A stretch of DNA of 64,000 nt, taken from contig CAWCAK010000008.1 of NCBI GenBank assembly GCA_963793455.1, positions 100,752 to 164,751 of the forward strand, written 5' to 3'. Shown one piece after another: positions 1-64,000 of the stretch (positions within the stretch are counted from its first letter, which is position 1; each line of letters starts with the position of its first letter). The position numbers were made by a program, and so were the translations under genes. The DNA is from an uncultured Bacteroidota bacterium. GTDB taxonomy: Bacteria; Bacteroidota; Bacteroidia; Bacteroidales; GCA-2748055. The notes under the pieces are model-generated. The model made no database searches. It worked only from the letters and a program-made list of their open reading frames with translations, and was not told where the DNA came from.

Positions 1-1
1 A

Positions 2-187
2 CAACCGCACCTCTGGACTGAAGAGATTTTCTACAAGATCCGGCAACTGACAGACCAGGGAGGGATCCTGGTAACATATTCTGCAAAAGGCAGCGTTCGC
101 AGGGCTTTGGTTTCCTGCGGTTTTCATGTTGAGAAAGTGCCCGGACCCCCTGGAAAACGGGAGATGATAAGGGCGACCAGAAGATAA
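2..187 (+). CDS. C-terminal fragment (gene starts upstream of window) of an MnmC/MnmD-like SAM-dependent tRNA methyltransferase
   Basis: Frame is open from the window edge: QPHLWTEEIFYKIRQLTDQGGILVTYSAKGSVRRALVSCGFHVEKVPGPPGKREMIRATRR, stop TAA 185-187. The YSAKG.VRRAL..GF.VEK.PGPPGKREM tail is the pattern I recall for this methyltransferase family. Confidence 0.5.
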   Translation, partial: QPHLWTEEIFYKIRQLTDQGGILVTYSAKGSVRRALVSCGFHVEKVPGPPGKREMIRATRR

Positions 188-245
188 TTGTGCAGTCTCC
201 GGTATTTCTTATATCTTCGCGTCATTATTTTCTAAAAAAAATCAA

Positions 246-982
246 ATGAATAACAAACAGATCATCACATTGATAGTGGTTGGGGTTGCCGCTCTGGCTG
301 CAGGCTATTTCATCGGTTCCACCATGAATGGCGTTAAATCGGAAAACCGGATTTCACTGACCAACCAATCAGATTCCCTGAACTATTTCCTCGGACTGAA
401 TATGGGGTACAGCCTTGGACAGGCTCCCTGGGATGTGGATGCCGGACTGATCACCTCCGGAATCACACAGGTAGTGGACGATTCATCTGCTTTTGACCAG
501 ATGACTGCCGATGCCATTGTTCAGGCAGCTGAATATGGCCCTGTCAGAGCAGGAAAAGATAAAGTCTGAGGCTGAGGCGATTGACAATCTTGAAAAGTGG
601 AGCAGCCTTCCTCGAGGAGAATGGAAAACGGGAAGGTGTGATCACCACTGAAACCGGGCTGCAGTACGAGGTCATCACATTAGGTGACGGACCTATGCCC
701 GAAGAAACTACAACCGTAACAGTTCATTATGAAGGTACCCTTATTGACGGGGAGGTGTTTGACAGCAGTTATGAAGATGGAGAGCCCATCTCATTTGCCC
801 TGAACGGGGTCATTGCCGGCTGGACTGAAGGACTTCAACTGATGCCTGTTGGATCAACCTATAAATTCTATATTCCTTCGAACCTGGGTTACGGACCAAG
901 GAGCACAGGCCCGATTCCCGGGAATTCTGTCCTGATTTTCAAAGTAGAATTGATTGATATAGAACAACCTGCAGCTGAGTAA
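246..982 (+). pseudogene. FKBP-type peptidyl-prolyl cis-trans isomerase (Mip/FklB-like), reading frame broken twice
   Basis: ORF 246-569 gives the TM/signal plus a Mip-like N-terminal region. ORF 581-982 gives the FKBP domain (GLQYEVI, VHYEGTLIDGEVFDSS, GVIAGWTEGLQLMPVGS, LIFKVELI). The linker LSEQEKIKSEAEAIDNLEK is readable only in the third frame between about 525 and 597, so there are two 1-nt frame changes (real or sequencing error). Confidence 0.85.
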
Positions 983-1039
983 CCTGCTGCCGCACAGTAC
1001 AGTCTTTCCACCGGGAAGCAACTACAAACTCGTTTAACA

Positions 1040-1077
1040 AAAACGGCTGTCCGTCAACGCGAACAGCCGTTTTTTTG
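1040..1077 (+). terminator. Rho-independent terminator after the FKBP gene
   Basis: Stem ACGGCTGT (1043-1050) pairs with ACAGCCGT (1063-1070), followed by a T6 run. Confidence 0.75.
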
Positions 1078-1197
1078 TCCATAGGACGGAATTGTGGCTT
1101 TTCTTCAATAAACAATCTTCAAACGCGCCAGAGCATTTTCTTCAAGAAATACTTACTTTTGGCACTGTTATTTACCCTCATTGCAAAAGAACAAACT

Positions 1198-1611
1198 ATG
1201 AGCTTCGAAATAAGCGGACGGCTGGCAGAGAAATTTGAAACACAAAAGGTTTCGGACCGTTTCCAGAAACGTGAATTTGTCCTGGAAGTTAAATCGGCAG
1301 GGACCACTGGTTATGAGTTTGTGGATTTCATCAAATTCCAGTCAACCCAGGATAAATGCTCCCTTCTGGACCAATTTAATGTGGACGACACGGTCAAAGT
1401 CTCTTTCAACCTGAGAGGACGAAAATGGGAACGGGACGGCCAGGTTTCCTACTTCACAAACCTTGAAGCATGGCGTATCGAAAAGGTACAGGGTGAGACT
1501 TCTGAGTCTCCCATTGAATCTCCCGGGCAGGATGGTTTTACTGATCAGGAAGCACCCTTTCCAACTCCACCGCCTGTAGATGATTCCGGAGTTGATGATC
1601 TGCCTTTTTGA
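1198..1611 (+). CDS. DUF3127 domain protein with SSB-like acidic C-terminal tip
   Basis: Start MSFEISGRLAEKFETQKVSDRFQKREFVLE...FNLRGRKWERDGQVSYFTNLEAWRIEKV matches the DUF3127 pattern I recall. A Pro/acidic tail ends in DDLPF. The upstream part of track ORF 1075-1611 looks non-coding, so I chose the ATG at 1198. Confidence 0.7.
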   Translation: MSFEISGRLAEKFETQKVSDRFQKREFVLEVKSAGTTGYEFVDFIKFQSTQDKCSLLDQFNVDDTVKVSFNLRGRKWERDGQVSYFTNLEAWRIEKVQGETSESPIESPGQDGFTDQEAPFPTPPPVDDSGVDDLPF

Positions 1612-1673
1612 AAACTTGAAAACAATAACAAACCCCTAATAAAAAGCAGGCAGAAACATCAAACCGGTAACCT

Positions 1674-2543
1674 CTAGTTTTCCTTCCTTCTCATTGAAAG
1701 GATGCTTTCTGTTACACCGGATTGATAATGTTTCGGTGTAACCATCTGCACCGGAATTGAGAACTCAATGGTTGTACCATTAAACGAACTGTCTCTCACC
1801 ACGATTTCTCCTTTCATGGCTTCCACAAGTCCCCTGGCCAATTTATAACCCAATCCGATCGTATCGGAAGTATTGTACCAGTCCTCTTCTCTATCACTCG
1901 TTTCAAAGATCTTCCTGGCTCTCTCCTGTAGCAGCATGCTGCTGCTGTCCTTGATGAAAAAAACCAGTGTATTTTTATCGGCAAACGATGCGCCAAATTC
2001 TACGACACCTTTCTCGGTCTGGTTCAGGGCATTCTCAAGCAGGCAGCTTAATGCTCGTGACAGGCGCTGCTTATCAGTGAGAATCTTCGCCTTCTTAAAT
2101 GCATCTCTGACATTTAACAGAAGTGCGATCCTGTCCCTGTTTACCCTGTATCTGTCTGTATTATAATGGTCGTACAGTTCCTTCATCATCGGATATACAT
2201 CCAACTCTTCTTCCTTCAACTGCAGCGAACCGGTTTCGATCAGGGTAAGATCGATCAGGTTGTCCATCATGTTTAAGAGCGAATTGCTGTTCCTTGTGAT
2301 GTGGTTGATGTATGCATCCCTTTGATCTCCGTCCACATCCTCGTCTCCCAGCAGGTGGGAGAATCCAATAATGGCGTTCATGGGGGTCCTGATCTCGTGC
2401 GAAATATTGGAAAGGAACCTGGTCTTTACCCTTGTTCCATCGCTCTGGAATTGTCTCAGGGTATCCTCCAGCCAGGCAACTTTTGCTTCAAGTTGCTTGT
2501 TATACGCCAATAGTTCGTTATATTCAGGTTCGTCACTCATCAC
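1674..2543 (-). CDS. Soluble histidine kinase-like protein (coiled coil + HisKA + degenerate HATPase_c)
   Basis: H-box SNISHEIRTPMNAIIGFSHLL, N-box LLENALNQTEKG, G2-like GLGYKLARGL. The G1 box is degenerate (IKDSSSM instead of DxGxG). Confidence 0.8.
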   Translation of the reverse strand: MMSDEPEYNELLAYNKQLEAKVAWLEDTLRQFQSDGTRVKTRFLSNISHEIRTPMNAIIGFSHLLGDEDVDGDQRDAYINHITRNSNSLLNMMDNLIDLTLIETGSLQLKEEELDVYPMMKELYDHYNTDRYRVNRDRIALLLNVRDAFKKAKILTDKQRLSRALSCLLENALNQTEKGVVEFGASFADKNTLVFFIKDSSSMLLQERARKIFETSDREEDWYNTSDTIGLGYKLARGLVEAMKGEIVVRDSSFNGTTIEFSIPVQMVTPKHYQSGVTESILSMRRKEN

Positions 2544-2617
2544 CCGGTTTTCAGCAATATATCAATCGTTTAAAAAAAACCAACCCACGCCGGGATGGTT
2601 CAATAATGCATCCCTAT

Positions 2618-3373
2618 CTATCGCTTCATCCTCTTCAGGATCTTCTCAGCATCCCCTTGATAGAAGTGATTTGCTGAAGAAGCAATCATGGCCAGCTGCC
2701 TTCTCGCACGCTCTGTCTCATCCATAGCCAGCAGGCAACCTGCCAGGTAATACTCAGCCTTCTGAATGAACAGGTTATCGCTGTGCTCGATCACTTTTGT
2801 GAAGGACTCACTTGCATCAACATACTTGCTGAGCCGCAAATTGGAGACACCTACACCAAAGTCTGCTTCAACTTTCTCACTATTCTTTTCAAGTACTTCG
2901 TTGTACCAGAAAACAGCATCTTCAAAATCACCCTTAAGATAAGCTACCTCCGCATTGTTCATGGTTACCTTAATCACATCGTCTTCCATTGAACGGTTGG
3001 TAAGAACCAGTTCATAAGGCTTCATGTACTTCACAAAGAGGTCACTATTGGATAAGGGTCGTCCAAGTACCGTTGCCAGTCCAATAGCTACAAGCAGCGC
3101 CAATGCTGCTGATGCTGCATAATGCCATGGCCTGGTAAACCGAAAAACCTTTCTTCCGGTCTCAGAGCGTCGTGTTTCTTCCCGCAGGTCAGTCAACTGG
3201 GCCCGGAAATCCAACACATCAGTGTCGGCAATGGCTTCATCAACCTCTTTATAGAGGTCCAGATCCACCAGCAATTCCGGACTGGCATTGAGCTCCTGCT
3301 CAAACCTGGATAACTCTCTCTCAGAGAGATCATTGTCCAGGTACTTTTGTAAAATGTGCCTGTCGCGTTTCAT
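2618..3373 (-). CDS. Single-pass membrane protein with C-terminal TPR-like repeats, possible anti-sigma-like factor
   Basis: Start chosen at MKRDRHILQKYLDNDLSERELSRFEQEL (ATG 3373). One TM (AASAALALLVAIGLATVLG). TPR-like helices (AEVAYLKGDFEDAVFWYNEVL, AEYYLAGCLLAMDE). The function is a guess from architecture. Confidence 0.45.
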   Translation of the reverse strand: MKRDRHILQKYLDNDLSERELSRFEQELNASPELLVDLDLYKEVDEAIADTDVLDFRAQLTDLREETRRSETGRKVFRFTRPWHYAASAALALLVAIGLATVLGRPLSNSDLFVKYMKPYELVLTNRSMEDDVIKVTMNNAEVAYLKGDFEDAVFWYNEVLEKNSEKVEADFGVGVSNLRLSKYVDASESFTKVIEHSDNLFIQKAEYYLAGCLLAMDETERARRQLAMIASSANHFYQGDAEKILKRMKR

Positions 3374-4009
3374 ATCATTAAATTTAAATTGGTTACAAGG
3401 ATTCAGGATCATCCTGCTACACCAAATGCGGCTTTGCAGTTTTCCACCTGTATTCCCTGGCACTTGCATGCACGCTTGCATGCTACCCAGAGTGTGCGTA
3501 CATAAAAGAACGCTTAACTTTCAGAACTTCCGTTTCCGGTTGTCCCTCCCATGTCGTCGTCAGGATCTATTCTACCCCAACCAACTTCACGGATCAATAT
3601 CTTTTGCGGTCTTCGACCGTCTTAAAGTCAAATCTATCTTCCCTTGGAAGTCGAATTATTTCCTCGGAGGGTTCAGAACGTCTGCATCCAGGATCATCCT
3701 AGTAATTCCACCTTTTAAGAAATTAGTTCTTTTTCCTGGATCTTGTCTTTTGCGAATGATTCGAAATTTACAGTTTTCATGGCTTTTCAATTAGGGGTTA
3801 AACATCTGTTTGTTGTTTGTTTTCAACTGTTAATTCCCAAATACCTTCAAACGTTACCCAAAAAAATGAAAAAAAATCATGGAATAAATTTATCAACTTA
3901 CTATATATAATTGTTTATCAATTTTACAAATCATTAAAAAAATACATTAATTTTCAAAATATTTGCTTGCATGTTCCAATATATTCTTTCATTTACTGAT
4001 TAATATTTA

Positions 4010-5562
4010 AGAAGAAAATTCGATGTAATTATCAGATTCCTTTTTGTTGTTTGTTGTTTACTCGAGCAATAGAATTTTCAATCGCCCAAGAAGATTCTGA
4101 TGAGGATCCCGAACTTCGGGACGCTGATCTATGAGTATGGAGTACAAGGGGTAGGACAATGTTAATGTACAACCTCAATCTTGATACAGCTGAGTATTAT
4201 TTGAAAGAAGCCTTAGCTTACAGTAGCTCAAGTTATGATGAATTAGATGAGAGAGTTGCTAGCAACCACTATATACTTAGCTTCAGTTTACAGACGAATA
4301 TACAACAATAATAAAGCTTTGTATCATTTAAACAAAGCTGAAGTATATTAAATGAATATGATCCAAACATATTCTATTTGGTAGCATATATAACAATAAG
4401 GGAAATATTAATAAGATCAACTATGATATGTATCGGACCAAAGAGTACTATGAATATGCCCTTGATTGGTTAATTAAAAACGGTTATCCAGAACACTAAC
4501 AATTTCTCTCACATATACTCCAACTATATCAAATTCTGTTTGAATTAGATGAATATGATCTTGCGGAGGAACAATTATCTAATGGTCGATATAAATATCA
4601 CTAAAAGTTAGTCCGAACACCGAGTTCCGATTTTATATCACAAATGCTACGACATATTCAAATCTCGGAAAATTTGAGTTAGCAGAATATAATTTTAATA
4701 AAGCGCATGAAGTACTGGAAAATGAGTTGAAAGATGAGATAAATTCAAGTTCAATTACATATTATAACAACATCATTGATTTCAATATTCTGTATGAGGA
4801 CTATGAACAAGCTATGTCAAATTGTGAAAGGCCTTGTGTTCTTAGAATCGTTAGATCCCAATTCTATTAAGAATAAGACAATTCACCAAGCTGACATTCT
4901 TTACCGTATCGCTACAATCTAATGCACCGACAAGGGAATATGTAAAGCGCTCTTGACAATGCAAATCAGGGATAAAGAACTTGAATGATTTTTTCAATCG
5001 ATTATCCTTTTATGATGATAATTCTTATGTTCGATTTGAATATACCTCAGTCTTACCTCATACTATATATACTTAAAAGTCAGGTTGCTATTAGACAAGT
5101 ATTAACAATCTAATAACATAGAAGCATTAACAGAATTCATATGATTCATATCAACTATCTATTCGATTCTTAAACTCATTAAAGCTTTCAATGCAAAATG
5201 AGAATAGTAAGTTTTTTGCTACAGCCGCAATCCTTGAAGTATACAACGAAGCCATATGTGTGGGGAAGTTGTTGTATGAGATGACGGGTGAGATGGAGTA
5301 CCTGGAGAAGTCGTTTGAGTTTACGGAGAGCAGCAAATCGTTTGCGTTTTTAGCGAGATCAAGGATGTGGAGGCCATGGAGTTTTCGGATCTTCCGGCCA
5401 ATGTGAGGGAAAAGGAGCAGCGGCTCATCGGGGAGATCCAGGGATACGAGGAGATGCTCTATGAGGAACAGCTTGCAGCGGATCCCGACAGCAGCCAGAT
5501 TGCCTTTCTTAAGGACAAGCTGTTTCAGCTGAAGGATGACTACGGGGACCTGATGCAGGAGA
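4010..5562 (+). pseudogene. Degraded N-terminal TPR-repeat portion of the TPR-CHAT gene
   Basis: TPR-like peptides are readable only in short pieces that switch frame and hit stops. Examples: LMYNLNLDTAEYYLKEALAY, ASVYRRIYNNNKALYHLNKAEVY, YDMYRTKEYYEYALDWLIKNGYPE, ITYYNNIIDFNILYEDYEQAMSNCE. From 5191 the frames are longer (SKFFATAAILEVYNEAICVGKLLYEMTGEMEYLEKSFEFTESSKS, then EAMEFSDLPANVREKEQRLIGEIQ) with shifts near 5370 and 5635. Confidence 0.65.
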
Positions 5563-6840
5563 TTGAGCATAACAATGCCAAGTATTTTGAGTTCAAGTAC
5601 AATCCGAAATTTGTTTCCCTCAAGGAGGTGCAGGAACAAGCTTCCTTACAAGGATGCACTGATCGAGTATGTGATGACCGATACAATGCTTATCACATAT
5701 GTGATCGATAAGAAAGGGATCAATGTGTTCTCCCAGGAGATTGAGCCTGAGTTCACAAACGAGTGCATCGAGTATTATCAGCTCCTCAATACGCAGAATT
5801 TCAGCAACGGGGTACATGACAACTACAGGAGGTTTGTTACACTGGGCAGGAAGTTTTACAGCATCTTGATCGAACCGTGCCTTGAATATACCGACCGGAA
5901 GAACTTCACGATCATCCCTGATGGTGCTATTACCTACCTTCCGTTTGAAGGTTTTATCACTGATGAGGCCGATACAGAATATATCAATTACCTCACCCTC
6001 CCCTACCTGATCAGGGATTTCTCGGTGGGATACTCCCACTCCTCCACCCTGATGTTTAGTGAACGGCTGAAATCCAAATCACCCGAGAACAAGGTTCTTG
6101 CATTTGCCCCGCTCTATGAAAATCCATATTTCGACAGGGATAGTGTATCTGTCAGGCAGGTGATGTCCGAATCGGAGTTGCTCCTCCCGTTGGGAGGTAT
6201 TATAAAGGAGGTACAAAGCATCAATGAGACGGTGCCCGCAAGGGTGTTCATGAATGAAGAGGCCACGGAGGCAAACTTCAAAAAGTACGCCCCCGACTAC
6301 AATGTGCTTCACCTGGCCATGCATACCATTATGAAGGACGATAATCCGCTGAATTCATTGCTGGCCTTCACCAATGTTAAAACCACTGATTCCACTGAGG
6401 ATAACAGGTTATATGCCTACGAGATTTATAACCTCAAGCTGAATGCTCAGATGGCTGTTCTGAGCTCCTGCAGCAGCGGTTTCGGAAGGATGCATAAGGG
6501 GGAAGGAATGATGAGCCTGGCAAGGGGTTTTATCTACGCGGGCTGCCCATCCATTGTGATGACCCTGTGGCAGGTGTCTGACAAGTCCAGTTCGGACCTG
6601 ATGACCTCCTTTTACAAATACCTGAAGAAGGGCAAGAGTAAGCAGGAGGCCATGCGTCTTTCCAAGATCGACTACCTGGACCGTGCCGATGACCTTACAT
6701 CCAATCCCTATTTCTGGTCAGGTTTTGTGGTTTTGGGGGACAGCAGCCCCATTTACAGGAAATCAGGAATGGTATACTGGATCGGGATCATTATCCTGTT
6801 TATCGGCATCCTGGTATTTTTCCAGTACAAGAAATCCTGA
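5563..6840 (+). CDS. CHAT (caspase-like) protease domain with C-terminal TM anchor; largest intact ORF of the TPR-CHAT gene
   Basis: CHAT hallmarks LHLAMHT (His) and LSSCSSGFG (Cys), then SLARGFIYAGCPSIVMTLWQVSD and NPYFWSGFVVLGD. C-terminal TM WIGIIILFIGILVFF. True coding enters this frame near 5635. Confidence 0.8.
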   Translation: MSITMPSILSSSTIRNLFPSRRCRNKLPYKDALIEYVMTDTMLITYVIDKKGINVFSQEIEPEFTNECIEYYQLLNTQNFSNGVHDNYRRFVTLGRKFYSILIEPCLEYTDRKNFTIIPDGAITYLPFEGFITDEADTEYINYLTLPYLIRDFSVGYSHSSTLMFSERLKSKSPENKVLAFAPLYENPYFDRDSVSVRQVMSESELLLPLGGIIKEVQSINETVPARVFMNEEATEANFKKYAPDYNVLHLAMHTIMKDDNPLNSLLAFTNVKTTDSTEDNRLYAYEIYNLKLNAQMAVLSSCSSGFGRMHKGEGMMSLARGFIYAGCPSIVMTLWQVSDKSSSDLMTSFYKYLKKGKSKQEAMRLSKIDYLDRADDLTSNPYFWSGFVVLGDSSPIYRKSGMVYWIGIIILFIGILVFFQYKKS

Positions 6841-6900
6841 TTAGATGAAGTTCGGATCGTTGACAGCCAGGTCATACCTTCGGGAACCTGAAGGCTTTAA

Positions 6901-7665
6901 TTACACACCCGATAACAGCCCCCCGTCCACGTAGAGCATATGCCCGTTTACGTAACTGCTTGCATCGGAGGAAAGAAACAGCAATGCACCAATCAGCTCT
7001 TCGGGATTGCCCCACCGGTTACTGGGCGTGCGGCCGCATAACCAGGCATCAAATTCAGGATTTTCATAAAGCGGTTTAGTCAACTCCGTTTTAAAGTAAC
7101 CCGGCCCGATCCCGTTTACCTGGATGTTGTATTTGGCCCAATCGATGGCCATCCCCTGGGTCAACAGTTTCAGGCCTCCCTTGGAAGCTGTATAGGGTGC
7201 GATGGTTGGCCTCCCGAGTTTCGACTGCACAGATCCAATGTTTATAATCTTCCCCGATTTGCGTTTGATCATGGACTGCACCACTGCTTTTGCCACAATA
7301 TAGGGACCGGTAAGGTTGATCCCTATCACCTTGTTCCAGTCTTCCTCTTTGAATTCATCCAGGGGTGCCCTTATGGTGATCCCGGCGTTGTTCACCAGGA
7401 TATCGATGGAACCAATCTCCTCCTCAATCCGGGTCACCGCATCGTTTACCTGCTCACTGCTGGTCACATCAAATACATACCCATGAGCCAGGAATCCTTC
7501 ATCCCGGATCTCCTTCACTTTGCGGTCAAGCTTCTCCCTGTTCCGGCCATTCAGAATGACAGTTGCTCCATGCTTCGCCAATCCCCTGGCAAAAGCATTA
7601 CCAAGTGCACCTGTGGATCCGGTAATAAGTGAAATTTTCCCTTCTACGTCAAATATATTTTTCAC
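6901..7665 (-). CDS. Short-chain dehydrogenase/reductase, gluconate 5-dehydrogenase-like
   Basis: TGSTGALG (TGxxxGxG), NNAG, YTASKGG (YxxxK). The tail PEFDAWLCGRTPSNRWGNPEEL is typical of the Gno/IdnO subgroup. Confidence 0.8.
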   Translation of the reverse strand: MKNIFDVEGKISLITGSTGALGNAFARGLAKHGATVILNGRNREKLDRKVKEIRDEGFLAHGYVFDVTSSEQVNDAVTRIEEEIGSIDILVNNAGITIRAPLDEFKEEDWNKVIGINLTGPYIVAKAVVQSMIKRKSGKIINIGSVQSKLGRPTIAPYTASKGGLKLLTQGMAIDWAKYNIQVNGIGPGYFKTELTKPLYENPEFDAWLCGRTPSNRWGNPEELIGALLFLSSDASSYVNGHMLYVDGGLLSGV

Positions 7666-7699
7666 TATATTTATTATTGGTTAACCAAATATAACGAGG

Positions 7700-8119
7700 A
7701 TGGCTCCAAAAACCATTAAAGCCCTTGTATTCCTTACCCTGTTGATCCACGGAATCGGACATTTCCAGGGTGTTCTCGGAAGCCTGGGAGTAAATATTAA
7801 TAAATCGGGGTTTATAAAATCCTGGTTGTTAAAAGGACTGGGTGAAAGCCTCAACCGGTCTGTTTGCCTGGTTCTTCACCTGGCGACTTTCATCATAGGC
7901 ATTCTCACCGCCTTGAGTATCAAAGGAATAATATTGCCCGTTGATACCTGGCAGATCCTTGCCCTGGTAACAGCCTTCTTATCAACTGTCTGCCTGGTAT
8001 TGTTCCCCAGGGCCCTGGCCATGTTCTTCAATAAGGCAGGTGCCATCGCGGTAAACCTGATCATCTATTATTCCATTCTTTTCGATGGACAATGGCCTTC
8101 GGCTGTTTTTGAAGACTAG
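7700..8119 (+). CDS. Hypothetical membrane protein (4 predicted TM helices)
   Basis: 139-aa ORF with four hydrophobic stretches and no recognisable family. Confidence 0.5.
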   Translation: MAPKTIKALVFLTLLIHGIGHFQGVLGSLGVNINKSGFIKSWLLKGLGESLNRSVCLVLHLATFIIGILTALSIKGIILPVDTWQILALVTAFLSTVCLVLFPRALAMFFNKAGAIAVNLIIYYSILFDGQWPSAVFED

Positions 8120-8143
8120 TACCCGACAACTGCCACCCCAACA

Positions 8144-9268
8144 ATGAAACTTGCTGTAAAGATCATCCTGCAAATCCTGAAGTGGATCCTGATCCTGCTC
8201 ATTGTTCTTTTCTCCGTTGCCACCCTGATGGGGAGGTCCTATCTGCAGACCGGTCTCCTCTGGTTGCTGGTGGCCACACTGGTATGGTGGCCAGGAGTCA
8301 TCTGTGAAAGATGGAGCAGGGGCGTATCAGTCTCATCCAGGCTGGTTCTCATCGCAGTGCTCTTATCCGTGAGCTTTACGGCTTTCAAACCGGATCCGAA
8401 AAGCAGCATCTATCTTTCTGATAAGCTTCAGGAAGAACTCATGAAGATCTATGATGAAAAAGTATCTGACTGGCCTTCGGACACAGAAGATATCTACATC
8501 GAAACAGCATATGGGAAGGTCCATGTGCTGGCGTGTGGCCGGGTTGACAATCCTCCCCTGGTGATGATCCATGCAGCCTCCTTGGGGGCGCATTCGTGGG
8601 CTGAAAACCTGGAGCCCCTGCAGGATCATTTCAGGATATTCTCCATCGATAACATCGGTGAAGGCAATAAAAGCGTATTGAGTGATGCCCTGGTATACCC
8701 CAATAACCAGCAGGAGATCGCCGGCCACCTGGCACTTATCCTGGATGAGCTGGGTGTGGAAAGCGCACCATTATTCGGGGCCTCCAATGGCGGATTTGTG
8801 GCGTCATGTTTTGCATTCCATTACCCCGAACGGGTCGAATCCCTCTCCCTGTTCGGACCCATGGGCCTTACACAGCTCACCGGCGGCAGCATCATGATGC
8901 TGTCGGCTGCCACCATGTACCCGTTCCAGTTTGTCAGGGACAGGGTGACCATGTGGGCCATCGGGGAAGATCCCTATGTGCTGGAGAAATACGGGGACTG
9001 GTTCAACTGCATCATGAAAGGGACCATCCCGTCAGTGGCACAACCTGTTCCAATGACCACTGCACAGAAAGCGGACATGCAGATGCCAGTTCTGCTCTTC
9101 CTCGGGACCAAGGACCGGATCGTGGGGGATGCTGAATCGGCCAGGTTTACAGCCGAAGAATACCCGCATATCCGCATCGAAGTGTTAGAATCTGGACACC
9201 TGATTGCGGTGGAGCAAGCAGCCTATGTGAACAGGGTGGTGAAGGAATTCCTGGAATTGCACCGGTAA
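8144..9268 (+). CDS. Alpha/beta-fold hydrolase with N-terminal membrane anchor
   Basis: Three N-terminal TM segments, oxyanion-type MIHAASLG, nucleophile elbow GASNGG, C-terminal ESGHL. Confidence 0.75.
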   Translation: MKLAVKIILQILKWILILLIVLFSVATLMGRSYLQTGLLWLLVATLVWWPGVICERWSRGVSVSSRLVLIAVLLSVSFTAFKPDPKSSIYLSDKLQEELMKIYDEKVSDWPSDTEDIYIETAYGKVHVLACGRVDNPPLVMIHAASLGAHSWAENLEPLQDHFRIFSIDNIGEGNKSVLSDALVYPNNQQEIAGHLALILDELGVESAPLFGASNGGFVASCFAFHYPERVESLSLFGPMGLTQLTGGSIMMLSAATMYPFQFVRDRVTMWAIGEDPYVLEKYGDWFNCIMKGTIPSVAQPVPMTTAQKADMQMPVLLFLGTKDRIVGDAESARFTAEEYPHIRIEVLESGHLIAVEQAAYVNRVVKEFLELHR

Positions 9269-9326
9269 CTGTAAAACCATTCTGTTTTCGTAACTTTCAT
9301 TATTCTAAGGAAATATCACCGGTTTC

Positions 9327-9872
9327 TTGAAGAACGATGAAGTCCATATGGTCAGGGAGCTCCGGGCCGGCCGGGAGAGTGCCTTCTCCTGGCTCTTCAA
9401 GGAATACTACAGGCCCCTGACTGTATACGCCTTCAAGTATATTTCAGACATGGAATCTGCCAGGGAAATTGTGCAGGACCTGTTCGTGTACCTCTATGAG
9501 AACAGGAAGACAATCCTGATTACAGGCTCCCTGAAATCATACCTGTACCATTCGGTCCGGAACCGCAGTTTGAACCTGGTCAGAAAGGAGCAGACCCGCC
9601 GGAAACACATGGCGCAGTTGCAGGGTGAACGGCATTCTTCTGATGATCCCGAGTCCATGATCCGGGAAACCGAAATGGAGCACCAGGTTTTTCTGATCAT
9701 CTCAGCACTCCCGCCGCAATGCAGGAGGGTCTTTCTGTTAAGCAGGGAAAAAGGATTGTCCAATGGTGAGATCGCCGGGCAACTGGAGATCTCCAAGCGA
9801 ACTGTGGAGAAGCAGATCTCCAATGCTTTGAAGGCAATCCGGTCAGGAATAAGCGACCTGGCAAAACCATAG
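9327..9872 (+). CDS. ECF-type RNA polymerase sigma-70 factor (FecI-like)
   Basis: Region 2 FSWLFKEYYRPLTVYAFKYI...AREIVQDLF. Region 4 LPPQCRRVFLLSREKGLSNGEIAGQLEISKRTVEKQISNALKAI. Belongs with the FecR/TonB-receptor genes further downstream. The last 228 nt lie inside repeat 9645-9907. Confidence 0.9.
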   Translation: MKNDEVHMVRELRAGRESAFSWLFKEYYRPLTVYAFKYISDMESAREIVQDLFVYLYENRKTILITGSLKSYLYHSVRNRSLNLVRKEQTRRKHMAQLQGERHSSDDPESMIRETEMEHQVFLIISALPPQCRRVFLLSREKGLSNGEIAGQLEISKRTVEKQISNALKAIRSGISDLAKP

Positions 9873-9907
9873 CGTCCACAACTTTTTCCAATCCTTCTGT
9901 ACGTGTT
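9645..9907 (+). repeat. Direct repeat copy 1 (sigma gene 3' end plus about 35 nt downstream)
   Basis: Aligns at constant offset 1440 with 11085-11347. I count 20 mismatches in 263 nt (about 92%). Confidence 0.9.
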
Positions 9908-11084
9908 CCTGTTTTCGTCATTCCCTCCGGTGTGAATTCTTCAAGCAAAGATAATCAGCGATGTAGTACTTGGATTTTAACATTTTTGGGTCTCTCGACA
10001 TCTCGCTTTCATGTAATTCCGGACAAAAAGGGACATGAAAGCGGATATTCGCTCGCGTGAAATCTTGTTTTAGATAAATATTATTTTTATATACGCATTA
10101 TTAAACAAATAAATAATTATTAATTATCCTTTGATAGATAATTACTAATATGCAATTGGCTTAATATACCGTATCGAGTATTAATCAATATCTATCTTGA
10201 GATGAAGTGGGAGATCATTAAGAAGTTTTCCGCCAGGAACAAGATTTGTTTTAGCTACAAGGACGTGTTAGCGGAATATCCCGATAAGGATCCCAGCTAT
10301 CTTTCCAAAGCACTTGCCACCATGGTAAGAAAGGGCATGTTAATGAAATTATGCCGGGATGTTTACCACGTTATTCCGCTGAGTGCAGATCCGCGGACCT
10401 ATACTCCTGACAGTAGACTTGTTGCCATGTGCGTGATGAAAGGGAGGGACTATTACATTGCTTACTCCTCGGCGATGGATATCCACGGATTGACAGATCA
10501 ACCAGGCCTGAAAACAATGGTAGTAACTTCCCGGCAGGTGCAACCGTCCATTCACACTATCGCCGGCAAGGAATTTCATTTTATAAGCCATGCCTACTAC
10601 AGGTTTTTCGGGTATGAAGCGACCTGGGTAACCACCCGGGAGCAAGTCATGGTCAGTGACCTGGAAAAGACCATTGTAGATGCCGTGTCAAAACCGCGTT
10701 TATCTGGAGGGATCCCGGGGGTCGGGAAAGCCATATTCCGCTCCAAAGAAAGAACTGATCAACAAAAATTGTTCTACTATTTATCCAGGAACGGGAGTCA
10801 TGTCGCGAAGAAGCGCTATTTGTTCCTCTCCGATTCTCTTGGAATGGGATGGACACCTGACCATGAAAGAATGCTTAAAGAAAGCGGGTCAAGCATTTCC
10901 CTGTTAGATCCCGCGGGTCCAATTCAGGGTGTGAAAAACTCCCGTTTTGGCCTGAAGATCAATTTTGAGGTAGACACCTTGATGGATCGCTAATAATTTT
11001 TATTGGTTGCATAAGGAGTGTTCAGGCTTGAGCGGTCGAGTTGATCACGTGTAGTTCAACAGGGTGTCCCAATGACGAAAACAG
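9908..11084 (+). mobile_element. 1177-bp insertion bounded by 14-bp perfect inverted repeats, carrying an AbiEi-like gene
   Basis: Left terminus CCTGTTTTCGTCAT (9908-9921); right terminus ATGACGAAAACAGG (11072-11085). The right end GGGTGTCCCAATGACGAAAACAGG matches the left end of insertion 32598-33080 in reverse complement. AT-rich interior (10060-10200). Hairpin CGCTTTCATGT...ACATGAAAGCG at 10004-10043. No transposase or integrase. Confidence 0.6.
10202..10993 (+). CDS. AbiEi-family (type IV toxin-antitoxin) antitoxin / COG5340-like transcriptional regulator
   Basis: N-terminal wHTH-like region (FSYKDVLAEY...LSKALATMVRKGMLMKLCRDVYHVIP). The motifs YYIAYSSAMDIHGLTDQP, VVTS, SDLEKTIVDAV and the tail RFGLKINFEVD follow the order I recall for Bacteroides AbiEi proteins. 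No AbiEii gene follows. Confidence 0.7.
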   Translation: MKWEIIKKFSARNKICFSYKDVLAEYPDKDPSYLSKALATMVRKGMLMKLCRDVYHVIPLSADPRTYTPDSRLVAMCVMKGRDYYIAYSSAMDIHGLTDQPGLKTMVVTSRQVQPSIHTIAGKEFHFISHAYYRFFGYEATWVTTREQVMVSDLEKTIVDAVSKPRLSGGIPGVGKAIFRSKERTDQQKLFYYLSRNGSHVAKKRYLFLSDSLGMGWTPDHERMLKESGSSISLLDPAGPIQGVKNSRFGLKINFEVDTLMDR

Positions 11085-11312
11085 GATCCTGAGTCCAGGA
11101 TCCGGGAAACCGAAATGGAACACCAGGTTTTCCTGATCATCTCTGCACTCCCGCCGCAATGCAGGAAGGTCTTTCTGTTGAGCAGGGAAAAAGGATTGTC
11201 CAATGGTGAGATCGCCGGGCAACTGGAGATCTCCAAACGAACCGTGGAAAAGCAGATATCCAATGCTTTAAAGGCAATCCGGTCAGGGATAAGCGAACTG
11301 GCAAAACCATAG
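11085..11312 (+). pseudogene. 3'-terminal fragment of an ECF sigma gene (region 4 only)
   Basis: Encodes DPESRIRETEMEHQVFLIISALPPQCRKVFLLSREKGLSNGEIAGQLEISKRTVEKQISNALKAIRSGISELAKP with no 5' part. Differs from the intact gene in 3 of 75 residues. Confidence 0.9.
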
Positions 11313-11347
11313 CATCTACAACTTTTTCCCGTCCCCCTGTACGTGTT
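11085..11347 (+). repeat. Direct repeat copy 2 (displaced sigma 3' end)
   Basis: See 9645-9907. Contiguous with the fecR-like gene downstream. Confidence 0.9.
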
Positions 11348-11388
11348 TTATCTGTTTGTAGTGTCCTGTGTATAGAAACCACTTTACA

Positions 11389-12243
11389 ATGAAACCTGAA
11401 AAAGAGATCGACAAGGAATTGTTGAGCAATATGGAATTATACAGATCCATCGATATGGAAACGGACTGGAAGCAGGTACGCGGAAAAATGGGATTTGACA
11501 GGAAAAGAAGCCTGACGAGGATATGGTGGGCCGCTGCCGTTGCAGTCCTGCTGGTTGGTGCCGGATTCCTGGCACAGCAATATGATGTTTTCACACCCGA
11601 CTTGATCGTTGCAGTTGCCACCGGTGACCAGAATGAAATATCTCTCCCGGATGGATCGGTGGTAACCCTCAATAAAGATGCGGTGCTGCAATATCCGGAA
11701 AGGTTCAGCCGAAACCGGCGGGAATTAAAGCTTTCCGGGGAAGCATTTTTTGAGGTTGAACCTGATCCGGGAAAACCTTTCGTAGTGGAAGCCGGAACCG
11801 AAGCCATCGTGGAGGTGTTGGGGACTTCATTTAACATCAAAGCAGAGAAGGAAAAAAGGTCCGTTAAAGTCATGGTAGTGAAGGGCCGGATTGCTTTTTC
11901 AATTAGCAGGCAGCAGGATTCCAGGATCATCCTGGAAAAAGACCAGCAGGCCATTCTGGCTGAAGGAGGGATTACCAGGCTTGAGAAGAGAAACAACAAC
12001 TTCCTGAGCTGGAAGACCGGGATACTCGAGTTTGACCAGGCAGGAATTCTGGAAGTTTTAAGTGATCTGCAGTCGCATTACAAAATGGACATTGTGCTTC
12101 AGCCAGGTGTAAACAGGGACCTCTGTTTTACATCCATTATAGATAACCAGGAGCTGGAAAGTGTGCTGGACGAGATTTCCCTGGTGCTGGGGCTGGAATA
12201 CGCTTATGTGGAGAAACAGGTTGTCATCTCTTCCACGGAATAG
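11389..12243 (+). CDS. FecR-family anti-sigma factor / signal transducer
   Basis: Cytoplasmic N-terminus, one TM (IWWAAAVAVLLVGAGFLA). FecR domain (LPDGSVVTLNKDAVLQYPE...LSGEAFFEV...PFVV), then a DUF4974-like C-terminus. ATG at 11389 preferred over the GTG at 11368. Confidence 0.85.
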   Translation: MKPEKEIDKELLSNMELYRSIDMETDWKQVRGKMGFDRKRSLTRIWWAAAVAVLLVGAGFLAQQYDVFTPDLIVAVATGDQNEISLPDGSVVTLNKDAVLQYPERFSRNRRELKLSGEAFFEVEPDPGKPFVVEAGTEAIVEVLGTSFNIKAEKEKRSVKVMVVKGRIAFSISRQQDSRIILEKDQQAILAEGGITRLEKRNNNFLSWKTGILEFDQAGILEVLSDLQSHYKMDIVLQPGVNRDLCFTSIIDNQELESVLDEISLVLGLEYAYVEKQVVISSTE

Positions 12244-12252
12244 GGAGGAATC

Positions 12253-14874
12253 ATGAATATGTTGTTCACCATATGGATTGCGCTTTATTCGGTTCTTTAC
12301 ATTCAGCCGGAAGCACCCCGGGAACCTCTCCTGGAAAAGGAAGTAAGCATCATGGAGAGAACAGCCAGCATCAAAGAGATTCTGGTCGAACTGGGTAATG
12401 CAGGCGGATTCACCTTCAGCTATGGAAACGAGGTTCCGGCAGAAAGGATCATCAGTGTGAAAGGAGAGAAGAAAAGCATCAGGGCCCACCTGGACCTCCT
12501 GTTTGAAGATGATTCCCTGGATTATGTTGAAAAGGGCAAGAAAGTCCTGATCATCCCTTCCACAGCCCGCTCAAAGGCTATGGTCAGCCAGACTGTCAGG
12601 GGAAGGATCCTCGACACCGATTCAAAACAGCCTCTGGTGGGTGTAAATGTTTTACTCGATTCGGAGGGACCGCAAAAGGGAACAATCACCGATGGAGATG
12701 GATATTTCAGGTTTAAGGATGTTCCCGTAGGAAGGCATGCGATCAAGTGTTCCTATGTAGGATATGAGTCAAGAGACTTATCCAACCTGGTGGTGGGATC
12801 GGGAAAAGAGGTTGTAGTGGATGTGGAAATGGTTGAATCGGTGTACCGGATATCCGAAGTAAAGATCACCAACAGGCATGATATGACCGGTCCTATCAAT
12901 GACCTGGCCGTAGTGAGCGGAAGAAGCTTCTCCTCCTATGAAGTGGAAAACTATCCGGGCACCCTGTCGGATATATCCCGGGTAGCCATTTCATATCCGG
13001 GGGTTGTATCTCCAAATGATGGTCAGAACCATATTGTTATCAGGGGAAACAGTCCAAAGGGACTTCAATGGAGGCTGGAGGGGATCGAGATCCCGAACCT
13101 TAATCATTTCTCCAATATCGGGGCATCCGGGGGTGGGGTGAACGTCGTGAGCAACAATATGCTTGCAGCTTCTGATTTTCTCACGGGAGCATTTCCTGCG
13201 GAGTATGGGAACGCCCTCTCAGGGGTATTTGACATGCGGCTAAGGACCGGGAACAATGAGAGGCATGAGCAGACATTCCAGTTGGGATTGATCGGTACAG
13301 AAGTAATGGTGGAAGGCCCCATCAGCAGATCCAACAACACCACCTATATTGCCCAATACCGGTACAGCACCCTCAAGCTTTTGGAGAAAATGGGGATTGA
13401 TCTGAATAGCGTACCGGATTTCCAGGATCTCTCCTTCAAGATCTATCATCCCACCAGGAAGCTTGGGATTTTTTCCCTGTTCGGGATCGGGGGGCTCAGC
13501 CATGAAACCGGGACAGATGGCTATGAAATGAATTCCAACCTTGCCACGATTGGGCTCAGCAACAGCTATCCGGTGGATGATAAAACTTTCGTTCGGACTA
13601 TACTGTCAGGCTCATGGAGATCCTATTCGTGGTATCAGGAAAGGAACATCGGTTCACCGGAGGTCCCCATCAACAGGATCTGGGATACAAATATCTCTGA
13701 CTATACCGTCAAGGGTTCCCTCACATTAAACCGGAAAATCAACTCCAAACATAAGATCAAGGCAGGAGTCATTTATGAAATGGGATGGAATGACTCATAC
13801 ATGGGATGGTATTCCGATACCCTCTACAACTGGTATTCTGATCCTTCACACGCCGGATACCTGACCCAGAAATTCAACCATACCTTTGTAGATGCCACTG
13901 AACATGCCGGTACACTCCAGGCATTCACCAACTGGAGCTACCGCATCGGGGAGTCTGTTACGCTGAATACCGGGGCACACTTTATCCAGTTTTACCTGAA
14001 CAATAACTATTCCATCGAGCCCAGGCTGGGGATCAGGTGGAATATCAATTCACGCCATACACTAGCGGCAGGGGCCGGGATCCACAGCCGGAAAGAGTCC
14101 ATGACCCTTTATACTGGGGAGCTTACCCTGCATGACGGAACGGTGATTTCCCCCAACAGGGACCTGGAGCTTTCCAAGGCCCGGCACTATGTACTGGGAT
14201 ATAAATTCCATATTTCTGATTTCATGCATCTGAATGCCGAGGCATATTACCAGGACCTTTATGATATCCCGGCATATCCATTCCCCCCCTACTTCTCGAC
14301 CATCAATTTCGATTATGGTTTCGAGGGCAATGTGCTCACCAATTATGGAACAGGATACAATACAGGGATTGAGGCAGGACTCGAGAGGTACATGATCAAT
14401 GGTTTCCATTTCATGCTCAATGGATCGCTATACGATTCCAGGTACGAAAACAAACTGGGGGAAAAGCTGCACACCAAATACAATGGATCCTATGCGGCCA
14501 ATGGACTCATCGGTAAGGAATTCAAAGTCGGAACCACAAAACAACATGCCCTCAGTGTCACTTCACGGTTTATCCTGGCAGGGGGGATGCGGCAACTGCC
14601 CATCGACCGGGAAGCTTCCATTGAGAATGGTAAAACAGTCTATTACTGGGATAACGGTTTTTCTGAAAAGAATTCAGACTACTTCCGGATAGATGTGATG
14701 TTCAAGTTACGGCGCAACAAATCAAGGTATTCGGGTGAATGGAGCCTGGACCTGATGAACATACTGAACAGGCAGAACATGCTTTACGAATACTGGGACA
14801 TCAGTATCAACGATTTCCGGGCAGAATATCAGAATCCATTCCTGGTATTCATTAACTACAGGATTCAATTCTAA
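12253..14874 (+). CDS. TonB-dependent outer-membrane receptor with STN-like and carboxypeptidase-regulatory-like N-terminal domains
   Basis: CarbopepD_reg-like VRGRILDTDSKQPLVGVNVLL...DGDGYFRFKDVPVG. Plug-like NHIVIRGNSPKGLQWRLEGIEIPN. Long beta-barrel region ending in the aromatic residue ...INYRIQF. Sits in a sigma/FecR context. Confidence 0.8.
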   Translation: MNMLFTIWIALYSVLYIQPEAPREPLLEKEVSIMERTASIKEILVELGNAGGFTFSYGNEVPAERIISVKGEKKSIRAHLDLLFEDDSLDYVEKGKKVLIIPSTARSKAMVSQTVRGRILDTDSKQPLVGVNVLLDSEGPQKGTITDGDGYFRFKDVPVGRHAIKCSYVGYESRDLSNLVVGSGKEVVVDVEMVESVYRISEVKITNRHDMTGPINDLAVVSGRSFSSYEVENYPGTLSDISRVAISYPGVVSPNDGQNHIVIRGNSPKGLQWRLEGIEIPNLNHFSNIGASGGGVNVVSNNMLAASDFLTGAFPAEYGNALSGVFDMRLRTGNNERHEQTFQLGLIGTEVMVEGPISRSNNTTYIAQYRYSTLKLLEKMGIDLNSVPDFQDLSFKIYHPTRKLGIFSLFGIGGLSHETGTDGYEMNSNLATIGLSNSYPVDDKTFVRTILSGSWRSYSWYQERNIGSPEVPINRIWDTNISDYTVKGSLTLNRKINSKHKIKAGVIYEMGWNDSYMGWYSDTLYNWYSDPSHAGYLTQKFNHTFVDATEHAGTLQAFTNWSYRIGESVTLNTGAHFIQFYLNNNYSIEPRLGIRWNINSRHTLAAGAGIHSRKESMTLYTGELTLHDGTVISPNRDLELSKARHYVLGYKFHISDFMHLNAEAYYQDLYDIPAYPFPPYFSTINFDYGFEGNVLTNYGTGYNTGIEAGLERYMINGFHFMLNGSLYDSRYENKLGEKLHTKYNGSYAANGLIGKEFKVGTTKQHALSVTSRFILAGGMRQLPIDREASIENGKTVYYWDNGFSEKNSDYFRIDVMFKLRRNKSRYSGEWSLDLMNILNRQNMLYEYWDISINDFRAEYQNPFLVFINYRIQF

Positions 14875-14977
14875 ACACTGGTGATGAAAGCGCTGTTTCG
14901 TTCCATCACCCTGTTCATACCCTCAGGCAGCAAAACAATTGTTGGGATTCAGGTGTTAAATATGGAAACCCAGATCC

Positions 14978-16225
14978 ATGAAAAAACAGGGCCCGACCAC
15001 CACGTTGCTGCATACCCCTTTCCCGAAAAAGGATCCCCATGGCAGCCTGAATTTCCCTACCTACGAGAGTGTGGCCTTCGAAGCTGACACTGCAGAGGAG
15101 CTGGAGGCAGCTTTCACCGGAGAGAAGCAGCGGCATATCTATTCCAGGATCACCAATCCGACAGTGGAGTATTTCGAATCGAAAGTGCAGCGGCTGACCG
15201 GGGCCTTTTCGGTGACCGCCATGTCTTCGGGTATGGCTGCCATTACCAACCTGGTGGTGACCCTGGGGAAAGCCGGGGATAACGTTGTGACTTCAAAGCA
15301 CCTGTTCGGGAACACCCTTTCCCTGTTTGAAAAAACGCTGAAGCCCTATGGTTTCTCGGCCAAATACACCGACCTGACAGATCCTGAATCGGTTGCTTCG
15401 GAAGTGGATGAAAATACCATAGCAATCTTCTTCGAGACCATCACAAATCCCCAACTGGAGGTGGCCGATATCAGGGCATTGTCGGAAATCGCAAAGAAAA
15501 ACAACCTCCTGCTCATTGGTGATACAACACTCACCCCTCCTTCCATGTTCAGGGCGTCTGATTTCGGGGTGGACTTTGAAGTCCTGTCCAGTACCAAGTA
15601 CATTTCAGGAGGGGCAACCTCGGTGGGTGGACTGCTCATCGATTATGGCACATACGACTGGAGTGGATTTGACAAGACAAAAGAGGCATTCAAACAGCAT
15701 GGCCCCCTTGCATTTAAAGCCATGCTGCGAAAACAGGTATACAGGAACATGGGTGCGTGTCTTTCCCCCCACAATGCCTACCTCCAGAGCCTGGGGCTTG
15801 ATACACTGGTTTTGCGTACGGACCGGTCAGCCTCCAATGCCCTTGAAATTGCCCGCTGGCTGGAGCTCCAACCGGCAGTACGGCATGTGCATTTCCCCGG
15901 GCTTGAAAGTTCACCCTACCACCAGGCTGCCAGGGAGCAATTCGGAGAAAAGCCCTGCTCGCTCCTCACCTTCGATCTTGGATCCAAGGAGCAGTGCTAC
16001 TCCTTTATGAACCGCCTTGAAGTAATCAGAAGGGCCACCAACCTGCAGGACAATAAAACCCTGATCATCCACCCCTACTCAACCATCTTTGCCGAATACA
16101 GCGATGCTCAGAAAGAGGAGATGGGACTCCGGGACACCATGCTCAGGCTATCGGTGGGAATCGAGGAGGTGGAAGACCTGGTCGGGGACATCAGCCAGGC
16201 TGTTTCAGGACCAGCATCTTCCTGA
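14978..16225 (+). CDS. metY: O-acetylhomoserine sulfhydrylase-like PLP enzyme (Cys/Met metabolism family)
   Basis: YSRITNPT, TAMSSGMAAI, and the PLP lysine motif LSSTKYISGG. Length 415 aa. Confidence 0.8.
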   Translation: MKKQGPTTTLLHTPFPKKDPHGSLNFPTYESVAFEADTAEELEAAFTGEKQRHIYSRITNPTVEYFESKVQRLTGAFSVTAMSSGMAAITNLVVTLGKAGDNVVTSKHLFGNTLSLFEKTLKPYGFSAKYTDLTDPESVASEVDENTIAIFFETITNPQLEVADIRALSEIAKKNNLLLIGDTTLTPPSMFRASDFGVDFEVLSSTKYISGGATSVGGLLIDYGTYDWSGFDKTKEAFKQHGPLAFKAMLRKQVYRNMGACLSPHNAYLQSLGLDTLVLRTDRSASNALEIARWLELQPAVRHVHFPGLESSPYHQAAREQFGEKPCSLLTFDLGSKEQCYSFMNRLEVIRRATNLQDNKTLIIHPYSTIFAEYSDAQKEEMGLRDTMLRLSVGIEEVEDLVGDISQAVSGPASS

Positions 16226-18620
16226 CCTGGGATTCTCCACCGGCCTCAAGGGTATAGAAATAGATCCCGGCTGCCATTCCTGCGGCATTAAATTGAACTG
16301 AGAAATGTCCCCCGGTATCGTGCCGGTTCTGATATACCGCAACCTGCTGGCCCAGTCCGTTGAATACCCTGATGGTAATATTACCTTCAACAGGTAATTG
16401 ATATTTGATGGTAGTAGAGGTGGTGAAGGGATTGGGATAATTCTGCCGAAGCTTGTATGATACCGGGAATATCTTCTCCGTATCGAACCACCTGAGAATA
16501 TGCTGGCTCATATACTCCACACGCTGGTTATTGAAATCCCTGATGTTCTCAAGCGAGGTTTCCCATCCACCCCTTACTTCCCCGATAAAAGGCCAGCGGT
16601 GTTTGTACTCCTGCATATACGGCCTGATCTCAGCAGCCATTTCATCAAGGATCCGGTTCATGCTGTCGGGCTGGAATTCATGGTTAAACCGTTCCACAAA
16701 CCAGTCGACAAATGCCTCACTGAATTCCCTGTTCTGGTAGATCCTGGCCAGTATGGGGTGTGGACCGTACCTCCCGAAATCGGGGATTTCCACACCTTTG
16801 ATAGCAGCCTCAAACATGTCAAACTGTGGCCCCAGCATGCTGTATTCAGGTCCCAGGCCGGCACCTACACCAAATCCGGTTTCCATGTCAAACTGTATCC
16901 ACCTCCACCTTCCATCTGAAACACGTGGCCGCCAGCTTGCATCGTTGTTGTTGGGCCAGTCCCACTTGCCAACATGGATGCAATGCCCCATGTATGTGAT
17001 GAAATTGTCAGTTTCCATCAGGGTCTTCAGGTAGTTATAGTTCTCCTCCTGGATCATATCATGTGTTTTGATGAAGGCCACCATGGTATTCCAGTGCGTA
17101 TCATCACCTTCATCGACCCAGGGATAGGGCTGTCCGTCCCTGAAGCCATGCTGCAGGATATCACACCCTGGATCCTCCCTGTCGATACCGTGATGGAACT
17201 GGTAGTACCAGGAGTTTTTGTTGGCCTCCCGCAGGGCATGAATGCCCCAGTACTCCCCGTTAATAAACAACACCACCGGCCGGTATGCCTGGATATCAAG
17301 GTCCTGTTCTGCCATGAGCCTGTGGGCATAGGCATCATTGAAAAGGGAACCGGTGATCAGGCTTCCCCAGGCCCGGATGATAAACCGCTTGAATTCCGTT
17401 AACTCTTTTGCAGATGAGGGATCATCCTCGAACAGGGGATAGCGGACCCGGTTCTTCCCGTATTCTCCACGGGCAATAACATGCAGTCCCTTTTGCGGAC
17501 TCGCCGGGGAGGAGCCCCCCTGGATGCTGATCCCCACTTCCTGTTCAAATCCCAGGATTCCCCCCGGCTCAAAGAATTCAATATGGGCAGGTTTTTCCCA
17601 ATCCATAAAATAGTTACCGGTTCCGGGATATCCCTGCCTGTGGTTTACCCCCGGAACATAGATGCCGGTTTGGTTGTCAAACAGGTTCCTGGAGTCGGAG
17701 TTGATTGAGATCACTGCCAGGGTGGGATACCTCTGGTTGATTGCCGGATCAACGAAATAGCTCCTGGTAATGATATCACTGGGCTGGTACCCCTCCCTGA
17801 ATGCCCGGGCCCTGATTACAGTCGCTTTGAACACCTCCCCTGCAGGAGGTACCCAGTCCGGCAGCCAGTGAAAAGGATCCAGGTTGGTCCGGATCTCCGA
17901 GAAGATATTCGGGTCACCTGCCCTTGACTTCACCTGGATGGTCCCGGAATACAGGGGGGATGATTCTGTTGGCTCATCCCCGTTGGTGGTGTACCTGATG
18001 GCTGCAAGGGTATCATCGCTCTTCATCTCAAGGATCTGGTCACTGGTATAGAAACCAGCGGGCAGCAGCAGCTCCGGACTATTGAGCTTCAGGTAGGCTT
18101 CCCCTGAATTCGACACCCCCGGGGTGGGCTTGTCAAAACGGTACCACAGGGGTCCGCCATCGGGCTGCCTGCCGTAGGAGATATCCTCCTGCTGGGATTC
18201 GAAAACCACGGAATCGAGCCGCTGATTCTCCGGGTCATAAATGGCAATCTCCTCACCTTCCATGCTGAGTTTGAAACTGGTATGGCAGAAATTCAAGACA
18301 GTATCCCTGCCATCGGCCCAGACAACCAGAAACCTGCCGGGTGGCAGCATCACTCCTTGTGGGAATTGCCATTTTTGGGGGTCATCCATGTTGTCGGTCA
18401 GGAAATATCCCCCCAGGTCAAGGGTGTCACTTTCCGGATTATAAAGTTCGATCCAGTCCACATTATCCTGGAAATCCGGATCAAAGTTTACGGAAGTATT
18501 GGATGCCAGGAGTTCGTTGATGACCACACCCTGCGACTGTAACGGTATCAAATCACACAGGAGTACCAGGATAACTGCAAGGGCATATTTTGCTGTAGCT
18601 GACAACCAGTTGGCTTTCAT
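16191..18620 (-). CDS. CotH-family protein with N-terminal lamin-tail-like domain and T9SS C-terminal sorting domain
   Basis: Signal peptide. LTD-like VVINELLASN...DWIELYNP. Large CotH-like core. C-terminus NYPNPFTTSTTIKYQLP...GIYFYTLEAGGESQVRKMLVLK is typical of Por/T9SS CTDs. Confidence 0.75.
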   Translation of the reverse strand: MKANWLSATAKYALAVILVLLCDLIPLQSQGVVINELLASNTSVNFDPDFQDNVDWIELYNPESDTLDLGGYFLTDNMDDPQKWQFPQGVMLPPGRFLVVWADGRDTVLNFCHTSFKLSMEGEEIAIYDPENQRLDSVVFESQQEDISYGRQPDGGPLWYRFDKPTPGVSNSGEAYLKLNSPELLLPAGFYTSDQILEMKSDDTLAAIRYTTNGDEPTESSPLYSGTIQVKSRAGDPNIFSEIRTNLDPFHWLPDWVPPAGEVFKATVIRARAFREGYQPSDIITRSYFVDPAINQRYPTLAVISINSDSRNLFDNQTGIYVPGVNHRQGYPGTGNYFMDWEKPAHIEFFEPGGILGFEQEVGISIQGGSSPASPQKGLHVIARGEYGKNRVRYPLFEDDPSSAKELTEFKRFIIRAWGSLITGSLFNDAYAHRLMAEQDLDIQAYRPVVLFINGEYWGIHALREANKNSWYYQFHHGIDREDPGCDILQHGFRDGQPYPWVDEGDDTHWNTMVAFIKTHDMIQEENYNYLKTLMETDNFITYMGHCIHVGKWDWPNNNDASWRPRVSDGRWRWIQFDMETGFGVGAGLGPEYSMLGPQFDMFEAAIKGVEIPDFGRYGPHPILARIYQNREFSEAFVDWFVERFNHEFQPDSMNRILDEMAAEIRPYMQEYKHRWPFIGEVRGGWETSLENIRDFNNQRVEYMSQHILRWFDTEKIFPVSYKLRQNYPNPFTTSTTIKYQLPVEGNITIRVFNGLGQQVAVYQNRHDTGGHFSVQFNAAGMAAGIYFYTLEAGGESQVRKMLVLKQPG

Positions 18621-18705
18621 GAGTTATCTCAACGATAGTCAAAGGTATGAATCGTAACCCATAAATTATTAACTTCATCGGACATCACTCATATCCTGTA
18701 CCGGT

Positions 18706-20106
18706 ATGCGATCACTCTGGATAATTTTACTTGGCTTGCTGCTATGGTCCTGCAACAAACTGGCGGATCCTCCGAACATCATTCTGATTGTGGTGGATGA
18801 CCTGGGGTATTCAGACCTGCATTGTTACGGGAATGAACTGGTTGAAACACCATACATTGACAGGCTGGCCTCGGGGGGGATCCGTTTCACGCAGGCCTAT
18901 GCCTCCTGCCCTGTATGCTCACCCACCCGTGCAGCGATCCTCACAGGTAAAAATCCTGCTGCACTGAACCTGACCGACTGGATCCCCGGGCACCAGGCAT
19001 CCCGGGGCCCCAAAACCACGGAGAGGTTCCTGGTCCCTGCCTTCAACCAGGAGCTTCCGCACATAGAAACAACCATCGCGGAAGAACTGAAAGAAGCCGG
19101 ATATGTTTCCGCTTCCATCGGGAAATGGCACCTGGGCGGAAAGGGATTCCTGCCCACCGACCAGGGTTTTGACCTGAACATTGCGGGCCACCACAAAGGG
19201 AGCCCTCCCTCTTACTACTATCCTTACGTTTCCGGGAAAAGACCGGAAGGGATCCCTTATCTTGGGCTCGCCGGCGACAGCCTGTACCTCACCAACCGGC
19301 TGACCAACGAGGCCATTGGATTCATCCGGCAGCACAGGGAAAATCCGTTCTTCCTTTACCTTCCATATTATAACGTTCACACCCCGCTCCAGGGACGCCC
19401 CGACCTGGTCAAGAAATATGAAGCGAAACTGGCCGGCCATCAGACCGACACCATTCTCCGCAATCCGGAATTCCTGGCCATGACCGAGGCTGTAGATGAC
19501 AACATTGGCAGGATCATGGGGTGTCTAAAAGAGGAGGAGCTCGAGGAGAATACGCTGGTGATCTTCACCTCGGATAACGGGGGACTATACCGCCGGGATG
19601 GAAGGAATATCCGGGCATCCTGGAATTACCCCCTCCGGGCAGGAAAAGGGACCCTCTATGAAGGAGGGCTCAGGATACCCGCCATTGTCCGCTGGCCCGG
19701 GAGGATACAACCGGACAGGGTATCGGATGAGGTTATTATCAGCACCGATCTATTCCCTACCCTGACGGAACTCACCGGGCTCTCTTTCGAACATGAAATT
19801 GAAGGTGTCAGCCTGCTTCCCCATCTGTTCAAAGGGGATCCCATCGACCGCGAAACCCTCTGCTGGCACTACCCCCATTACCACATTGGCATGCCCGGTG
19901 CGGCCATCAGGGACGGAGATTTCAAACTGATCGAGTATTATGAAACCGGAGAACTGGAGTTGTACAACCTGGCAAAGGATACCGGTGAAACAGCAGACCT
20001 GTCAGACACTGCCCCGGAAAAAACTGCAGAACTGCTCCGGAAGCTTGAAGCATGGCGGGTGGGAAACGGTGCAAGGATGCCTTCCATAAATCCCGCATAT
20101 GAGTGA
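18706..20106 (+). CDS. Sulfatase (arylsulfatase A family)
   Basis: Signal/lipoprotein start, VVDDLGYSD, formylglycine motif [27 protein letters not shown]. Confidence 0.9.
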
Positions 20107-21073
20107 TACAAGCAACCTTAAAGTCGGCATTGCCCAGATCGCACCGGTCTGGCTGGACAAGGAAAAAACCCTGGAGAAGATCAACAGGTATATGGAAGAA
20201 GCCGGTTCTTTGAACTGCGACCTGGTGGTGTTCGGGGAGGCCCTGCTACCAGGATACCCATTCTGGCTGGGACTTACACATGGTGCAGTGTTCAATTCGA
20301 AAATGCAAAAAGAGATCCATGCCCATTATGCCCGGAATGCGGTTGTGCCGGAAACCGGGGAGCTGGATATGCTGTGCGAAACAGCCAGGAAGCACCACAT
20401 GGCAACCTATGTGGGGACCATCGAACGGGCACGGAACAGGGGCGGTCACAGCCTCGACTGCTCCCTGGTCTATATCGACAGGGAGGGGGTGATCCGGTCG
20501 GTGCACAGGAAGCTCCAGCCCACCTACGAGGAGCGGCTCACCTGGTCGCCGGGTGACGGGAACGGCCTGCAGGTACACTCCCTGGGTGAATTTACTGTCG
20601 GCGGACTTAACTGCTGGGAGAACTGGATGCCCCTGCCCAGGGCAGCATTGTATGGCCAGGGGGAGGACCTTCATGTGGCGGTCTGGCCCGGATCCAGGAG
20701 GAATACCGATGACATTACCCGGTTTATTGCCAAAGAGTCCCGGTCATACGTTGTTTCGGTATCGGGACTGATGACCACTTCGGATATTCCCGCCGGAACA
20801 CCCTACCGGGATGAAATGGTTCAACAGGCGGCTGATCCGCTGACCGATGGCGGATCCTGTGTGGCAGGACCTGATGGCGAATGGATCCTGGAACCTGTAG
20901 TTGAAAAGGAGGGCCTCTTTACAGCGGAGATCGATTACAACAGGGTGCTGGAGGAGCGGCAGAATTTTGATCCTTCAGGACACTATTCCCGGCCCGATGT
21001 AACCCGGCTTACGGTCAGCCGGGAAAGACAATCTGTTTTGAAGATTGAAGAAGCCGAGGAAGATAAAGATTGA
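20099..21073 (+). CDS. Nitrilase / carbon-nitrogen hydrolase family protein
   Basis: Glu-Lys-Cys triad contexts VVFGEA, HRKLQPT, GGLNCWENWMP. Confidence 0.85.
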   Translation: MSDTSNLKVGIAQIAPVWLDKEKTLEKINRYMEEAGSLNCDLVVFGEALLPGYPFWLGLTHGAVFNSKMQKEIHAHYARNAVVPETGELDMLCETARKHHMATYVGTIERARNRGGHSLDCSLVYIDREGVIRSVHRKLQPTYEERLTWSPGDGNGLQVHSLGEFTVGGLNCWENWMPLPRAALYGQGEDLHVAVWPGSRRNTDDITRFIAKESRSYVVSVSGLMTTSDIPAGTPYRDEMVQQAADPLTDGGSCVAGPDGEWILEPVVEKEGLFTAEIDYNRVLEERQNFDPSGHYSRPDVTRLTVSRERQSVLKIEEAEEDKD

Positions 21074-21144
21074 ATAATCTGTGAACTTTTCTTATCTTCA
21101 TTTGTTCTTAAATAGGAGTTATTCTTATTTGAGATTATTTCTTT

Positions 21145-21582
21145 ATGAAAATCACAGCCGAACAGATCAACCGGAAACTGAAGGTGGCCGGATTGAAAGT
21201 GACCCCCCAGAGGCAGGCCATCCTGGAAGCTGTGCATGAACTGGGTAACCACCCCACAGCCGAGAACATCATCCAGTACATCAGGGACACCCATCCCAAT
21301 ATTGCCACCGGGACCGTCTACAATGTGCTGGACGTCCTGGTGGAGAGCGGACTGGTGAAAAGGGTGAAAACCGATAAGGATGCCATGCGGCATGACGGTA
21401 TCCTGGAAAACCACCACCACCTCTACTGTGCTGAGTCTGAAAGGATCGAAGATTACTTCGATGAAGAGCTGGACGGGTTGCTGAAGGAATATTTCAGGAA
21501 AAAGGGCATCTCTAATTTCGAGATTGAGGATATTATTCTCCAGATCAAGGGACAATTCAAAGACAATAAATCATCAGCATGA
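21145..21582 (+). CDS. Fur-family transcriptional regulator (PerR-like by context)
   Basis: Fur-type wHTH (TPQRQAILEAVHELGNHPTAENI) and a metal site HHHLYC. Immediately upstream of a peroxiredoxin gene. Confidence 0.8.
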   Translation: MKITAEQINRKLKVAGLKVTPQRQAILEAVHELGNHPTAENIIQYIRDTHPNIATGTVYNVLDVLVESGLVKRVKTDKDAMRHDGILENHHHLYCAESERIEDYFDEELDGLLKEYFRKKGISNFEIEDIILQIKGQFKDNKSSA

Positions 21583-21615
21583 GGAGAAAAGTTAAACATT
21601 AAAACCACATTTAAA

Positions 21616-22329
21616 ATGGAAGAATCAGTACAAGCAGTATCAATGCCGAGGATCGGGGACAAAGCTCCTGAATTTACGGCAAAAACCACCCAGGGTGTGA
21701 TCAATTACCCATCAGATTATAAGGGAAGCTGGACTATCTTGTTCAGTCACCCGGCAGACTTCACGCCGGTATGCACCACCGAGTTCATGACCTTCGCCTC
21801 ACTGGAGGAAAAATTCAACCAGACCAATTGTAAACTGGTTGGACTTTCGGTGGACGGCCTTTACAGCCACATCGCCTGGCTCCGCAGGATCAAGGAGAAG
21901 ATGGTATTCAAGGGAATGAAAGATGTGGAAGTAAAATTTCCACTCATCGAGGATATTACCATGGAGGTGGCCAAACTCTACGGAATGATCCAGCCCAATG
22001 AGGACACCACCAAGGCTGTCAGGGCCGTGTTCTTCGTGGATCCTGAAGGTGTAATCCGTGCAATTATCTATTATCCACTGAGCATCGGGCGTAACTTCGA
22101 TGAGCTGTACAGGGTACTTGTGGCCCTTCAGACCACCGATGCATTCAATTGTGCCGCCCCGGCTGACTGGCGCCCGGGTGATGATGTGATCGTTCCTCCT
22201 GCCGGATCGTGCGGCACTGCCGAAGACCGCATGGAAGGAAAGGAAAAGGGTGTTGATTGTGTGGACTGGTTCTTCTGCACCAAGAAATTGGATGAAGATA
22301 CTGTCTGGAAGACTGTTTTGAAAAAGTAG
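21616..22329 (+). CDS. Peroxiredoxin (1-Cys/Prx6-like)
   Basis: Peroxidatic motif HPADFTPVCTTE, then SVDGLYSHIAW. Length 237 aa. Confidence 0.9.
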   Translation: MEESVQAVSMPRIGDKAPEFTAKTTQGVINYPSDYKGSWTILFSHPADFTPVCTTEFMTFASLEEKFNQTNCKLVGLSVDGLYSHIAWLRRIKEKMVFKGMKDVEVKFPLIEDITMEVAKLYGMIQPNEDTTKAVRAVFFVDPEGVIRAIIYYPLSIGRNFDELYRVLVALQTTDAFNCAAPADWRPGDDVIVPPAGSCGTAEDRMEGKEKGVDCVDWFFCTKKLDEDTVWKTVLKK

Positions 22330-22353
22330 GATACCCTGAAATCCGCAATGAAG

Positions 22354-22390
22354 ATGAGGCTGTTTCCACCGGGGACAGCCTCATTGTTTT
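22354..22390. terminator. Hairpin terminator between convergent prx and sigma genes
   Basis: ATGAGGCTGT (22354-22363) pairs with ACAGCCTCAT (22375-22384), followed by TGTTTT. Confidence 0.5.
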
Positions 22391-22396
22391 GACGGG

Positions 22397-22975
22397 CTAT
22401 TCATCGAACATGGCCTGGTAATCGGAATCTTCCTTGATCTTGTTCACCAGGAATTCCTTGCAGAAATGCCTGCGCTTGCGTACGTATCCCTCGCTTCTGA
22501 ATCCCAGCTGTTTAGCTATCTCCCTTGAAGAGATATCCTGGGCGGTCAGGCGGAGGATTTTTTGACAGTCCTCCGGGATCTTCACCAGTGTCCTCTGGTA
22601 AATGGCCATTCTCAGGTCTTTGTCCTGTACCGGGGAGGGTTCCTCAAACTCGATTCGCTCCTCCATATCCCTGTTGAGGGGATCGATCTCGATCTTCTTG
22701 ATATTCCTCAGGTGTTTCAGCCACAACAGTCGGGAAATGGAGTACATGTAAGTATTGAAAGCTGAGGTAAGCTCAAAATCCGGCTCATCTTTCAATTTCT
22801 TGAAAATTACGATCAGTGCTTCCTGGAAAATATCCTCGGCATCGTTGTCCGATCCGGCGTTGTGAAGGACCAGCTGCCTGACCTGGTTGAAGGAGTTTTT
22901 ATAGATGTACTGCAGAACACGGTTGTCACGTTTTCTGAGACCTGTAACTATTTCTTCATCCGTCAGCCTTTTCAC
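22397..22975 (-). CDS. RNA polymerase sigma-70 family factor (ECF-like)
   Basis: Region 2 DAEDIFQEALIVIFKKL. Region 4 LTAQDISSREIAKQLGFRSEGYVRKRRHFCKEFL. Confidence 0.8.
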   Translation of the reverse strand: MKRLTDEEIVTGLRKRDNRVLQYIYKNSFNQVRQLVLHNAGSDNDAEDIFQEALIVIFKKLKDEPDFELTSAFNTYMYSISRLLWLKHLRNIKKIEIDPLNRDMEERIEFEEPSPVQDKDLRMAIYQRTLVKIPEDCQKILRLTAQDISSREIAKQLGFRSEGYVRKRRHFCKEFLVNKIKEDSDYQAMFDE

Positions 22976-23060
22976 TGGAAGAGGTTGGATTTTGCTGAAT
23001 CACAAATATAAACATTAAGTAATTCGCTGGATGAGCATACGAAATAAAAAAAGAAAGGTT

Positions 23061-24335
23061 CTAACGCCCGGTATGTCTGCCGATCATCTCATTGATGGCC
23101 TTGCTGCAAACTGGACAGAAAACAGCGTCATTGCTGTGCATCCGGCAATCGATCATGGGCCTGAACACCCCTTTCGACACGTAACCACCTCCTTCATAAA
23201 CACCTACCTTTTTAATGTACCCGTCATCGGGGGGAGTGGGAACCGGGATGCCCTTTTCAATCATTCCCTTCCATTTGGAGTCAAAATCCACCAGGGTGGT
23301 CAGGTTGGGATTCCACGGCTCAGCCTCCAGGTTAAAAAAATCGTTGTATGCCACTTCCGAATTGTAGTATTCATCGGCGAGACCGGCAAATGCGTGCCCG
23401 AACTCATGGATGACCACTGCCCGTGATTCCAGGTTGTCGGCAGCAGAGATGCTGTAGAAGTTATAGATACCGCCTCCCCCGTACTTGTCCGTGTTCACAA
23501 GGATATAGACCTGGTCATAATGGGCATTGGACGCCACATCGCAAACCTCCCTGAAATCGGGAGTAGTCATGTAACGCTCGATCCCGAAGGTGTAGAAGGA
23601 TGAATGCAATGCTGTGCTTTTCCAGGTTCCTTCACCCGGAATATCTGTCCCGGAATCGTCACTCACCGATTTGACGGCCCTGATGTTGAATGCTTTCCGG
23701 TTGCTCTTGAACGGCTCCTCAGAGAAGATGTATTCCGTGGAGCGCTTCACATCTTCCATAAACTTACCCATCTCCTCCCGGGTATATCCCTCTGCCAGGA
23801 ACAGGATGTCCACACTGGTCTCGGGGGGACCGTTGATCTCAAGGTCGGCCGTTTCGAAAGGAGACGGATTCACCGGATCCGCGTAGATCGTCGCAGGGTC
23901 GAATATGCCGGACCACGAGCGCCTGAAGGTACCGGAATCATCCCGGTCATAAATTTCAGCTTTCACCGCCTTCCTGGGCCAGGGGAAACGGATCACATGG
24001 CTGAACGCCCGCCTGATACTCTCAGCTTCTGTGGTGGTCTGCCACTCCCTGAACAGGGTGCAGTAAGTATGGCTGTATATAAGGGTCCCCGATTCAGCAT
24101 CAAGTACCTGTAGTTTGTGGTCCCCGTAATCGAACGGATCGATCAGCCGCTCCCTGTTGCCGCTGTAAAATGGTTCCTTCCTGATCTTTTCCAGGGCATA
24201 GCCTGTCTCCCCTGCCGTCCCGGAAAATACCAGGTCAGCCCGCATGACCCCCTCTTCAAACCAATCCCCAAAGGACTGGGGGAATGCAGCCGCTGCAACC
24301 ACCAGGAGAACGAACAACCAGGTAAGTTTTTTCAT
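23061..24335 (-). CDS. M64-family (IgA peptidase-like) zinc metallopeptidase
   Basis: Signal peptide MKKLTWLFVLLVVAAAAFP (ATG 24335). Zinc motif VIHEFGHAFAGLADEY. Confidence 0.8.
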   Translation of the reverse strand: MKKLTWLFVLLVVAAAAFPQSFGDWFEEGVMRADLVFSGTAGETGYALEKIRKEPFYSGNRERLIDPFDYGDHKLQVLDAESGTLIYSHTYCTLFREWQTTTEAESIRRAFSHVIRFPWPRKAVKAEIYDRDDSGTFRRSWSGIFDPATIYADPVNPSPFETADLEINGPPETSVDILFLAEGYTREEMGKFMEDVKRSTEYIFSEEPFKSNRKAFNIRAVKSVSDDSGTDIPGEGTWKSTALHSSFYTFGIERYMTTPDFREVCDVASNAHYDQVYILVNTDKYGGGGIYNFYSISAADNLESRAVVIHEFGHAFAGLADEYYNSEVAYNDFFNLEAEPWNPNLTTLVDFDSKWKGMIEKGIPVPTPPDDGYIKKVGVYEGGGYVSKGVFRPMIDCRMHSNDAVFCPVCSKAINEMIGRHTGR

Positions 24336-24410
24336 TGAGATCGCATTATGCTCCAACTTCAGTATATTTAGGATCAAATCTAAATGTAAATAATAACAAA
24401 ACCATACCCC

Positions 24411-25664
24411 ATGATTGAAAGATGGATATCGTGGTACCAGGGTGTGCTTTCCGGCTCAGGAATGTCGGATAACCTGGTCATTATAGTTGAAAACGCAACA
24501 GTGATCCTGGTCACCATCGGCCTGGCCCTCCTGGCTGACTTTGTGGTGAAGAAGATCATTGTAGCCACCATCAGGCGCCTTGTACGGCGGTCGAAGAATA
24601 CCTGGGATGACGTATTTGTAGAGCGCAGGGTTTTTACCCGGCTGGCCCACCTGGCTCCTGCCCTGATCGTTTACTATGCACTTCAGTACATTTTTGATGC
24701 GGAAAAGCTCGTCAATTTCCTGGAGAACATGACCCAGTCCTACATGGTACTGGTAGTCATGCTGGTGATTGATGCTCTCATCGACGCCCTCCATGAGATT
24801 TACCACAAGCTCCCTGTATCCAAAGGACGGAACATCAAAGCCTTTGTCCAGGTGGTCAAAATCATTTTCTATTTTGTCGCCATCATCCTGATCATCTCCA
24901 TCTTCAGCGGTGCGGCTCCCAAAGCACTTCTGACCAGCCTCGGGGCCCTGACAGCCGTTTTGATGTTTGTCTTCAAAGACACCATACTCGGATTTGTGGC
25001 AAGTATTCAGCTGTCATCCAATAATATGGTCAATGTTGGCGACTGGATCGCCATGCCACAATACAACGCCGACGGGAACGTGGTCGACATCAACCTGACC
25101 TCTGTGAAGGTCCAGAACTGGGACAAAACCATTGCCTCCATCCCAACCTATGCCCTTGTTTCCGATGCATTCAACAACTGGAAGGGCATGGAGGAATCGG
25201 GGGGACGAAGGATCAAACGTTCCCTCAACATCGATATGAAAAGTATCACATTCCTGGATGGCGGCCAGATAGAGAAATTCAGGAAGTACCACCTCCTGTC
25301 GGAGTATATTGCCCGGAAAGAGAAAGAGATTGCCGAATTCAACAAATCCCTGGACCTGGATGACACCATTGTGACCAACGGGCGGCGGATGACAAACCTG
25401 GGCACATTCCGGGTTTATCTGGAAAATTACCTGCACAACCACCCCAAGATCCACGATGATATGACCTTCCTGGTAAGGCACCTGCAGCCCACTGAAAAAG
25501 GAATCCCATTGGAGATCTACGTGTTCAGCAATGACCAGGCGTGGGCAAATTATGAAAACATCCAGGCCGACATTTTCGACCACATCCTGGCCATCATGCC
25601 CGAATTCGGTCTCCGGGTATTCCAGAATCCCACGGGGGATGACTTCAGGAAACTGACGGAGTAA
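24411..25664 (+). CDS. Mechanosensitive ion channel (MscS family)
   Basis: Several N-terminal TM helices plus the MscS beta-domain VGDWIAMPQYNADGNVVDINLTSVKVQNWDKTIASIP. Confidence 0.85.
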   Translation: MIERWISWYQGVLSGSGMSDNLVIIVENATVILVTIGLALLADFVVKKIIVATIRRLVRRSKNTWDDVFVERRVFTRLAHLAPALIVYYALQYIFDAEKLVNFLENMTQSYMVLVVMLVIDALIDALHEIYHKLPVSKGRNIKAFVQVVKIIFYFVAIILIISIFSGAAPKALLTSLGALTAVLMFVFKDTILGFVASIQLSSNNMVNVGDWIAMPQYNADGNVVDINLTSVKVQNWDKTIASIPTYALVSDAFNNWKGMEESGGRRIKRSLNIDMKSITFLDGGQIEKFRKYHLLSEYIARKEKEIAEFNKSLDLDDTIVTNGRRMTNLGTFRVYLENYLHNHPKIHDDMTFLVRHLQPTEKGIPLEIYVFSNDQAWANYENIQADIFDHILAIMPEFGLRVFQNPTGDDFRKLTE

Positions 25665-25755
25665 AGGATTCCTCTCACATTTGTATTTGACAGATTTCTG
25701 AGCACTATATGTTTAAAATCACATCATCTTATGTGTTGTTCTTTCAAATTGTAAT

Positions 25756-25763
25756 TACATTTG
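25756..25763 (+). promoter_or_regulatory. Candidate Bacteroidota -7 promoter box (TAnnTTTG)
   Basis: TACATTTG lies 38 nt upstream of the lrp-like ATG. Motif match only. Confidence 0.3.
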
Positions 25764-25800
25764 CTTTTTTAAGTTTCACTATCGCAGAAAGCAATACAAC

Positions 25801-26265
25801 ATGGAAGAGAGCCACAATATCGACGATCTGGATCGCAAGATACTCGCACTGATCACCAGGAACGCACGGATTCCCTACCTGGAGGTTGCCAGGGAGTGCA
25901 AGGTGTCAGGAGCAGCCATTCACCAGCGCATCCAGCGCCTCACCAAAATGGGTGTGATCACCGGTTCGGAATTTATGATCAGTCCCAAGAAGATTGGTTT
26001 CCACACCTGTGCCTACGTGGGAATTTTCCTGGATAGTGCCCACCTCTACCCCGATGTTGTGATCAAGCTGAAGGAGATCCCTGAGATCACCCAGTGCCAT
26101 TACATTACAGGTGGCTATTCCATCTTTATCAAGATATACACACGGGACAATGAAGACCTGAAACATTTGCTGGTGGACAAGGTACAGGCCATTCCCGGGG
26201 TGATGCGCACCGAAACTTTCATTTCCCTGGAGGAGAGCTTTAACAGGCAATTGCCCCTGGAGTAG
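25801..26265 (+). CDS. Lrp/AsnC-family transcriptional regulator
   Basis: HTH LDRKILALITRNARIPYLEVARECKVSGAAIHQRIQRL followed by an AsnC-type ligand domain. Confidence 0.9.
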   Translation: MEESHNIDDLDRKILALITRNARIPYLEVARECKVSGAAIHQRIQRLTKMGVITGSEFMISPKKIGFHTCAYVGIFLDSAHLYPDVVIKLKEIPEITQCHYITGGYSIFIKIYTRDNEDLKHLLVDKVQAIPGVMRTETFISLEESFNRQLPLE

Positions 26266-26269
26266 AAAG

Positions 26270-27010
26270 CTAGGTGTTGCGCTGCCTGATCACTTCGAAG
26301 AGCATGATCCCTGCAGCCACCGACACATTCAGGGAAGCAATGTTTCCTTTCATGGGGATGGATACCCAATGATCCGATACCTTCAGCAGTGCATTGGAGA
26401 TCCCCCGCTCCTCGGACCCCATGATGATCGCTGCCGGCCCAGTCAGGTCTGACCCGAACAGGTCCGTCTCGGCCTTTTCAGTGGCTGCAAAAATCCTGAG
26501 TCCGCTATCACGGAGATACTTCAGGGTTTTGACCAGGTCCTTCTGCCTGCATACCGGGATCCGGTGAAGGGCTCCTGCCGAGGTTTTGATGGCGTCAGCA
26601 TTGATGGCGGCACTTCCTGCAACAGGTACCAGTATGGCATGCACTCCTGCACACTCGGCACTCCGGGCAATGGCCCCGAAATTCCTCACATCGGATACAC
26701 CGTCCAGTATCAGGACCAGCGGGTCTTGGCCAGACTCAAACACAGTGGGAAGTACCAACTCAATTTCACTGTAGGTGATCTGAGAAAGCCAGGCGATCAC
26801 CCCCTGGTGGTTCTTCCTGGTGACCCGGTTGAGTTTCTCCACCGGCACCTGCTGAACCGGGATATCCGCCCTGTGGAAATCGGCCATCAGTTGCCTGAAC
26901 AGGTCTGAACCGGCGCCGCGCCGCACCAGTACCTTGTCAATGTCCCTGCCTGCATTCAGGGCCTCCCTGACTGCGTGTATTCCGAATATGAATTGTTCTT
27001 CCCTGGCCAT
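26270..27010 (-). CDS. rlmB: 23S rRNA (guanosine-2'-O)-methyltransferase RlmB (SpoU/TrmH family)
   Basis: LILDGVSDVRNFGAIARSAECAGVHAILV, IIMGSEERGIS, IPMKGNIASLNVSVAAGIMLFE. Confidence 0.85.
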   Translation of the reverse strand: MAREEQFIFGIHAVREALNAGRDIDKVLVRRGAGSDLFRQLMADFHRADIPVQQVPVEKLNRVTRKNHQGVIAWLSQITYSEIELVLPTVFESGQDPLVLILDGVSDVRNFGAIARSAECAGVHAILVPVAGSAAINADAIKTSAGALHRIPVCRQKDLVKTLKYLRDSGLRIFAATEKAETDLFGSDLTGPAAIIMGSEERGISNALLKVSDHWVSIPMKGNIASLNVSVAAGIMLFEVIRQRNT

Positions 27011-27014
27011 GTTT

Positions 27015-28313
27015 TCAGGAGCCGGGCGAATATACTTTTCCGTTCCGCCAGGAGCGTACAGCCTCAGCCCAGAACATCTGTGATTCTGAGGTTTTCACCC
27101 ACTCCAGGTTCTGGTTTGCAAATCCGTCCGGGGTCCTTGCAAACCGGAACTCGATGGGATTGCTGCGGCGCCGTGCAAAATAATACCACGTCTCCCCGGT
27201 TCCCGTCATCCGGATCCTGCTGGGAGGCCCGAAGAGGATAAAGATCATGCCCTGGTCGGTCTTCCAACCCTCCTTGTTGGAGGTGAAATAGAGGTTTGAG
27301 TATACCACCCTGTTATAGTAAATACGGATCAGTTCCCGTGATTTTTCCACGCTGTTGCCTATTTTCAACCAGAAATTATCCACCGCCAGTTTCCTGTTTG
27401 ACTCCCTTCGCAGGTCCCTGTATTCGGCCAGCGTAGCAATGTAGAACAGGGGTTCCATCAGCTCTTTGGTGCTCTTTACCTGTGGAAAGGAACCCCCGAA
27501 ATTGAACAGGGAGAGCCCCTCTTCCCGCTCCGGATTCACCTTGATAAAATACATCCCTTCCTGTCGCAGGTCATAATGGACCGTATCGATCAGCGGGAAC
27601 ACAAAACTGGTATCGGGGGTGTAATTCATGGTATAGTCGGCCGAAGCGGTGATGGGAGGCCGGGGCAGTTCACTGGACAACCGGAAATATTCCACGTAAA
27701 TAGAGTCGGTCCCGGCATCCCTGTAGTCCACATTGAATTTTTCACCGGGAAGGAAAAAACGCATGAACTTGGGATAACCCGAGAACATGGAGACCACTTT
27801 AAAGTTCTGCGCACTGTAAGCATTGGTCTTGTCCACATAAAGGTACTCCAGACCGATGCTTCCACGGTTCAGGTCCTGTGCCTGGATCCTTAACATGTAA
27901 CGTTTCCCCGATTTCACCGGAAAATTGATGGAAGCAAAGAATGCAGGCCTTTTTTCATCCCGTACACCCAGTTTGTATGTTAACGATGCCGAATCCAGCA
28001 CCATTCCCTCCGATCCCGGTTCATCCAGCTGGATCAGTTTGTAACTGATCTGAAGCAATGCCCGGTATTCAGATTCCGCGTTAGCCTGGTTGAACCTCAG
28101 TTCGGCCGGGTATGCCCTGATGAAAAGAACGGAAAACTGATCATTCTCATGGTATACTGAGTAATCCGGGTGCAACGAGAGCTGGCTGGGATTGTAGAGT
28201 GATGCCAGGTAACTCGCCGGTTTTTCGGTGGTGGTTTTCTGGGTACTCTGGCAACCTGCCAGCAAGGCCAGCAACAACCAACCCCAAATGAACCTGTTCC
28301 ACGTAAGTCCCAT
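27015..28313 (-). CDS. GWxTD domain-containing lipoprotein
   Basis: Lipoprotein signal LLALLAGC and the signature EGWKTDQGMIFILFGPP. Confidence 0.75.
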   Translation of the reverse strand: MGLTWNRFIWGWLLLALLAGCQSTQKTTTEKPASYLASLYNPSQLSLHPDYSVYHENDQFSVLFIRAYPAELRFNQANAESEYRALLQISYKLIQLDEPGSEGMVLDSASLTYKLGVRDEKRPAFFASINFPVKSGKRYMLRIQAQDLNRGSIGLEYLYVDKTNAYSAQNFKVVSMFSGYPKFMRFFLPGEKFNVDYRDAGTDSIYVEYFRLSSELPRPPITASADYTMNYTPDTSFVFPLIDTVHYDLRQEGMYFIKVNPEREEGLSLFNFGGSFPQVKSTKELMEPLFYIATLAEYRDLRRESNRKLAVDNFWLKIGNSVEKSRELIRIYYNRVVYSNLYFTSNKEGWKTDQGMIFILFGPPSRIRMTGTGETWYYFARRRSNPIEFRFARTPDGFANQNLEWVKTSESQMFWAEAVRSWRNGKVYSPGS

Positions 28314-28327
28314 ACCCTTAAAAATAA

Positions 28328-30328
28328 CTATTTTCTCCTAGCTTCTGTTTTTTCAAGCTGGATGGTTTGTTTCTCCCAGTTAGCAAGGGCTTCATCATGC
28401 CTCTTCTTCATCTGTTCGTATTTCTCATACACATGCATCCCGGTGATGTTCTCAGGATTCATCAGCATCTCATCCATCCGGCCAAGCTCGTCCTCAATAT
28501 CCCCGATCTCACGCTCCAGGGCTTTGATCCGGTTCGAGATTTTCCTGATCTTTTTTTCCAGCTCCTTTCGCTCCTCGTACTGTTTCTTATTGCCCGAAGT
28601 AGCTGCCTCCTTTTCCACGCTCCGGAACCCGTCTGAAGATGCCTGTTTATCCCCACCCCCGGATCTGACAGGCTGTTTCACGACAGGGTGCTTTTCCTTT
28701 TTCTCGATCTCCCTGAGGGAGGAGAGCTTCCTGCGCTGCAGGAAATCGAAAATACCGCCCAGGTGCTCTTTCACCTTCCGGTACCTGAACTCATAGACCT
28801 TATCCACCAGCCCGTCCAGGAATTCCCTGTCATGGGAGACCACAATAAGCGTACCATCAAAGGCCAGCAGGGCGTTTTTCAGGATATCCTTGGAGTGCAT
28901 ATCCAGGTGGTTTGTGGGCTCATCGAGGATCAACAGGTTGAATGGCTGCAGGAGCATCCTGGCCATGGCCAGCCTGGAACGCTCGCCCCCCGACAATACC
29001 TTCACCTTCTTTCCCACATCCTCCCCGCTGAAGAGGAAAGCCCCCAGGATATCACGGATGCGGGTCCGGATCTCCCCCACAGCTACCCGGTCGACCGTTT
29101 CAAGCACGGTCAGGTTGCCATCCATGATCTCATCCTGGTTCTGGGCAAAATAACCCAGTTCAACGTTATGCCCTGCCTTTAGCTTCCCCGTGTGACTTAT
29201 CTCACCCACCAGGATCCGCGACAGGGTGGTCTTTCCCTCCCCGTTGCGGCCCACAAAGGCCACCTTTTCTCCCCGCTCGATCACCATATCCACGTCATCA
29301 AGCACACAGTGTTCCCCAAAGGATTTTCCCAACCCCATGGCCTCCACCACGATGGTCCCGGACCGCTTTGCAGGCGGGAATTTCAGGTTCATCACCTGGT
29401 CATCCTCCTTCTCCACTTCGATCCGGTCCAGCTTTCCCAGTTGCTTGATCCTGGACTGTACCTGCACGGCTTTGGTGGCCTTATACCTGAAACGGCTGAT
29501 GAACTGTTCCGAATCCTGGATCATCTTCTGCTGGTTCTCATAGGCGGCATGCTGCACCGTGATACGCTCCTGTTTCAGCTCAATGTAGCGGGAGTAAGGC
29601 ACCTTGTAGTCATAGAGTTTTCCCAGCGACAGCTCAATGGTCCGGTTGGTCACCCTGTCCAGGAAAACGCGGTCATGGGAAATGATCAGGATCCCCCCAT
29701 GGTAGCCGCCCAGGAAGCTTTCAAGCCACTGTATCGATTCAATGTCCAGGTGGTTGGTAGGCTCATCCAGCAGGATGTAATCGGGCCGGCGTAGAAGGAT
29801 CTTTGCCAGCTCCACACGCATACGCCATCCCCCGCTAAACTCGTGGACCGGGCGGTCCATGTCTTTCTGTTCAAATCCCAGGCCGGTCAGGGTCTGTTCC
29901 ACATCGGCCTGGAGGGTATTCCCACCCTCCAGTTCAAACTGCTCATTGGCATTGGCCAGCTCCTGGATCAGCGAAAGATAGCCTTCCGAGTGATGATCTG
30001 TACGCTCTTCCAGTTCCCTGTTGATGGAACTGATGCGCTTTTGCAGGTTCAGGATCTCGGAAAATGCATCCAGGGTCTCCCTGTAAAGGGTTTTTCCCTT
30101 TTTATGTTTCATCTGCTGGGGCAGGTAACCCACCGATTTTCCCGCAGTTTTGACCACCCTCCCATCATCAGCCTCCTGCTTTCCGGCTATCAGGTTCAGA
30201 ATGGTGGTCTTACCGGCCCCGTTCCTTCCCACCAGGCCGATCCGGTCACCAGGATTCACCTGGAAGCTGATCCGGTCAAAAAGTGTAAATCCACCGAACC
30301 TGATGGCCACATTATCCACTGAGATCAT
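28328..30328 (-). CDS. ABC-F family ATPase (two ABC domains, coiled-coil tail)
   Basis: Walker A GRNGAGKTT and GRNGEGKTT. Signatures LSGGWRMR and LSGGERSR. No TM domain. Confidence 0.9.
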   Translation of the reverse strand: MISVDNVAIRFGGFTLFDRISFQVNPGDRIGLVGRNGAGKTTILNLIAGKQEADDGRVVKTAGKSVGYLPQQMKHKKGKTLYRETLDAFSEILNLQKRISSINRELEERTDHHSEGYLSLIQELANANEQFELEGGNTLQADVEQTLTGLGFEQKDMDRPVHEFSGGWRMRVELAKILLRRPDYILLDEPTNHLDIESIQWLESFLGGYHGGILIISHDRVFLDRVTNRTIELSLGKLYDYKVPYSRYIELKQERITVQHAAYENQQKMIQDSEQFISRFRYKATKAVQVQSRIKQLGKLDRIEVEKEDDQVMNLKFPPAKRSGTIVVEAMGLGKSFGEHCVLDDVDMVIERGEKVAFVGRNGEGKTTLSRILVGEISHTGKLKAGHNVELGYFAQNQDEIMDGNLTVLETVDRVAVGEIRTRIRDILGAFLFSGEDVGKKVKVLSGGERSRLAMARMLLQPFNLLILDEPTNHLDMHSKDILKNALLAFDGTLIVVSHDREFLDGLVDKVYEFRYRKVKEHLGGIFDFLQRRKLSSLREIEKKEKHPVVKQPVRSGGGDKQASSDGFRSVEKEAATSGNKKQYEERKELEKKIRKISNRIKALEREIGDIEDELGRMDEMLMNPENITGMHVYEKYEQMKKRHDEALANWEKQTIQLEKTEARRK

Positions 30329-30431
30329 CCCGTCAATCCTCCTTCAACTTTACATTTACGCTGAACCATAATGCGCAAAAATAGAACAATTCGCCGAGTA
30401 GGTTGTATAAATAGCCAGAGCAACCTCAAAT

Positions 30432-30923
30432 ATGAATTTAAAAATGAAACCCATGACCATTGGAATTATTATTGGACTGATTGCAGGAATCCTTATTGGA
30501 TGGCTTGTGATGTTTCTGGCCGCCCCTTCACTCATGTTTAAAGAGAGCAGCGCCATTGCGGATTTTGAAACCACCGTGGCAAAGATCGAGGAACAGGCGG
30601 TAGAAAAGGGATGGAAGATCCCAGCCGTGCACGACCTGCAGGCCACCATGAAGAAATTCGGGAAGGATGTGCGGAGCGTGAAGGTATTCGAGATCTGCCA
30701 TCCCGACCACTCCTACAAGATCCTCAGTCAGAACGAGGAACGGATCGTCTCCAGCATGATGCCCTGCCGGATCGCGGTCTATGAAAAGGAGGACGGATCG
30801 GTCTGGATCTCCAGGATGAACTCGGGGGTGGTTGCCAAACCCATGACCAGGGTGGTGAGGAAGACCATGTCGGCCGCTGCCAGCGATGTGGAGGAGATCA
30901 TTGCAGATGTACTGCAAGAGTAA
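30432..30923 (+). CDS. DUF302 domain protein with N-terminal TM helix
   Basis: FEICHPDHSYKIL...MPCRIAVYE pattern. Confidence 0.6.
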   Translation: MNLKMKPMTIGIIIGLIAGILIGWLVMFLAAPSLMFKESSAIADFETTVAKIEEQAVEKGWKIPAVHDLQATMKKFGKDVRSVKVFEICHPDHSYKILSQNEERIVSSMMPCRIAVYEKEDGSVWISRMNSGVVAKPMTRVVRKTMSAAASDVEEIIADVLQE

Positions 30924-30950
30924 TACATTTGCACCCGGAAACCCAGTGTC

Positions 30951-32354
30951 GTGAGCAGAAGAAAACCAATACCCCTACTTGAAAAGGTAACCATCGAAAG
31001 TATCGGGGCGGAAGGAAAATCCGTTGCCCGGGTGGACAACATGGTGGTCTTCGTGAAGGAGGCTGTTCCCGGCGATGTGGCTGACCTGAGGGTTTTCCGG
31101 AAGAAGGGGCGCTACATGGAGGCCAGGGTGGAGCGTTATCACAGTTATTCTGACCAGCGGACCGAGCCCTTCTGCGACCATTTCGGCATCTGCGGGGGAT
31201 GTAAATGGCAACACCTGCCCTATGACCGGCAGCTGTTCTACAAACAGCAGCAGGTGGAAGATGCCTTCCGGCATATCGCGGGCGTGGAGATCCCTGAAAT
31301 ACTCCCCATCCTGGGTTCTGATCCCGTGACCAGGTACAGGAATAAAATGGAATACACCTTTTCCAACCACCGCTGGCTGCTTGATCATGAAAAAGAACAG
31401 GATATTCCCCCTGAGCACACCAATGCTGTGGGATTGCATGTACCAGGCAGGTTCGATAAGGTCATTGATATTGAAACCTGCCACCTGCAGGAAGAACCCT
31501 CCAACAGGGTCAGGAACTTCCTGAGAACGCTGGCCCTGGAGAAAAAACTCTCCTTTTACGACCACAGGACCAACGAGGGACTGCTCAGGAACCTGATTGT
31601 CCGGACCACCAGCCTCGGGGAGGTGATGGTGATCCTGTCGGTGCAGTTTGACGTTCCCGGGGTGTATGAACTGCTGGATGCTGTTAAAAAGGAGTTCCCG
31701 GACCTGACCAGCCTCATGTATACCATCAATCCGAAGAAGAATGAAACACTCTATGACCAGGAGATCATTACCTGGTCGGGCCGGGACCACATTTTTGAGA
31801 AGCTGGAGGATCTCACCTTCAAGATCGGGCCCAAATCGTTCTTCCAGACCAACTCATACCAGGCCCTTGAACTATACCGGACCACCCGCGGGTTTGCAAG
31901 CCTGGAAGGAAATGAAACGGTATACGACCTTTATACGGGAACAGGAACTATTGCCAATTTCGTTGCCCCCGGGGCAGGGACCGTGGTGGGCATTGAGTCG
32001 GTTCCCGAGTCCATTGAGGATGCCAGGATTAACTCGGAGATCAATTCAATAGGGAACACCCGCTTCTTCGCCGGGGACATGAAAGACCTTTTCGACGACA
32101 CCTTTATCCGGGAGAATGGAAAACCGGATGTGATCATCACCGATCCCCCGAGGGCAGGGATGCATGCAAAGGTAGTGGATCAGATCCTGCGGATCGCCCC
32201 TGAAAGAATTGTTTATGTCTCCTGCAACCCGGCCACCCAGGCACGCGATGTGGAGATGCTGGGCAGTGCCTACCGTGTTATGAAGGTCCAGCCGGTGGAC
32301 ATGTTTCCCCATACACACCACGTGGAGAACGTGGCGTTGTTGCAACTCAGCTGA
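30951..32354 (+). CDS. rlmD: 23S rRNA (uracil-5-)-methyltransferase RlmD/RumA
   Basis: TRAM N-terminus, Fe-S cysteines CDHFGICGGCKWQH, SAM motifs VYDLYTGTGTI, DPPRAGMH, VSCNPATQARD. Confidence 0.9.
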   Translation: MSRRKPIPLLEKVTIESIGAEGKSVARVDNMVVFVKEAVPGDVADLRVFRKKGRYMEARVERYHSYSDQRTEPFCDHFGICGGCKWQHLPYDRQLFYKQQQVEDAFRHIAGVEIPEILPILGSDPVTRYRNKMEYTFSNHRWLLDHEKEQDIPPEHTNAVGLHVPGRFDKVIDIETCHLQEEPSNRVRNFLRTLALEKKLSFYDHRTNEGLLRNLIVRTTSLGEVMVILSVQFDVPGVYELLDAVKKEFPDLTSLMYTINPKKNETLYDQEIITWSGRDHIFEKLEDLTFKIGPKSFFQTNSYQALELYRTTRGFASLEGNETVYDLYTGTGTIANFVAPGAGTVVGIESVPESIEDARINSEINSIGNTRFFAGDMKDLFDDTFIRENGKPDVIITDPPRAGMHAKVVDQILRIAPERIVYVSCNPATQARDVEMLGSAYRVMKVQPVDMFPHTHHVENVALLQLS

Positions 32355-32431
32355 TCTCCAGCAGTGCCTTCTTAAGATCTGTCAGCTCCATCTCCTTCAA
32401 ATCCTCTTTCGCTTCGGAAATGCGCTCCTTT

Positions 32432-32597
32432 GCGACCTGTTTCAGGAATGAATCTGCAGTATGGACTTTACAAACTTTATGACTGTTTGATCCCCGCAGG
32501 GAGCTTTTCACCCTTCCACTCCTTGCTGAAGTCCTTCCAATAGGTGCCTATGGTTCTCTTGATGTCCTTCCGGAGGACCAGGAGTCCGAACAGGTTT
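32432..32597 (-). repeat. Direct repeat copy A (displaced 3' end of the symporter gene plus 45 nt downstream)
   Basis: 166 nt, identical to 33081-33246 except one synonymous position (GGAGGACC versus GGAGTACC). Confidence 0.95.
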
Positions 32598-33080
32598 CCT
32601 GTTTTCGTCATCGGGACACCCTGGTTGGCCTGTTTTTCTTTGCTTACCGCTTAGGATTCCGCCTATCATCCCCTGTTCCAGGCATTTCAGGTCCTGTCCG
32701 GTCTCATCAGGGCTGCCACGCCTGACACATGCTATTGTGCACGCGATGTGGATCTATACGAGGGCTTGAAGGCGAGAGTGACCGGGAGAGCGGAAGGGCA
32801 ATCGGATGGGAGAAGATCCTGAAGATATATGTAATATCCGTTTATTATACCTTAAAGGTAACTTAGTACTTATTACTTATACCTGCAGGTACATGTAATA
32901 TCCAAAATGGCACTTTTAAAGTGCACTAACTGGATATTACTTGTACTTCATACCTGTGGCAATCTTCACAAAGAATCATTCGTTAAAACAGCGGGACACC
33001 GGATCATCCCAGGATCAGGTATCTACATTGAAGATTGTCAGTGGTTTAAGAAATCACAGTGACAAAAGTGATGAAAACAG
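32598..33080 (-). mobile_element. 483-bp ORF-less insertion related to 9908-11084
   Basis: Starts CCTGTTTTCGTCATCGGGACACCCTGG and ends ...GTGATGAAAACAG(G). Both ends resemble the ends of the first insertion. The central AT-rich part has ATGTAATATCC boxes and a nested palindrome. Confidence 0.6.
32889..32946. other. Nested palindrome / potential cruciform or protein-binding site
   Basis: GTACATGTAATATCC (32889-32903) pairs with GGATATTACTTGTAC (32932-46; 15 bp, 1 mismatch). It encloses the perfect palindrome GCACTTTTAAAGTGC (32910-32924). Confidence 0.6.
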
Positions 33081-33246
33081 GCGACCTGTTTCAGGAATGA
33101 ATCTGCAGTATGGACTTTACAAACTTTATGACTGTTTGATCCCCGCAGGGAGCTTTTCACCCTTCCACTCCTTGCTGAAGTCCTTCCAATAGGTGCCTAT
33201 GGTTCTCTTGATGTCCTTCCGGAGTACCAGGAGTCCGAACAGGTTT
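33081..33246 (-). repeat. Direct repeat copy B (3' end of the intact symporter gene)
   Basis: See 32432-32597. Confidence 0.95.
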
Positions 33247-34871
33247 GGAATGGTCATGATGGCGATGGTGATGTAGGAGAGGTTCCAGACTATGGTGGTA
33301 TCGGTAAAGGAGGCAATGAAGAATCCCACCACGTAGATCAGCCTGTAAACAACCACATATTTGGTACCGAACAGGTAGGTCACCGCCCGGCCGCCGTAAT
33401 AGGACCAGGAGATGGCCGTCGAAAAGGCAAACAGCAGCAACCCGATGGAGACAATGTACTGTCCCCAGTCACCCATGATACTGCGCTTAAAGGCTTCTGT
33501 GGTAAGGGCTGCGCTGTGGATCAGTGATTTACCGGTGAAATAGACCTCCCCCTCCCCCGAGTTAAGTTCGGAAAACTGCACCACTCCCCCGCTCACCGGT
33601 ATGGGACCGGTATACTTTTCACCACCCCGGGTCACCACAACGTGTTCTGCGAAAGATTCTGCATGGATGATGGTGATCCCTTCAGTGCTTACCCTGCCGT
33701 CGCTGACCTGCAGGGTACCGTTAAAAACCGCCAGGGATGTATCGTTGATGAAGGACCGGCTCATCAGGGCCCTGTCCTCATTATCTGATTCTGAATACGT
33801 TCCGTCCAATACCACCAGGTCAGCCTGTTCAAACCGGTTTTCGATCTTCTCGTTCCAAACCCCCGAAGAGAGAAGCACCAGTCCGGTGAGTGTACAGATG
33901 ATGATGGTATCGATGAACGGTTCCAGGATGGCTACCATTCCCTCCGATACCGGTTCCTGTGCTTTGGCAGCACTATGCGCAATAGGTGCAGAACCCTGCC
34001 CCGCTTCATTGGAGAAGAGGCCCCGGTTCACCCCTTTGTTAAAGGTAAATGCAAACCCGGCACCCAGGAATCCTCCCACCGCTGCACTTCCTGTAAAGGC
34101 ATCGGTAAAAATGGAACCCAGAGAAGGAAGGATGTTCTGGTAGTTGGTGGCAATCACAATGATGGCTCCCAGGAAATAGATCAGTGCCATCATCGGGACC
34201 AGGGTGGAAGTCACCTTGGCGATCCGCTTGATCCCCCCTATGATCACCAGTCCGAGCAGTATGGCCAGGATTCCCCCTGTAAGGGCATGGTTGATCCCGA
34301 AAGAGCTGAACATGGAGTCGGAGATGCTGTTGATCTGGGGAAGGCTGCCGGTCCCGAAAGAGGAGAGGATGGTGGCAAAGGCAAAGAAAGCACCCAGCAC
34401 TGCACCGGTCTTGATGATCTTCCCCGAACGGGTGGTGATATTCATCCGTTTCTTCATATAGTACATGGGGCCGCCGGAAATAGATCCATCGGGCAGGATA
34501 TCCCTGTACTTGTGTGAAATGGTAACCTCCACAAACTTGGTGCACATTCCGAACAAGGCTGTGACCAGCATCCAGAACAGGGCAGCCGGTCCACCCAGGT
34601 GAATGGCCAGAGCCACCCCGGCAATATTCCCTGTGCCTACCGTTCCGCTGAGGGCGGTGGTCAGCGCCTGGAAGTGCGAGGTATCTCCTACATCTCCAGC
34701 CCGGTCATATTTACCCTTGACAATGCGGATGGCATGCCCGAAATACCTGAACTGGGGCAATCCCAGGTAGAGGGTGAAAAAAATACCGGTTCCAAGCAGG
34801 AAAAAAACAAACCACTGGTGGCCACCCAGGTAATTATTCAGAAACAGCAGGAATTCATTGATCTTTTGCAT
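33126..34871 (-). CDS. Sodium:alanine (amino acid:cation) symporter, AGCS family
   Basis: Start [10 protein letters not shown] (ATG 34871). Motifs [27 protein letters not shown] and [18 protein letters not shown], with many TM helices. The 30 codons upstream in the track ORF run into the IS end and are probably not translated. Confidence 0.85.
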
Positions 34872-36055
34872 GCTCCCAAAAATAACAATATTTTCGGGCA
34901 GTACTTCCTCGCGGGTTCCTGCAGGTTCCTGCTGCCGACCGCTTATGCGGTTCGCTTGCACAGGCCATCCCCGTCTGCCCGACGGTTAAAATATTCTTTG
35001 CTGCATTTACATCTGCATTTTCCTCATGCCCACATACCTGGCATCTGAAAACAGCCTGTGATACTCTGTTTTCTTTTGCCGTGTACCCACAACATGAACA
35101 TCGCTGTGAGGTATGCCGGGAATCGACCTCAACCAGCATCCCTCCCTTCCAAAAGAGCTTGTATTCAAGCTGCCTCCTGAATTCAAACCACCCTGATCCA
35201 GTATGGACTTGTTCAATCCGGACTTTGCCTTGACATTCCTGCCCGGTTCTTCGATGTTCCCCTTGCCGATGCACTCATACTCCTTGATCTGCAATCCCTC
35301 CACATATACCTTTGCTTGGTTTTTGCTTATTTCGGTACTCAGCTTGTGAAGAAAGTCTGAACGTACATTGGCAATCGTATGATGAAGCCTTGATATTTTT
35401 CTCTTTTGTTTCTTCCAGTTGTTTGATCCTTTCTTCTTTCTTGATAGTTTCCTCTGCTCCCTGGCCAGCTGCTTCTTCATGTTTCCTGAAACTGTTCACT
35501 CCCTCAACCAGGGTGCCATCTGAAAAGGCAGCAAAACATTTTATCCCTGCATCAATTCCTATCTCCGAATCAGAAGCATGCTTCCCAATTTCAATCGTCT
35601 GCTCCACCTGGATGGAAGCAAACCACTGCCCGCCCCGGCTTGTGATGGTGATGTTCTTGATTGTTCCGCTTATATCACAGCTCTTGTGAAAACCTATCCA
35701 GCCAATCTTTGGCAAGAAAGATCCTGCGGTTATCAATCTTAAAGCCCTGGGGAAAACGAATGCCATCACTCATGCCTTTCTTCTTGAACACCGGCATTCG
35801 CTTCAATGGCTGGCTCTTATCAAAACAATCCTTGAAAGCCCTTTCCAGGTCCTTGAGCTTTTGCTGCAATACCTGTGAAGGGCACTCCTTCAAAAAACCA
35901 TACTCTTCGGATTGTTTCCAAAGGGTAAGCCAGAAGGCCAGTTCATTATACCAGAGGATCGCTTGCCTCTTCTCCAACCGATCCAGGTTCATCGCCAGGG
36001 ATTTGTTCCAGAGAAACCGTGCAGAACCACAATACCGGGCCAGCTTGTATCTCAA
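34855..36055 (-). pseudogene. tnpB: TnpB (OrfB, RNA-guided nuclease family), at least 3 frameshifts
   Basis: Four overlapping ORF pieces read in order. They contain MRYKLARYCGSARFLWNKSL, RuvC-I IGIDAGIKCFAAFSDG, KKQLAREQRKLSRKKKGSNNWKKQK, RuvC-II KVYVEGLQI, the zinc finger CSCCGY...CQVCGH, and RuvC-III NADVNAAKNIL. Confidence 0.85.
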
Positions 36056-36600
36056 TATTCATTATTGGTCTTTAACCTGACTTTATATGCTTTTCGTATC
36101 TTTAGCATATATACTTAAATATACTGAAATATCTGCGAGATTATGCAAGATTTACGAACAAAAAGACATGTCGTTTATTCACTCCACCTGCATTTGGTCT
36201 TTGTAACCAAATACAGAAAGAATGTCTTCACTGAAAAGATGTACGAAAGACTGCAATTTCATTTGAAAGGGTATGTAATGATTTTGGATGCAGGCTTATT
36301 GAAACCAACGGAGAGAAGGATCATGTCCATCTGCTTGTGGAACCATTACCCCATACTACACCCTCGAGGCTAGTCAACAGTCTGAAAGGAGTTTCATCCA
36401 GATTCCTGAGACAGGAGTTCCCCGAACTGGAAAAGTATTACTGGAAAGGAGGATTGTGGTCTCCGAGTTATTTTATGCTTCCTGTGGGGGAGCACCTCTT
36501 GGAGTATAGTCAAAAAGTATATCGAAAATCAGTAGATTTGTCCTTATATCCAGCCCCTGAAGAGAACTGGTTTTACGGACAAGTTGGATAAGGGGGAAAC
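34872..36600. mobile_element. Decayed IS200/IS605-family insertion sequence (divergent tnpA and tnpB)
   Basis: Contains tnpB (minus strand) and tnpA (plus strand) remnants that fill the whole intergenic space. Exact ends were not determined. Confidence 0.7.
36143..36536 (+). pseudogene. tnpA: IS200-type Y1 (HUH) transposase TnpA, frameshifted
   Basis: YSLHLHLVFVTKYR (HUH), then GEKDHVHLLVEPLPHTTPSRLVNSLKGVSSRFLRQEF in another frame, then LWSPSYF. The expected end SIVKKYIENQ* is readable only in a third frame (stop about 36534). Confidence 0.85.
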
Positions 36601-36603
36601 AGG

Positions 36604-38936
36604 TCACTCACCGAACAATCCGGACAGAACCTCTGCCAGCTGATCCCCTGTAAAGGGCTTTGGCAGGTATGCATCAAAGCCCTCCTTAAGGAACCTGGCC
36701 CTGTCACCCACCAACGCATGGGCAGAATGGGCAACGACTTTCACATCGTTGAAGCGTTCCTTCACGATCCTCATGGTGTCGGTACCGGTCAGAACCGGCA
36801 TCCTGACATCCATGAAGATGAGCTCAGGCCGGGGTTGATGCTCCATCAGTTGCAGGGTCTCATACCCCGTGGAGGCAGGAAGCACAGCATGCCCCATGCC
36901 TGAAAGCAGTTCACTGAACAGGTCCAGTGAATCCTGCTCATCATCCACCACAACGATTCTCAGTACCCGTGAAACCGCTTTGGCTGTATCAGGCTTGCGG
37001 TCTGCTGATTGTGTAGGCTCCAGTTTCCGGGAAGCTTTCATGGGAAGCTCAACCTGGAAGAGGGCACCCTCTCCTTCCGCCGATTCCACCCAGATCCTTC
37101 CACCCATCATATGCACCAGGTTCTTACAGATGGCCAGCCCCAGCCCGGTACCCCCGAATTTCCTGGTATTGGATCCGTCCACCTGCCTGAACTGGTCGAA
37201 GATCAGGTTAAAATTCTCAGGAGCAATCCCAACACCTCTATCCTGTACATACAGGATGGCGTTCTGATCCGTTGATGCCCTCCGGCAACCTATGGTCACC
37301 TGTCCCGATTCAGTGAATTTGACGGCATTGTTAACAAGGTTTTTCATGATCTGCGTCAGCCTGATCACATCGGTCTCGATCTCACATTCGCTGTTTTTCT
37401 CTTCGGATACAATTTCAATGCCTTTCTTGTCCAGGCGATTTAGTTCATCAAGCGCATACTGCTTCATATCGCTGATAAGCACCGAGAGCTTCAGCTTTCC
37501 ATATACAATGGGTAATTGTCCACTCTCTATCTTTGCCAGGTCGATGATGTCCGAGATCAGGGCAAGCAATAATTCCGAGTTCCTGACGATCCTTTTCACG
37601 TACATGGACCGGGCCTCTTCATCCAGTCCCGGGTTTACCAGCAGGTTGGAAAATCCCACGATGGAATTCATGGGGGTCCTGATTTCGTGGGACATGTTGG
37701 CCAGGAAGGCCGATTTCAGTTTGTCGCTCTCCTCGGCATGCTGCTTGGCCCTTTTCAGCTCCTCCATGTCCCTTCTTCTTTCCGTCACATCCCTGATGAT
37801 GGTAAGGATCATGTCCTTCTCCCCCTTCTCACTGGGAATGATCACATTCCTGGAAGAGACAAACAGGTAATGCCCCGACTTATGCCTGGCCCTGTAGTCC
37901 ACAAAAAGTGCACCATCCCGGACCAGCTTCAATCCCTGTTCCTCCAGCATGACCCGGTCATCCGGATGGATGATCTCCATCCATCCCAGGGCCATGAATT
38001 CATCCTGTGTATAACCAAAGGTGTTATGAAATGCAGCATTGATCAGGATGATCTCCCGGTCTGCTGTAAACAATCCGATGGGATCTTCTGCTGCATCGAA
38101 CAGGGTGCGGTATAGCCGCTCACTCTCCCTCAGTGCTATCTCGGTCTGCTTTCCCTTGGTCTTGTCTGCGGCAATGGCGATCATCAGTTTCTCCCCGGTC
38201 ATTGCAAAAGCATGAGCGGTGACCTCCAGCCAGCGTACCTTGTCCTTCCCGATGGTGACCTTTTGTTCCACACGCCCGTATCCCTTCTCCAGCACCTGCC
38301 TGAAGAGCTCCCCCTCTGTTCCCAGTATATTGTCTTCTGAATGTTCCTCCGGAATCATCTGCATCAGGTGCTCCGGCCCTTTGCCAAACAGCTCCATCGC
38401 TGCTTTATTGGCATCCAGCACCCTGCCTGCCTTCCCCTCTCCAGCTCAATGACCACGATGGCTTCGTTGGAGTTCCTGAAAATGAATTCAAACTTCTCTT
38501 TGTCCTGCACCTTGGCCATCAGTTGCTTGTATTGCCCTGAAATATCCATGGTGATCCCACCTATGATAACCCCTTTCCCATGTTCATCCCGTTCGATCAC
38601 TGTTCCGCGGTTATAGTACCACTGCCACTCTCCCTGGTGGTCCTTCACCCGGAATTCGATCTCGTACAGCGAATCCTCACCGTAGATCAGGCGGCGGATC
38701 CGTTCCAGGTTTTCACTTGCATCATCGGGATGGATGTTCTTGTAAATGGAGGGCTTTGAAGGATCAAATTCCTCCGGAACAATTCCCAGCACCTCCAGCA
38801 GAGAGGGGCTCACCACCAGTCTCCTTTCCAGATTGTTCCAGTGCCACCAGTGGAGGCCGATCCGCTCGGAGGCTGCAACAAATCCTGCGGACGGATCAGA
38901 AAGCTCCCTGGGTATGGAATAGTGCTTTTTTGTCAT
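36604..38936 (-). pseudogene. Hybrid sensor histidine kinase (PAS-PAS-HisKA-HATPase-REC) with one frameshift
   Basis: ORF 38364-38936 holds the PAS regions and ORF 36604-38421 the rest, joining at ...IVVIELE / VLDANKAAMELFG with a shift in 38421-38440 (GGCAGGCAGG). H-box SHEIRTPMNSIVGFSNLL, DRGVGI, GGTGLGLAICKNLV. Receiver domain VVVDDEQD...FMDVRMP...LPKPF. Confidence 0.85.
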
Positions 38937-39022
38937 GCATGCATAGGTGTCTGTATATTAAAGATAATACAATCCTTTCGAACTTTCCACCTGAAAGTTA
39001 TGTTGTAACAAATAAAAAAATC

Positions 39023-39692
39023 ATGGAAACTGCCCTCTCTTTTTTAAATGACCTGGCCAGGAACAATAACCGGGAATGGTTCAATGACAACAAGAAAAGG
39101 TACCAGGAAGCGCTTGAAATATTCAGGGGACTGGCTGAAAGACATGCAGGAGGGGATCATCCGGTTCGATCCCTCCCTCGCGGGGATAGAGGCAAAAGAT
39201 GCCATCTTCCGGATCTATAAGGATGTGCGCTTTTCGAAAGACAAATCCCCTTACAAGACCCATTTTGGATGCTGGATGACCAGGGGGGGCAGGAAATCCA
39301 CCGACGCCGGATACTACTTTCACCTGGAACCGGGAGGATCTTTCATGGCAGCAGGTGTCCACTCCCCTCCCAAGGAGCAGCTGAACCTGATCCGCCAGGA
39401 GATTGTATTCAACCCGGATGCCTATCTCCAGGTGGTCAATGATCCTGTGTTGCAGGAAAGATACCAGCGTGGATTCAGGGAGGATATGCTAAAGAAAGGA
39501 CCTGCCGGTTTTCCGAAAGATTTTATACACCTTGATGAGCTCAAATACAAACACTATATCTTCTCCAGGAACTATACCGACAAGGAAGTCTCCAAACCTG
39601 GTTTTGCCGGTATCCTTGTGGATGACTTCAAAGGATTGTTTCCCCTGGTGAACTGGATGAACAATGCCATGTCCTTTACCGGAAATGAATGA
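39023..39692 (+). pseudogene. DUF2461 (TIGR02453) family protein with one frameshift
   Basis: METALSFLNDLARNNNREWFNDNKKRYQEALEIFR is in one frame; DWLKDMQEGIIRFDPSL...RIYKDVRFSKDKSPYKTHF...YYFHLEPGGSFMAAG is in the next. The shift is at the GGGG run 39126-39129. Confidence 0.75.
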
Positions 39693-39791
39693 ACTGTATG
39701 GTTTTCCCCGCTGTGTGACTAAAGTTACAGTAGGAGTGTAAGGTGAACCCTATTTTTGCGTCAGAATATAAACCAAACAAATCATACAGTC

Positions 39792-40154
39792 ATGAAACTT
39801 GAACATTTAACAAACGAGACATTCAAAGAGAAAATATTCAATTACGAAGCCAACAAGGAGTGGAAATTCGAAGGAGCAACACCTGCCATTATAGATTTCT
39901 ATGCTGACTGGTGTGGACCCTGTAAGGTAGTTGGCCCCATCCTCGAAGAGTTAAAAGCTGAATATGGCGACAAACTTGATATCTTCAAGGTTAACACCGA
40001 AGAACAGCGTGAACTTTCGTCTGTATTCGGCATCCAGAGCATTCCATCCCTGCTCTTTATTCCCAAAGAAGGACAGCCCCAGATGGCCATGGGAGCTCTC
40101 CCGAAAGAGACCTTTAAGCAGGCCATTTCTGAGGTTCTGAGTGTAACTGAATAA
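39792..40154 (+). CDS. Thioredoxin
   Basis: MKLEHLTNETF..., active site FYADWCGPCK, then GIQSIPSLLF. Confidence 0.85.
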   Translation: MKLEHLTNETFKEKIFNYEANKEWKFEGATPAIIDFYADWCGPCKVVGPILEELKAEYGDKLDIFKVNTEEQRELSSVFGIQSIPSLLFIPKEGQPQMAMGALPKETFKQAISEVLSVTE

Positions 40155-40166
40155 AAAAACAACAAT

Positions 40167-40724
40167 ATGAAAAAAGTCATTATAAGCTTAGCAGCCATTT
40201 CATTCCTTTTTTTCTCATGCAACAGTGGCTCAGCCTCTTCGCTTGACGGAAAGAGTGAATCCGTCAATGGCAAGGAAACCAACAGTGCGGTTAGTACTGC
40301 CGGCACTACATCAGAGAGTTCAGGGAAACCGGTAAACCTCACCAAGCAGGATTTCCTGGAGAAGGTGATGAATTATGAGAAGAACCAGACAACCTGGATA
40401 TATGAAGGTGACAGGCCCGCCCTGATCGATTTTTATGCCGACTGGTGCGGACCCTGCCGCATGGCAGCACCTGTGCTTGAGGAACTGGCCAAGGAGTATG
40501 AAGGAAAGATCCACATCTATAAGATTGATACTGAAAAGGAACGCGAGCTGGCAGCAGTTTTCGGGATCCAGAGCATCCCTGCATTCCTGTTCGTACCTCA
40601 GGATGGACAGCCCACCATGAGCAATGGGATTGCCAGTACACCTGAGGAAACCAAAGTCATGTTCCGCCAGATGATCGATGAGATTCTACTGGGCCAGAAA
40701 CCAAAAGCCAGTCAGGGAAGTTAG
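40167..40724 (+). CDS. Thioredoxin-domain lipoprotein
   Basis: Lipobox LFFSC, low-complexity linker, then a thioredoxin fold with FYADWCGPCR and GIQSIPAFLF. Confidence 0.85.
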   Translation: MKKVIISLAAISFLFFSCNSGSASSLDGKSESVNGKETNSAVSTAGTTSESSGKPVNLTKQDFLEKVMNYEKNQTTWIYEGDRPALIDFYADWCGPCRMAAPVLEELAKEYEGKIHIYKIDTEKERELAAVFGIQSIPAFLFVPQDGQPTMSNGIASTPEETKVMFRQMIDEILLGQKPKASQGS

Positions 40725-40772
40725 TTAGAGTTAGGTTAGGTTGAGGTTAGGTTAGGTTAGGTTAGTGTTTAG
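40720..40772 (+). repeat. (GTTAG/GTTAGG)n microsatellite starting at the thioredoxin stop codon
   Basis: AGTTAGTTAGAGTTAGGTTAGGTTGAGGTTAGGTTAGGTTAGGTTAGTGTTTAG. TAG occurs in all three frames. Confidence 0.9.
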
Positions 40773-40776
40773 ATAA

Positions 40777-40817
40777 AGAGAGCCGGTCGCAAATGCGCCG
40801 GCTCTCTTCTTTTTTTG
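40777..40817 (+). terminator. Rho-independent terminator
   Basis: GAGAGCCGGTCGC / GCGCCGGCTCTC hairpin followed by a T-rich run. Confidence 0.7.
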
Positions 40818-41006
40818 TCAGTCAACTTTCTGCGCCTGAAGGCACTGATGTAGTGCATGACCGTGGCGGCCAGGTCATACTCCTCCACAAAATCGATTTT
40901 GTCTGGATAATTTTACACTTTTGAGTAAACGTTTTAAGATATATTTGTTCTGTCGCTGTAGTTATACAAAATCCTGAGATTCAATAAATGATCATCCTCA
41001 GCAATA

Positions 41007-41855
41007 ATGAGTAAATATGTAGGTGCACATGTAAGTGCTTCCGGGGGTGTGGAGAACGCACCGCTGAATGCAAGGGAGATCGGGGCAACGGCTTTTGCGT
41101 TCTTCACCAAAAACCAGAGGCAGTGGGCGGCCAAACCGCTGACCCGGGAAAATATCGATGGATTTAAGAAGAACTGTGGGGAGGCAGGCTATGCCCCCCA
41201 CCAGATCCTCCCGCACGACAGCTACCTGATCAACCTGGGCAATCCCGACCGGGAGGCACTGAAAAAATCAAGGGCCGCCTTCCTGGATGAGATGCAGCGG
41301 TGTGAACAGCTGGGGCTTGACAGACTTAATTTCCACCCGGGCGCACACCTGAACAGGATCGGTGAAGAAGCCTGCATTCATCTGATCGCCGAATCGGTGA
41401 ACCAGGTGCTGGGCCAGACCGAGGGAGTGACTGCTGTCATCGAGAACACGGCAGGACAGGGATCCAACCTGGGATACACCTTCGAACAGATCGCCGGGAT
41501 CATGGAGGGGGTCTCTGACCGGTCAAGGATCGGAGTCTGCATCGATACATGCCATGCCTTTACGGCCGGATATGACCTGAGGACCAGGGAGACCTTCGAG
41601 GAGGCCTTCAGCAGGTTCAACAGTGTGATCGGATTTGAATTCCTGAAAGGAATGCACCTGAACGATTCCAAAAAGGAGCTGGGAACACGGGTGGACAGGC
41701 ATGACAGTCTGGGCAAGGGGTTCCTGGGAACGGATCCTTTCAGGTGGATCATGGCAGATTCTCGCTTCGACGGGATCCCGCTGGTACTGGAAACGCCCGA
41801 TGACGCTATCTGGGCAGAGGAGATCAAATTATTGAATAGTTTTTTGCACCAATAA
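41007..41855 (+). CDS. nfo: Endonuclease IV (deoxyribonuclease IV)
   Basis: [47 protein letters not shown]. Confidence 0.9.
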
Positions 41856-41900
41856 CCAATAACCAATACCTTTCATTCTAATAACCAATAACCAATAACT
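41849..41900 (+). repeat. Two blocks of (CCAATAA)3 heptamer repeats spanning the nfo stop
   Basis: CCAATAACCAATAACCAATACC, spacer TTTCATTC, then TAATAACCAATAACCAATAACT. TAA occurs in all three frames. Confidence 0.9.
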
Positions 41901-41909
41901 CAATTTCCC

Positions 41910-43340
41910 ATGCGCCACGAAAGATCACACACCAAGATCATTGCCACTATCGGGCCTGCCACCCGCAACAAGGAGATCCTTGAAAAGATGATCCACGAGG
42001 GAGTGGATGTATGCCGCATAAACTGCTCACACGACACCCATGCCGAGCACCTGAAGACCATCCGGAATATCCGGGACCTCAACAAGGAGCTGGGAAGCCA
42101 TGTGGCCATCCTGGCCGATCTCCAGGGACCCAAGCTGCGTGTTGGGGAGATCGTGAATAACAGGGCTGACCTGGTGGAAGGACAGGAATATACCTTTGTA
42201 AACACACCATGCACCGGCGATGCTGAGAAGGCTTACATCAGTTACAAGCAGCTCCCGGCAGATGTGACCATCGGGGAAACCATCCTTGTGGATGATGGGA
42301 AACTGGCTTTTGAAGTAGTTGCAACCGACGGCAAGGAGTGGATTAAAACCCGTGTACTGAACGGGGGGCCGATCTCCAGCCGCAAAGGGGTAAACCTGCC
42401 ACACACGAAGATCTCTCAGCCCAGCATGACGGAAAAGGACCTGGATGACGCCAGGTTTGCCCTGGACAACCAGGTGGACTGGATCGCCCTCTCCTTCGTA
42501 CGGTGTGAAAAGGACATCAGGGAACTAAAGAAAATAGTGGATGCCCACCCCAGCAGTGCCATGATCATTGCAAAGATCGAAAAACCTGAGGCCCTCGAGG
42601 AGATCGACGGGATCATCGATGCTGCAGACGGGATCATGGTGGCCAGGGGGGACCTGGGTGTGGAGGTGGACTTTCACAGGGTCCCGCTGATCCAGAAAAA
42701 CATCATCAAGAAATGCAGGGAGCGGTCAAAACCGGTTATCGTGGCCACCCAGATGATGGAGAGCATGATCACCAATCCGACACCCACCCGGGCCGAAGCC
42801 AACGATGTGGCCAACGCGGTGCTCGACGGGGCCGATACGGTGATGCTCAGCGGGGAGACTTCCATCGGTAAATACCCGGTACAGACCATCCGGAACATGC
42901 AATTGGTCATTGACTCCACCGAAACAGAAGAGGTCATGTTCTACAAGGGGCATGCACCAAACCTGGGCAGTCCCGGATTCCTTGCCGATTCCATCTGTTA
43001 CAACGCAGTCCGGCTGGCAGAACAGGTGAATGCGGCAGCCATTATTGCACTTACCCATTCGGGTTATACGGCCATCCGCATCAGCTCCCACAGGCCCAGG
43101 GCACATATCTTCACCTTCACCATGAACCAGGACCTCATCGCCGATCTCTCCCTGGTCTGGGGTGTGAGGACCTTCTATTTTGCCGAGTGCTTCCAGATCA
43201 ATGATTACATTGACTATACCGATGAATTCCTGGTGACCCAGGGACTGCTGAAGAAGGGTGACCTGGTGATCCATGTGGGCAGCATTCCCATTATGGAGAA
43301 GGGAAAGACCAACATGTTGAAACTGACACGCGTAAGCTGA
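41910..43340 (+). CDS. pyk: Pyruvate kinase
   Basis: TKIIATIGPA, RINCSHDTH, MVARGDLGVE, ATQMMESM. Length 476 aa. Confidence 0.95.
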   Translation: MRHERSHTKIIATIGPATRNKEILEKMIHEGVDVCRINCSHDTHAEHLKTIRNIRDLNKELGSHVAILADLQGPKLRVGEIVNNRADLVEGQEYTFVNTPCTGDAEKAYISYKQLPADVTIGETILVDDGKLAFEVVATDGKEWIKTRVLNGGPISSRKGVNLPHTKISQPSMTEKDLDDARFALDNQVDWIALSFVRCEKDIRELKKIVDAHPSSAMIIAKIEKPEALEEIDGIIDAADGIMVARGDLGVEVDFHRVPLIQKNIIKKCRERSKPVIVATQMMESMITNPTPTRAEANDVANAVLDGADTVMLSGETSIGKYPVQTIRNMQLVIDSTETEEVMFYKGHAPNLGSPGFLADSICYNAVRLAEQVNAAAIIALTHSGYTAIRISSHRPRAHIFTFTMNQDLIADLSLVWGVRTFYFAECFQINDYIDYTDEFLVTQGLLKKGDLVIHVGSIPIMEKGKTNMLKLTRVS

Positions 43341-43346
43341 GCCTGG

Positions 43347-44207
43347 TTGGAAAAGCGTATCGATACCTGGATTGGGGAGGCTGAAGAGAGATGGCTGGAA
43401 CCCTTGCAACGGCATGTAACCGGACTGTTTGCCCGGACCTTCCTTCCCTCACATGACCAGACCCACCACCAGAGGGTCTGGAACAACTGCAGGATCCTGC
43501 TCCGGGAGATCTCCCGGTTCAATGCACGGCCTCACCGGTCCCTGGTGGAGGGGGTGATGGTGGCTGCATGGTTCCACGATTCGGGCATGGCCAGCGATCC
43601 GGGCAGGAAACACGGAGCACTGGGCCGGGAGATGTGCGAGGAATTCTTCAGGGAAGGGGGGTATCAGATCCCGGAACGTTACAGTGAGTTGCTAGATGCC
43701 ATAGAGAACCATGACCGCAAGGGAGATAGGGCCTGCACCGGTTTCACTGCAGAAGAATCCCCCGGGATTCTCGATATCCTGGCTGTGGCGGATGACCTGG
43801 ATGCCCTGGGCACCATCGGGATCTACAGGTATGCAGAGATCTACCTCCACAGGAGTGTCCCACCATGGTCCCTCGGGGTATCAGTACTGGGAAACGCACA
43901 GGCCCGTTTCATGAGCATGGCAAAATGTTGCAGCACATGCCCGGCGCTGATGGAAAGAGCCTCCGGGCAATATACCGTGCTAACCGATTTCTACAACCTG
44001 TATAACCAGCAGCTGCTCACCGGGACCCTGCCCGATGAGGTGATGTGGGGACACCTGGGTATTGTGAATCATATCCGCAGAATGTGTGTTGAAGGAGGAG
44101 TAAGGCCGGAACAGATGATCCATTCACCGGACCTTAAGAATGCGGGAATGATGGTAAAATCCTACTTTAAAGAACTGAAAGATGAACTGGAACAGGAAGA
44201 TCGCTGA
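43347..44207 (+). CDS. HD-domain protein (metal-dependent phosphohydrolase superfamily)
   Basis: HDQTHHQRVW and AAWFHDSG. Non-ATG start in the track. Confidence 0.6.
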   Translation: MEKRIDTWIGEAEERWLEPLQRHVTGLFARTFLPSHDQTHHQRVWNNCRILLREISRFNARPHRSLVEGVMVAAWFHDSGMASDPGRKHGALGREMCEEFFREGGYQIPERYSELLDAIENHDRKGDRACTGFTAEESPGILDILAVADDLDALGTIGIYRYAEIYLHRSVPPWSLGVSVLGNAQARFMSMAKCCSTCPALMERASGQYTVLTDFYNLYNQQLLTGTLPDEVMWGHLGIVNHIRRMCVEGGVRPEQMIHSPDLKNAGMMVKSYFKELKDELEQEDR

Positions 44208-45937
44208 ACGGGTACTGATCCTGCTTATGCTGGTGGGACTGACAGGCACCGGGGCAAAGGGACAGGTGGAACTCAGGTATTCACAGAATGAAACCGTTAC
44301 CTGGAAGGAAGCCATTGCCATGTACAGCTGGCTGGATGAAACCTATCCCCGGGCCAGGTTGCTGGAGGCGGGGGCAACCGATGCGGGGAAACCCCTGCAC
44401 CTGTTCATCATCTCCACCGGCGGGGAATTTACCCCGGCTGAAGCCCGGAAATCGGGCAAAACGGTGCTCTTTATCAACAACGGGATCCATCCAGGGGAAT
44501 CATGCGGTGTAGATGCAAGCCTGAAGCTGGCCGATGAACTGCTGTCGGGCCGGGACGAATTACGACCGTTTCCTGGAGAACACGGTGGTGGTCATTGTAC
44601 CCTTATTCAATGTGGGTGGTGCACTCAACCGGGGGATGTATCACCGCGCCAACCAGAACGGACCTGTGGAGCACGGTTTTCGGGGCAATGCACGGAACCT
44701 GGACCTGAACAGGGATTTTATCAAAATGGATTCCAGGAACACGCAGTCGCTGGCGAAGATCCTGAGGGAATGGGAACCCGACCTGTTTGTGGATACCCAT
44801 ACCTCCAACGGGGCAGACTATCCCTATGTGATCACACTCATCAACAGCCATGAGCAGAGGCATGAACCGGCGCAGAAGGAGTTCATGGAGAACCGTGTCA
44901 GGCCCTTCCTGTTCGAAGCCATGAAAGCCACCCCTTACGAGATGTCACCCTACGTATGGAGCCACAGGCAAACTCCTGAAAGCGGCATCAGGAGCTTCAT
45001 GGACTACCCCAGGTATACCTCGGGGTATGCCAGCATGTTCAACACCCTTGCCTTTACGGTGGAAACCCATATGTTCAAGCCCTTCGAAGAGAGGGTGCTT
45101 GCCACATGGCACCTGCTCAGGGAGATGCTCAGGTTCGCCCACGATAACGGGGAGGAGATCATAACAGTCAAAGCCCGCGCCTGGAGGGAGAAACTGATTC
45201 GCAGCGATTTTACCCTGCAGTGGGAACTGGATACCACACGCTCCGATTCTGTCCTGTTCAGGGGATACACGGCCAGGTACAAGCCCAGTGAAGTGACCGG
45301 CCACGACCGGCTCTTTTACGACCGCAACGATCCCTGGGAGAGGAAGATCCCCTGGTACAGGTACTTCAAACCGGAGGTATCCGCAACAGTCCCCGGATTC
45401 TATATCCTTCCTGCTGCCTGGGGGGAAGTGACTTCCAGGCTGGAAATCAACCAGGTAGAGATGCAACAGCTCTCCGCCGACACCATCCTTGAAGTGGAAG
45501 TCAGCTACATAGAGCATTACGAAACTTCGGAAAAACCCTACAACGGGCACTACCGGCACCACGGGGTCAGGGTCCGCAGGGAAGTGGTGCCTGTCCGCCT
45601 GATGGAAGGGGATTACCTGATCCCCGTAAGGCAAAAAGCCATCGAGTACCTGGTCCAGACCCTCGAACCGCAGGGGTATGATTCCTTCTTCAGCTGGAAT
45701 TTCTTCGATGAGGTCCTGTTCCGGAATGAGTATTTCTCCCCCTATATCTTCGAGGAGACTGCTGAAAAACTGTTGAACGAAGATCCCCGGCTCAGGCGGG
45801 AGTTCAGGAAAAAGAGGAAGGAGGACCCGGAATTCTCAGGGAATCCCACCCTGCAACTCAGGTTTATTTATGAGCGTTCCCCATGGTCGGAACCCACCTA
45901 CATGCGCTACCCGGTCTACCGCTGGAATCCCGGTTAA
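44182..45937 (+). pseudogene. M14-family zinc carboxypeptidase with one frameshift
   Basis: Signal peptide plus INNGIHPGESCG in ORF 44182. The rest, in ORF 44534, carries YDRFLENTVVVIVPLFN, FRGNARNLDLNRDF, VDTHTSNGADY. The frames join near 44555. Confidence 0.8.
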
Positions 45938-46024
45938 CCGGTGCAACATTAACTCCAAAGTAAGTTGCTGATCGGTATAAAATTAGCTACTTTTAGCCCT
46001 GATCTGAGCAATAACCGGGACCAG

Positions 46025-47320
46025 GTGAAAAAGAAAAGAGCCTTCCTTCTTGGAATGATCATCGCTGTTGTACAGCTTACCTGCAGTGCAACAGTGCAGC
46101 TGAACGAGTTCCTGGACAAAATCGAGGCCAGGGATGTGCGGGTCCTGGAGAGCGAATCCATCTACGACAGCATCGTGGAGGTGATGATTGTTCAGCCCCT
46201 CGACCACCGCGACCCTGATGGAGGGACATTCGAGCAGCGTCTTTATATCTCCCACTTTGATCCCTCCAGTCCGGTGGTCCTTGTGACCGAAGGATACGAT
46301 GCCAGGTACTATTACACCGCGGAGATCGCCGCCCGGCTGAAATGCAACCAGGTGATGGTCGAACACAGGTATTTCGGCCGCAGTGCACCCGACAGCCTTG
46401 AATGGCAGTACCTCGACACCTGGCAAGCAGCCTCAGATCATCACCGCATCGTACAGATCTTCAAGGAACTCTACCCCGGTCCATGGATCTCCACCGGGAT
46501 CAGCAAGGGGGGACAGACGGTGATGTACCACAGCTATTTTTATCCCGACGATGTGGATGTGAGGATTCCCTATGTGGCTCCGCTGAACTACGGGGTGGAG
46601 GATAAGCGGATCTATACCTTCCTGGACCAGGTGGGGAAACCTGGTGACCGGAGAAAGGTGCAGAGGTTCCAGAAGATGGCCCTGAAGCACCAGGAGAAAT
46701 ACCTCCCTGCTTTCGAAGAATTCTCTGAAAAGAAGGGATATACCTATGAGATAGCAGGCAGCGTCGAAAAGGCATACGAATATTGCGTGCTCGAGTATTC
46801 ATTCGCTTTCTGGCAGTGGGGTTACGTCCCGGTGAAAAAGATACCAGGAATAGCAGCCAGTCCGAGAGCCGTTGTGGAGCATATGAACCGGGTTGCCGGC
46901 TTCGACTATTTCAGTGATGCATTCATCACCGAACACAGGCCCTTCTTCTACCAGGCCCTCACCGAAATGGGGTATTACGGGTATGACCTGGATGAATTCG
47001 GAAGGTTCATCAGGTATGTGGAGGCACCTGATTTCACCTTTACCATGCCGGAAGAGGTGGAACTCTATTTCGATCCTGATCTCTCCCTGGAAGTGCAACA
47101 TTACCTGCAAAAGGAGGCAGACAATTTCATCTACATCTATGGGGAATACGATACCTGGTCAGCCACCGCCGTAACCAGCACCGGGAGTACCAATTCGAAA
47201 ATATTCATCAAGGAGGGCGGATCCCACCGTACCCGCATCAACAACATGCCCGAAGCACAGCGGGAAGAGGTCTACCGGACCATCGAACATCTCCTCAAGG
47301 AATCATCCAACGAACCATAG
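46025..47320 (+). CDS. S28/S37-type serine peptidase (alpha/beta fold)
   Basis: The GTG at 46025 gives the signal peptide MKKKRAFLLGMIIAVVQLTCSA. VEHRYFGRSAP and the nucleophile elbow GISKGG are present. Confidence 0.6.
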   Translation: MKKKRAFLLGMIIAVVQLTCSATVQLNEFLDKIEARDVRVLESESIYDSIVEVMIVQPLDHRDPDGGTFEQRLYISHFDPSSPVVLVTEGYDARYYYTAEIAARLKCNQVMVEHRYFGRSAPDSLEWQYLDTWQAASDHHRIVQIFKELYPGPWISTGISKGGQTVMYHSYFYPDDVDVRIPYVAPLNYGVEDKRIYTFLDQVGKPGDRRKVQRFQKMALKHQEKYLPAFEEFSEKKGYTYEIAGSVEKAYEYCVLEYSFAFWQWGYVPVKKIPGIAASPRAVVEHMNRVAGFDYFSDAFITEHRPFFYQALTEMGYYGYDLDEFGRFIRYVEAPDFTFTMPEEVELYFDPDLSLEVQHYLQKEADNFIYIYGEYDTWSATAVTSTGSTNSKIFIKEGGSHRTRINNMPEAQREEVYRTIEHLLKESSNEP

Positions 47321-47370
47321 CCCAGGCCCCAGTCTGCGAACGTAGCGAGCACCCTATCTGCCTGCGATGC

Positions 47371-47400
47371 TAACTCCTAACTCCTATCCCCTATCCCTCC
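47371..47400 (-). repeat. Short tandem repeats (GGGATA)2(GGAGTTA)2 encoding the C-terminus and stop of the MBL gene
   Basis: Plus strand reads TAACTCCTAACTCCTATCCCCTATCCCTCC. On the minus strand it reads GGIGDRS* with TAG repeated out of frame. Confidence 0.8.
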
Positions 47401-48099
47401 ATACCTGGCCATTGCTTCATCATACTCTGCCAGGAAGCTGTCCCACGAAAAAGGATGGCCGTGGGCCGGATGGATGGTCCTGGCATCCATCTTGCGGATG
47501 GTCTTCCAGCTCTCCACCAGTGCAGGAAGGTCCTCTGCAAAGGGGGGGAAGTGCTGCCTGCCCTCCACACCGAACAGGGTATCCCCACCGATCAGTTCAC
47601 CATCCTCCATAAGCACCACCATGGAACCAATCGTATGGCCCGGGGTGTGGATCACCTTGCCAGGGAAACCGAATTCATGCAGGTCAAATTCCCGTTCGAT
47701 CAGAAGGTCCGGCCGGGCCGGGGGATACTTGCCCATCCGTCGTGCCAGGGTCCGGCCAAGGCCCACCAGCAGTTTGGCCTTCCAGCGGGTCCCGGGTGGC
47801 AACTTGGTAAATCCCTTTCTCAGGCGGTCTGCTTCAGAGTGGTGGACCATGATCCGGCAACCCGTCAGCTCCTTCAGTCTGCCAGCCGAGCCTGCATGGT
47901 CGAAATGGGCATGGGTCAAAACCAGCAGCCTGAGCATACCGGGCTCAAGACCCAGGGAAATGATCTCTTCCAGGATCTTTACCTCCGATCCCTGGTTGCC
48001 GGAATCAATCAGGATAGCATTTCCGGGAGTATAGAGCAGGAAAGTTGAGACATTGAGTAACTGGATCCTGTGGAGTGTATAGGCCTGGCCTGCCGGCAT
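47377..48099 (-). CDS. MBL-fold metallo-hydrolase
   Basis: LTHAHFDHAG motif and HTPGHT. Confidence 0.85.
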   Translation of the reverse strand: MPAGQAYTLHRIQLLNVSTFLLYTPGNAILIDSGNQGSEVKILEEIISLGLEPGMLRLLVLTHAHFDHAGSAGRLKELTGCRIMVHHSEADRLRKGFTKLPPGTRWKAKLLVGLGRTLARRMGKYPPARPDLLIEREFDLHEFGFPGKVIHTPGHTIGSMVVLMEDGELIGGDTLFGVEGRQHFPPFAEDLPALVESWKTIRKMDARTIHPAHGHPFSWDSFLAEYDEAMARYGGIGDRS

Positions 48100-48116
48100 G
48101 GTAGACGGGTTTCCTT

Positions 48117-48728
48117 CTATTTCACGGGAAAATCCATCAGCTTCTCCCCTTCCAGGAAAGCCTCCAGCCTGTCTTCCACAGCCACAGGTCCAACCCCGGC
48201 CGGGGTTCCTGTAAAGATCAGGTCGCCGGTCTTCAGGGTGATGAACCGGGACACATAGGCAATGATCTGTTCAAAGGAGAAGATCATCAGGGCCGTGGAT
48301 CCATCCTGGACCGTCTTTCCGTTCAGGTCGAGCCGGAAGGAGAGGTTGTGTATATCCTTGTATTTTGAAACGGGAAAGAATTCGCTGACCGGGGCAGAGT
48401 AGTCAAATCCCTTGGCGATCTCCCAGGGAAGGCCCTTCTCCCTGGCCTCGTTCTGAAGGTCCCGGGCTGTAAAATCAACTCCAAGGGCAATTTCGCTGAA
48501 GTACCGGTTTGCGAATTTCTCCTCTATGCTCCGGCCAAGCCGGTCAATCCGGATCACCACTTCCAGTTCATGGTGGACCATGTTCGAGAAATCGGGATAA
48601 AAAAATGGTTTGTTTCCCGTAACCAGGGCTGAATCGGGCTTCAGGAAAAATATCGGTTTCGTGGGGACCTCGTTTTTCAGCTCCCTGGCATGGTCCACAT
48701 AATTCCTTCCGATACAGATGATCTTCAT
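48117..48728 (-). CDS. Fumarylacetoacetate hydrolase (FAH) family protein
   Basis: KIICIGRNYVDHA, LDLNGKTVQDGST, GDLIFTGTPAGVG. Confidence 0.85.
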   Translation of the reverse strand: MKIICIGRNYVDHARELKNEVPTKPIFFLKPDSALVTGNKPFFYPDFSNMVHHELEVVIRIDRLGRSIEEKFANRYFSEIALGVDFTARDLQNEAREKGLPWEIAKGFDYSAPVSEFFPVSKYKDIHNLSFRLDLNGKTVQDGSTALMIFSFEQIIAYVSRFITLKTGDLIFTGTPAGVGPVAVEDRLEAFLEGEKLMDFPVK

Positions 48729-48732
48729 GTTG

Positions 48733-49501
48733 CTATTTCTTGATGGAGTTCAGCTTGATGCTGGTCAGCACTTTCTTGGTATAGAGGGGGAAATCCCCGT
48801 TCATCATCCAGCCATAATAACCGGGATCCTGTGCCAGCACCGTCAGATACAGGTTTTCCCTTGTGCTTGCCGAAGTTGAACACCTCGATGTCCTCCTCAT
48901 TATAGACAATCCTGCCGGCAAAATCCACATTGCGGGTATGTGCGGAAAATTCGGCCAGTTTGCCCATATCGTTCTCCAGGTTGGAATAGCGGTCCAGCTG
49001 CGCTTGCAACACCTTATAGGTAGCCATGGTATCGGCCTCAGCGGAATGGGCATCCACCAACTCTTCCCCCAGGAAGAATTTACATGCAGCGGCAAGAGTT
49101 CTGGGTTCCATTTTCATAAAGATCACCTGCACATCTATAAACTTCCTCCTTTTCAGATCGATCTCCACACCGGACCTGAGGAATTCCTCGGCCAGCAGGG
49201 GAATATCAAATTTCACCGAATTGTACCCTGCCAGGTCACAGCCCTCGAAATCCCTGGCCACACTTTTGGCCAGTTCGTTGAAGGTAGGGGCATCCTTCAC
49301 ATCCTCATTGGTGATCCCGTGGATCTCTGAAGCTTTCTCCGGGATGGGCATCTCAGGGTTCACCCGGAGGGTTTTGGATGATTCGTTCCCGGCCAGGTCC
49401 ACCTTCAGGTACGAGATTTCCACAATGCGGTCGGATGCCACATTGATGCCGGTAGTTTCAAGATCAAAAAATATGACGGGATTCTTCAGGTTCAGCTTCA
49501 T
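48733..49501 (-). pseudogene. DnaQ-like 3'-5' exonuclease with one frameshift near the C-terminus
   Basis: ExoI IFFDLETTG, ExoII GYNSVKFDIPLL, ExoIII HSAEADT. The C-terminus VLAQDPGYYGWMMNGDFPLYTKKVL is readable only in the second frame, with an extra C at 48840-48841. Confidence 0.8.
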
Positions 49502-49504
49502 CCC

Positions 49505-50635
49505 CTATGCATTGATCATCATGGGCATCAGCAGCATGAGGGTATCCTCGTTTTCATTCTCGGCCTCACTGGGCAACAGGATCCCTGCACGGGTTGGATC
49601 GCTCATTTCAAGGACCACATCGCCGGAAGCGAGGTTGGCCAGGATCTCGATCAGGAAGGTGGACTTGAAACCGATCTCCATATCCTCCCCTTCATACTGG
49701 CAGCTGAGCCGCTCATTGGCTGAAATTGAGAAGTCGATATCCTGGGCTGAGATATTCAGCAGGTTCCCGGTCAGGGACAGCTTCACCAGGTTACTTGCCT
49801 GGTTCGAAAAGACCGAAACCCTCTTCAATGTATTGTGAAAAGCGAGCCGGTCGATGCTCATTTTGTATGGGTTATCCGTGGGAATGACCGAATTGTAACT
49901 GGGATAGTTACCCTCCACCAGCCTGCAGACCAGTTTGTATTCGGTCAGTGTGAAGGATGCATTCCTGTCATCGAATTCCAGCATCACACTGTTCTCCTCT
50001 CTTGGAAGGATGTTCTTCAGCAGGGAAGCCGGTTTCTTTGGAAGTATAAAACTGGAAGCACTGCCGGCTTTGGCATCGGTCCTTTTGTACCGCACCAGTT
50101 TGTGGGCATCGGAGGCAACAAAAGTAATGTCGTCGGGTGACAGTTCCATAAAAATCCCGTTCATCACCGGGCGCAGCTCATCGTCGGCTGTGGCAAAAAG
50201 GGATTTGTTGATCCCTGAGAGCAATACATCCTGGGTAAGCTCAACCTGTTGCCGCTGGTCATCCTTGATCACCGGCATCTGCGGGAATTCGGCCCCGTTC
50301 TGGCCCATGATGGAGAATTTCCCGTTCTCACTCTGGATGACGATCGTCAGGTTCTCTGTGTTGATCTCAAAGGTCAGGGGAATATCGGGGAACTCCTTCA
50401 GTGTATCGGTCAGTATGCGTGCCGGTATGGCAACCACCCCGTTGCCATCCGTATTTTCCAGCTGGACCTGTGTGATCAGGGTTGATTCGAGGTCCGAAGC
50501 AGTGATCTCCAGTATTCCATCCTCCAGGGAGAAAAGGAAATTATCCAGGATCGGCAGTGTATTTTTCGAACTGATTACACGACTGATGGCCTGTAGATGG
50601 CCCAACAGCGCCATACTCGATACAACAAATTTCAT
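49505..50635 (-). CDS. dnaN: DNA polymerase III beta sliding clamp
   Basis: 376 aa with three-domain clamp pattern. MKFVVSS...LPILDNFLF at the start and LLMPMMI near the C-terminus. Confidence 0.9.
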   Translation of the reverse strand: MKFVVSSMALLGHLQAISRVISSKNTLPILDNFLFSLEDGILEITASDLESTLITQVQLENTDGNGVVAIPARILTDTLKEFPDIPLTFEINTENLTIVIQSENGKFSIMGQNGAEFPQMPVIKDDQRQQVELTQDVLLSGINKSLFATADDELRPVMNGIFMELSPDDITFVASDAHKLVRYKRTDAKAGSASSFILPKKPASLLKNILPREENSVMLEFDDRNASFTLTEYKLVCRLVEGNYPSYNSVIPTDNPYKMSIDRLAFHNTLKRVSVFSNQASNLVKLSLTGNLLNISAQDIDFSISANERLSCQYEGEDMEIGFKSTFLIEILANLASGDVVLEMSDPTRAGILLPSEAENENEDTLMLLMPMMINA

Positions 50636-50704
50636 GAGTGTTTCTGTTTTATTTTTAATGCGTCAATAATCCATCAATTATACAAAAAAAAATCGTGAAC
50701 GCCG

Positions 50705-51667
50705 CTACCCCCCTCGGGCAAAATAACGGGACAAACCGCGTATCAGAACATCCAGGTAGATGTAGTTCACGACCAGTGCTTCGGGATCATCATTGTGGAT
50801 CACAACTGCCCGGAACATGTGGGTTCCCTCCCCCCCTTCTCCGGGCAGTGAAAAGAGCTGCATGGTATGCTTCTCACCCTGGCGGGATTCCACATACAAG
50901 CTGGCCAGCCACCGCTCCTGGTCCATTCCCGCTTCCATGGCGGCGGAAGCACTCCCCACCCGCTCCTCCACCCTGATGGAGGTGAAATAGCTGAACAGCA
51001 ACCTGATGGACAATTCATCAAGCATGTCGGGTGAAATGGTACTATCGGTCTCCGGTAATGTGCAGCGGATGTTCCCCTCCCCGTCCATGGTGAACCTGAA
51101 GGGTGGCTCATCCTTTCTCCTCACCTCGATACAGGAGATCTCAGAGGGAAGCAGGTCAATGAGCATGTGCTTCCTGTAGTGGTTTGCAACACCTGAAAAA
51201 ACACGGTCCAGGTCCAGCCCGGCATAACCGGGAAGTGTAACACTGAAGAGCTGTCCGTTACCGGAGGGCCTCACAAGGAGCTGGTTCCCGCCGGTGACCA
51301 GTTCATAACCCAGGATCTCTCTCCCCCCCTGGAGAAACAGTACGGACCGGACTGTCCCGCTCTTCCGGCCGGCACTCTCCGGGTGGATGGAGACCACCTG
51401 GAGGCGCTCTGCCGCAAACAGCAGGTTCTCAACCGCAACCGGTTCAGCCTCCTCCTCCCCGTTGATGAGCCAGGTGCTGTCCTCCTTTACCAGGAACACC
51501 GTGTCATACCGGTCAGAAAGAATGATCCTGTCAATCTTCCCGGCATCCGGCAACCGGATCCGCTCCGCATCCCTGCGCAGCAGGCTCCATGGATCGGTGA
51601 ATACCAGCAGGATAGCCGCAATCAGGAAGAGGGAAACAATGATTCCTATGGTCCTCCGGCGTTTCAT
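50705..51667 (-). CDS. DUF4340-like protein (usual partner of GldG-type transporters)
   Basis: N-terminal TM anchor and a position directly downstream of the GldG-like gene. The family assignment is by recollection of architecture only. Confidence 0.45.
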   Translation of the reverse strand: MKRRRTIGIIVSLFLIAAILLVFTDPWSLLRRDAERIRLPDAGKIDRIILSDRYDTVFLVKEDSTWLINGEEEAEPVAVENLLFAAERLQVVSIHPESAGRKSGTVRSVLFLQGGREILGYELVTGGNQLLVRPSGNGQLFSVTLPGYAGLDLDRVFSGVANHYRKHMLIDLLPSEISCIEVRRKDEPPFRFTMDGEGNIRCTLPETDSTISPDMLDELSIRLLFSYFTSIRVEERVGSASAAMEAGMDQERWLASLYVESRQGEKHTMQLFSLPGEGGEGTHMFRAVVIHNDDPEALVVNYIYLDVLIRGLSRYFARGG

Positions 51668-51668
51668 G

Positions 51669-54129
51669 TTACCGACTGTTTCGTGAACGCCTGAAACCCT
51701 GGATAATGATCCCCGAAAAAATAACCAGGATCAACGGCAGGAGGGTGTTCAGCAGGATCCACCTGCGCAGCCTCTGCTTCTGGCCTGTGATCTCCCGGTT
51801 CAGGAGACGGATTTTGAACTCCCTTGACCGGAGTTCCATGATCCCCGTATCATCGGTCATCTGGTTCACCACATTCATGATGAATTCGCTGTTCCCGAAT
51901 GTCTGGCGTGTATAGCTGTCGTATCCCAGCGGCTGTGCCCTGAATGCCCCCTGCTCAAACCGGACCTCGTTGGCCGGGATATCCCCATCGGCCACCACCA
52001 GGAGTGATGTTGGCGGACTCTCGGGAATGACCTCCGTACCGGCCGGGTATTACACCTGCCGGTACCGGGTAGTTCTTAAAGAAAGAGGGGAATACCCCCT
52101 CCGACAGGACTGCCACCGGCAGTGCGGAATCATTGTAAAGTGCAGGATCGGGTGGCACTGTCACCTCCTCCATGCTGATATAGAGGGGGACCTCCCTTTT
52201 CCTGCTGGCAGGGGAGGTGGAAAGGAGCACCGTCCTTGTTAACCCTCCCCGGGCATTTCCCACCGTATCGAGTGATGAGGCAAATACGCCCTTCACGTAA
52301 TTCAGTCCACGGGTCACAGGATGGCCGGAGGGACCTGATAGCAGCGGATGGTACACCCACGGCATGAGGGTAAAACGGGCCTGCTCCCCCAGCGGTGCGG
52401 TATTCACCGGAACCGGGTTGCACTGCAGGTCTGCCACCAGGTTGTAGTTGATCCTGATCCCGTATTTAAATAACAGCTCCTCCAGCCCGGTGGGATTGGC
52501 CAGGGCCACCGTTGTGCCTCCTGAAAGACTGTCTGCAAACGGGTTCACGGGATCAAGGAAGAAGAGTACCCTGCCCCCGCGCATGATGTACTGGTCAATG
52601 GCAAATTTATCTGCATCGCTGAAGGGCCTGACAGGGCGGGCTATGATCAGGGCCTTGTAATCCAGGATGGCCTCCAGGTTCCCGTGAATGGTCCCCCTGT
52701 CCACATGAAAGAAATTCTTCAGCTCATCCATCAGACCGTGGGTCTGCAGTGAGTCCAGCTCCCCGTGCCCCTCGATGAAAGCGATCCTCGGGACCTCTTC
52801 CATGGAAAGGCTGTGTATGGCCCGGATAAACTCATATTCCAGTGTCTGGACCGAGTTGTTCAGGTTCATTTCATGGGAGAGGGCCGGGTTGTTTTTCAGG
52901 AAGTTTACCGGCATGGTATAGTCGCCGTAAGAAACCATGGCCCCGGGGAATACAATCCTTGCGGTGGTACCCCCTTCCCTGTCCTTAGCCTGGATGCTGG
53001 TCACCCTCAGGCCCTGTTCATAGAGTTCCCCGATCATCCTGTTCCGCAGCGCTTCGTCGGACTCATCATACAGGTTGATGAACTCGTACTGCAGGTGCTC
53101 CCCAGCGTACGCCCTGCATTCATCCATCAGGTCTTCGATGGTATTCCTGAAATGCAGGAACTCTGCCGGCATCTCTCCCTCCAGGTAGATCCGCACAAAT
53201 ACTGTTTCCTCCAGGCTTTTCAGCTCCTGCCTGGTGGATTGGGACAGGCTGTACCGCTTCCCGGAGGTAAGGTCGATCCGGAAAAATCCCATGCCAGAAA
53301 ATACCGAAACCAGGAGCACTACCACAAGTGCCCCAGCCAGTTCAGTCAGGTTCCTGCGCAGGAAAAACCTCCTGTCAGCCCCTCCTCTCCAGCGGCGGCT
53401 TTGCATCACACTCCGCGTTCCCAGGATGAACAATCCCTCCACCAGGAGGAAATAGAGGATATCCCTCGAATCAAGAACACCCCTGCTCATGGAACTGTAG
53501 TGGAAGGAGATACCCGAACCCGAGATAAGCAGGGCTGTTTTGCCGGAACCGGCACTGTTCCCCAGGAACTCAAATCCGCTGTACATGAGAAAAGAGAGGA
53601 GCACCGCCAGGATAAATGCAACGATCTGGTTCTGCGTGAGTGAGGAGGCAAAGATTCCGATGGCTGCATATATACCTCCCAGGAAAAGCAATCCCAGGTA
53701 TGAACCCCAGGTTCCCCCCATATCCATGTTTCCCCGGGGACTGGCCATGCTTGATACGGACCAGAACCAGATCAGGGTGGGGAGCAGGGAAAGCAACACC
53801 AGCGCCCAGGAGGCAAAAAATTTGGCCAGGATGATCTGGATCTCACTGACGGGACGGGTATAAAGCAGGTCCAGTGTGCCTGTCCGTTTCTCCTCGGCGA
53901 TCATCCGCATGGTGATAGCCGGTACCAGGAACAGGAAAACCCACGGGGCAAGGGCGAACAGCGAATCCAGGGTGGCGTAACCGGTATGGGTCACATTCAT
54001 CGGGTTGGTGAACAACCAGATAAAAGCACTGTTGGCCGCCAGGAATACGGTGATTACAACATACCCGGTGAGGTTGCTGAAGAATCCGAATATTTCCTTT
54101 CTAAAAAGCGTCCACATTGTGGTGTTCAT
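51669..54129 (-). pseudogene. ABC-2 permease (GldF-like) fused to GldG-like auxiliary domain, one frameshift near the C-terminus
   Basis: GldF-like N-terminus (LFRKEIFGFFSNLTGYVVITVFL, AEEKRTGTLDLL) followed by a GldG-like domain. The last 109 aa (LLVVADGDIPANEVRFEQ...) are in another frame, with the shift between 52000 and 52048. Confidence 0.75.
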
Positions 54130-56420
54130 TCTTCCGGTCGGAATACCGGGCGGCTTGACGCCGGGAGATCCCTGTAATCCATCAGCCGTATCTGGTAAAA
54201 ATAGAACTGGAGGATATCCTCATAGGAAAAACCATCCCTGGCCATCTTCATGGCGCCCTCCTGGCTCATCCCGACCCCGTGACCGTATCCCTTGCCCCAG
54301 ACCAGGACCGAATCCCCATCCGGAAACATGTCAAAAAAGGCAGACCTGAAGTTCCAGTCCTCCCTGATCTTTGTCATACGGATGGAATCACCATCCAATA
54401 CGAAGTATTTCTTTCGTTTCATCTGTTCCACATAGAGGATCTCATCCGGAATCCTTCCCACGGATTCCATCCCGTTCCTGACCAGGTAATCCTTCCAGTC
54501 CCCGAAAGAAATCGTATCCCTCCATTTGGCATTGGGCTGGTGCAGTGAATAGGGATCCAGAACCGACAGGAGGTAGTCCGCATCGGTGATCCAGACGTCG
54601 GATGCAAGCTGGGTCTGCCCCCCGCTGTTGGAATGATAGGCGGCGGTGATCAGCCTGTAGTTGAAGTCAGTCACCACCATACCGGTGGTCTCCAGCACGG
54701 CTTCCAGGATTTCGGGATTGTAGGCGCTCCTTCCTTTATAGGCCTGGCAATGGGTACCGTCGCACAACGGGAATCCCTCCGGATCATGCCTGTCAAGGTG
54801 CTTCATGGCATAGGTCCGGCACAGGATCGACTGGGCCTTGTAAAACTCCATATGGGCATTGGGTCCTGCTTCGGTCTCCACCACCCCTGCCAGGTATTTG
54901 TCAAAGTCCACCCGGTTCACCAGGGTGATGAAACGGTCTCCTGCATGAACCACCAGGGTTTCATCATACACCCTGGATTCAAGTTCGGGCACAATGGGCC
55001 TGATCCGGAAGGAAGCATCCGTACTGCCCGCCTTCAGGACTACCCTGTCCGTATGGCCGTAGTCGCGCTCCGCATCAAGGACCCGGATCCTCCCCCCTTC
55101 AAAAGTCAGGTAAAGGATCCCTCCTGCTTCCATCTGTGACCGCACAGTATCCCCTGTAACCAGGGAATAGCTTCCGGAAGAGCAGTATACCACCGCCCTG
55201 GTCACCAGCTGCTCCTGGTACAATCCCACCTCCATGATCTGGGCATTCAAAGCCATCCCCATCATACCCAGTATCACTGTTACCAAACTCCGGCTCATTC
55301 TGTTTCCAATTGTATTAAGTTCCACCATGCGCCCCGCGATCCTCCCTGAAACACCTTTTTCCCCGAGCATGGATTCCATCTCACGGTATCCGTCCAGGAT
55401 CCCTCCACGGTAAACGGTATCCTCCAGGATCCTGGAGAGCTCCTCTCCAGCCTGTTCATACATGCTTTCCTGAATGACCTCCACCACCAGTCCCCTGTCC
55501 AGGATCAGGTTCACAAGGCTGATAAAATTAATCTTTATGATCCGTTTTGCAATGGTGTAGGCCAATGAGCCGGTCCGGTATACCACCACCTGGGGTACTC
55601 TGAAGAGTGCCGCCTCAAGGGTGGCGGTACCCGAGGTGATCACCCCTGCAAAAGATGAGGCCAGCAGGGCGTAGGTCTCACCAAACACGATCTTCACCCC
55701 GGCACCCTCCAGGAAGGCGCTGTAAAAGCCAGGTTCTATGGAGGGAGCCCCGGCAACCACAAACTGGTATTCCGGGTGATCTGCAGCGATCCGGACCATC
55801 ACCGGGAGTGTCCTCTGGATCTCCTTGTTCCGGGAACCGGCCAAAAGGGCAACCACCGGGCGTTCATCCAGCCGGTGTGCCTCCTTCCACTGTTCCTTCC
55901 CTTCAAATCCCTCCATGAATTCATGCAGGCCGTCCACCAGCGGATTTCCGAAATACTCCACATCCACCCCGAATTGCTTGTAAAAGGGTACCTCGAAAGG
56001 AAGGATCACGAAGAGCCGCCTGGTATACTTTTTCAGCTGATCCACCCGCCGTTTCTTCCAGGCCCACACTTTGGGCGTTATGAAGTAGAAGACCCTGAAT
56101 CCAAGTCCCGCCACATGCCTGGTAATCCGCAGGTTGAACCCGGGGTAATCCACCGGGATGACCACATCGGGGTTCCATCGCCGTATCTCCAGTTTAATCC
56201 TCCTTAAATTCCTGAAGATCTTCCCAAGGTGAAAAAGCACATCCAGGAACATGAAGCTGGTCTGACGGTAATGCATGATCAGCCCCGGAGCAACCTGGTC
56301 CATCAGCTCCCCGCCCATATAACGGAATTCAGCGCCGGGATCACTCCTTTTCAGTGCTTTCATCAGGTTCGAGGCGTGCAGATCACCGGAGGCTTCACCT
56401 GCTATCAGAAAATATTTCAT
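54126..56420 (-). CDS. lpxB: Lipid-A-disaccharide synthase LpxB continuing in frame into a SpoIID/LytB-like domain
   Basis: LpxB motifs: MKYFLIAGEASGDLHASNLMKAL, VDYPGFNL, SGTATLEAALF. After ...RMVELNTIGNR comes MSRSLVTVILGMMGMALNAQ (signal-like), then the SpoIID motifs AYHSNSGGQT and GHGVGMSQEGA. There is no stop between the two parts. Confidence 0.8.
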   Translation of the reverse strand: MKYFLIAGEASGDLHASNLMKALKRSDPGAEFRYMGGELMDQVAPGLIMHYRQTSFMFLDVLFHLGKIFRNLRRIKLEIRRWNPDVVIPVDYPGFNLRITRHVAGLGFRVFYFITPKVWAWKKRRVDQLKKYTRRLFVILPFEVPFYKQFGVDVEYFGNPLVDGLHEFMEGFEGKEQWKEAHRLDERPVVALLAGSRNKEIQRTLPVMVRIAADHPEYQFVVAGAPSIEPGFYSAFLEGAGVKIVFGETYALLASSFAGVITSGTATLEAALFRVPQVVVYRTGSLAYTIAKRIIKINFISLVNLILDRGLVVEVIQESMYEQAGEELSRILEDTVYRGGILDGYREMESMLGEKGVSGRIAGRMVELNTIGNRMSRSLVTVILGMMGMALNAQIMEVGLYQEQLVTRAVVYCSSGSYSLVTGDTVRSQMEAGGILYLTFEGGRIRVLDAERDYGHTDRVVLKAGSTDASFRIRPIVPELESRVYDETLVVHAGDRFITLVNRVDFDKYLAGVVETEAGPNAHMEFYKAQSILCRTYAMKHLDRHDPEGFPLCDGTHCQAYKGRSAYNPEILEAVLETTGMVVTDFNYRLITAAYHSNSGGQTQLASDVWITDADYLLSVLDPYSLHQPNAKWRDTISFGDWKDYLVRNGMESVGRIPDEILYVEQMKRKKYFVLDGDSIRMTKIREDWNFRSAFFDMFPDGDSVLVWGKGYGHGVGMSQEGAMKMARDGFSYEDILQFYFYQIRLMDYRDLPASSRPVFRPEE

Positions 56421-56427
56421 AGGTTTC

Positions 56428-56721
56428 TCAGGCAAATTTGAGCACCAGCATGACCATGGCCATGACCAGTGTGGCAAAGATAACGCCTCTGGCCGAAAAT
56501 GTCCTGTTGGTCCAGATAAACAGGAAAAAAAGGAGCAGGTTCGGGATGGTGGAGAGGCTCAGGACTTTGGAGAGCATGCTCATGCGCTGAAAGGAGGTCA
56601 GGAAATCACCCAGTCCCCCCTCGTACCTGACCTGCCAGAATACAAGCAGTGTCAGCAGGGGAAGGAGGATCCCCGGAACGATCCCTGTCAGTACTGTATC
56701 AAACCGTTTTCCCGATCCCAT
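56428..56721 (-). CDS. Small hypothetical membrane protein (3 TM)
   Basis: 97-aa hydrophobic ORF between surE and lpxB. Confidence 0.5.
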   Translation of the reverse strand: MGSGKRFDTVLTGIVPGILLPLLTLLVFWQVRYEGGLGDFLTSFQRMSMLSKVLSLSTIPNLLLFFLFIWTNRTFSARGVIFATLVMAMVMLVLKFA

Positions 56722-57508
56722 CTTTCAGATCAATTTGTTCCATATCCTTCATTCTCCCGATAAGGTCATAGGCGGTCAGGTCGGTATTGACCGGCACCAC
56801 CGAGGCGTAATGGTGTTCAAGGGCCCACTCATCAGTTCCTGCACCACCCCCTTCAGGCTCCCTGTTGTGGAAGAATCCCGTAAGCCAGTAATAATCCTTT
56901 CCAATGGGGTCCTGCCGTTTCTGGAACTCCTCTTTCCAGTAACCGTTGGCCTGGCTGCAGATCCGGATCCCCTTGAGCTCCTCCAGGGATACTGAAGGAA
57001 TGTTTACATTCAGACAGATCCCCTTGGGAAGCCCCTTATCCAGCACCTGCCGGATCACTCCCCGGGCTACACTGGCCGAGGGTCCGAAATCCGCATCCGG
57101 ATCATAGCTCAACAGTGAAAACCCGATGGACGGGATGTGGTTGATCGCCCCTTCCATGGCTGCTCCCATGGTCCCTGAATAGAGGATGCTTGAGGAGGAA
57201 TTGGACCCGTGGTTGATCCCTGTCAGCACCAGGTCCGGCCTTCGCTCCATCAGGCTGTGAAAAGCCAGTTTAACCCCATCCACAGGTGTACCCGTGGTCA
57301 GGTATTTCCTGTAACCCGGTGCCTCTTCCACCAGGCTGACCCTCAGGGGCACCTTGATGGTGATGGCATGTGACATCCCGGACATATGAACCTGTGATGA
57401 AATGGCCACCACATCCCCGAACTCCCTTGCAACTCCTATGAGTGCTTCAAATCCCCCGGCATGTATGCCGTCATCATTGGTGACTAATATGGTTGGTCTT
57501 GTTTGCAT
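56699..57508 (-). CDS. surE: 5'/3'-nucleotidase SurE
   Basis: ILVTNDDGI, GINHGSN, YSGTMGAAMEG. Confidence 0.9.
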   Translation of the reverse strand: MQTRPTILVTNDDGIHAGGFEALIGVAREFGDVVAISSQVHMSGMSHAITIKVPLRVSLVEEAPGYRKYLTTGTPVDGVKLAFHSLMERRPDLVLTGINHGSNSSSSILYSGTMGAAMEGAINHIPSIGFSLLSYDPDADFGPSASVARGVIRQVLDKGLPKGICLNVNIPSVSLEELKGIRICSQANGYWKEEFQKRQDPIGKDYYWLTGFFHNREPEGGGAGTDEWALEHHYASVVPVNTDLTAYDLIGRMKDMEQIDLKDGIGKTV

Positions 57509-57699
57509 CTCTTCTTAGTAAGTCTACAAAAATATCTAAAATAAATTTACCGGGGATCCTTCGAACAATTCTGCTAAATTTACGTTGAACGGCCAACCAT
57601 CGAAAAAACGCGGGCCATGCTGACCTTCTACAGCTTCAGCTCCAGCACACACTGAACGTCCTGCCTGCCGGGAGCATTGATGAGGCCCGGCTCACCTAC

Positions 57700-58056
57700 G
57701 TGGTGATCGGTGCGGTTGAATCGGGCCGCTGGCTTTTTGTGCGGCATAAAGACAGGACCACCTGGGAAATGCCCGCCGGACATATTGAACCCGGGGAACC
57801 GGCCGACCGGGCGGCGGTGAGGGAACTCTTTGAGGAGACCGGGACCACCCGGTCCGCCCTGGACCACCTCTGCGACTATGAGGTGGAGCTTGCGGGCAGG
57901 AAAGAATACGGAAGGCTCTACAAAGCGGAGATCCTTGAGCGGGAAGACCTCCCTGAGCATGAGATCGCGGAGGTTAAGCTGACCGGCGAACTGCCTGAAA
58001 ACCTTACCTACCCTGAGGTGCAGTCCGCACTTTTTCACTACTTTTGCAGCTTATAA
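57700..58056 (+). CDS. NUDIX hydrolase (start uncertain)
   Basis: Nudix box GHIEPGEPADRAAVRELFEETG. The frame is open upstream to 57589 without ATG/GTG/TTG, and an ATG at 57617 is in another frame, so the N-terminus may be affected by a frameshift. Confidence 0.75.
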   Translation: MVIGAVESGRWLFVRHKDRTTWEMPAGHIEPGEPADRAAVRELFEETGTTRSALDHLCDYEVELAGRKEYGRLYKAEILEREDLPEHEIAEVKLTGELPENLTYPEVQSALFHYFCSL

Positions 58057-58071
58057 CGAAATGGCGGATTC

Positions 58072-60528
58072 ATGAAGATTTCCTATAACTGGCTGAATGA
58101 GTACATTCAAACCAGTGTCCCTCCTGCAGAGCTGTCCGGGATCCTCACCAATACCGGGCTTGAGGTGGAAGGGATAGAGACCTTTCAGACGGTCAAAGGC
58201 GGACTGGAAGGGGTTGTGGTCGGAGAGGTGCTTTCCTGCAGCAAACACCCCAATGCGGACAAACTGACACTGACCACCGTGGATGTGGGCGGCGAAGAAC
58301 CCCTGCAGATCGTGTGCGGGGCACCCAATGTAGCAGCGGGGCAGAAGGTGCCGGTGGCCACTGTTGGCACTACCCTCTATCCCACCGATGAAGGATTCAC
58401 CATCAGGAAAAGCAAGATCAGGGGTGAAACCTCCATGGGGATGATCTGTGCCGAAGATGAACTGGGACTGGGAACCTCACACGAAGGGATCATGGTACTT
58501 GACGGGAAAGCTGAGACAGGGACCCCGGCATCGGAGTATTTCAGGATCGAGACAGATACGGTTTTCGAGATCGGCCTGACACCCAACCGCATCGATGCTG
58601 CAAGCCACATCGGGGTGGCCAGGGACCTGGCAGCATACTTCAGGCAGGAGGGCGAAGTGGCACTCTCCATGCCTTCGGTGGAATCATTCAGTACCGACAA
58701 CAATGACCTGGAGATTCCTGTTGAGATTGAAGAACCGGCGGGCTGCAAACGCTATTCGGGGGTAACCATCAGCGGCATTACCGTAAAGGAGAGCCCGCGG
58801 TGGTTGCAGAACAGGCTCCGGTCCATCGGGCAGACCCCCATCAACAACGTGGTGGACATCACCAACTTTGTCCTCCATGAACTGGGACAACCGCTCCATG
58901 CATTCGATGCCGCCATGGTAACCGGCAACAAGGTTTTCGTGAAGACCATGCCCGAAGGTACCCGGTTCACCACCCTGGATGAACAGGAACGCACACTGCT
59001 TGGTTCGGACCTGATGATCTGCAACAGGGAAGAGGGAATGTGCATTGCCGGAGTTTTCGGGGGTATCCGATCGGGAGTGACCGAAAATACAAGCGCCATC
59101 TTTCTCGAATCGGCATGTTTCGACCCGGTCTACATCAGGAAGACCTCCAAACACCATGTACTGAACACCGATGCATCCTTCAGGTTTGAAAGGGGATCCG
59201 ATCCCAACATGACAGTAACAGCCCTGAAGCGGGCAGCCATCCTCATCCGGGAGATCGCCGGGGGAACCATCTCTTCGGAGATCGTGGATGTCTACCCCGA
59301 TCCGGTGGAGGATTTCCGTGTGGAGATCCTTTTTGACCATGTGAACAGGCTTATTGGCAATCCCATCAGCCCCGGCACAATCCAGTCGATCCTGGAGTCG
59401 CTGGATATGGTGGTGGAAGAGCGTACTCCTGAAGGGATGGTCCTGAGGATTCCGCCCTACAGGGTGGATGTGCAGCGGGAAGCGGATGTGATCGAGGAGA
59501 TCCTCCGCATCTACGGCTTCAACAGGGTGGATATTGGCTCCGGCCTTCGGTCCACCCTGGCCTACTCCGCCAAACCGGATAAGGAGAGGGTGGTCAACAT
59601 GGTATCCGATCTGCTTACGGCCAACGGATTCTACGAGATGAAATCCAACTCACTTACCCGGGCCTCCTACCACGACATCGACGGGGAGATCGATACATCA
59701 GCGGTCAGGCTCTTCAATCCGCTGAGCCAGGACCTGGCACATATGCGGAAGAACCTGTTGAACGGGGGACTGGAAGCCGTCGTATATAACATCAACCGGA
59801 AGAATGCTGACCTGAAGCTCTATGAATTTGGAACCTGCTATTTCCTGGGCAGGGATACGGCTGATGGTGACCTGGTGGGCAAATTCCATGAAAAGCTGCG
59901 CCTGGGGATCTTCCTGACCGGCAGGTCAACCCCGGCCCACTGGGACCACCCTTCTTCCGAAAACTCCTTTTACACGTTGAAGCGCTACGTGGAAACCATC
60001 CTGCTGAAAACCGGGATCGATCCCCTCTCCCTGGAGACCGGTGCAGGGAGCGACAGTGCCTATGCAGAGAGCCAGGTTTACATGAACAGCCAAGACTCCC
60101 TGGTGGAATTCGGCAGGGTGGCACAGGCGCTGCTGGACCAGTTCGACATCAAGCAGGAGGTGTATGCCGCAGAATTTCACTGGGACCTGGTCCTCCGCCT
60201 CATATCGGAACACAGGATCCTCTTCACCCCCCTTCCGAGGTTCCAGCCAGTTACCCGTGACTTCTCACTTCTGCTTGACCGGGGGGTCACCTTCGAGTCA
60301 CTGCGTAAGCTTGCCTTCCAGACCGAAAAGAAACTTTTGCAGCAGGTGACCCTGTTCGATGTATACGAGGGGGAAAAGATCCAGATGGGAAAGAAGTCCT
60401 ATGCACTAACCTTCAAACTACTGGATGAGGATAAAACCCTTACTGACAAACAGATCGATAAAACCATGATGAACCTGGCCAAGGCATTCGAACGGGAATT
60501 TGGAGCACAGGTCAGGGGAATGGAGTAA
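58072..60528 (+). CDS. pheT: Phenylalanine--tRNA ligase beta subunit
   Basis: N-terminal tRNA-binding domain [26 protein letters not shown], followed by B3/4, B5 and a C-terminal FDX-ACB-like domain. Length 818 aa. Confidence 0.95.
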
Positions 60529-60532
60529 CATC

Positions 60533-61039
60533 ATGCCCGGAAAGATAGGAATCGTCAGGGGTGATATCACCCAATTGGAGGTAGATGCCATTGTGAATGC
60601 TGCCAACAGGAGCCTGCTGGGAGGTGGCGGGGTGGATGGTGCCATTCACCGTGCAGCCGGACCTGAGCTCCTGGAGGAGTGCAGGAAACTGAACGGTTGT
60701 GAGACCGGTGGTGCCAGGATCACCCCGGGTTTCAGGCTGCCTGCCCGGTATGTGATCCATACGGTGGGCCCGGTCTGGAGGGGAGGCCGGCACAACGAGC
60801 CAGGACTGCTCAGGCAGTGTTACCTGCAGAGCCTTGAGCTGGCTGCCGCCCACCAGGTTAAACACATTGCCTTCCCCAATATCTCCACCGGTGTATACCG
60901 GTTCCCAAAACCCCTTGCAGCAGAGATTGCCGTTGAAACTGTGACGCAATATATGGAACGTCCCGGATCACCCGAAGAGGTCATCTTTGCCATTTTTGAC
61001 GAGGAAAATCACGCGCTATATACCAACCTGCTCCATTAA
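60533..61039 (+). CDS. Macro-domain protein (O-acetyl-ADP-ribose deacetylase, YmdB-like)
   Basis: [45 protein letters not shown] at 60533 chosen. Confidence 0.85.
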
Positions 61040-61053
61040 ACGTTTCACCTTTT

Positions 61054-61227
61054 ATGATCAGATTTCAGATACTGGGAATTGCCTCGGCGGCGTTGCTTCT
61101 TTGGGACTGCGAGTTCCAGTCCTATAAGGATTACCGGAACCCGGATTACAACGGGAGATCTCTGAGCAACCAGTTCCTGAATAAGAAGGAGAAATTAATC
61201 GCCTTTTTCGTGGCTTTGGATGTCTGA
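61054..61227 (+). CDS. Possible small (57 aa) lipoprotein, below the ORF-track cutoff
   Basis: MIRFQILGIASAALLLWDC... shows a signal-like start with Cys. No homology recognised. Confidence 0.25.
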   Translation: MIRFQILGIASAALLLWDCEFQSYKDYRNPDYNGRSLSNQFLNKKEKLIAFFVALDV

Positions 61228-61239
61228 TCCTGGTACCGG

Positions 61240-62034
61240 CTATTTCCTCCCGAACATGTACCCAATGGCAATGGCATACCTGAGACTATTGAAACGAAAA
61301 TCAACCACGGTCGAGGCATCAACGGGTATGGAAATGGGGTCTATACCCCACCAGTCAAGCCGCTCATTGATCTCCTCCTCAATCTGCGGGATGATCCTGG
61401 AAGCAAAATCGGAATCCACCTCCAGGTTCAGCCGGTAAAAGGAGAGCCTTGGGCCCATGAACAAAAAGTCCACCAGAATCCGTTTTTTGATGGTGAACTG
61501 GTACCCCAGCTGCAAACCTGCTCCGAATTCCCGTATGTCACCTGCTCCCCCCACATCAATATAGCTCGAACTGGATTCATTCCAGTAATTAAATGTAACA
61601 TCTCCGTAGTATTTCGTCAACCGCCCATAGAGACCTAAATAGAGGCCTGTCTGGTCCCCGCAGTCACAATTCCCGAAATGGTACCTGGCTTCAGGTGTGA
61701 TTGAAAAACCCCTGATCCCCTGTGATTTGCTTTCTATGACGAAATCACCCAGCCCCATAAAAGCCGGGATCTGTCCCCCGATCCAGTAGCCGGCACCCAA
61801 TTGCGCAGACCACCGGTCATTGAACTGGCGTTCATAGAACAGGGAAACGTTCCGGAACACAGCTGCAGCCATATTTATTTTCACAATATTCCGGTATATT
61901 GTATCTTGAGATTCCTGGGATAACAGGGGATTTACTGCCAGAACCGGAAAAATGAGGAGCATCAGCAACGCTTTCCGAATACCGGCATAACTGGTACGGG
62001 ATTTGTCATGATTGTAAAAAACAATTTGTCTCAT
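61240..62034 (-). CDS. Putative outer-membrane beta-barrel protein (hypothetical)
   Basis: Signal peptide after the ATG at 62034, alternating beta-strand pattern, C-terminal ...AIAIGYMFGRK. Confidence 0.4.
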   Translation of the reverse strand: MRQIVFYNHDKSRTSYAGIRKALLMLLIFPVLAVNPLLSQESQDTIYRNIVKINMAAAVFRNVSLFYERQFNDRWSAQLGAGYWIGGQIPAFMGLGDFVIESKSQGIRGFSITPEARYHFGNCDCGDQTGLYLGLYGRLTKYYGDVTFNYWNESSSSYIDVGGAGDIREFGAGLQLGYQFTIKKRILVDFLFMGPRLSFYRLNLEVDSDFASRIIPQIEEEINERLDWWGIDPISIPVDASTVVDFRFNSLRYAIAIGYMFGRK

Positions 62035-62073
62035 ATGCTTGTTAAACTTAGCAATTAAACCCAAATATCTGAA

Positions 62074-62634
62074 ATGATGAAACGGATTTCAATCTTACTC
62101 CTGGCCTTGCTCATGGCCCTTCCGGCTTTTTCCCAGGAGCTCAGCAAAAAAGAGCAGCGCAACCTTGACAGGCAGCTGAAAAAAGAACAGAAAGCTGAAG
62201 AAGCAAAGAGAAAAGCAGCTATTGTGGGACTCATGGTTGAATACCAGCGGTTCGTTCTGGAAGCTGACCAGCTCAGGGACAAGCGTGGGAACATGGTCAA
62301 TGTCTCCTCCATGATCAATTTCATCGCCTGCGATTCAGTCACCGGCGTGATCCAGATCGGGAGCAACGCCTACGTGGGAAGGAACGGTGTGGGAGGGATC
62401 ACAGTGGATGGCCCCATCGCCAATTACAACTACAATTTCAACGAGAAGGGCGGATCCTACAATGTCTCATACAATGTACGAACCTCCACCGGCACCTACG
62501 ACGTGCGCATGCTGGTGTCCCCGGACGGCAGGGCTGATGCCACTGTAAGTTCTACATGGCCCGGGAGGGTCAACTATACGGGATACCTGGTCCCCCCTGT
62601 CAATTCCAGGGTGTACAAGGGGACCTCCTACTGA
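62074..62634 (+). CDS. DUF4251 domain protein
   Basis: Signal peptide, Lys/Glu-rich helix, then FVLEADQLRDKRGNMVNVSSMINFI...GGITVDGPI, as I recall for DUF4251. Confidence 0.65.
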   Translation: MMKRISILLLALLMALPAFSQELSKKEQRNLDRQLKKEQKAEEAKRKAAIVGLMVEYQRFVLEADQLRDKRGNMVNVSSMINFIACDSVTGVIQIGSNAYVGRNGVGGITVDGPIANYNYNFNEKGGSYNVSYNVRTSTGTYDVRMLVSPDGRADATVSSTWPGRVNYTGYLVPPVNSRVYKGTSY

Positions 62635-62644
62635 TGCCTGAAGG

Positions 62645-64000
62645 TTAATCCTCCAGGCTGTAAAGGAACCGTTTGATGCTTCGTTTCGGGGTCTTTTCGA
62701 ACTCTTTCTCGTGGATATGGATCTTTAACAGGGTCTCGTATGCTGCAAGCTGCTGGTTGACCGCCTTGCGGTTCTCCTCCATTTTGGCCTCCAGGTCATC
62801 TTCCACCCCGTCCGCCTTCGCCTGTTCGGCATCCGGGAACACCATTGCTTCCAGCCGGTGGTCGCTGTTCATCAGCACCACCGCTTCACTGATGTAGGGC
62901 AGGTTGATCAGTTTCGATTCAATCTCCTCGGGGTAGATGTTCTGACCGGATGAACCCAGCAACATGCTTTTGCTTCTCCCCTTGATGTAGATGAATCCGT
63001 CCTTGTCGGTCACGCCCAGGTCCCCGGTATGCAACCACCCCCCTTCATCGATGGTGGCTTTGGTGGCCTCTTCGTTCTTGTAGTACCCCACCATCAGGTT
63101 TTCACCTTTTACAAGAATCTCACCGGGCACATTGAACGGATCCGAAGAGTCGATCTTCAGTTCCATGATATCCAGGATCTTTCCGCTGGATCCCTTCCTT
63201 GTGGTGGCAAATCCCTCGTAGGAGATCAGCGGTCCGCATTCGGTCATTCCGTACCCGATGGTAAAAGGGAATTTGATCTTTGTCATGAAGTCTTCCACCT
63301 CCTTGCCCAGGGCAGCACCTCCCAGCACAGCTTCCCGGAACCTGCCTCCGAAGGATGCGACCAGCTTTTTCCTGATGGCCCCGTATATCAGTCCGTTAAT
63401 GCCCGGGATCTTGGTGAGCACCTTCATCGATCCCTTCTGAAGGGTGGGTAAAACCTTCTTCTTATAGAGTTTCTCAAAGAAAATGGGCACGAAGAGGATC
63501 AGGTGCGGCTGTACCTCTGAGAAGGCCTTCAGGATCACCGGCGTGGCCGGGATCTTTCCCAGGATGGTCACATGAACGCCCACAGCCATGGGAAACAGGA
63601 AATCGAATGCGCAGCCGTAACAGTGGGCCAGGGGAATGATGGAGAGCATTTTCTCGCCTGGATTCAATTCAATGGAACGCCTGGCAAAGTCCACGTTGCC
63701 CGCCAGGCTGTTGGCCGTAAGGACCACCCCCTTGCTGAACCCGGTGGTCCCCGATGTATAGTTGATCTGGGCCACCTCGCTGTTGTCCACCTCCGCATAT
63801 TTGATGTGTTCCCTGGTGTAACCACCTGCATATTTCTCACCGAAGAGCCCATCCAGGCCTTCCTGGGTTTTTTTCAGGGCCGGGGACGGATTGGCTGAAA
63901 GGATCCCAAAATCATCCACCGAAAGGATGGCTTTCATATTTTTCAGCTCACTCTCCGACAGGGTCTCCATGATCTGCTTATCCACAATGAGCAAAACCGA
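62645..64000 (-). CDS. Long-chain fatty-acid--CoA ligase (AMP-binding family), N-terminus beyond window end
   Basis: YTSGTTGFSKGVVL, GYGMTECGP, WLHTGDLG, GRSKSMLLGSSGQNIYPEEIE. The frame stays open to position 64000. Confidence 0.85.
   Translation of the reverse strand, partial: SVLLIVDKQIMETLSESELKNMKAILSVDDFGILSANPSPALKKTQEGLDGLFGEKYAGGYTREHIKYAEVDNSEVAQINYTSGTTGFSKGVVLTANSLAGNVDFARRSIELNPGEKMLSIIPLAHCYGCAFDFLFPMAVGVHVTILGKIPATPVILKAFSEVQPHLILFVPIFFEKLYKKKVLPTLQKGSMKVLTKIPGINGLIYGAIRKKLVASFGGRFREAVLGGAALGKEVEDFMTKIKFPFTIGYGMTECGPLISYEGFATTRKGSSGKILDIMELKIDSSDPFNVPGEILVKGENLMVGYYKNEEATKATIDEGGWLHTGDLGVTDKDGFIYIKGRSKSMLLGSSGQNIYPEEIESKLINLPYISEAVVLMNSDHRLEAMVFPDAEQAKADGVEDDLEAKMEENRKAVNQQLAAYETLLKIHIHEKEFEKTPKRSIKRFLYSLED

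Follow-up and report, generated by a model that had tools for sequence, protein, structure and literature searches.

How does an ECF sigma factor gene come to stand intact beside a second, slightly different copy of its own 3' end, with a 1178-bp segment bounded by inverted repeats between the two? Ungapped alignment of 9645-9907 with 11085-11347 extends over 263 nt at a constant offset of 1440 and contains 20 mismatches (92.4% identity), as the initial annotation had it. Within the last 75 sigma codons lie 14 of these, 11 synonymous and 3 conservative (M/R, R/K, D/E), the other 6 being non-coding, in the 35 nt 3' of the stop codon; transitions account for 15 of the 20. We likewise recover the insertion between duplicated sigma 3' ends, the intact sigma gene and the continuity of the downstream copy with fecR and the receptor gene, from which that annotation inferred that an integrating element had probably supplied its target with a surrogate 3' end, in the manner of phage 21 and e14 in icd. 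We propose a different origin: the segment is, with high probability, a mobile insertion cassette (MIC) accompanied by a long target duplication, and this is also the explanation that best accounts for the locus as a whole. The event is of a known kind; what is puzzling is the 8% difference between the duplicate copies, which look as though two lineages had supplied them. The features on which the argument draws are collected in Table 1.

Table 1. Coordinates of the interrupted sigma factor operon, of the cassette within it and of the second family member.
Feature	Position	Strand	Remarks
ECF sigma-70 factor gene, 181 aa, intact	9327..9872	+	Pfam Sigma70_r2, Sigma70_r4_2, Sigma70_ECF
Target-site duplication, copy A	9646..9907	+	262 bp (263 from 9645); abuts cassette left end
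Left terminal inverted repeat (IRL)	9907..9922	+	core CCTGTTTTCGTCA from 9908; 16/16 complementary to 11071-11086
Mobile insertion cassette, 1178 bp	9908..11085	+	CCTG...CAGG; IS1634-family ends, no transposase, AbiEi cargo
Subterminal motif GGGTCTCTC	9978..9986	+	variant of GGGTGTCCC; from end comparison
Hairpin, 11-bp stem	10004..10043	+	-23.3 kcal/mol, z = -3.0
Imperfect 18-nt inverted repeat in AT-rich tract just 5' of abiEi	10133..10196	+	83% complementary
Orphan abiEi-like gene, 263 aa, sole cassette ORF	10202..10993	+	PADLOC AbiEi PDLC02267, 1.3e-61, full length
Right terminal inverted repeat (IRR)	11071..11086	-	GGGTGTCCC motif on inner side at 11062-11070
Target-site duplication, copy B	11086..11347	+	contiguous with fecR
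fecR-type anti-sigma gene	11389..12243	+	Pfam FecR, FecR_C; P0001 99% identical
TonB-dependent receptor gene of the operon	12253..14874	+	Pfam CarboxypepD_reg, significant scores
Target duplication of second element, distal copy	32433..32597	.	165-166 bp, 1 mismatch
Second family member, 484-bp cargo-less (MITE-like) derivative	32598..33081	-	inverted relative to first element
Target duplication of second element, gene-completing copy	33082..33246	.	restores 3' end of symporter gene

The ends of the cassette identify its family. Its terminal inverted repeats are perfect, as had been noted, and extend over 16 bp, not the 14 bp originally counted. Allowing up to three mismatches, this 16-mer end occurs 6 times in the window, the whole 64-kb stretch of DNA that was analysed, against an expectation of 0.58; the repeat and inverted-repeat structure is not a product of chance. 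The 13-mer of the IRL is identical to the end of transposase-bearing insertion sequences (ISs), and the 26-mer of the IRR, CCTGTTTTCGTCATYGGGACACCCTG, has exact matches at 22 loci in genomes and 38 in metagenomes. The right end as a whole is identical at 27 of 27 positions to the ends of 1651-bp ISs and of other cassettes (L001-L022), and the left 85-96 nt share 74-82% identity with the left ends of two of these relatives (L013 and L011). The subterminal motif, which in its GGGTGTCCC form sits about 80 nt inside the IRL of full ISs, is a candidate transposase-binding site. The hairpin described earlier is confirmed, and it occupies the position at which the transposase gene starts in the full IS (ATGTTTGTCCGGGGAAAAAAG in the IS, ATGTAATTCCGGACAAAAAGG in the cassette); it is kept in a cassette that is 85% identical (L033). 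The interior had also been called AT-rich, which is true of its 5' non-coding part (GC 0.32 over 9908-10201 and 0.24 over 10050-10201) but not of the gene it carries, whose GC content is 0.47, the window as a whole having 0.51.

That gene is AbiEi-like, as initially annotated. The PADLOC match spans residues 2-261 and is the one clear identification, as the scores in Pfam and NCBIfam fall below threshold (27.7 bits for NCBIfam TAA_AbiEi, under its cut-off). No gene for the AbiEii nucleotidyltransferase toxin is present in the cassette or on either side of it, where the genes for sigma and FecR lie, and the gap between the end of abiEi (10993) and the end of the cassette (11085) holds no other ORF. 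In autoregulated abiE operons, too, an inverted repeat lies in AT-rich DNA ahead of the genes. Because autoregulation by AbiEi is known, the imperfect repeat upstream of the gene may be regarded as a candidate promoter and operator. Homologues of the protein at 70-86% identity are found mostly on contigs of 0.9-2 kb, which is a signature of a repeated cassette, and the closest among them are likewise solitary, on contigs of cassette size. Among the related cassettes are L033 and one of 1175 bp (L029-L031), whose ends are related too.

What moves such a cassette, and what does it leave behind? A search for the termini, which the initial annotation had recommended, returned a second copy in the window and about 60 loci in metagenome-assembled genomes (MAGs) of Bacteroidales and other Bacteroidia and in metagenomes, with different flanks each time and often at contig ends. 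The full-length form, represented by L004, L008 and L043 among others, is 1651-1653 bp long and encodes a 504-aa protein that scores 354 bits against NF033559, the IS1634 family transposase model (cut-off 100 bits), and also matches DDE_Tnp_1. Between the same ends, other members carry a YhcG/DUF1016 nuclease gene, a gene for a 345-aa unknown protein, or an AbiEi-like gene together with an ORF of 292 aa. Target duplications abutting the ends elsewhere measure 21, 42, 84, 108 and 116 bp, at 98-100% identity; one further duplication, of 76-84 bp, is 92% identical and surrounds a cassette with degenerate ends and broken cargo ORFs (L070). Many metagenomic contigs with a complete IS have no detectable duplication, long or short. 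Their flanks may be too short, or the assembly may have joined different copies of the repeat, and these contigs were counted neither for nor against the model; the distribution of duplication lengths in the lineage is poorly sampled. The flanks of the L024-L026 cassette consist of a low-complexity tandem repeat, which prevented a duplication from being called.

The second copy in the window was recognised by its ends, which carry 1 and 3 mismatches. Its IRR, 31 nt long, matches 11057-11086, it has the subterminal GGTGTCCC motif in common with the AbiEi cassette, and between 32598 and 33081 it contains no ORF of at least 90 aa. The gene that it hit encodes a Na:Ala symporter (33126-34961, minus strand; Pfam Na_Ala_symp), and comparison of 32432-32597 with 33081-33246 gives 99.4% identity. 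Comparison with the other copies sets the borders of the duplication at the sigma gene as well, at 262 bp (9646-9907 and 11086-11347) with an ambiguity of 1-2 nt. Unrelated targets, each with its own duplicated flanks, together with a transposase of IS1634 type in the relatives, indicate that the duplication was made at insertion.

In conjunction with these comparisons, we propose the following model for the origin of the locus. The segment would be a non-autonomous element derived from an IS1634-family insertion sequence of Bacteroidales. Of this parent, some 90 nt would remain on the left and some 30 nt on the right, with the orphan abiEi-like gene in place of the transposase gene. The 504-aa DDE transposase of a full-length 1.65-kb copy elsewhere would move it in trans; since a tblastn search with this protein found no transposase in the 64-kb window, this mobilisation can only be inferred. 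The IS lineage would join its two ends to the target at points tens to hundreds of bases apart, and gap repair would then leave the target duplicated in direct orientation over a long stretch, 262 bp at the sigma gene and 165 bp at the second copy. Precedents exist in IS1549 and IS1634, for which long target duplications of variable length are a hallmark, ranging from 8 to 514 bp with no known mechanism (PMC2266710). The norm for the IS1634 family is 5-6 bp (PMC2266710), as for ISGka5 with 6 bp (PMC8024623), so long duplications belong to some members only. Both insertions in the window are non-disruptive because the duplication spans the stop codon and the gene is rebuilt on one side, which is probably the reason that both have survived. 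At the sigma gene, copy A supplies the last 75 codons (107-181) with the stop codon and continues for a further 35 nt.

The model has to be weighed against two other accounts of the structure. A site-specific element that carried a surrogate sigma 3' end and has since lost its integrase would agree with an upstream copy that is in use, with a downstream copy contiguous with the rest of the operon and with the resemblance of the two copies to orthologous alleles. Yet no integrase lies in or beside the element, its relatives use a DDE transposase instead, and the same termini occur in many targets that have nothing in common, with a different duplicated flank at each. No sigma 3' end was found beside the related cassettes elsewhere, and the repeat stops exactly at the transposon termini; the account is largely refuted, and we consider it very improbable. 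Nor do we find it credible, except at the very margin, that the downstream copy is what remains of a decayed tandem sigma paralogue whose 5' part was lost through insertion of the cassette or through deletion. Bacteroidota have many paralogous operons of ECF sigma, FecR and TonB-receptor genes, and a divergence of 8% would suit paralogues, but the homology begins no more than 1-2 nt from the right end of the cassette and stops no more than 1 nt from the left end. Repeat borders at the cassette ends are the signature of a target duplication; the same geometry recurs at the symporter gene, and 35 nt past the stop codon have been duplicated too.

For the operon, the insertion has increased the distance from the sigma gene to fecR by 1.44 kb. 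As to the uncoupling of the sigma gene from its anti-sigma partner that the initial annotation suggested, which would be a putative effect, prediction on the + strand of the insert gave no intrinsic terminator; a sigma-70 promoter scan, with a model ill-suited to Bacteroidota, did no better than on shuffled sequence, and a search for TAnnTTTG over 9900-11400 gave no match. The Plug domain of the receptor scores 20.6 bits, just under the Pfam cut-off of 23.9 bits. An IS-end-like 16-mer at 9280-9295 suggested a larger unit composed of the sigma gene and the cassette, a candidate that we rejected because no resident 5' part of a sigma gene lies upstream. A protein identical to the sigma factor (P0121) occurs on one 431-kb NCBI/ENA contig only. 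Exact look-ups with AbiEi, FecR, two sigma starts, P0121, the hydrolase and the 139-aa neighbour returned no relative, and all neighbouring proteins are singletons in 90% protein clusters; no empty site or close relative was found. After P0001 and P0121, the best FecR reaches 54% identity and the best sigma factor 61%. The sole relative found is a 2.4-kb Logan contig, L023, which starts inside copy B; copy B is identical to the allele on this independent contig.

Why, then, do the two copies differ by 8%? The initial annotation held that both had diverged under purifying selection as parts of functional genes. What stands of this claim is that the pattern is unlike the decay of a dead copy: dN/dS between the copies is 0.072 (dS 0.24), and the probability of three or fewer non-synonymous changes among 14, were copy B neutral, is 0.002-0.017. 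The annotation's further claim, that an in-situ origin as a target-site duplication is thereby excluded, is too strong: insertion duplicated the target and so gave rise to the repeat, and a second event has to be invoked solely for the divergence seen today. Comparison with outgroup sigma factors, aimed at polarising the three amino-acid differences, gave a mixed signal. Mutagenesis of the type caused by diversity-generating retroelements was dismissed, as the mismatches are not adenine-specific and no reverse transcriptase is present.

We favour a second, later event, after the insertion, as the source of the divergence, and on the geometry of the copies give an even chance that this event was recombination between lineages. 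Homologous exchange with a lineage about 8% diverged is in our view the likeliest cause; it could have replaced one flank as far as the heterology border, or an excised circle consisting of the cassette and one repeat could have re-integrated in Campbell fashion, in which case the copies would differ at every polymorphic site, whatever the position of the crossover. The ends of the cassette look young: its 26-nt IRR and 13-nt IRL match the family consensus exactly, although by our estimate some 5 changes would be expected in its ends had they aged in place for equally long. The low dN/dS of 0.07 and these undecayed ends together argue against simple decay in place. One may even consider the cassette plus one 262-bp repeat as a mobile unit that needs no integrase and is targeted by homology, an idea that we put forward as a long shot. 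Excision of a circle would result from RecA-type recombination across the two long repeats; after transfer, this circle would re-integrate in Campbell fashion into the orthologous sigma gene of a lineage about 8% diverged and import a foreign, functional gene end. If true, such a cycle would account both for differences that reach up to both borders and for the young-looking cassette ends, and the long IS1634-type duplications would gain a role in spread between lineages.

Against the favoured later event stand two further explanations of the difference. It is conceivable, but unlikely, that an old insertion diverged in place with both copies under purifying selection, copy A as part of the sigma factor and copy B as a useful translated region-4 ORF (11115-11312), its product being, for example, a free sigma-4 domain that contacts FecR or promoter DNA. 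Copy B does keep an ATG-initiated open frame of 65 codons without stop or indel, the dN/dS of 0.07 would fit, the copy may be transcribed given that no + strand terminator is predicted in the cassette, and L070 provides an old insertion with a diverged long duplication. However, the 39 nt of the cassette termini equal the family consensus where equal ageing should have left about 5 substitutions, expression of the copy B fragment is hypothetical, and in L070, unlike at the sigma gene, divergence is accompanied by decayed ends and cargo. The structure may instead be real and its divergence an artefact of assembly or population, with the alleles of two populations threaded through copies A and B, which we judge rather unlikely. 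The source is taken to be a metagenome-assembled genome, and a 262-bp repeat is difficult for short-read assemblers. Logan uses k = 31, and L023 begins exactly at the first 31-mer that holds the B-specific base 11237; this start implies a graph branch, so that either both alleles or another sequence with a 56-nt identical block existed in its sample. On the other hand, the last A-specific base (9896) lies 11 nt and the first B-specific base (11090) 5 nt from the cassette, and therefore both junctions between allele and cassette must physically exist in reads. A chimera would require the cassette at the same site in both populations, in which case the question recurs, and the spectrum of substitutions, rich in transitions, is a natural one.

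What is the relevance of these observations beyond the locus? An apparent integrase-less integrative element is reclassified as an IS1634-family mobile insertion cassette, belonging to a widespread and apparently uncharacterised IS lineage of Bacteroidales and other Bacteroidia with defence-type cargo (AbiEi, YhcG nuclease). Long, variable target duplications have been documented for few ISs, without a mechanistic model (PMC2266710), and this lineage supplies dozens of natural insertions, with duplications of 21-263 bp, for work on the mechanism. Such duplications can render intragenic insertions harmless through regeneration of the 3' end, and the diverged repeat pair at the sigma gene offers a concrete case in which long repeats made by a transposon may meet homologous recombination between lineages.

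With respect to known systems, the cargo protein of the cassette matches, along its entire length, the AbiEi profiles of the AbiE type IV toxin-antitoxin and abortive infection system, and AbiEii is absent from the cassette. The outcome at the sigma gene is similar to that of phage 21 and e14 in icd, where the target remains intact because a copy of its 3' end lies upstream, with a displaced, diverged copy downstream of the element. In those systems, however, a tyrosine integrase acts at a fixed att site and the surrogate end is carried by the element, whereas the repeat around the AbiEi cassette would come from any target hit by the transposase, with neither integrase nor site specificity. 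The autonomous relatives resemble IS1634 of Mycoplasma mycoides and IS1549 of Mycobacterium smegmatis in having an IS1634-family DDE transposase and short terminal inverted repeats, and the long duplications are alike in their variability (21-263 bp here, 8-514 bp reported; PMC2266710); unlike those elements, they reside in MAGs of Bacteroidales and other Bacteroidia, and the AbiEi cassette has lost the transposase and bears cargo. The closest parallels in organisation are MICs, such as MIC231 of the Bacillus cereus group, and MITEs, which likewise have IS-type ends around a passenger gene or nothing, without a transposase, and likewise display target duplications, multiple copies and presumed mobilisation in trans. 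Unlike in MIC231, the parent family is IS1634 rather than IS231 (IS4 family), the passenger gene encodes a regulator of defence type, and the duplication runs to hundreds of bases and regenerates the end of the target gene.

We identify the 1178-bp segment between the two sigma-gene repeats as a mobile insertion cassette of an IS1634-family insertion sequence (IS), and it came out as a member in the IS1634-family cassette tests that were run. The inverted repeat at its ends is perfect, as the initial annotation had it, and measures 16 nt rather than the 14 given there. The hairpin, the AT-richness (in the 5' non-coding part, GC 0.24-0.32) and the single AbiEi-like gene it had described were all recovered; the product of this only ORF is a full-length AbiEi in PADLOC (1.3e-61) and gives AbiEi scores below threshold in Pfam and NCBIfam. 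Alignment of the ends revealed that the cassette retains the left ~90 nt of the IS, including the subterminal GGGTGTCCC motif in variant form, the right ~30 nt, and a remnant of the transposase start that now forms the hairpin. AbiEi homologues of 70-86% identity reside mostly on contigs of 0.9-2 kb, the size of the cassette itself, and related cassettes occur in other metagenomes (L033, 85% identical; L029-L031, 1175 bp with related ends; L-numbers denote loci recovered in our searches). Directly 5' of the abiEi start, in a 24%-GC tract, we also noted an imperfect 18-nt inverted repeat (GATAGATAATTACTAATA / TATTAATCAATATCTATC), a candidate operator for AbiEi autoregulation.

Features of the window, and repeats abutting insertions in the window and elsewhere
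Feature	Position	Repeat length	Identity	Remark
70-nt direct repeat	2348-2417 / 37638-37707	70 nt	81%	window self-comparison
IS-terminus-like 16-mer	9280-9295			3 mismatches
ECF sigma gene	9327-9872			last 75 codons inside repeat
Sigma-gene repeat	9645-9907 / 11085-11347	263 nt	20/263 mismatches	gapless, offset 1440
Cassette	9908-11085
Cassette terminal inverted repeat	9907-9922 / 11071-11086	16 nt	perfect
Hairpin	10004-10043
Candidate operator	10133-10196	18 nt	imperfect	inverted
abiEi ORF	10202-10993
Sigma-4 fragment ORF	11115-11312
Second insert	32598-33081			484 bp
Second-insert repeats	32432-32597 / 33081-33246	165-166 bp	99.4%
TnpB / IS605 OrfB pseudogene	34855-36055 (-)			frameshifted
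L017		21 bp	100%
L004		42 bp	100%	3.36-Mb contig
L071		84 bp	100%
L043, L056		108 bp	100%
L013	2884-5267 (MAG CAVZPP010000019.1)	116 bp	98%	2384-bp cassette
L070		76-84 bp	92%	degenerate copy, also L002

Using the 26-nt end CCTGTTTTCGTCATYGGGACACCCTG as query against a set of one genome per species, we found 22 loci in MAGs of Bacteroidales and other Bacteroidia, and a metagenome scan added 38. Their flanks differ from locus to locus, and many of the loci lie at the end of a contig, which is where a repeated element should turn up. Copies of 1651-1653 bp that share the cassette's ends encode a 504-aa protein that scores 354 bits against the NCBIfam IS1634-family transposase model (cut-off 100) and also matches Pfam DDE_Tnp_1. 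Elsewhere, identical IS ends enclose a YhcG/DUF1016 PDDEXK nuclease (344 aa; L006, L018, L038 and L065, in cassettes of 1.33-1.35 kb), and the 1.53-kb cassette of L017 carries a 345-aa protein for which no family match was found. The L013 cassette, with the same ends, combines an AbiEi-like gene (272 aa) with a divergent 292-aa ORF that has an HxK-like motif and no Pfam or NCBIfam match, a pair that may constitute two-gene defence cargo; L070/L002 is a degenerate copy of this type. The IS lineage seems to have exchanged its transposase gene repeatedly for other genes.

How did the repeats arise? The initial annotation had likened the geometry to that of integrating elements bringing a surrogate 3' end for their target gene, noting that no integrase is present here. 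We reject an integrase-type identity: the segment has neither an integrase nor a fixed target, the element does not include the sigma fragment, the relatives encode an IS1634-family transposase, and the same geometry recurs at an unrelated gene. Searching the 16-nt terminus across the window returned six matches (0.58 expected), two of which delimit a second insert, without an ORF and in the opposite orientation to the first, between direct repeats; these comprise the 3' end of an Na:Ala symporter gene on the minus strand and the ~45 nt that follow it. This insert, which occupies the gap between two convergent genes, is a cargo-less, MITE-like counterpart of the cassette. Since no ready-made surrogate end is possible for arbitrary targets, its geometry means that the repeats must arise at insertion. 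IS1549 and IS1634 are reported to give variable duplications of 8-514 bp; most IS1634-family members duplicate 5-6 bp (PMC2266710), and ISGka5 duplicates 6 bp (PMC8024623). The 262-bp and 165-bp window repeats fit the long-duplication behavior; the lengths at insertions elsewhere were taken where both flanks were available. We infer that the transposon ends would join the two target strands far apart, with repair filling the gaps to yield a long duplication. At both window copies the duplication takes in the stop codon and the interrupted gene is rebuilt on one side, so that such insertions are tolerated.

Other features of the window were also noted. The terminus-like 16-mer TTCTGTTTTCGTAACT, 12 nt past the hydrolase stop and ~32 nt before the sigma start, may be the remnant of an IS end, a sequence resembling a target, or a product of chance, with 0.58 such matches expected in each window. 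The TnpB pseudogene abuts the symporter gene and overlaps its called start, its domains (Cas12f1-like_TNB, OrfB_IS605 and HTH_OrfB_IS605) being split over separate ORF fragments.

Why do the sigma copies differ by 8%? Self-alignment bears out the described duplication and its setting among genes for a sigma-70 ECF factor, a FecR anti-sigma factor and a TonB-dependent receptor: 14 mismatches fall in the shared codons (11 synonymous, 3 conservative: M/R, R/K, D/E) and the remaining six in the 35 nt past the stop codon, with dS 0.24 and dN/dS 0.072. Had copy B, which adjoins fecR, been neutral since insertion while copy A in the sigma gene was constrained, 53-64% of coding differences would be non-synonymous; under this model, P(<=3/14) is 0.002-0.017, and the purifying selection claimed earlier therefore stands. 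Selection on a translated sigma-4 fragment is a quite improbable source of this pattern. Neither the right end (26 nt) nor the left end (13 nt) of the cassette departs from the family consensus, although ~5 substitutions would be expected there over the same time, so that the insertion looks young, assuming a symmetrical clock. In contrast, the diverged duplication of L070 goes with degraded ends and disrupted cargo genes, as befits an old insertion. The combination of a purifying-type pattern with young-looking ends, unlike L070, favors later homologous exchange with a lineage ~8% diverged, which we consider an even proposition. An ordinary double crossover importing the cassette is rejected, as the copies would then match perfectly along some of their length, and mismatches run to within 5 nt and 11 nt of the two borders. 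Later exchange may instead have replaced one flank, stopping at the heterology border, or proceeded by Campbell-type integration of a circle of cassette plus one repeat, after which the copies would disagree at all polymorphic sites whatever the crossover position.

An assembly or population chimera, which would place the two alleles in different populations, is an unlikely source of the divergence. The only close relative found, L023 (Logan ERR11523668, 2362 bp), is 99.53% identical to window 11207-13568 and links the B allele to fecR. Its start lies within copy B, exactly at the first 31-mer containing a B-specific base; judged from this start point, the assembly graph of that sample would also branch at the 56-nt block common to both copies, which implies that both alleles are probably present there too, be it on one molecule or on two. 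The neighboring proteins, all from one 431-kb contig, are each singletons in their 90% clusters, and no empty site was found.

The cassette and its second copy belong to already known kinds of element. Their IS lineage is widespread in Bacteroidales and Bacteroidia, makes unusually long duplications and carries defence-type cargo, and one diverged repeat pair hints at recombination between lineages. Because the AbiEii partner of AbiEi is missing, the cargo is not a complete AbiE system. The element resembles IS1634 and IS1549 as to transposase family and long target duplications; like MIC231-type cassettes, it has a passenger gene where the transposase would stand.

Follow-up and report, generated by a model that had tools for sequence, protein, structure and literature searches.

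Two putative non-autonomous IS1634-family elements flanked by long direct repeats in an uncultured Bacteroidota bacterium

Results

Two inserts between copies of gene 3′ ends

The window analysed here, a 64,000-nucleotide stretch from an uncultured Bacteroidota bacterium (contig CAWCAK010000008.1), contains two inserts, E1 and E2, each placed between two copies of the 3′ end of a host gene. At locus 1 the host is an intact ECF sigma-70 gene (9327..9872, forward strand; Pfam Sigma70_r2, Sigma70_r4_2 and Sigma70_ECF), the last 227 nt of which lie inside the first copy of a 262-nt direct repeat (9646..9907, forward strand). This copy comprises the sigma 3′ end together with 35 nt of downstream sequence and abuts end A of E1 (1178 bp; 9908..11085, forward strand). 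The second copy, on the other side of E1 (11086..11347, forward strand), holds the displaced sigma 3′ end, including an intact 65-codon region-4 frame at 11115-11312. At locus 2 the host is an intact Na:alanine symporter gene on the reverse strand (33126..34871; Pfam Na_Ala_symp, E = 6e-122). One copy of a 165-nt repeat (33082..33246, reverse strand) forms the functional symporter 3′ end, consisting of the last ~120 nt of the gene plus 45 nt downstream, while the displaced 3′ copy (32433..32597, reverse strand) abuts end B of E2 (484 bp; 32598..33081, reverse strand).

Aligned without reference to the inserts, the repeats span 9645-9907 and 11085-11347 at locus 1 (263 nt, 92% identity) and 32432-32597 and 33081-33246 at locus 2 (166 nt, 99% identity). 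When the exact element borders are applied, they become 262 nt with 242 identical positions and 165 nt with 164 identical positions, respectively. For both E1 and E2 the direct repeats abut the element tips on both sides, and both loci have the same order: gene, end A, cargo, end B, displaced 3′ copy. Empty-site alleles were sought by exact-protein look-up of the cargo, the symporter (with two start codons) and the FecR protein, and no record was returned. A contig from a near-identical strain (L091; Logan ERR11523668) begins inside repeat copy 2 of locus 1, 30 nt before the first copy-specific variant.

Termini and interior of the inserts

E1 and E2 have in common the inverted termini CCTGTTTTCGTCAY and a 24-nt end, GGGTGTCCCRATGACGAAAACAGG. 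The sequence CCTGTTTTCGTCATYGGGACACCCTG has two exact matches in the window, at 11060-11085 (reverse strand) and 32598-32623 (forward strand), and was matched in 0 of 100 shuffles. When the end B 28-mers of the two inserts are compared, 26 of 28 positions agree. The conserved 24-nt end B of E1, GGGTGTCCCAATGACGAAAACAGG (11062-11085), shows no difference from the consensus derived from loci of other genomes; end B of E2 occupies 32598-32621. The opposite ends (end A) both begin CCTGTTTTC(G/A)TCA(T/C), starting at 9908 on the forward strand and at 33081 on the reverse strand, and the end A regions share the blocks TGTGAWTTCTTMAA and ATGTAG. The left tip of E1 is CCTGTTTTCGTCAT (9908-9921, forward strand), and the corresponding tip of E2 at 33081, read as the reverse complement, is CCTGTTTTCATCAC (33068-33081). 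Compared as inverted tips (CCTGTTTTCGTCAT / ATGACGAAAACAGG), the two ends match at 14 of 14 positions in E1 and at 12 of 14 in E2. A subterminal box, GGTGTCCC, is found in E2 as its reverse complement at 32993-33000, at position 82 from the left tip, and the left box of E1 has decayed to GGTCTCTC (9989-9996). A first-pass annotation of this DNA had reported the end B match, the shared end A blocks, the repeats and the common order of parts at the two loci, all of which were confirmed.

The ORF list contains no frame of at least 80 aa lying wholly inside E2. The 64-kb window holds a single copy of E2, and no close copy of its interior was found among the fetched loci; its first ~100 nt align with relatives of the E1 cassette. 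A tblastn search of the window for a transposase gene gave no match better than E = 4. We also considered the ATG of end B (ATGACGAAAACAGG) as a start codon for the displaced gene ends. It is in frame with the displaced end at locus 2, but at locus 1 a stop follows after five codons, and the idea was rejected.

The same ends flank IS1634-type transposase genes

To place the termini, the pattern GTCCCNATGAYGAAAACAGG was searched in one genome per bacterial species. The scan returned 90 stretches, all but five of which carry the extended motif GGGTGTCCC(A/G)ATGACGAAAACAGG, giving 85 loci. Almost all of these are in Bacteroidota and many lie at contig ends; about twenty occur in a single genome, that of Bacteroidia bacterium MS495-74. 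Immediately outside AACAGG the loci diverge in sequence. This distribution, together with the divergence beyond AACAGG, marks the end as part of a multi-copy mobile element.

Pairing end B with its inverted tip yielded complete elements of ~1651 bp, 1709-1718 bp and 1328-1348 bp, as well as miniatures of 93-104 bp. The 1651-bp copy at one locus (L011) encodes a DDE transposase of 511 aa. This protein scores 354 bits with NCBIfam NF033559 (IS1634 family transposase), for which the cut-off is 100, and is also recognised by Pfam DDE_Tnp_1. An IS1634-type transposase adjoins end B in 16 loci, and the closest plasmid-borne homologues of the transposase carry the NCBI annotation 'IS1634 family transposase'. 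On the RefSeq plasmid pPP7 of Persicobacter psychrovividus, an IS1634 family transposase called by PGAP is bounded by the homologous termini CCTGTCTTCGCCA ... GGGTGTCCCGATGGCGAAAACAGG and a 33-bp duplication. The tip CCTGTTTT agrees with the published IS1634 family consensus C-----YT (PMC2266710). The GGTGTCCC box lies 15 nt from the right tip in 18/18 complete elements. Near the left tip, 17 of the 18 have it again, at position 81-83 and in the same orientation; E1 is the exception.

These observations make it very probable that both inserts derive from an IS1634-family insertion sequence with a wide distribution in Bacteroidota and are non-autonomous. They are classed as derivatives of the family, and not as autonomous members, because they contain no transposase whereas full-length relatives with the same termini encode one. 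The enzyme belonging to these ends is not an integrative-element recombinase but an ordinary IS1634-family DDE transposase. The first-pass annotation had offered three explanations, the first of which was that the inserts are non-autonomous derivatives of an integrative element, mobilised in trans by a recombinase encoded elsewhere. In substance this was right, since relatives with the same termini do encode a transposase and full-length copies of 1.65 kb are present among the 85 loci; the part that fails is the nature of the enzyme.

E1 carries a solitary AbiEi-type gene

The passenger gene of E1 (10202..10993, forward strand) encodes a 263-aa AbiEi-type protein that matches the PADLOC AbiEi model PDLC02267 over its full length at 206 bits. 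Against NCBIfam TAA_AbiEi the E1 cargo scores 27.7 bits, which is below the cut-off of that model. The AbiE toxin-antitoxin and abortive-infection system pairs AbiEi with AbiEii; E1 resembles it in encoding a full-length AbiEi homologue and differs in that the gene is a solitary passenger between IS ends. No AbiEii nucleotidyltransferase gene was found in E1 or adjoining it, and E1 contains no second ORF.

Relatives of the cassette occur elsewhere. The most similar complete element (L078) is 1185 bp long, has 74% DNA identity to E1 and encodes a cargo protein that is 72% identical, while a 2384-bp version (L049) has an extra PLD-like ORF and a cargo that is 54% identical. Relatives of the E1 cargo are encoded on a further 21 metagenome contigs (L092-L112), most of which show one or both of the same ends. 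The closest cargo relative (L092, 85% nucleotide identity) has lost its left tip and lies at a different locus. An AbiEi gene between the two ends is the architecture not only of L078 and L049 but also of L093, L100 and L101.

MITEs, mobile insertion cassettes and transporter ISs consist of IS ends around non-coding DNA or passenger genes, and are moved in trans. Judged by its sequence, E1 is a putative mobile cassette in which a solitary AbiEi gene stands in place of the transposase gene between IS1634-type ends, like a mobile insertion cassette or transporter IS in having IS ends round one passenger gene and no transposase. E2 is by the same measure a candidate MITE-like derivative, being short (484 bp) and non-coding, with IS ends and a target duplication, and having 93-104 bp relatives elsewhere. 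Classical MITEs differ from both inserts in that their duplications are far shorter.

Long and variable target duplications

The first-pass annotation could name no IS family that makes duplications of such length. Complete copies elsewhere are flanked by duplications of 18, 22, 31, 33, 33, 42, 48, 54, 89, 97, 104, 113 and 119 bp, of which the 113-bp repeat belongs to L078, the 97- and one of the 33-bp repeats to L100 and L103, respectively, and the other 33-bp repeat to the Persicobacter copy. With the window included, duplications in the clade range from 18 to 262 bp and vary from copy to copy. No ~10.5-bp helical periodicity was apparent on inspection of the 15 duplication lengths. One further locus (L111) was rejected as a simple duplication, as its 64-nt repeat lies 213 nt from end B.

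Long duplications of this kind already have precedents. A passage in a 2008 survey of IS4-related families gives direct repeats of 8-514 bp for IS1634 and IS1549 (PMC2266710), and the survey adds that a mechanistic model for these long and variable duplications had not yet been proposed. Members of the IS1634 family usually give AT-rich duplications of 5-6 bp (PMC2266710). Because most described members make duplications of this short kind, long duplications are a trait of only some clades of the family. The published IS1634 and IS1549 repeats, on the strength of that passage, and the 18-119 bp found here in other genomes run counter to the earlier view, and its main reason for proposing a new system falls with the precedents.

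An alternative origin for the repeats is that two nearby insertions in sister chromosomes, each with a 5-6-bp duplication, were followed by unequal crossing-over within the element. The product would be the same in sequence as a long target duplication; the repeats start A-rich and end T-rich, like two AT-rich target sites, and AT-rich tracts of 5-6 bp are the typical duplications of the family. However, two insertions in the same orientation within 18-262 bp of each other would be needed in every one of >15 independent cases, and the long repeats of IS1549, to go by the titles of the original reports, arise 'upon insertion'. We therefore regard this route as very improbable.

The repeats also invite comparison with genomic islands that enter the 3′ ends of genes or tRNA genes by means of tyrosine integrases, in which the repeats likewise include a gene 3′ end and leave the gene intact. 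Under such a scheme E1 and E2 would be integrative elements of a site-specific tyrosine or serine recombinase, with an attachment site that carries a replacement 3′ gene end. In each case the direct repeats do include the 3′ end of a gene, of which one complete version is retained, and the imperfect repeat at locus 1 looks as if the element had brought its own copy. Against this, one set of ends is found at two unrelated targets in the window and at many more elsewhere, the repeats vary in length from 18 to 262 bp and lie outside inverted termini, a DDE transposase is the only enzyme associated with these ends, and an integrase is absent in or beside every complete copy examined. E1 and E2 differ from the tyrosine-integrase islands on each of these counts, and an integrative element is hardly credible here.

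Target choice, polarity and junction sequences

Among 74 distinct flanks, the first position after end B is an A in 65, and the next three positions are rich in A and G. Before end A, position -1 is a T in 12 of 18 flanks and position -2 is a pyrimidine in 17 of 18. Read together, the two sides mirror each other: end A is preceded by a run of T/pyrimidine and end B is followed by a run of A/purine, and this is the only general target preference.

The inserts had previously been described as a directional system, based on the order shared by the two window loci. That order recurs at L019, but L049 and L078 are reversed with respect to the window (gene, end B, cargo, end A, displaced copy), and L011 is placed between two genes. 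A fixed polarity is not a general feature, and the agreement between the two window loci is a coin toss.

The first-pass annotation had further pointed out that at three of the four window junctions AACAGG is followed, after 2-3 nt, by CCTG, a statement that was confirmed. From window k-mer frequencies, the probability of finding CCTG at three or more of four junctions is ~4e-5, a post hoc figure for a pattern chosen after looking, and both CCTG and CAGG are nearly threefold over-represented in the window. Elsewhere, CCTG at an offset of 2-3 was found in 1/74 flanks and in 0/6 cassette relatives. Site selectivity and palindromic junctions, as earlier claimed, thus find no support as traits of the family. 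The CCTG at the window junctions is unlikely to be due to chance, and neither family-wide behaviour nor the IS1634 assignment accounts for it; tip-like sequences may be preferred locally.

Two structural details of the window junctions may be recorded separately. At locus 2, each border of the duplication is found 3 nt outside ACCTGTT, the two being arranged mirror-symmetrically, and at locus 1 the displaced copy starts with a perfect hairpin, GGATCCTG-agtc-CAGGATCC.

Divergence between the two sigma copies

The two copies of the sigma repeat differ at 20 positions, 14 of them coding. Third codon positions account for 12 of these 14, and in terms of the protein 11 are synonymous and three conservative; the 35-nt non-coding tail contains the remaining 6 differences. 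For a neutral relic, a Poisson estimate over the time implied by silent sites predicts ~11-14 changes at first and second positions, and 2 are seen (P ~1e-3 to 1e-4). Comparison with distant homologues suggests that one amino-acid change probably arose in copy 1 and two in copy 2. Such nearly synonymous divergence does not fit neutral decay in place, and implies either recombination of functional alleles or selection on the frame of the relic. A diversity-generating retroelement was also considered and rejected, as the substitutions are mixed, mainly at third codon positions and not adenine-specific, and no reverse transcriptase is present in or beside the inserts.

If alleles were recombined, transposition with a long duplication would have taken place in another strain, from which E1 then reached the sigma locus by homologous recombination, either as a Campbell-style circle of E1 plus one repeat or as a short linear fragment. 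Differences that are almost all synonymous, with too few first- and second-position changes for a neutral relic, are consistent with this route. A single crossover between diverged alleles would also preserve every polymorphic site as a difference between the two copies, which is the pattern seen here up to both borders, and a 56-nt tract identical between the copies (9741-9796) offers a crossover site. However, the diverged allele was not found: homologue searches returned no sigma or FecR alleles between 54-61% and 99-100% identity, and outside the source and one near-identical strain the nearest sigma and FecR homologues are 61% and 54% identical, respectively. The degenerate left box of E1 also fits an insertion that is simply old, and selection on the relic frame would yield the same pattern of differences. 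Arrival of E1 by recombination has, in our estimate, somewhat less than an even chance. It would refine, not replace, the assignment of E1 to the IS1634 family. Campbell-type entry had been the second explanation offered by the first-pass annotation; it fails as a primary mechanism, and the synonymous-only divergence keeps it alive as a secondary route for locus 1 only.

Alternatively, the insertion at the sigma locus would be old, and the displaced 65-codon region-4 frame, which lies just upstream of the FecR anti-sigma gene, would be expressed as a small protein under purifying selection. The frame is intact and has its own ATG, only two of the 12 differences within it change the amino acid, both conservatively (R/K and D/E), the other 10 being synonymous, and the decayed left box of E1 is consistent with age. 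A promoter scan, however, gave nothing specific, and recombination between alleles predicts the same pattern. We consider a selected relic possible but rather unlikely.

Discussion

The results place E1 and E2 among ordinary mobile elements and not in a new integration system, an outcome that will not surprise a specialist. They are apparently undescribed Bacteroidota representatives of something already known, namely non-autonomous IS1634-family elements with long, variable duplications. Their likeness to IS1634 of Mycoplasma mycoides and IS1549 of Mycobacterium smegmatis lies in the family DDE transposase of their full-length relatives, the terminal inverted repeats and the long, variable direct repeats. 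They differ in that the clade described here is found in Bacteroidota and has highly conserved termini with an asymmetric GGTGTCCC box, and in that the two window copies are without a transposase.

The 64-kb window has no transposase gene, and the transposase that mobilised E1 and E2 in trans was presumably encoded at another place in the genome. As for IS1634 and IS1549, joining of the ends to the two strands of the target would take place at points tens to hundreds of bases from each other, in each case next to an A/purine-rich run when read outward from the end concerned. Repair synthesis would then duplicate the intervening 165 or 262 bp. The impression that the element prefers gene 3′ ends is best put down to survivorship, in that an insertion near the 3′ end of a gene would be tolerated where one complete gene remains. 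A duplication that spans the stop codon leaves a whole gene, which is why the element appears to 'replace' gene ends. The third explanation of the first-pass annotation, a new mechanism based on hairpin junctions, gained no support.

A wider proposal follows from locus 1. The long duplications of this clade could serve as homology arms, by which an element and one repeat copy move between diverged strains through homologous recombination without a transposase, or, alternatively, the displaced region-4 fragment could be a selected 65-residue protein beside the anti-sigma gene; we hold either possibility only tentatively. The homology-arm reading, if true, would account for the near-restriction of differences between the sigma 3′ copies to synonymous sites.

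For the genome studied here, a false lead, that of a directional integration system lacking a recombinase, has been replaced by a non-autonomous element of the IS1634 family. The synonymous-only divergence may point to recombination as a means of spread, or to a small protein newly derived from the sigma factor. For the family, the many natural insertions, with duplications of 18-262 bp, conserved ends, a fixed GGTGTCCC box and mirror-symmetric joints, constitute a small resource on the mechanism of duplication. Taken together, these features make the question of how long duplications arise testable with a defined transposase and a mini-element.

Distribution of the conserved end

The genome of Bacteroidia bacterium MS495-74 (BNTS01) alone carries approximately 20 copies of the conserved 24-nt end of the IS1634-family elements (among others, loci L002, L008, L009, L018, L020, L022, L030, L034, L035, L040 and L044). 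These copies are mostly located at contig ends and fall into two or more families whose interiors differ. At L030 ordinary host genes begin within ~300 bp of the conserved end, and this copy is therefore short and non-coding.

The full end motif is also present in three assemblies labelled Tissierellales, Paceibacterota and Paratractidigestivibacter (L001, L046 and L048). Because the interior of the L001 copy matches copies in Gaoshiqia sediminis, a member of the Bacteroidota, these labels likely reflect binning contamination.

Relatives of the E1 cassette

The element at L049 is a larger relative (2384 bp) of E1, the cassette with a solitary AbiEi gene, and encodes a second passenger (L049:3148-4026). 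Its product is a 292-aa PLD-like protein, with a weak match to the NgoFVII N-terminal domain and weak matches to MkoB and DpdK. A tandem-repeat stretch adjoins end B of this element. L111 (L111:1-1123) retains a cassette remnant of 484 bp. Here the 64-nt repeat of the left flank lies 213 nt past end B rather than abutting it, an arrangement suggestive of a second event, for instance a deletion or a nested insertion.

Sequence features at the E1 and E2 loci

Within the displaced sigma fragment beyond E1, a 65-codon region-4 frame with its own ATG is intact (11115-11312), and a FecR anti-sigma gene lies directly downstream. Compared with the functional sigma copy, this frame differs by 10 synonymous and 2 conservative changes. 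The junction between end B of E1 and the host forms a perfect hairpin with an 8-bp stem (11084-11103; GGATCCTG-agtc-CAGGATCC), and both of its differences from copy 1 of the flanking repeat (at 9650 and 9658) improve the palindrome. A tip-like sequence, TCTGTTTTCGTAAC (9281-9294), precedes the start of the sigma gene by 33 nt; it has two mismatches to the element tip, a level of similarity expected by chance about 1.7 times in the window.

The non-coding insert E2 contains an imperfect palindrome (32826-32945) with 66-nt arms that are 71% complementary. Adjoining the symporter gene at this locus is a degraded TnpB (IS605 OrfB) gene (35007-36055, minus strand), broken across three overlapping frames; it is unrelated to the E1 and E2 inserts.

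A subterminal box at both ends

Eighteen elements were compared (E1, E2, L011, L019, L026, L033, L049, L062, L072, L078, L084, L086, L093, L100, L101, L110, L111 and L113). All 18 carry a GGTGTCCC box 15 nt from the right tip (the end B side), and 17 carry one at position 81-83 from the left tip, with the boxes at the two ends in identical orientation. The left box occupies 9989-9996 in E1, where it is decayed, and 32993-33000 in E2. In full-length copies GGTGTCCC is found immediately upstream of the transposase start. The box probably serves as a binding site for the transposase or as a regulatory site.

Follow-up and report, generated by a model that had tools for sequence, protein, structure and literature searches.

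The long direct repeats of the insertion sequences IS1634 and IS1549 have been a puzzle for roughly 25 years. PMC2266710 (2008) describes the direct repeats of these two elements as long and variable (8-514 bp), with an unknown mechanism. The same source assigns 5-6-bp AT-rich duplications to most described members of the IS1634 family, and its Table gives C-----YT as the consensus of the family ends. Inserts between long direct repeats have also been described for restriction-modification units, under the name of 'insertion with long target duplication' (Furuta, Abe and Kobayashi 2010, PMC2853133). In that case, the flanking direct repeats are between tens and hundreds of bp long, occur once in the genome that lacks the insert and in many cases overlap the 3′ end of a gene (PMC2853133).

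The window analysed here, i.e., the whole stretch of 64,000 nucleotides from an uncultured Bacteroidota bacterium, contains two inserts that are each located between long direct repeats of the 3′ end of a host gene, namely a symporter gene and an ECF sigma-factor gene. We propose with high confidence that the 483/484-bp segment of the symporter locus is a non-autonomous, MITE-like derivative of the IS1634 family, which was moved in trans and duplicated about 165 bp of its target.

A direct repeat and an ORF-less insert at the symporter locus

The features of the symporter locus are as follows:

30951-32354, plus strand: convergent TRAM / U5-methyltransferase gene (Pfam PF05958)
32432-32597, minus strand: proposed target-site duplication, orphan copy, off the gene and adjoining the left end of the element
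32477-32611, minus strand: putative 44-aa chimeric ORF, with its ATG in the left terminal repeat (ATGACGAAAACAGG)
32598-33081, plus strand: proposed 483/484-bp non-autonomous, ORF-less IS1634-family element (from its sequence, its inverted repeat and the lack of an ORF)
32598-32624, plus strand: left terminal repeat and subterminal region, CCTGTTTTCGTCATCGGGACACCCTGG, which matches transposase-carrying copies
32889-32946, no strand: internal palindrome in the A+T-rich core of the element, its arms GTACATGTAATATCCA and TGGATATTACTTGTAC lying around an inner hairpin
33022-33081, plus strand: right end, comprising the terminal repeat ...GTGATGAAAACAGG and the subterminal motif TTTAAGAAATCAC
33081-33246, minus strand: proposed target-site duplication, true 3′ end of the intact symporter gene, adjoining the right end of the element
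33126-34871, minus strand: intact AGCS (sodium:alanine) symporter gene, 581 aa (Pfam PF01235, 408 bits)

The direct repeat of 166 nt (32432-32597 and 33081-33246; 99% identity) has a single mismatch, a G at 32576 that corresponds to a T at 33225. Read on the minus strand, the codons concerned are GTC and GTA, which both code for valine and differ at codon position 3, so that the mismatch is synonymous; the near-identity of the two copies and their only difference are those claimed in the preliminary description of this DNA. The insert (32598 to 33080 or 33081) starts with CCTGTTTTCGTCATCGGGACACCCTGG and ends with GTGATGAAAACAGG. Depending on whether the G at 33081 is counted with the repeat or with the element, the sizes are 483 + 166 or 484 + 165 bp. 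The 165/166-nt repeat is flush with both tips of the element (99.4% identity over 165 nt).

The repeat comprises 118 nt of symporter coding sequence (39 sense codons plus 1 nt), the stop codon (33126-33128) and 45 nt of downstream DNA. It had been described as the last 40 codons plus 45 nt downstream; the 45 nt are correct, and the number of codons has to be changed to 39 plus 1 nt. Since the stop codon lies within the duplicated stretch, the symporter gene remains complete. As had been claimed, the 483-bp insert is ORF-less, in the sense that it contains no ORF longer than 51 aa. The two hexamers that had been noticed in the repeat (CCTGTT at 33085-33090 and AACAGG at 33238-33243) were found, as were the palindromes reported at both junctions (AACAGG-TTT-CCTGTT at 32589-32603 and AAACAGG-CGA-CCTGTTT at 33075-33091).

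The insertion itself, which had been proposed together with a comparison to relatives lacking the insert, is corroborated by an empty site. All four of the syntenic loci of relatives (L078-L081) possess a single symporter 3′ end and lack the 483-bp sequence, and their convergent methyltransferase gene lies at -4 to 44 bp from the symporter stop. This empty site is established at the level of a genus or species group, rather than of a sister strain, the symporter homologs (577-581 aa) sharing 89-90% protein identity. In the window, the gap between the symporter and methyltransferase genes measures 771 bp, i.e., 122 bp once the 649 bp of the insert and one repeat copy are subtracted. On this synteny, the TRAM / U5-methyltransferase gene is the original downstream neighbour of the symporter gene. 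One of the relatives with an empty symporter site, CAZURA01, carries related elements elsewhere (L022 and L053).

Ends, interior and structure of the 483-bp element

The element is bounded by 13-nt terminal inverted repeats, which agree with each other at 12 of 13 positions, and its tip CCTGTTTT agrees with the C-----YT consensus of the IS1634-family ends. The left 30 nt are identical at 27 of 30 positions to those of three transposase-carrying copies of 1651-1652 bp (L011, L125 and L144). The right 60 nt share 33-43 of 60 positions with the same copies, namely 43/60 with L144 (1652 bp, with a transposase gene truncated to 359 aa) and 39/60 with L125, a copy with an intact transposase gene. 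The subterminal motif TTTAAGAAATCAC is common to the right end of the window element and the transposase-carrying copies. Together, these data suggest that the element retains the terminal sequences of its parent over about 30 nt on the left and about 60 nt on the right.

The interior of the 483-bp element gave no significant blastn match in the 201 loci, the rest of the window and the plasmid records, and no second copy of it was found in the window, the 201 loci or the plasmid records. This interior is not a deletion remnant of the parent element. The possibility that the element is a deletion derivative of the 1178-bp AbiEi element described below was rejected, only the ends of the two elements aligning with each other.

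The arms of the internal palindrome are 94% complementary. The 483-bp element folds with a z-score of about -4.4 as compared to shuffled sequence, and this value is equal on both strands, which indicates a symmetry at the DNA level and no strand-specific RNA. An Rfam search of the element returned no match at E≤1. The promoter scan of the element yielded one weak sigma-70-like match, which did not exceed those of shuffled sequences, and the Bacteroidetes -7 promoter motif TAnnTTTG is absent inside the element. The predicted 44-aa ORF runs out of the element and continues in frame into the orphan tail of the symporter gene; its outward ATG ('MTKT') is present in every left end. Like MITEs, the element is small and non-coding, has terminal inverted repeats and is flanked by a target duplication.

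A sister element at the sigma locus

The features of the sigma locus are as follows:

9645-9907 and 11085-11347: duplication of the 3′ end of an ECF sigma-factor gene (262/263 bp, 92% identity)
9908-11085, minus strand: 1178-bp sister element that shares the ends of the 483-bp element and has a solo AbiEi-type gene inside
10202-10993, plus strand: AbiEi-type gene, 263 aa (PADLOC PDLC02267, E=1.3e-61)

The preliminary description had regarded the symporter-locus insert as a second element sharing the ends of the sigma-locus element. In agreement with this claim, a second occurrence of the left-end 27-mer, with two mismatches, lies at 11059-11085 (minus strand), for an expectation of zero in shuffled sequence. 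The interiors of the 483-bp and 1178-bp elements are unrelated. The Pfam matches at the sigma locus correspond to the sigma factor and to FecR.

The two repeat copies of the sigma locus show 14 coding differences, of which 11 are synonymous and 12 fall at codon position 3. This pattern points to a divergence under purifying selection, and a neutral decay of the orphan copy would not fit it. One copy may have been replaced through recombination with another lineage; otherwise, the orphan fragment, which contains a 65-aa ORF of sigma region 4, would itself be under selection. These observations bear on the proposed recency of the symporter-locus insertion, which had been argued from 99% repeat identity against 92% at the sigma locus. 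A recent insertion fits the one mismatch in 165 nt. The use of the two identities as a clock does not hold, because the sigma-locus differences are mostly synonymous and at codon position 3, so that 92% is not a clean clock.

A family of elements with the same ends

The left-end 22-mer pattern CCTGTTTTCGTCATNGGGACAC was scanned against one genome per species and against metagenomes. It occurs in 77 genome stretches, almost all of them from Bacteroidales, and in at least 120 stretches of metagenomes. Complete elements, defined by pairing a left end with the nearest right end (...GAAAACAGG), number 67 among the matches listed and range from 93 to 3167 bp.

The transposase-coding elements form two size classes, one of 1651-1653 bp (including L011, L023, L037 and L125) and the other of about 1718 bp (1703-1727 bp, including L029, L073 and L180). 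The full-length copies encode proteins of 504-530 aa, which match both the NCBIfam model NF033559 'IS1634 family transposase' (354-357 bits, for a cutoff of 100) and Pfam DDE_Tnp_1 (PF01609). In the plasmid collection, the homologs of this transposase are annotated as IS1634 family transposase and share at most 51% identity with it. The same ends also bound minimal elements of 93-104 bp, an internally deleted copy (L074), and copies in which the cargo was swapped for AbiEi or a YhcG nuclease. The group spans Prevotella and Bacteroides lineages, and its copies often lie at contig ends, as in 18 contigs of MS495-74.

From these matches, we assign the ends of the window element to an IS1634-family insertion sequence, an assignment made on sequence similarity. 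A tblastn search with four element-borne proteins found no match to a transposase gene anywhere in the window. Since its ends match those of transposase-coding copies and it has no transposase gene of its own, the element is regarded as a non-autonomous derivative of the IS1634 family; with no ORF longer than 51 aa and no transposase match in the window, it could only be such a derivative.

Long flanking repeats across the copies

All complete elements were examined for a direct repeat of which one copy ends at the left tip and the other starts at the right tip. Among the matches listed, 15 non-redundant copies, including the two of the window, have such a flush repeat of 18-262 bp. The lengths are 18, 22, 31, 33, 38, 42, 48, 54, 59, about 68-85, 89, 104, 108, 165 and 262 bp, and inspection revealed no helical periodicity in these 15 values, which are blurred by a 1-nt ambiguity of the boundaries. 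Seven of the 15 flush repeats among the matches listed are 100% identical; such repeats flank copies with an intact transposase (L011, L029, L125 and L180) and also L017, the transposase gene of which is truncated to 359 aa. Three further loci have repeats that are displaced from the tips, owing to later changes (L112, 77 bp; L164, 53 bp; L170, 297 bp).

Conversely, among the matches listed, 41 copies are flanked by 300 bp or more on each side, and 24 of these lack any flanking repeat, whether long or short. Long duplication by this element group is therefore frequent and not obligatory. In the repeat-less copies, hidden repeats of 4-9 bp (with 0-4 nt of slack) were not enriched over shuffled pairings, and palindromic flanks were not enriched beyond the T/A preference. 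This preference, which the repeat-less copies retain, consists of a T before the left end (54/59) and an A after the right end (47/59), among the matches listed.

The repeat sequences have no common core across loci. Outside the window, the duplications lie between convergent genes or cover 0-28 terminal codons, except for one that is internal to an ORF. The expectation that other copies would sit 40-75 codons before a stop was thus not borne out, the other loci having duplicated 0-28 codons of a gene end or purely intergenic DNA. As such positions are what selection would leave, the apparent targeting of 3′ ends is best interpreted as an effect of survivorship and of duplication length.

Proposed origin of the insertion

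The retained ends of the 483-bp element would correspond to putative transposase-binding regions. As the element itself has no transposase gene, we infer that it was mobilised in trans by the DDE transposase of a full-length copy located elsewhere in the genome, this partner being assumed. The 3′-OH groups of the two tips would have attacked one target strand each, with a 5′ stagger of about 165 bp. One of the presumed attack points lies 39 codons inside the symporter gene and the other 45 nt past its stop codon. Repair synthesis would then have copied the interval on both sides of the element, thereby generating the 165-bp direct repeat. With the stop codon inside the duplicated interval, one complete copy of the gene would have been left and an insertion "inside" the gene could be tolerated.

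The flank preference, which is the same at both tips, fits two equivalent strand-transfer events, the spacing of which is not fixed. An extension of this idea, in which each tip chooses its strand-transfer site independently to produce long variable duplications, the symporter locus being a case of tips paired with pseudo-tips, is regarded as unlikely. If true, such an independent choice would be the first mechanistic model for the long direct repeats of IS1634 and IS1549, and it might explain the duplication-less copies by blunt or oppositely staggered attacks.

Alternative explanations

The hexamers at the symporter locus raise the question of a capture of pseudo-ends, in which the transposase would recognise tip-like sequences in the target (CCTGTT ... 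AACAGG) and join each real tip 3 bp away from an inverted pseudo-tip, so that the spacing of the pseudo-tips would set the length of the duplication. The borders of the symporter-locus repeat are indeed tip-like, with the same 3-nt offset on both sides: CCTGTTT matches 7, and AACAGG 6, of the terminal 8 nt, and the background chance of at least 6/8 at one border is about 6%. In addition, a palindrome (CAGGATCCTG) occurs at one junction of the sigma locus. Several observations argue against this mechanism. First, over the 15 duplications, the mean best border match is 4.13, as compared to 3.80 for random 16-mers, and P reaches about 0.05 only if the discovery case is counted. Second, four of the 30 borders reach at least 6/8, two of which come from the symporter locus; the remaining 2/28 compare with about 1.7 expected. 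Third, six loci with 100%-identical repeats (L011, L017, L029, L125, L180 and L192) have no tip-like borders, and the only general flank signal is the T-element-A preference. Fourth, the in-gene AACAGG is a synonymous codon variant, CTG in the window being CTC or CTT in the relatives. The capture of pseudo-ends is consequently improbable, and the tip-like hexamers at the symporter borders are probably coincidental. The earlier suggestion of an insertion at a site resembling the element's own ends is hence correct for the symporter locus (7/8 and 6/8), and it fails as a general rule (4.13 versus 3.80).

The repeats could also have been produced by recombination, through the integration of a circle comprising the 483 bp and a 166-bp host copy by a single crossover, of the Campbell type or catalysed by a recombinase at att sites. 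A single crossover with a cloned host fragment yields precisely the repeat-insert-repeat arrangement, and the sigma-locus copies differ mainly at synonymous sites, as if one of them came from another lineage. Yet, no integrase or recombinase ORF was found in or beside either window element, and the repeats stop exactly at the 13-nt terminal inverted repeats of a DDE transposon family. Moreover, unrelated loci have unrelated repeat sequences with 15 different lengths and no common core, and seven repeats are 100% identical, including those around transposase-carrying copies. Lastly, to judge from the titles of the original papers as they are listed in PMC2266710, the repeats of IS1549 and IS1634 form on insertion. 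We consider recombination to be very improbable.

An assembly artefact, namely a repeat-induced misjoin that would have made a false tandem of the symporter 3′ end, had to be considered because the source contig is probably metagenome-assembled, as are the genomes of the closest relatives, and because copies of the family tend to end contigs. Such a misjoin is extremely unlikely. The two repeat copies are not identical, with one base changed, and both continue outward into unique sequence; the same architecture is found at the sigma locus and in assemblies of other projects, at least 13 of them independent; and the structure agrees with a property of the family described in PMC2266710. Finally, the view that the insert is not a mobile element and represents ordinary conserved DNA, either intergenic or regulatory (e.g., a small RNA or promoter region), can practically be dismissed, since the insert is missing from all four syntenic relatives, has neither an Rfam match nor the Bacteroidetes -7 motif, and owes its better folding than shuffled sequences and its palindromes to DNA palindromes and paired terminal repeats, the fold being equal on both strands.

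Significance

The insertion of an IS1634-family derivative with a long target duplication means that one known agent accounts for both odd loci of the window, and that a large and diverse group of Bacteroidales elements shares the long-duplication behaviour of IS1634 and IS1549. Such insertions make gene-end duplications of 20-260 bp, which can be mistaken for assembly errors or for gene fragments during annotation. By duplicating a stretch that spans the stop codon, the elements can enter genes without destroying them. The insertions collected here, with their T-element-A preference and their duplication-less class, provide a first data set with which to study how the long duplications arise.

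Comparison with known systems

Similarly to the window element, integrative elements located at the 3′ ends of genes or tRNA genes (attL/attR) double the 3′ end of their host gene and leave the gene intact. They differ in that the window element has no integrase, that the loci of the group have no common core, and that the repeats of 18-262 bp adjoin inverted terminal repeats in an IS1634-type group.

Most MITEs duplicate 2-10 bp of their target. With bacterial MITEs and cargo derivatives of insertion sequences, the window element shares its short length, the lack of a transposase gene, the terminal repeats of its parent and a target duplication. Unlike bacterial MITEs, it has a unique interior, found as a single copy among the window, the 201 loci and the plasmid records, and a duplication of 165 bp.

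The restriction-modification units also stand between long repeats that overlap the 3′ end of a gene. These units were chosen for having no transposases or mobile-element features, whereas the window insert has the terminal repeats of a DDE family.

The closest systems are IS1634 of Mycoplasma mycoides and IS1549 of Mycobacterium smegmatis. They differ from the window element in size and coding capacity (1.5-2 kb, as compared to 483 bp without a transposase gene) and in host (Mycoplasma and Mycobacterium, as compared to Bacteroidales). The majority of the IS1634 family differs further by its 5-6-bp AT-rich duplications, none of which were found in the Bacteroidales group. The likeness to IS1634 and IS1549 lies, first, in the transposase family of the full-length copies with the same ends (NF033559); second, in the terminal repeats of about 13 nt of the window element, which fit the family consensus C-----YT; and third, in the long variable repeats, 18-262 bp here and 8-514 bp as reported for these two elements, a likeness established by description. 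The symporter locus is a new example of a known quirk of the IS1634 family, long repeats having already been published for IS1634 and IS1549.

Gene content between shared ends

The 1178-bp sister element (9908-11085), which lies at the 3' end of the ECF sigma-factor gene, possesses a single gene at the position where the full-length copies (about 1651 and 1718 bp) encode their transposase.

10202-10993, plus strand: AbiEi-type gene, the only gene of the sister element (PADLOC PDLC02267)

This gene matches PDLC02267 with E=1.3e-61 and scores just 27.7 bits with NCBIfam TAA_AbiEi; its product is a solo AbiEi-type antitoxin or regulator, as the element lacks an AbiEii toxin partner. The gene also occurs in two loci from elsewhere that share the left end of the element (L067 and L093), and the protein has 193 homologs (50-86% identity), the majority of which reside on 1-2-kb contigs, as expected of a repeated mobile unit.

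Several elements harbor other cargo in place of the transposase gene, between the same terminal repeats.

1318-1348 bp: L013, L062, L108 and L112
1531 bp: L054
1118 bp: L170
2158 bp: L192

Such cargo includes a YhcG/DUF1016 PD-(D/E)XK nuclease, scored by Pfam at 200 and 159 bits, ORFs of 301 and 285 aa, and a 345-aa protein that matches no family. At the other extreme, minimal elements of 93-104 bp comprise barely more than the two ends (L015, L027, L024, L043, L060, L160, L164, L173, L032 and L104), those of 103-104 bp having the right-end sequence common to the 1718-bp Prevotella-type element. The flanks are near-identical between L015 and L027, and likewise between L024 and L043, so that each pair looks like a single insertion present in two genomes.

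Junctions with host genes

The following features occur where the two elements of the window meet their host genes, or in the gene-end fragments (orphan copies) detached from them by the duplications.

33074-33092, minus strand: 8-bp hairpin formed by the host AAACAGG and the element right end, with a T-rich run after it
32477-32611, minus strand: putative 44-aa chimeric ORF, in which the left-end ATG shares the reading frame of the orphan symporter tail
11115-11312: 65-aa ORF of the orphan sigma copy, covering sigma region 4

The first is a terminator-like site, located 34 nt past the symporter stop and created by the insertion itself. Concerning the second, every left end bears an outward-facing ATG (ATGACGAAAACAGG, 'MTKT'), which is out of frame at the sigma locus. 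As for the third, the two copies of the 263-nt sigma-locus repeat (9645-9907 versus 11085-11347) differ at 20 positions. Because the 14 coding differences are mostly synonymous (11) and at codon position 3 (12), and the 65-aa ORF is retained, this divergence points to selection acting on the orphan copy or to an exchange with another allele by recombination, rather than to neutral decay.

The duplication spans at least 28 codons in three insertions (the symporter locus, the sigma locus and L017), and in all three the intact host gene is directed into the element's right end. The host gene is thereby oriented like the element's own ORF (n=3, not significant), and from this shared direction we propose that transcription continuing out of the host gene could drive expression of the gene in the element.

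Flanking repeats and possible expansion

Among the well-flanked copies in the element group, about half lack a flanking direct repeat of any length (L027, L028, L043, L060, L122, L166, L171, L198 and others), and these copies retain the flank preference, namely a T ahead of the left end and an A past the right end. They may result from blunt insertion, from an attack with the opposite stagger in which target DNA was lost, or from recombination between copies.

The left end is found on 18 contigs of Bacteroidia bacterium MS495-74 (BNTS01; L002, L008, L009, L016, L018, L020, L026, L030, L031, L036, L040, L045, L046, L050, L058, L066, L070 and L076), in many cases at a few hundred bp or less from the edge of the fetched stretch. 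This distribution suggests that the element has expanded in this genome, possibly fragmenting its assembly.
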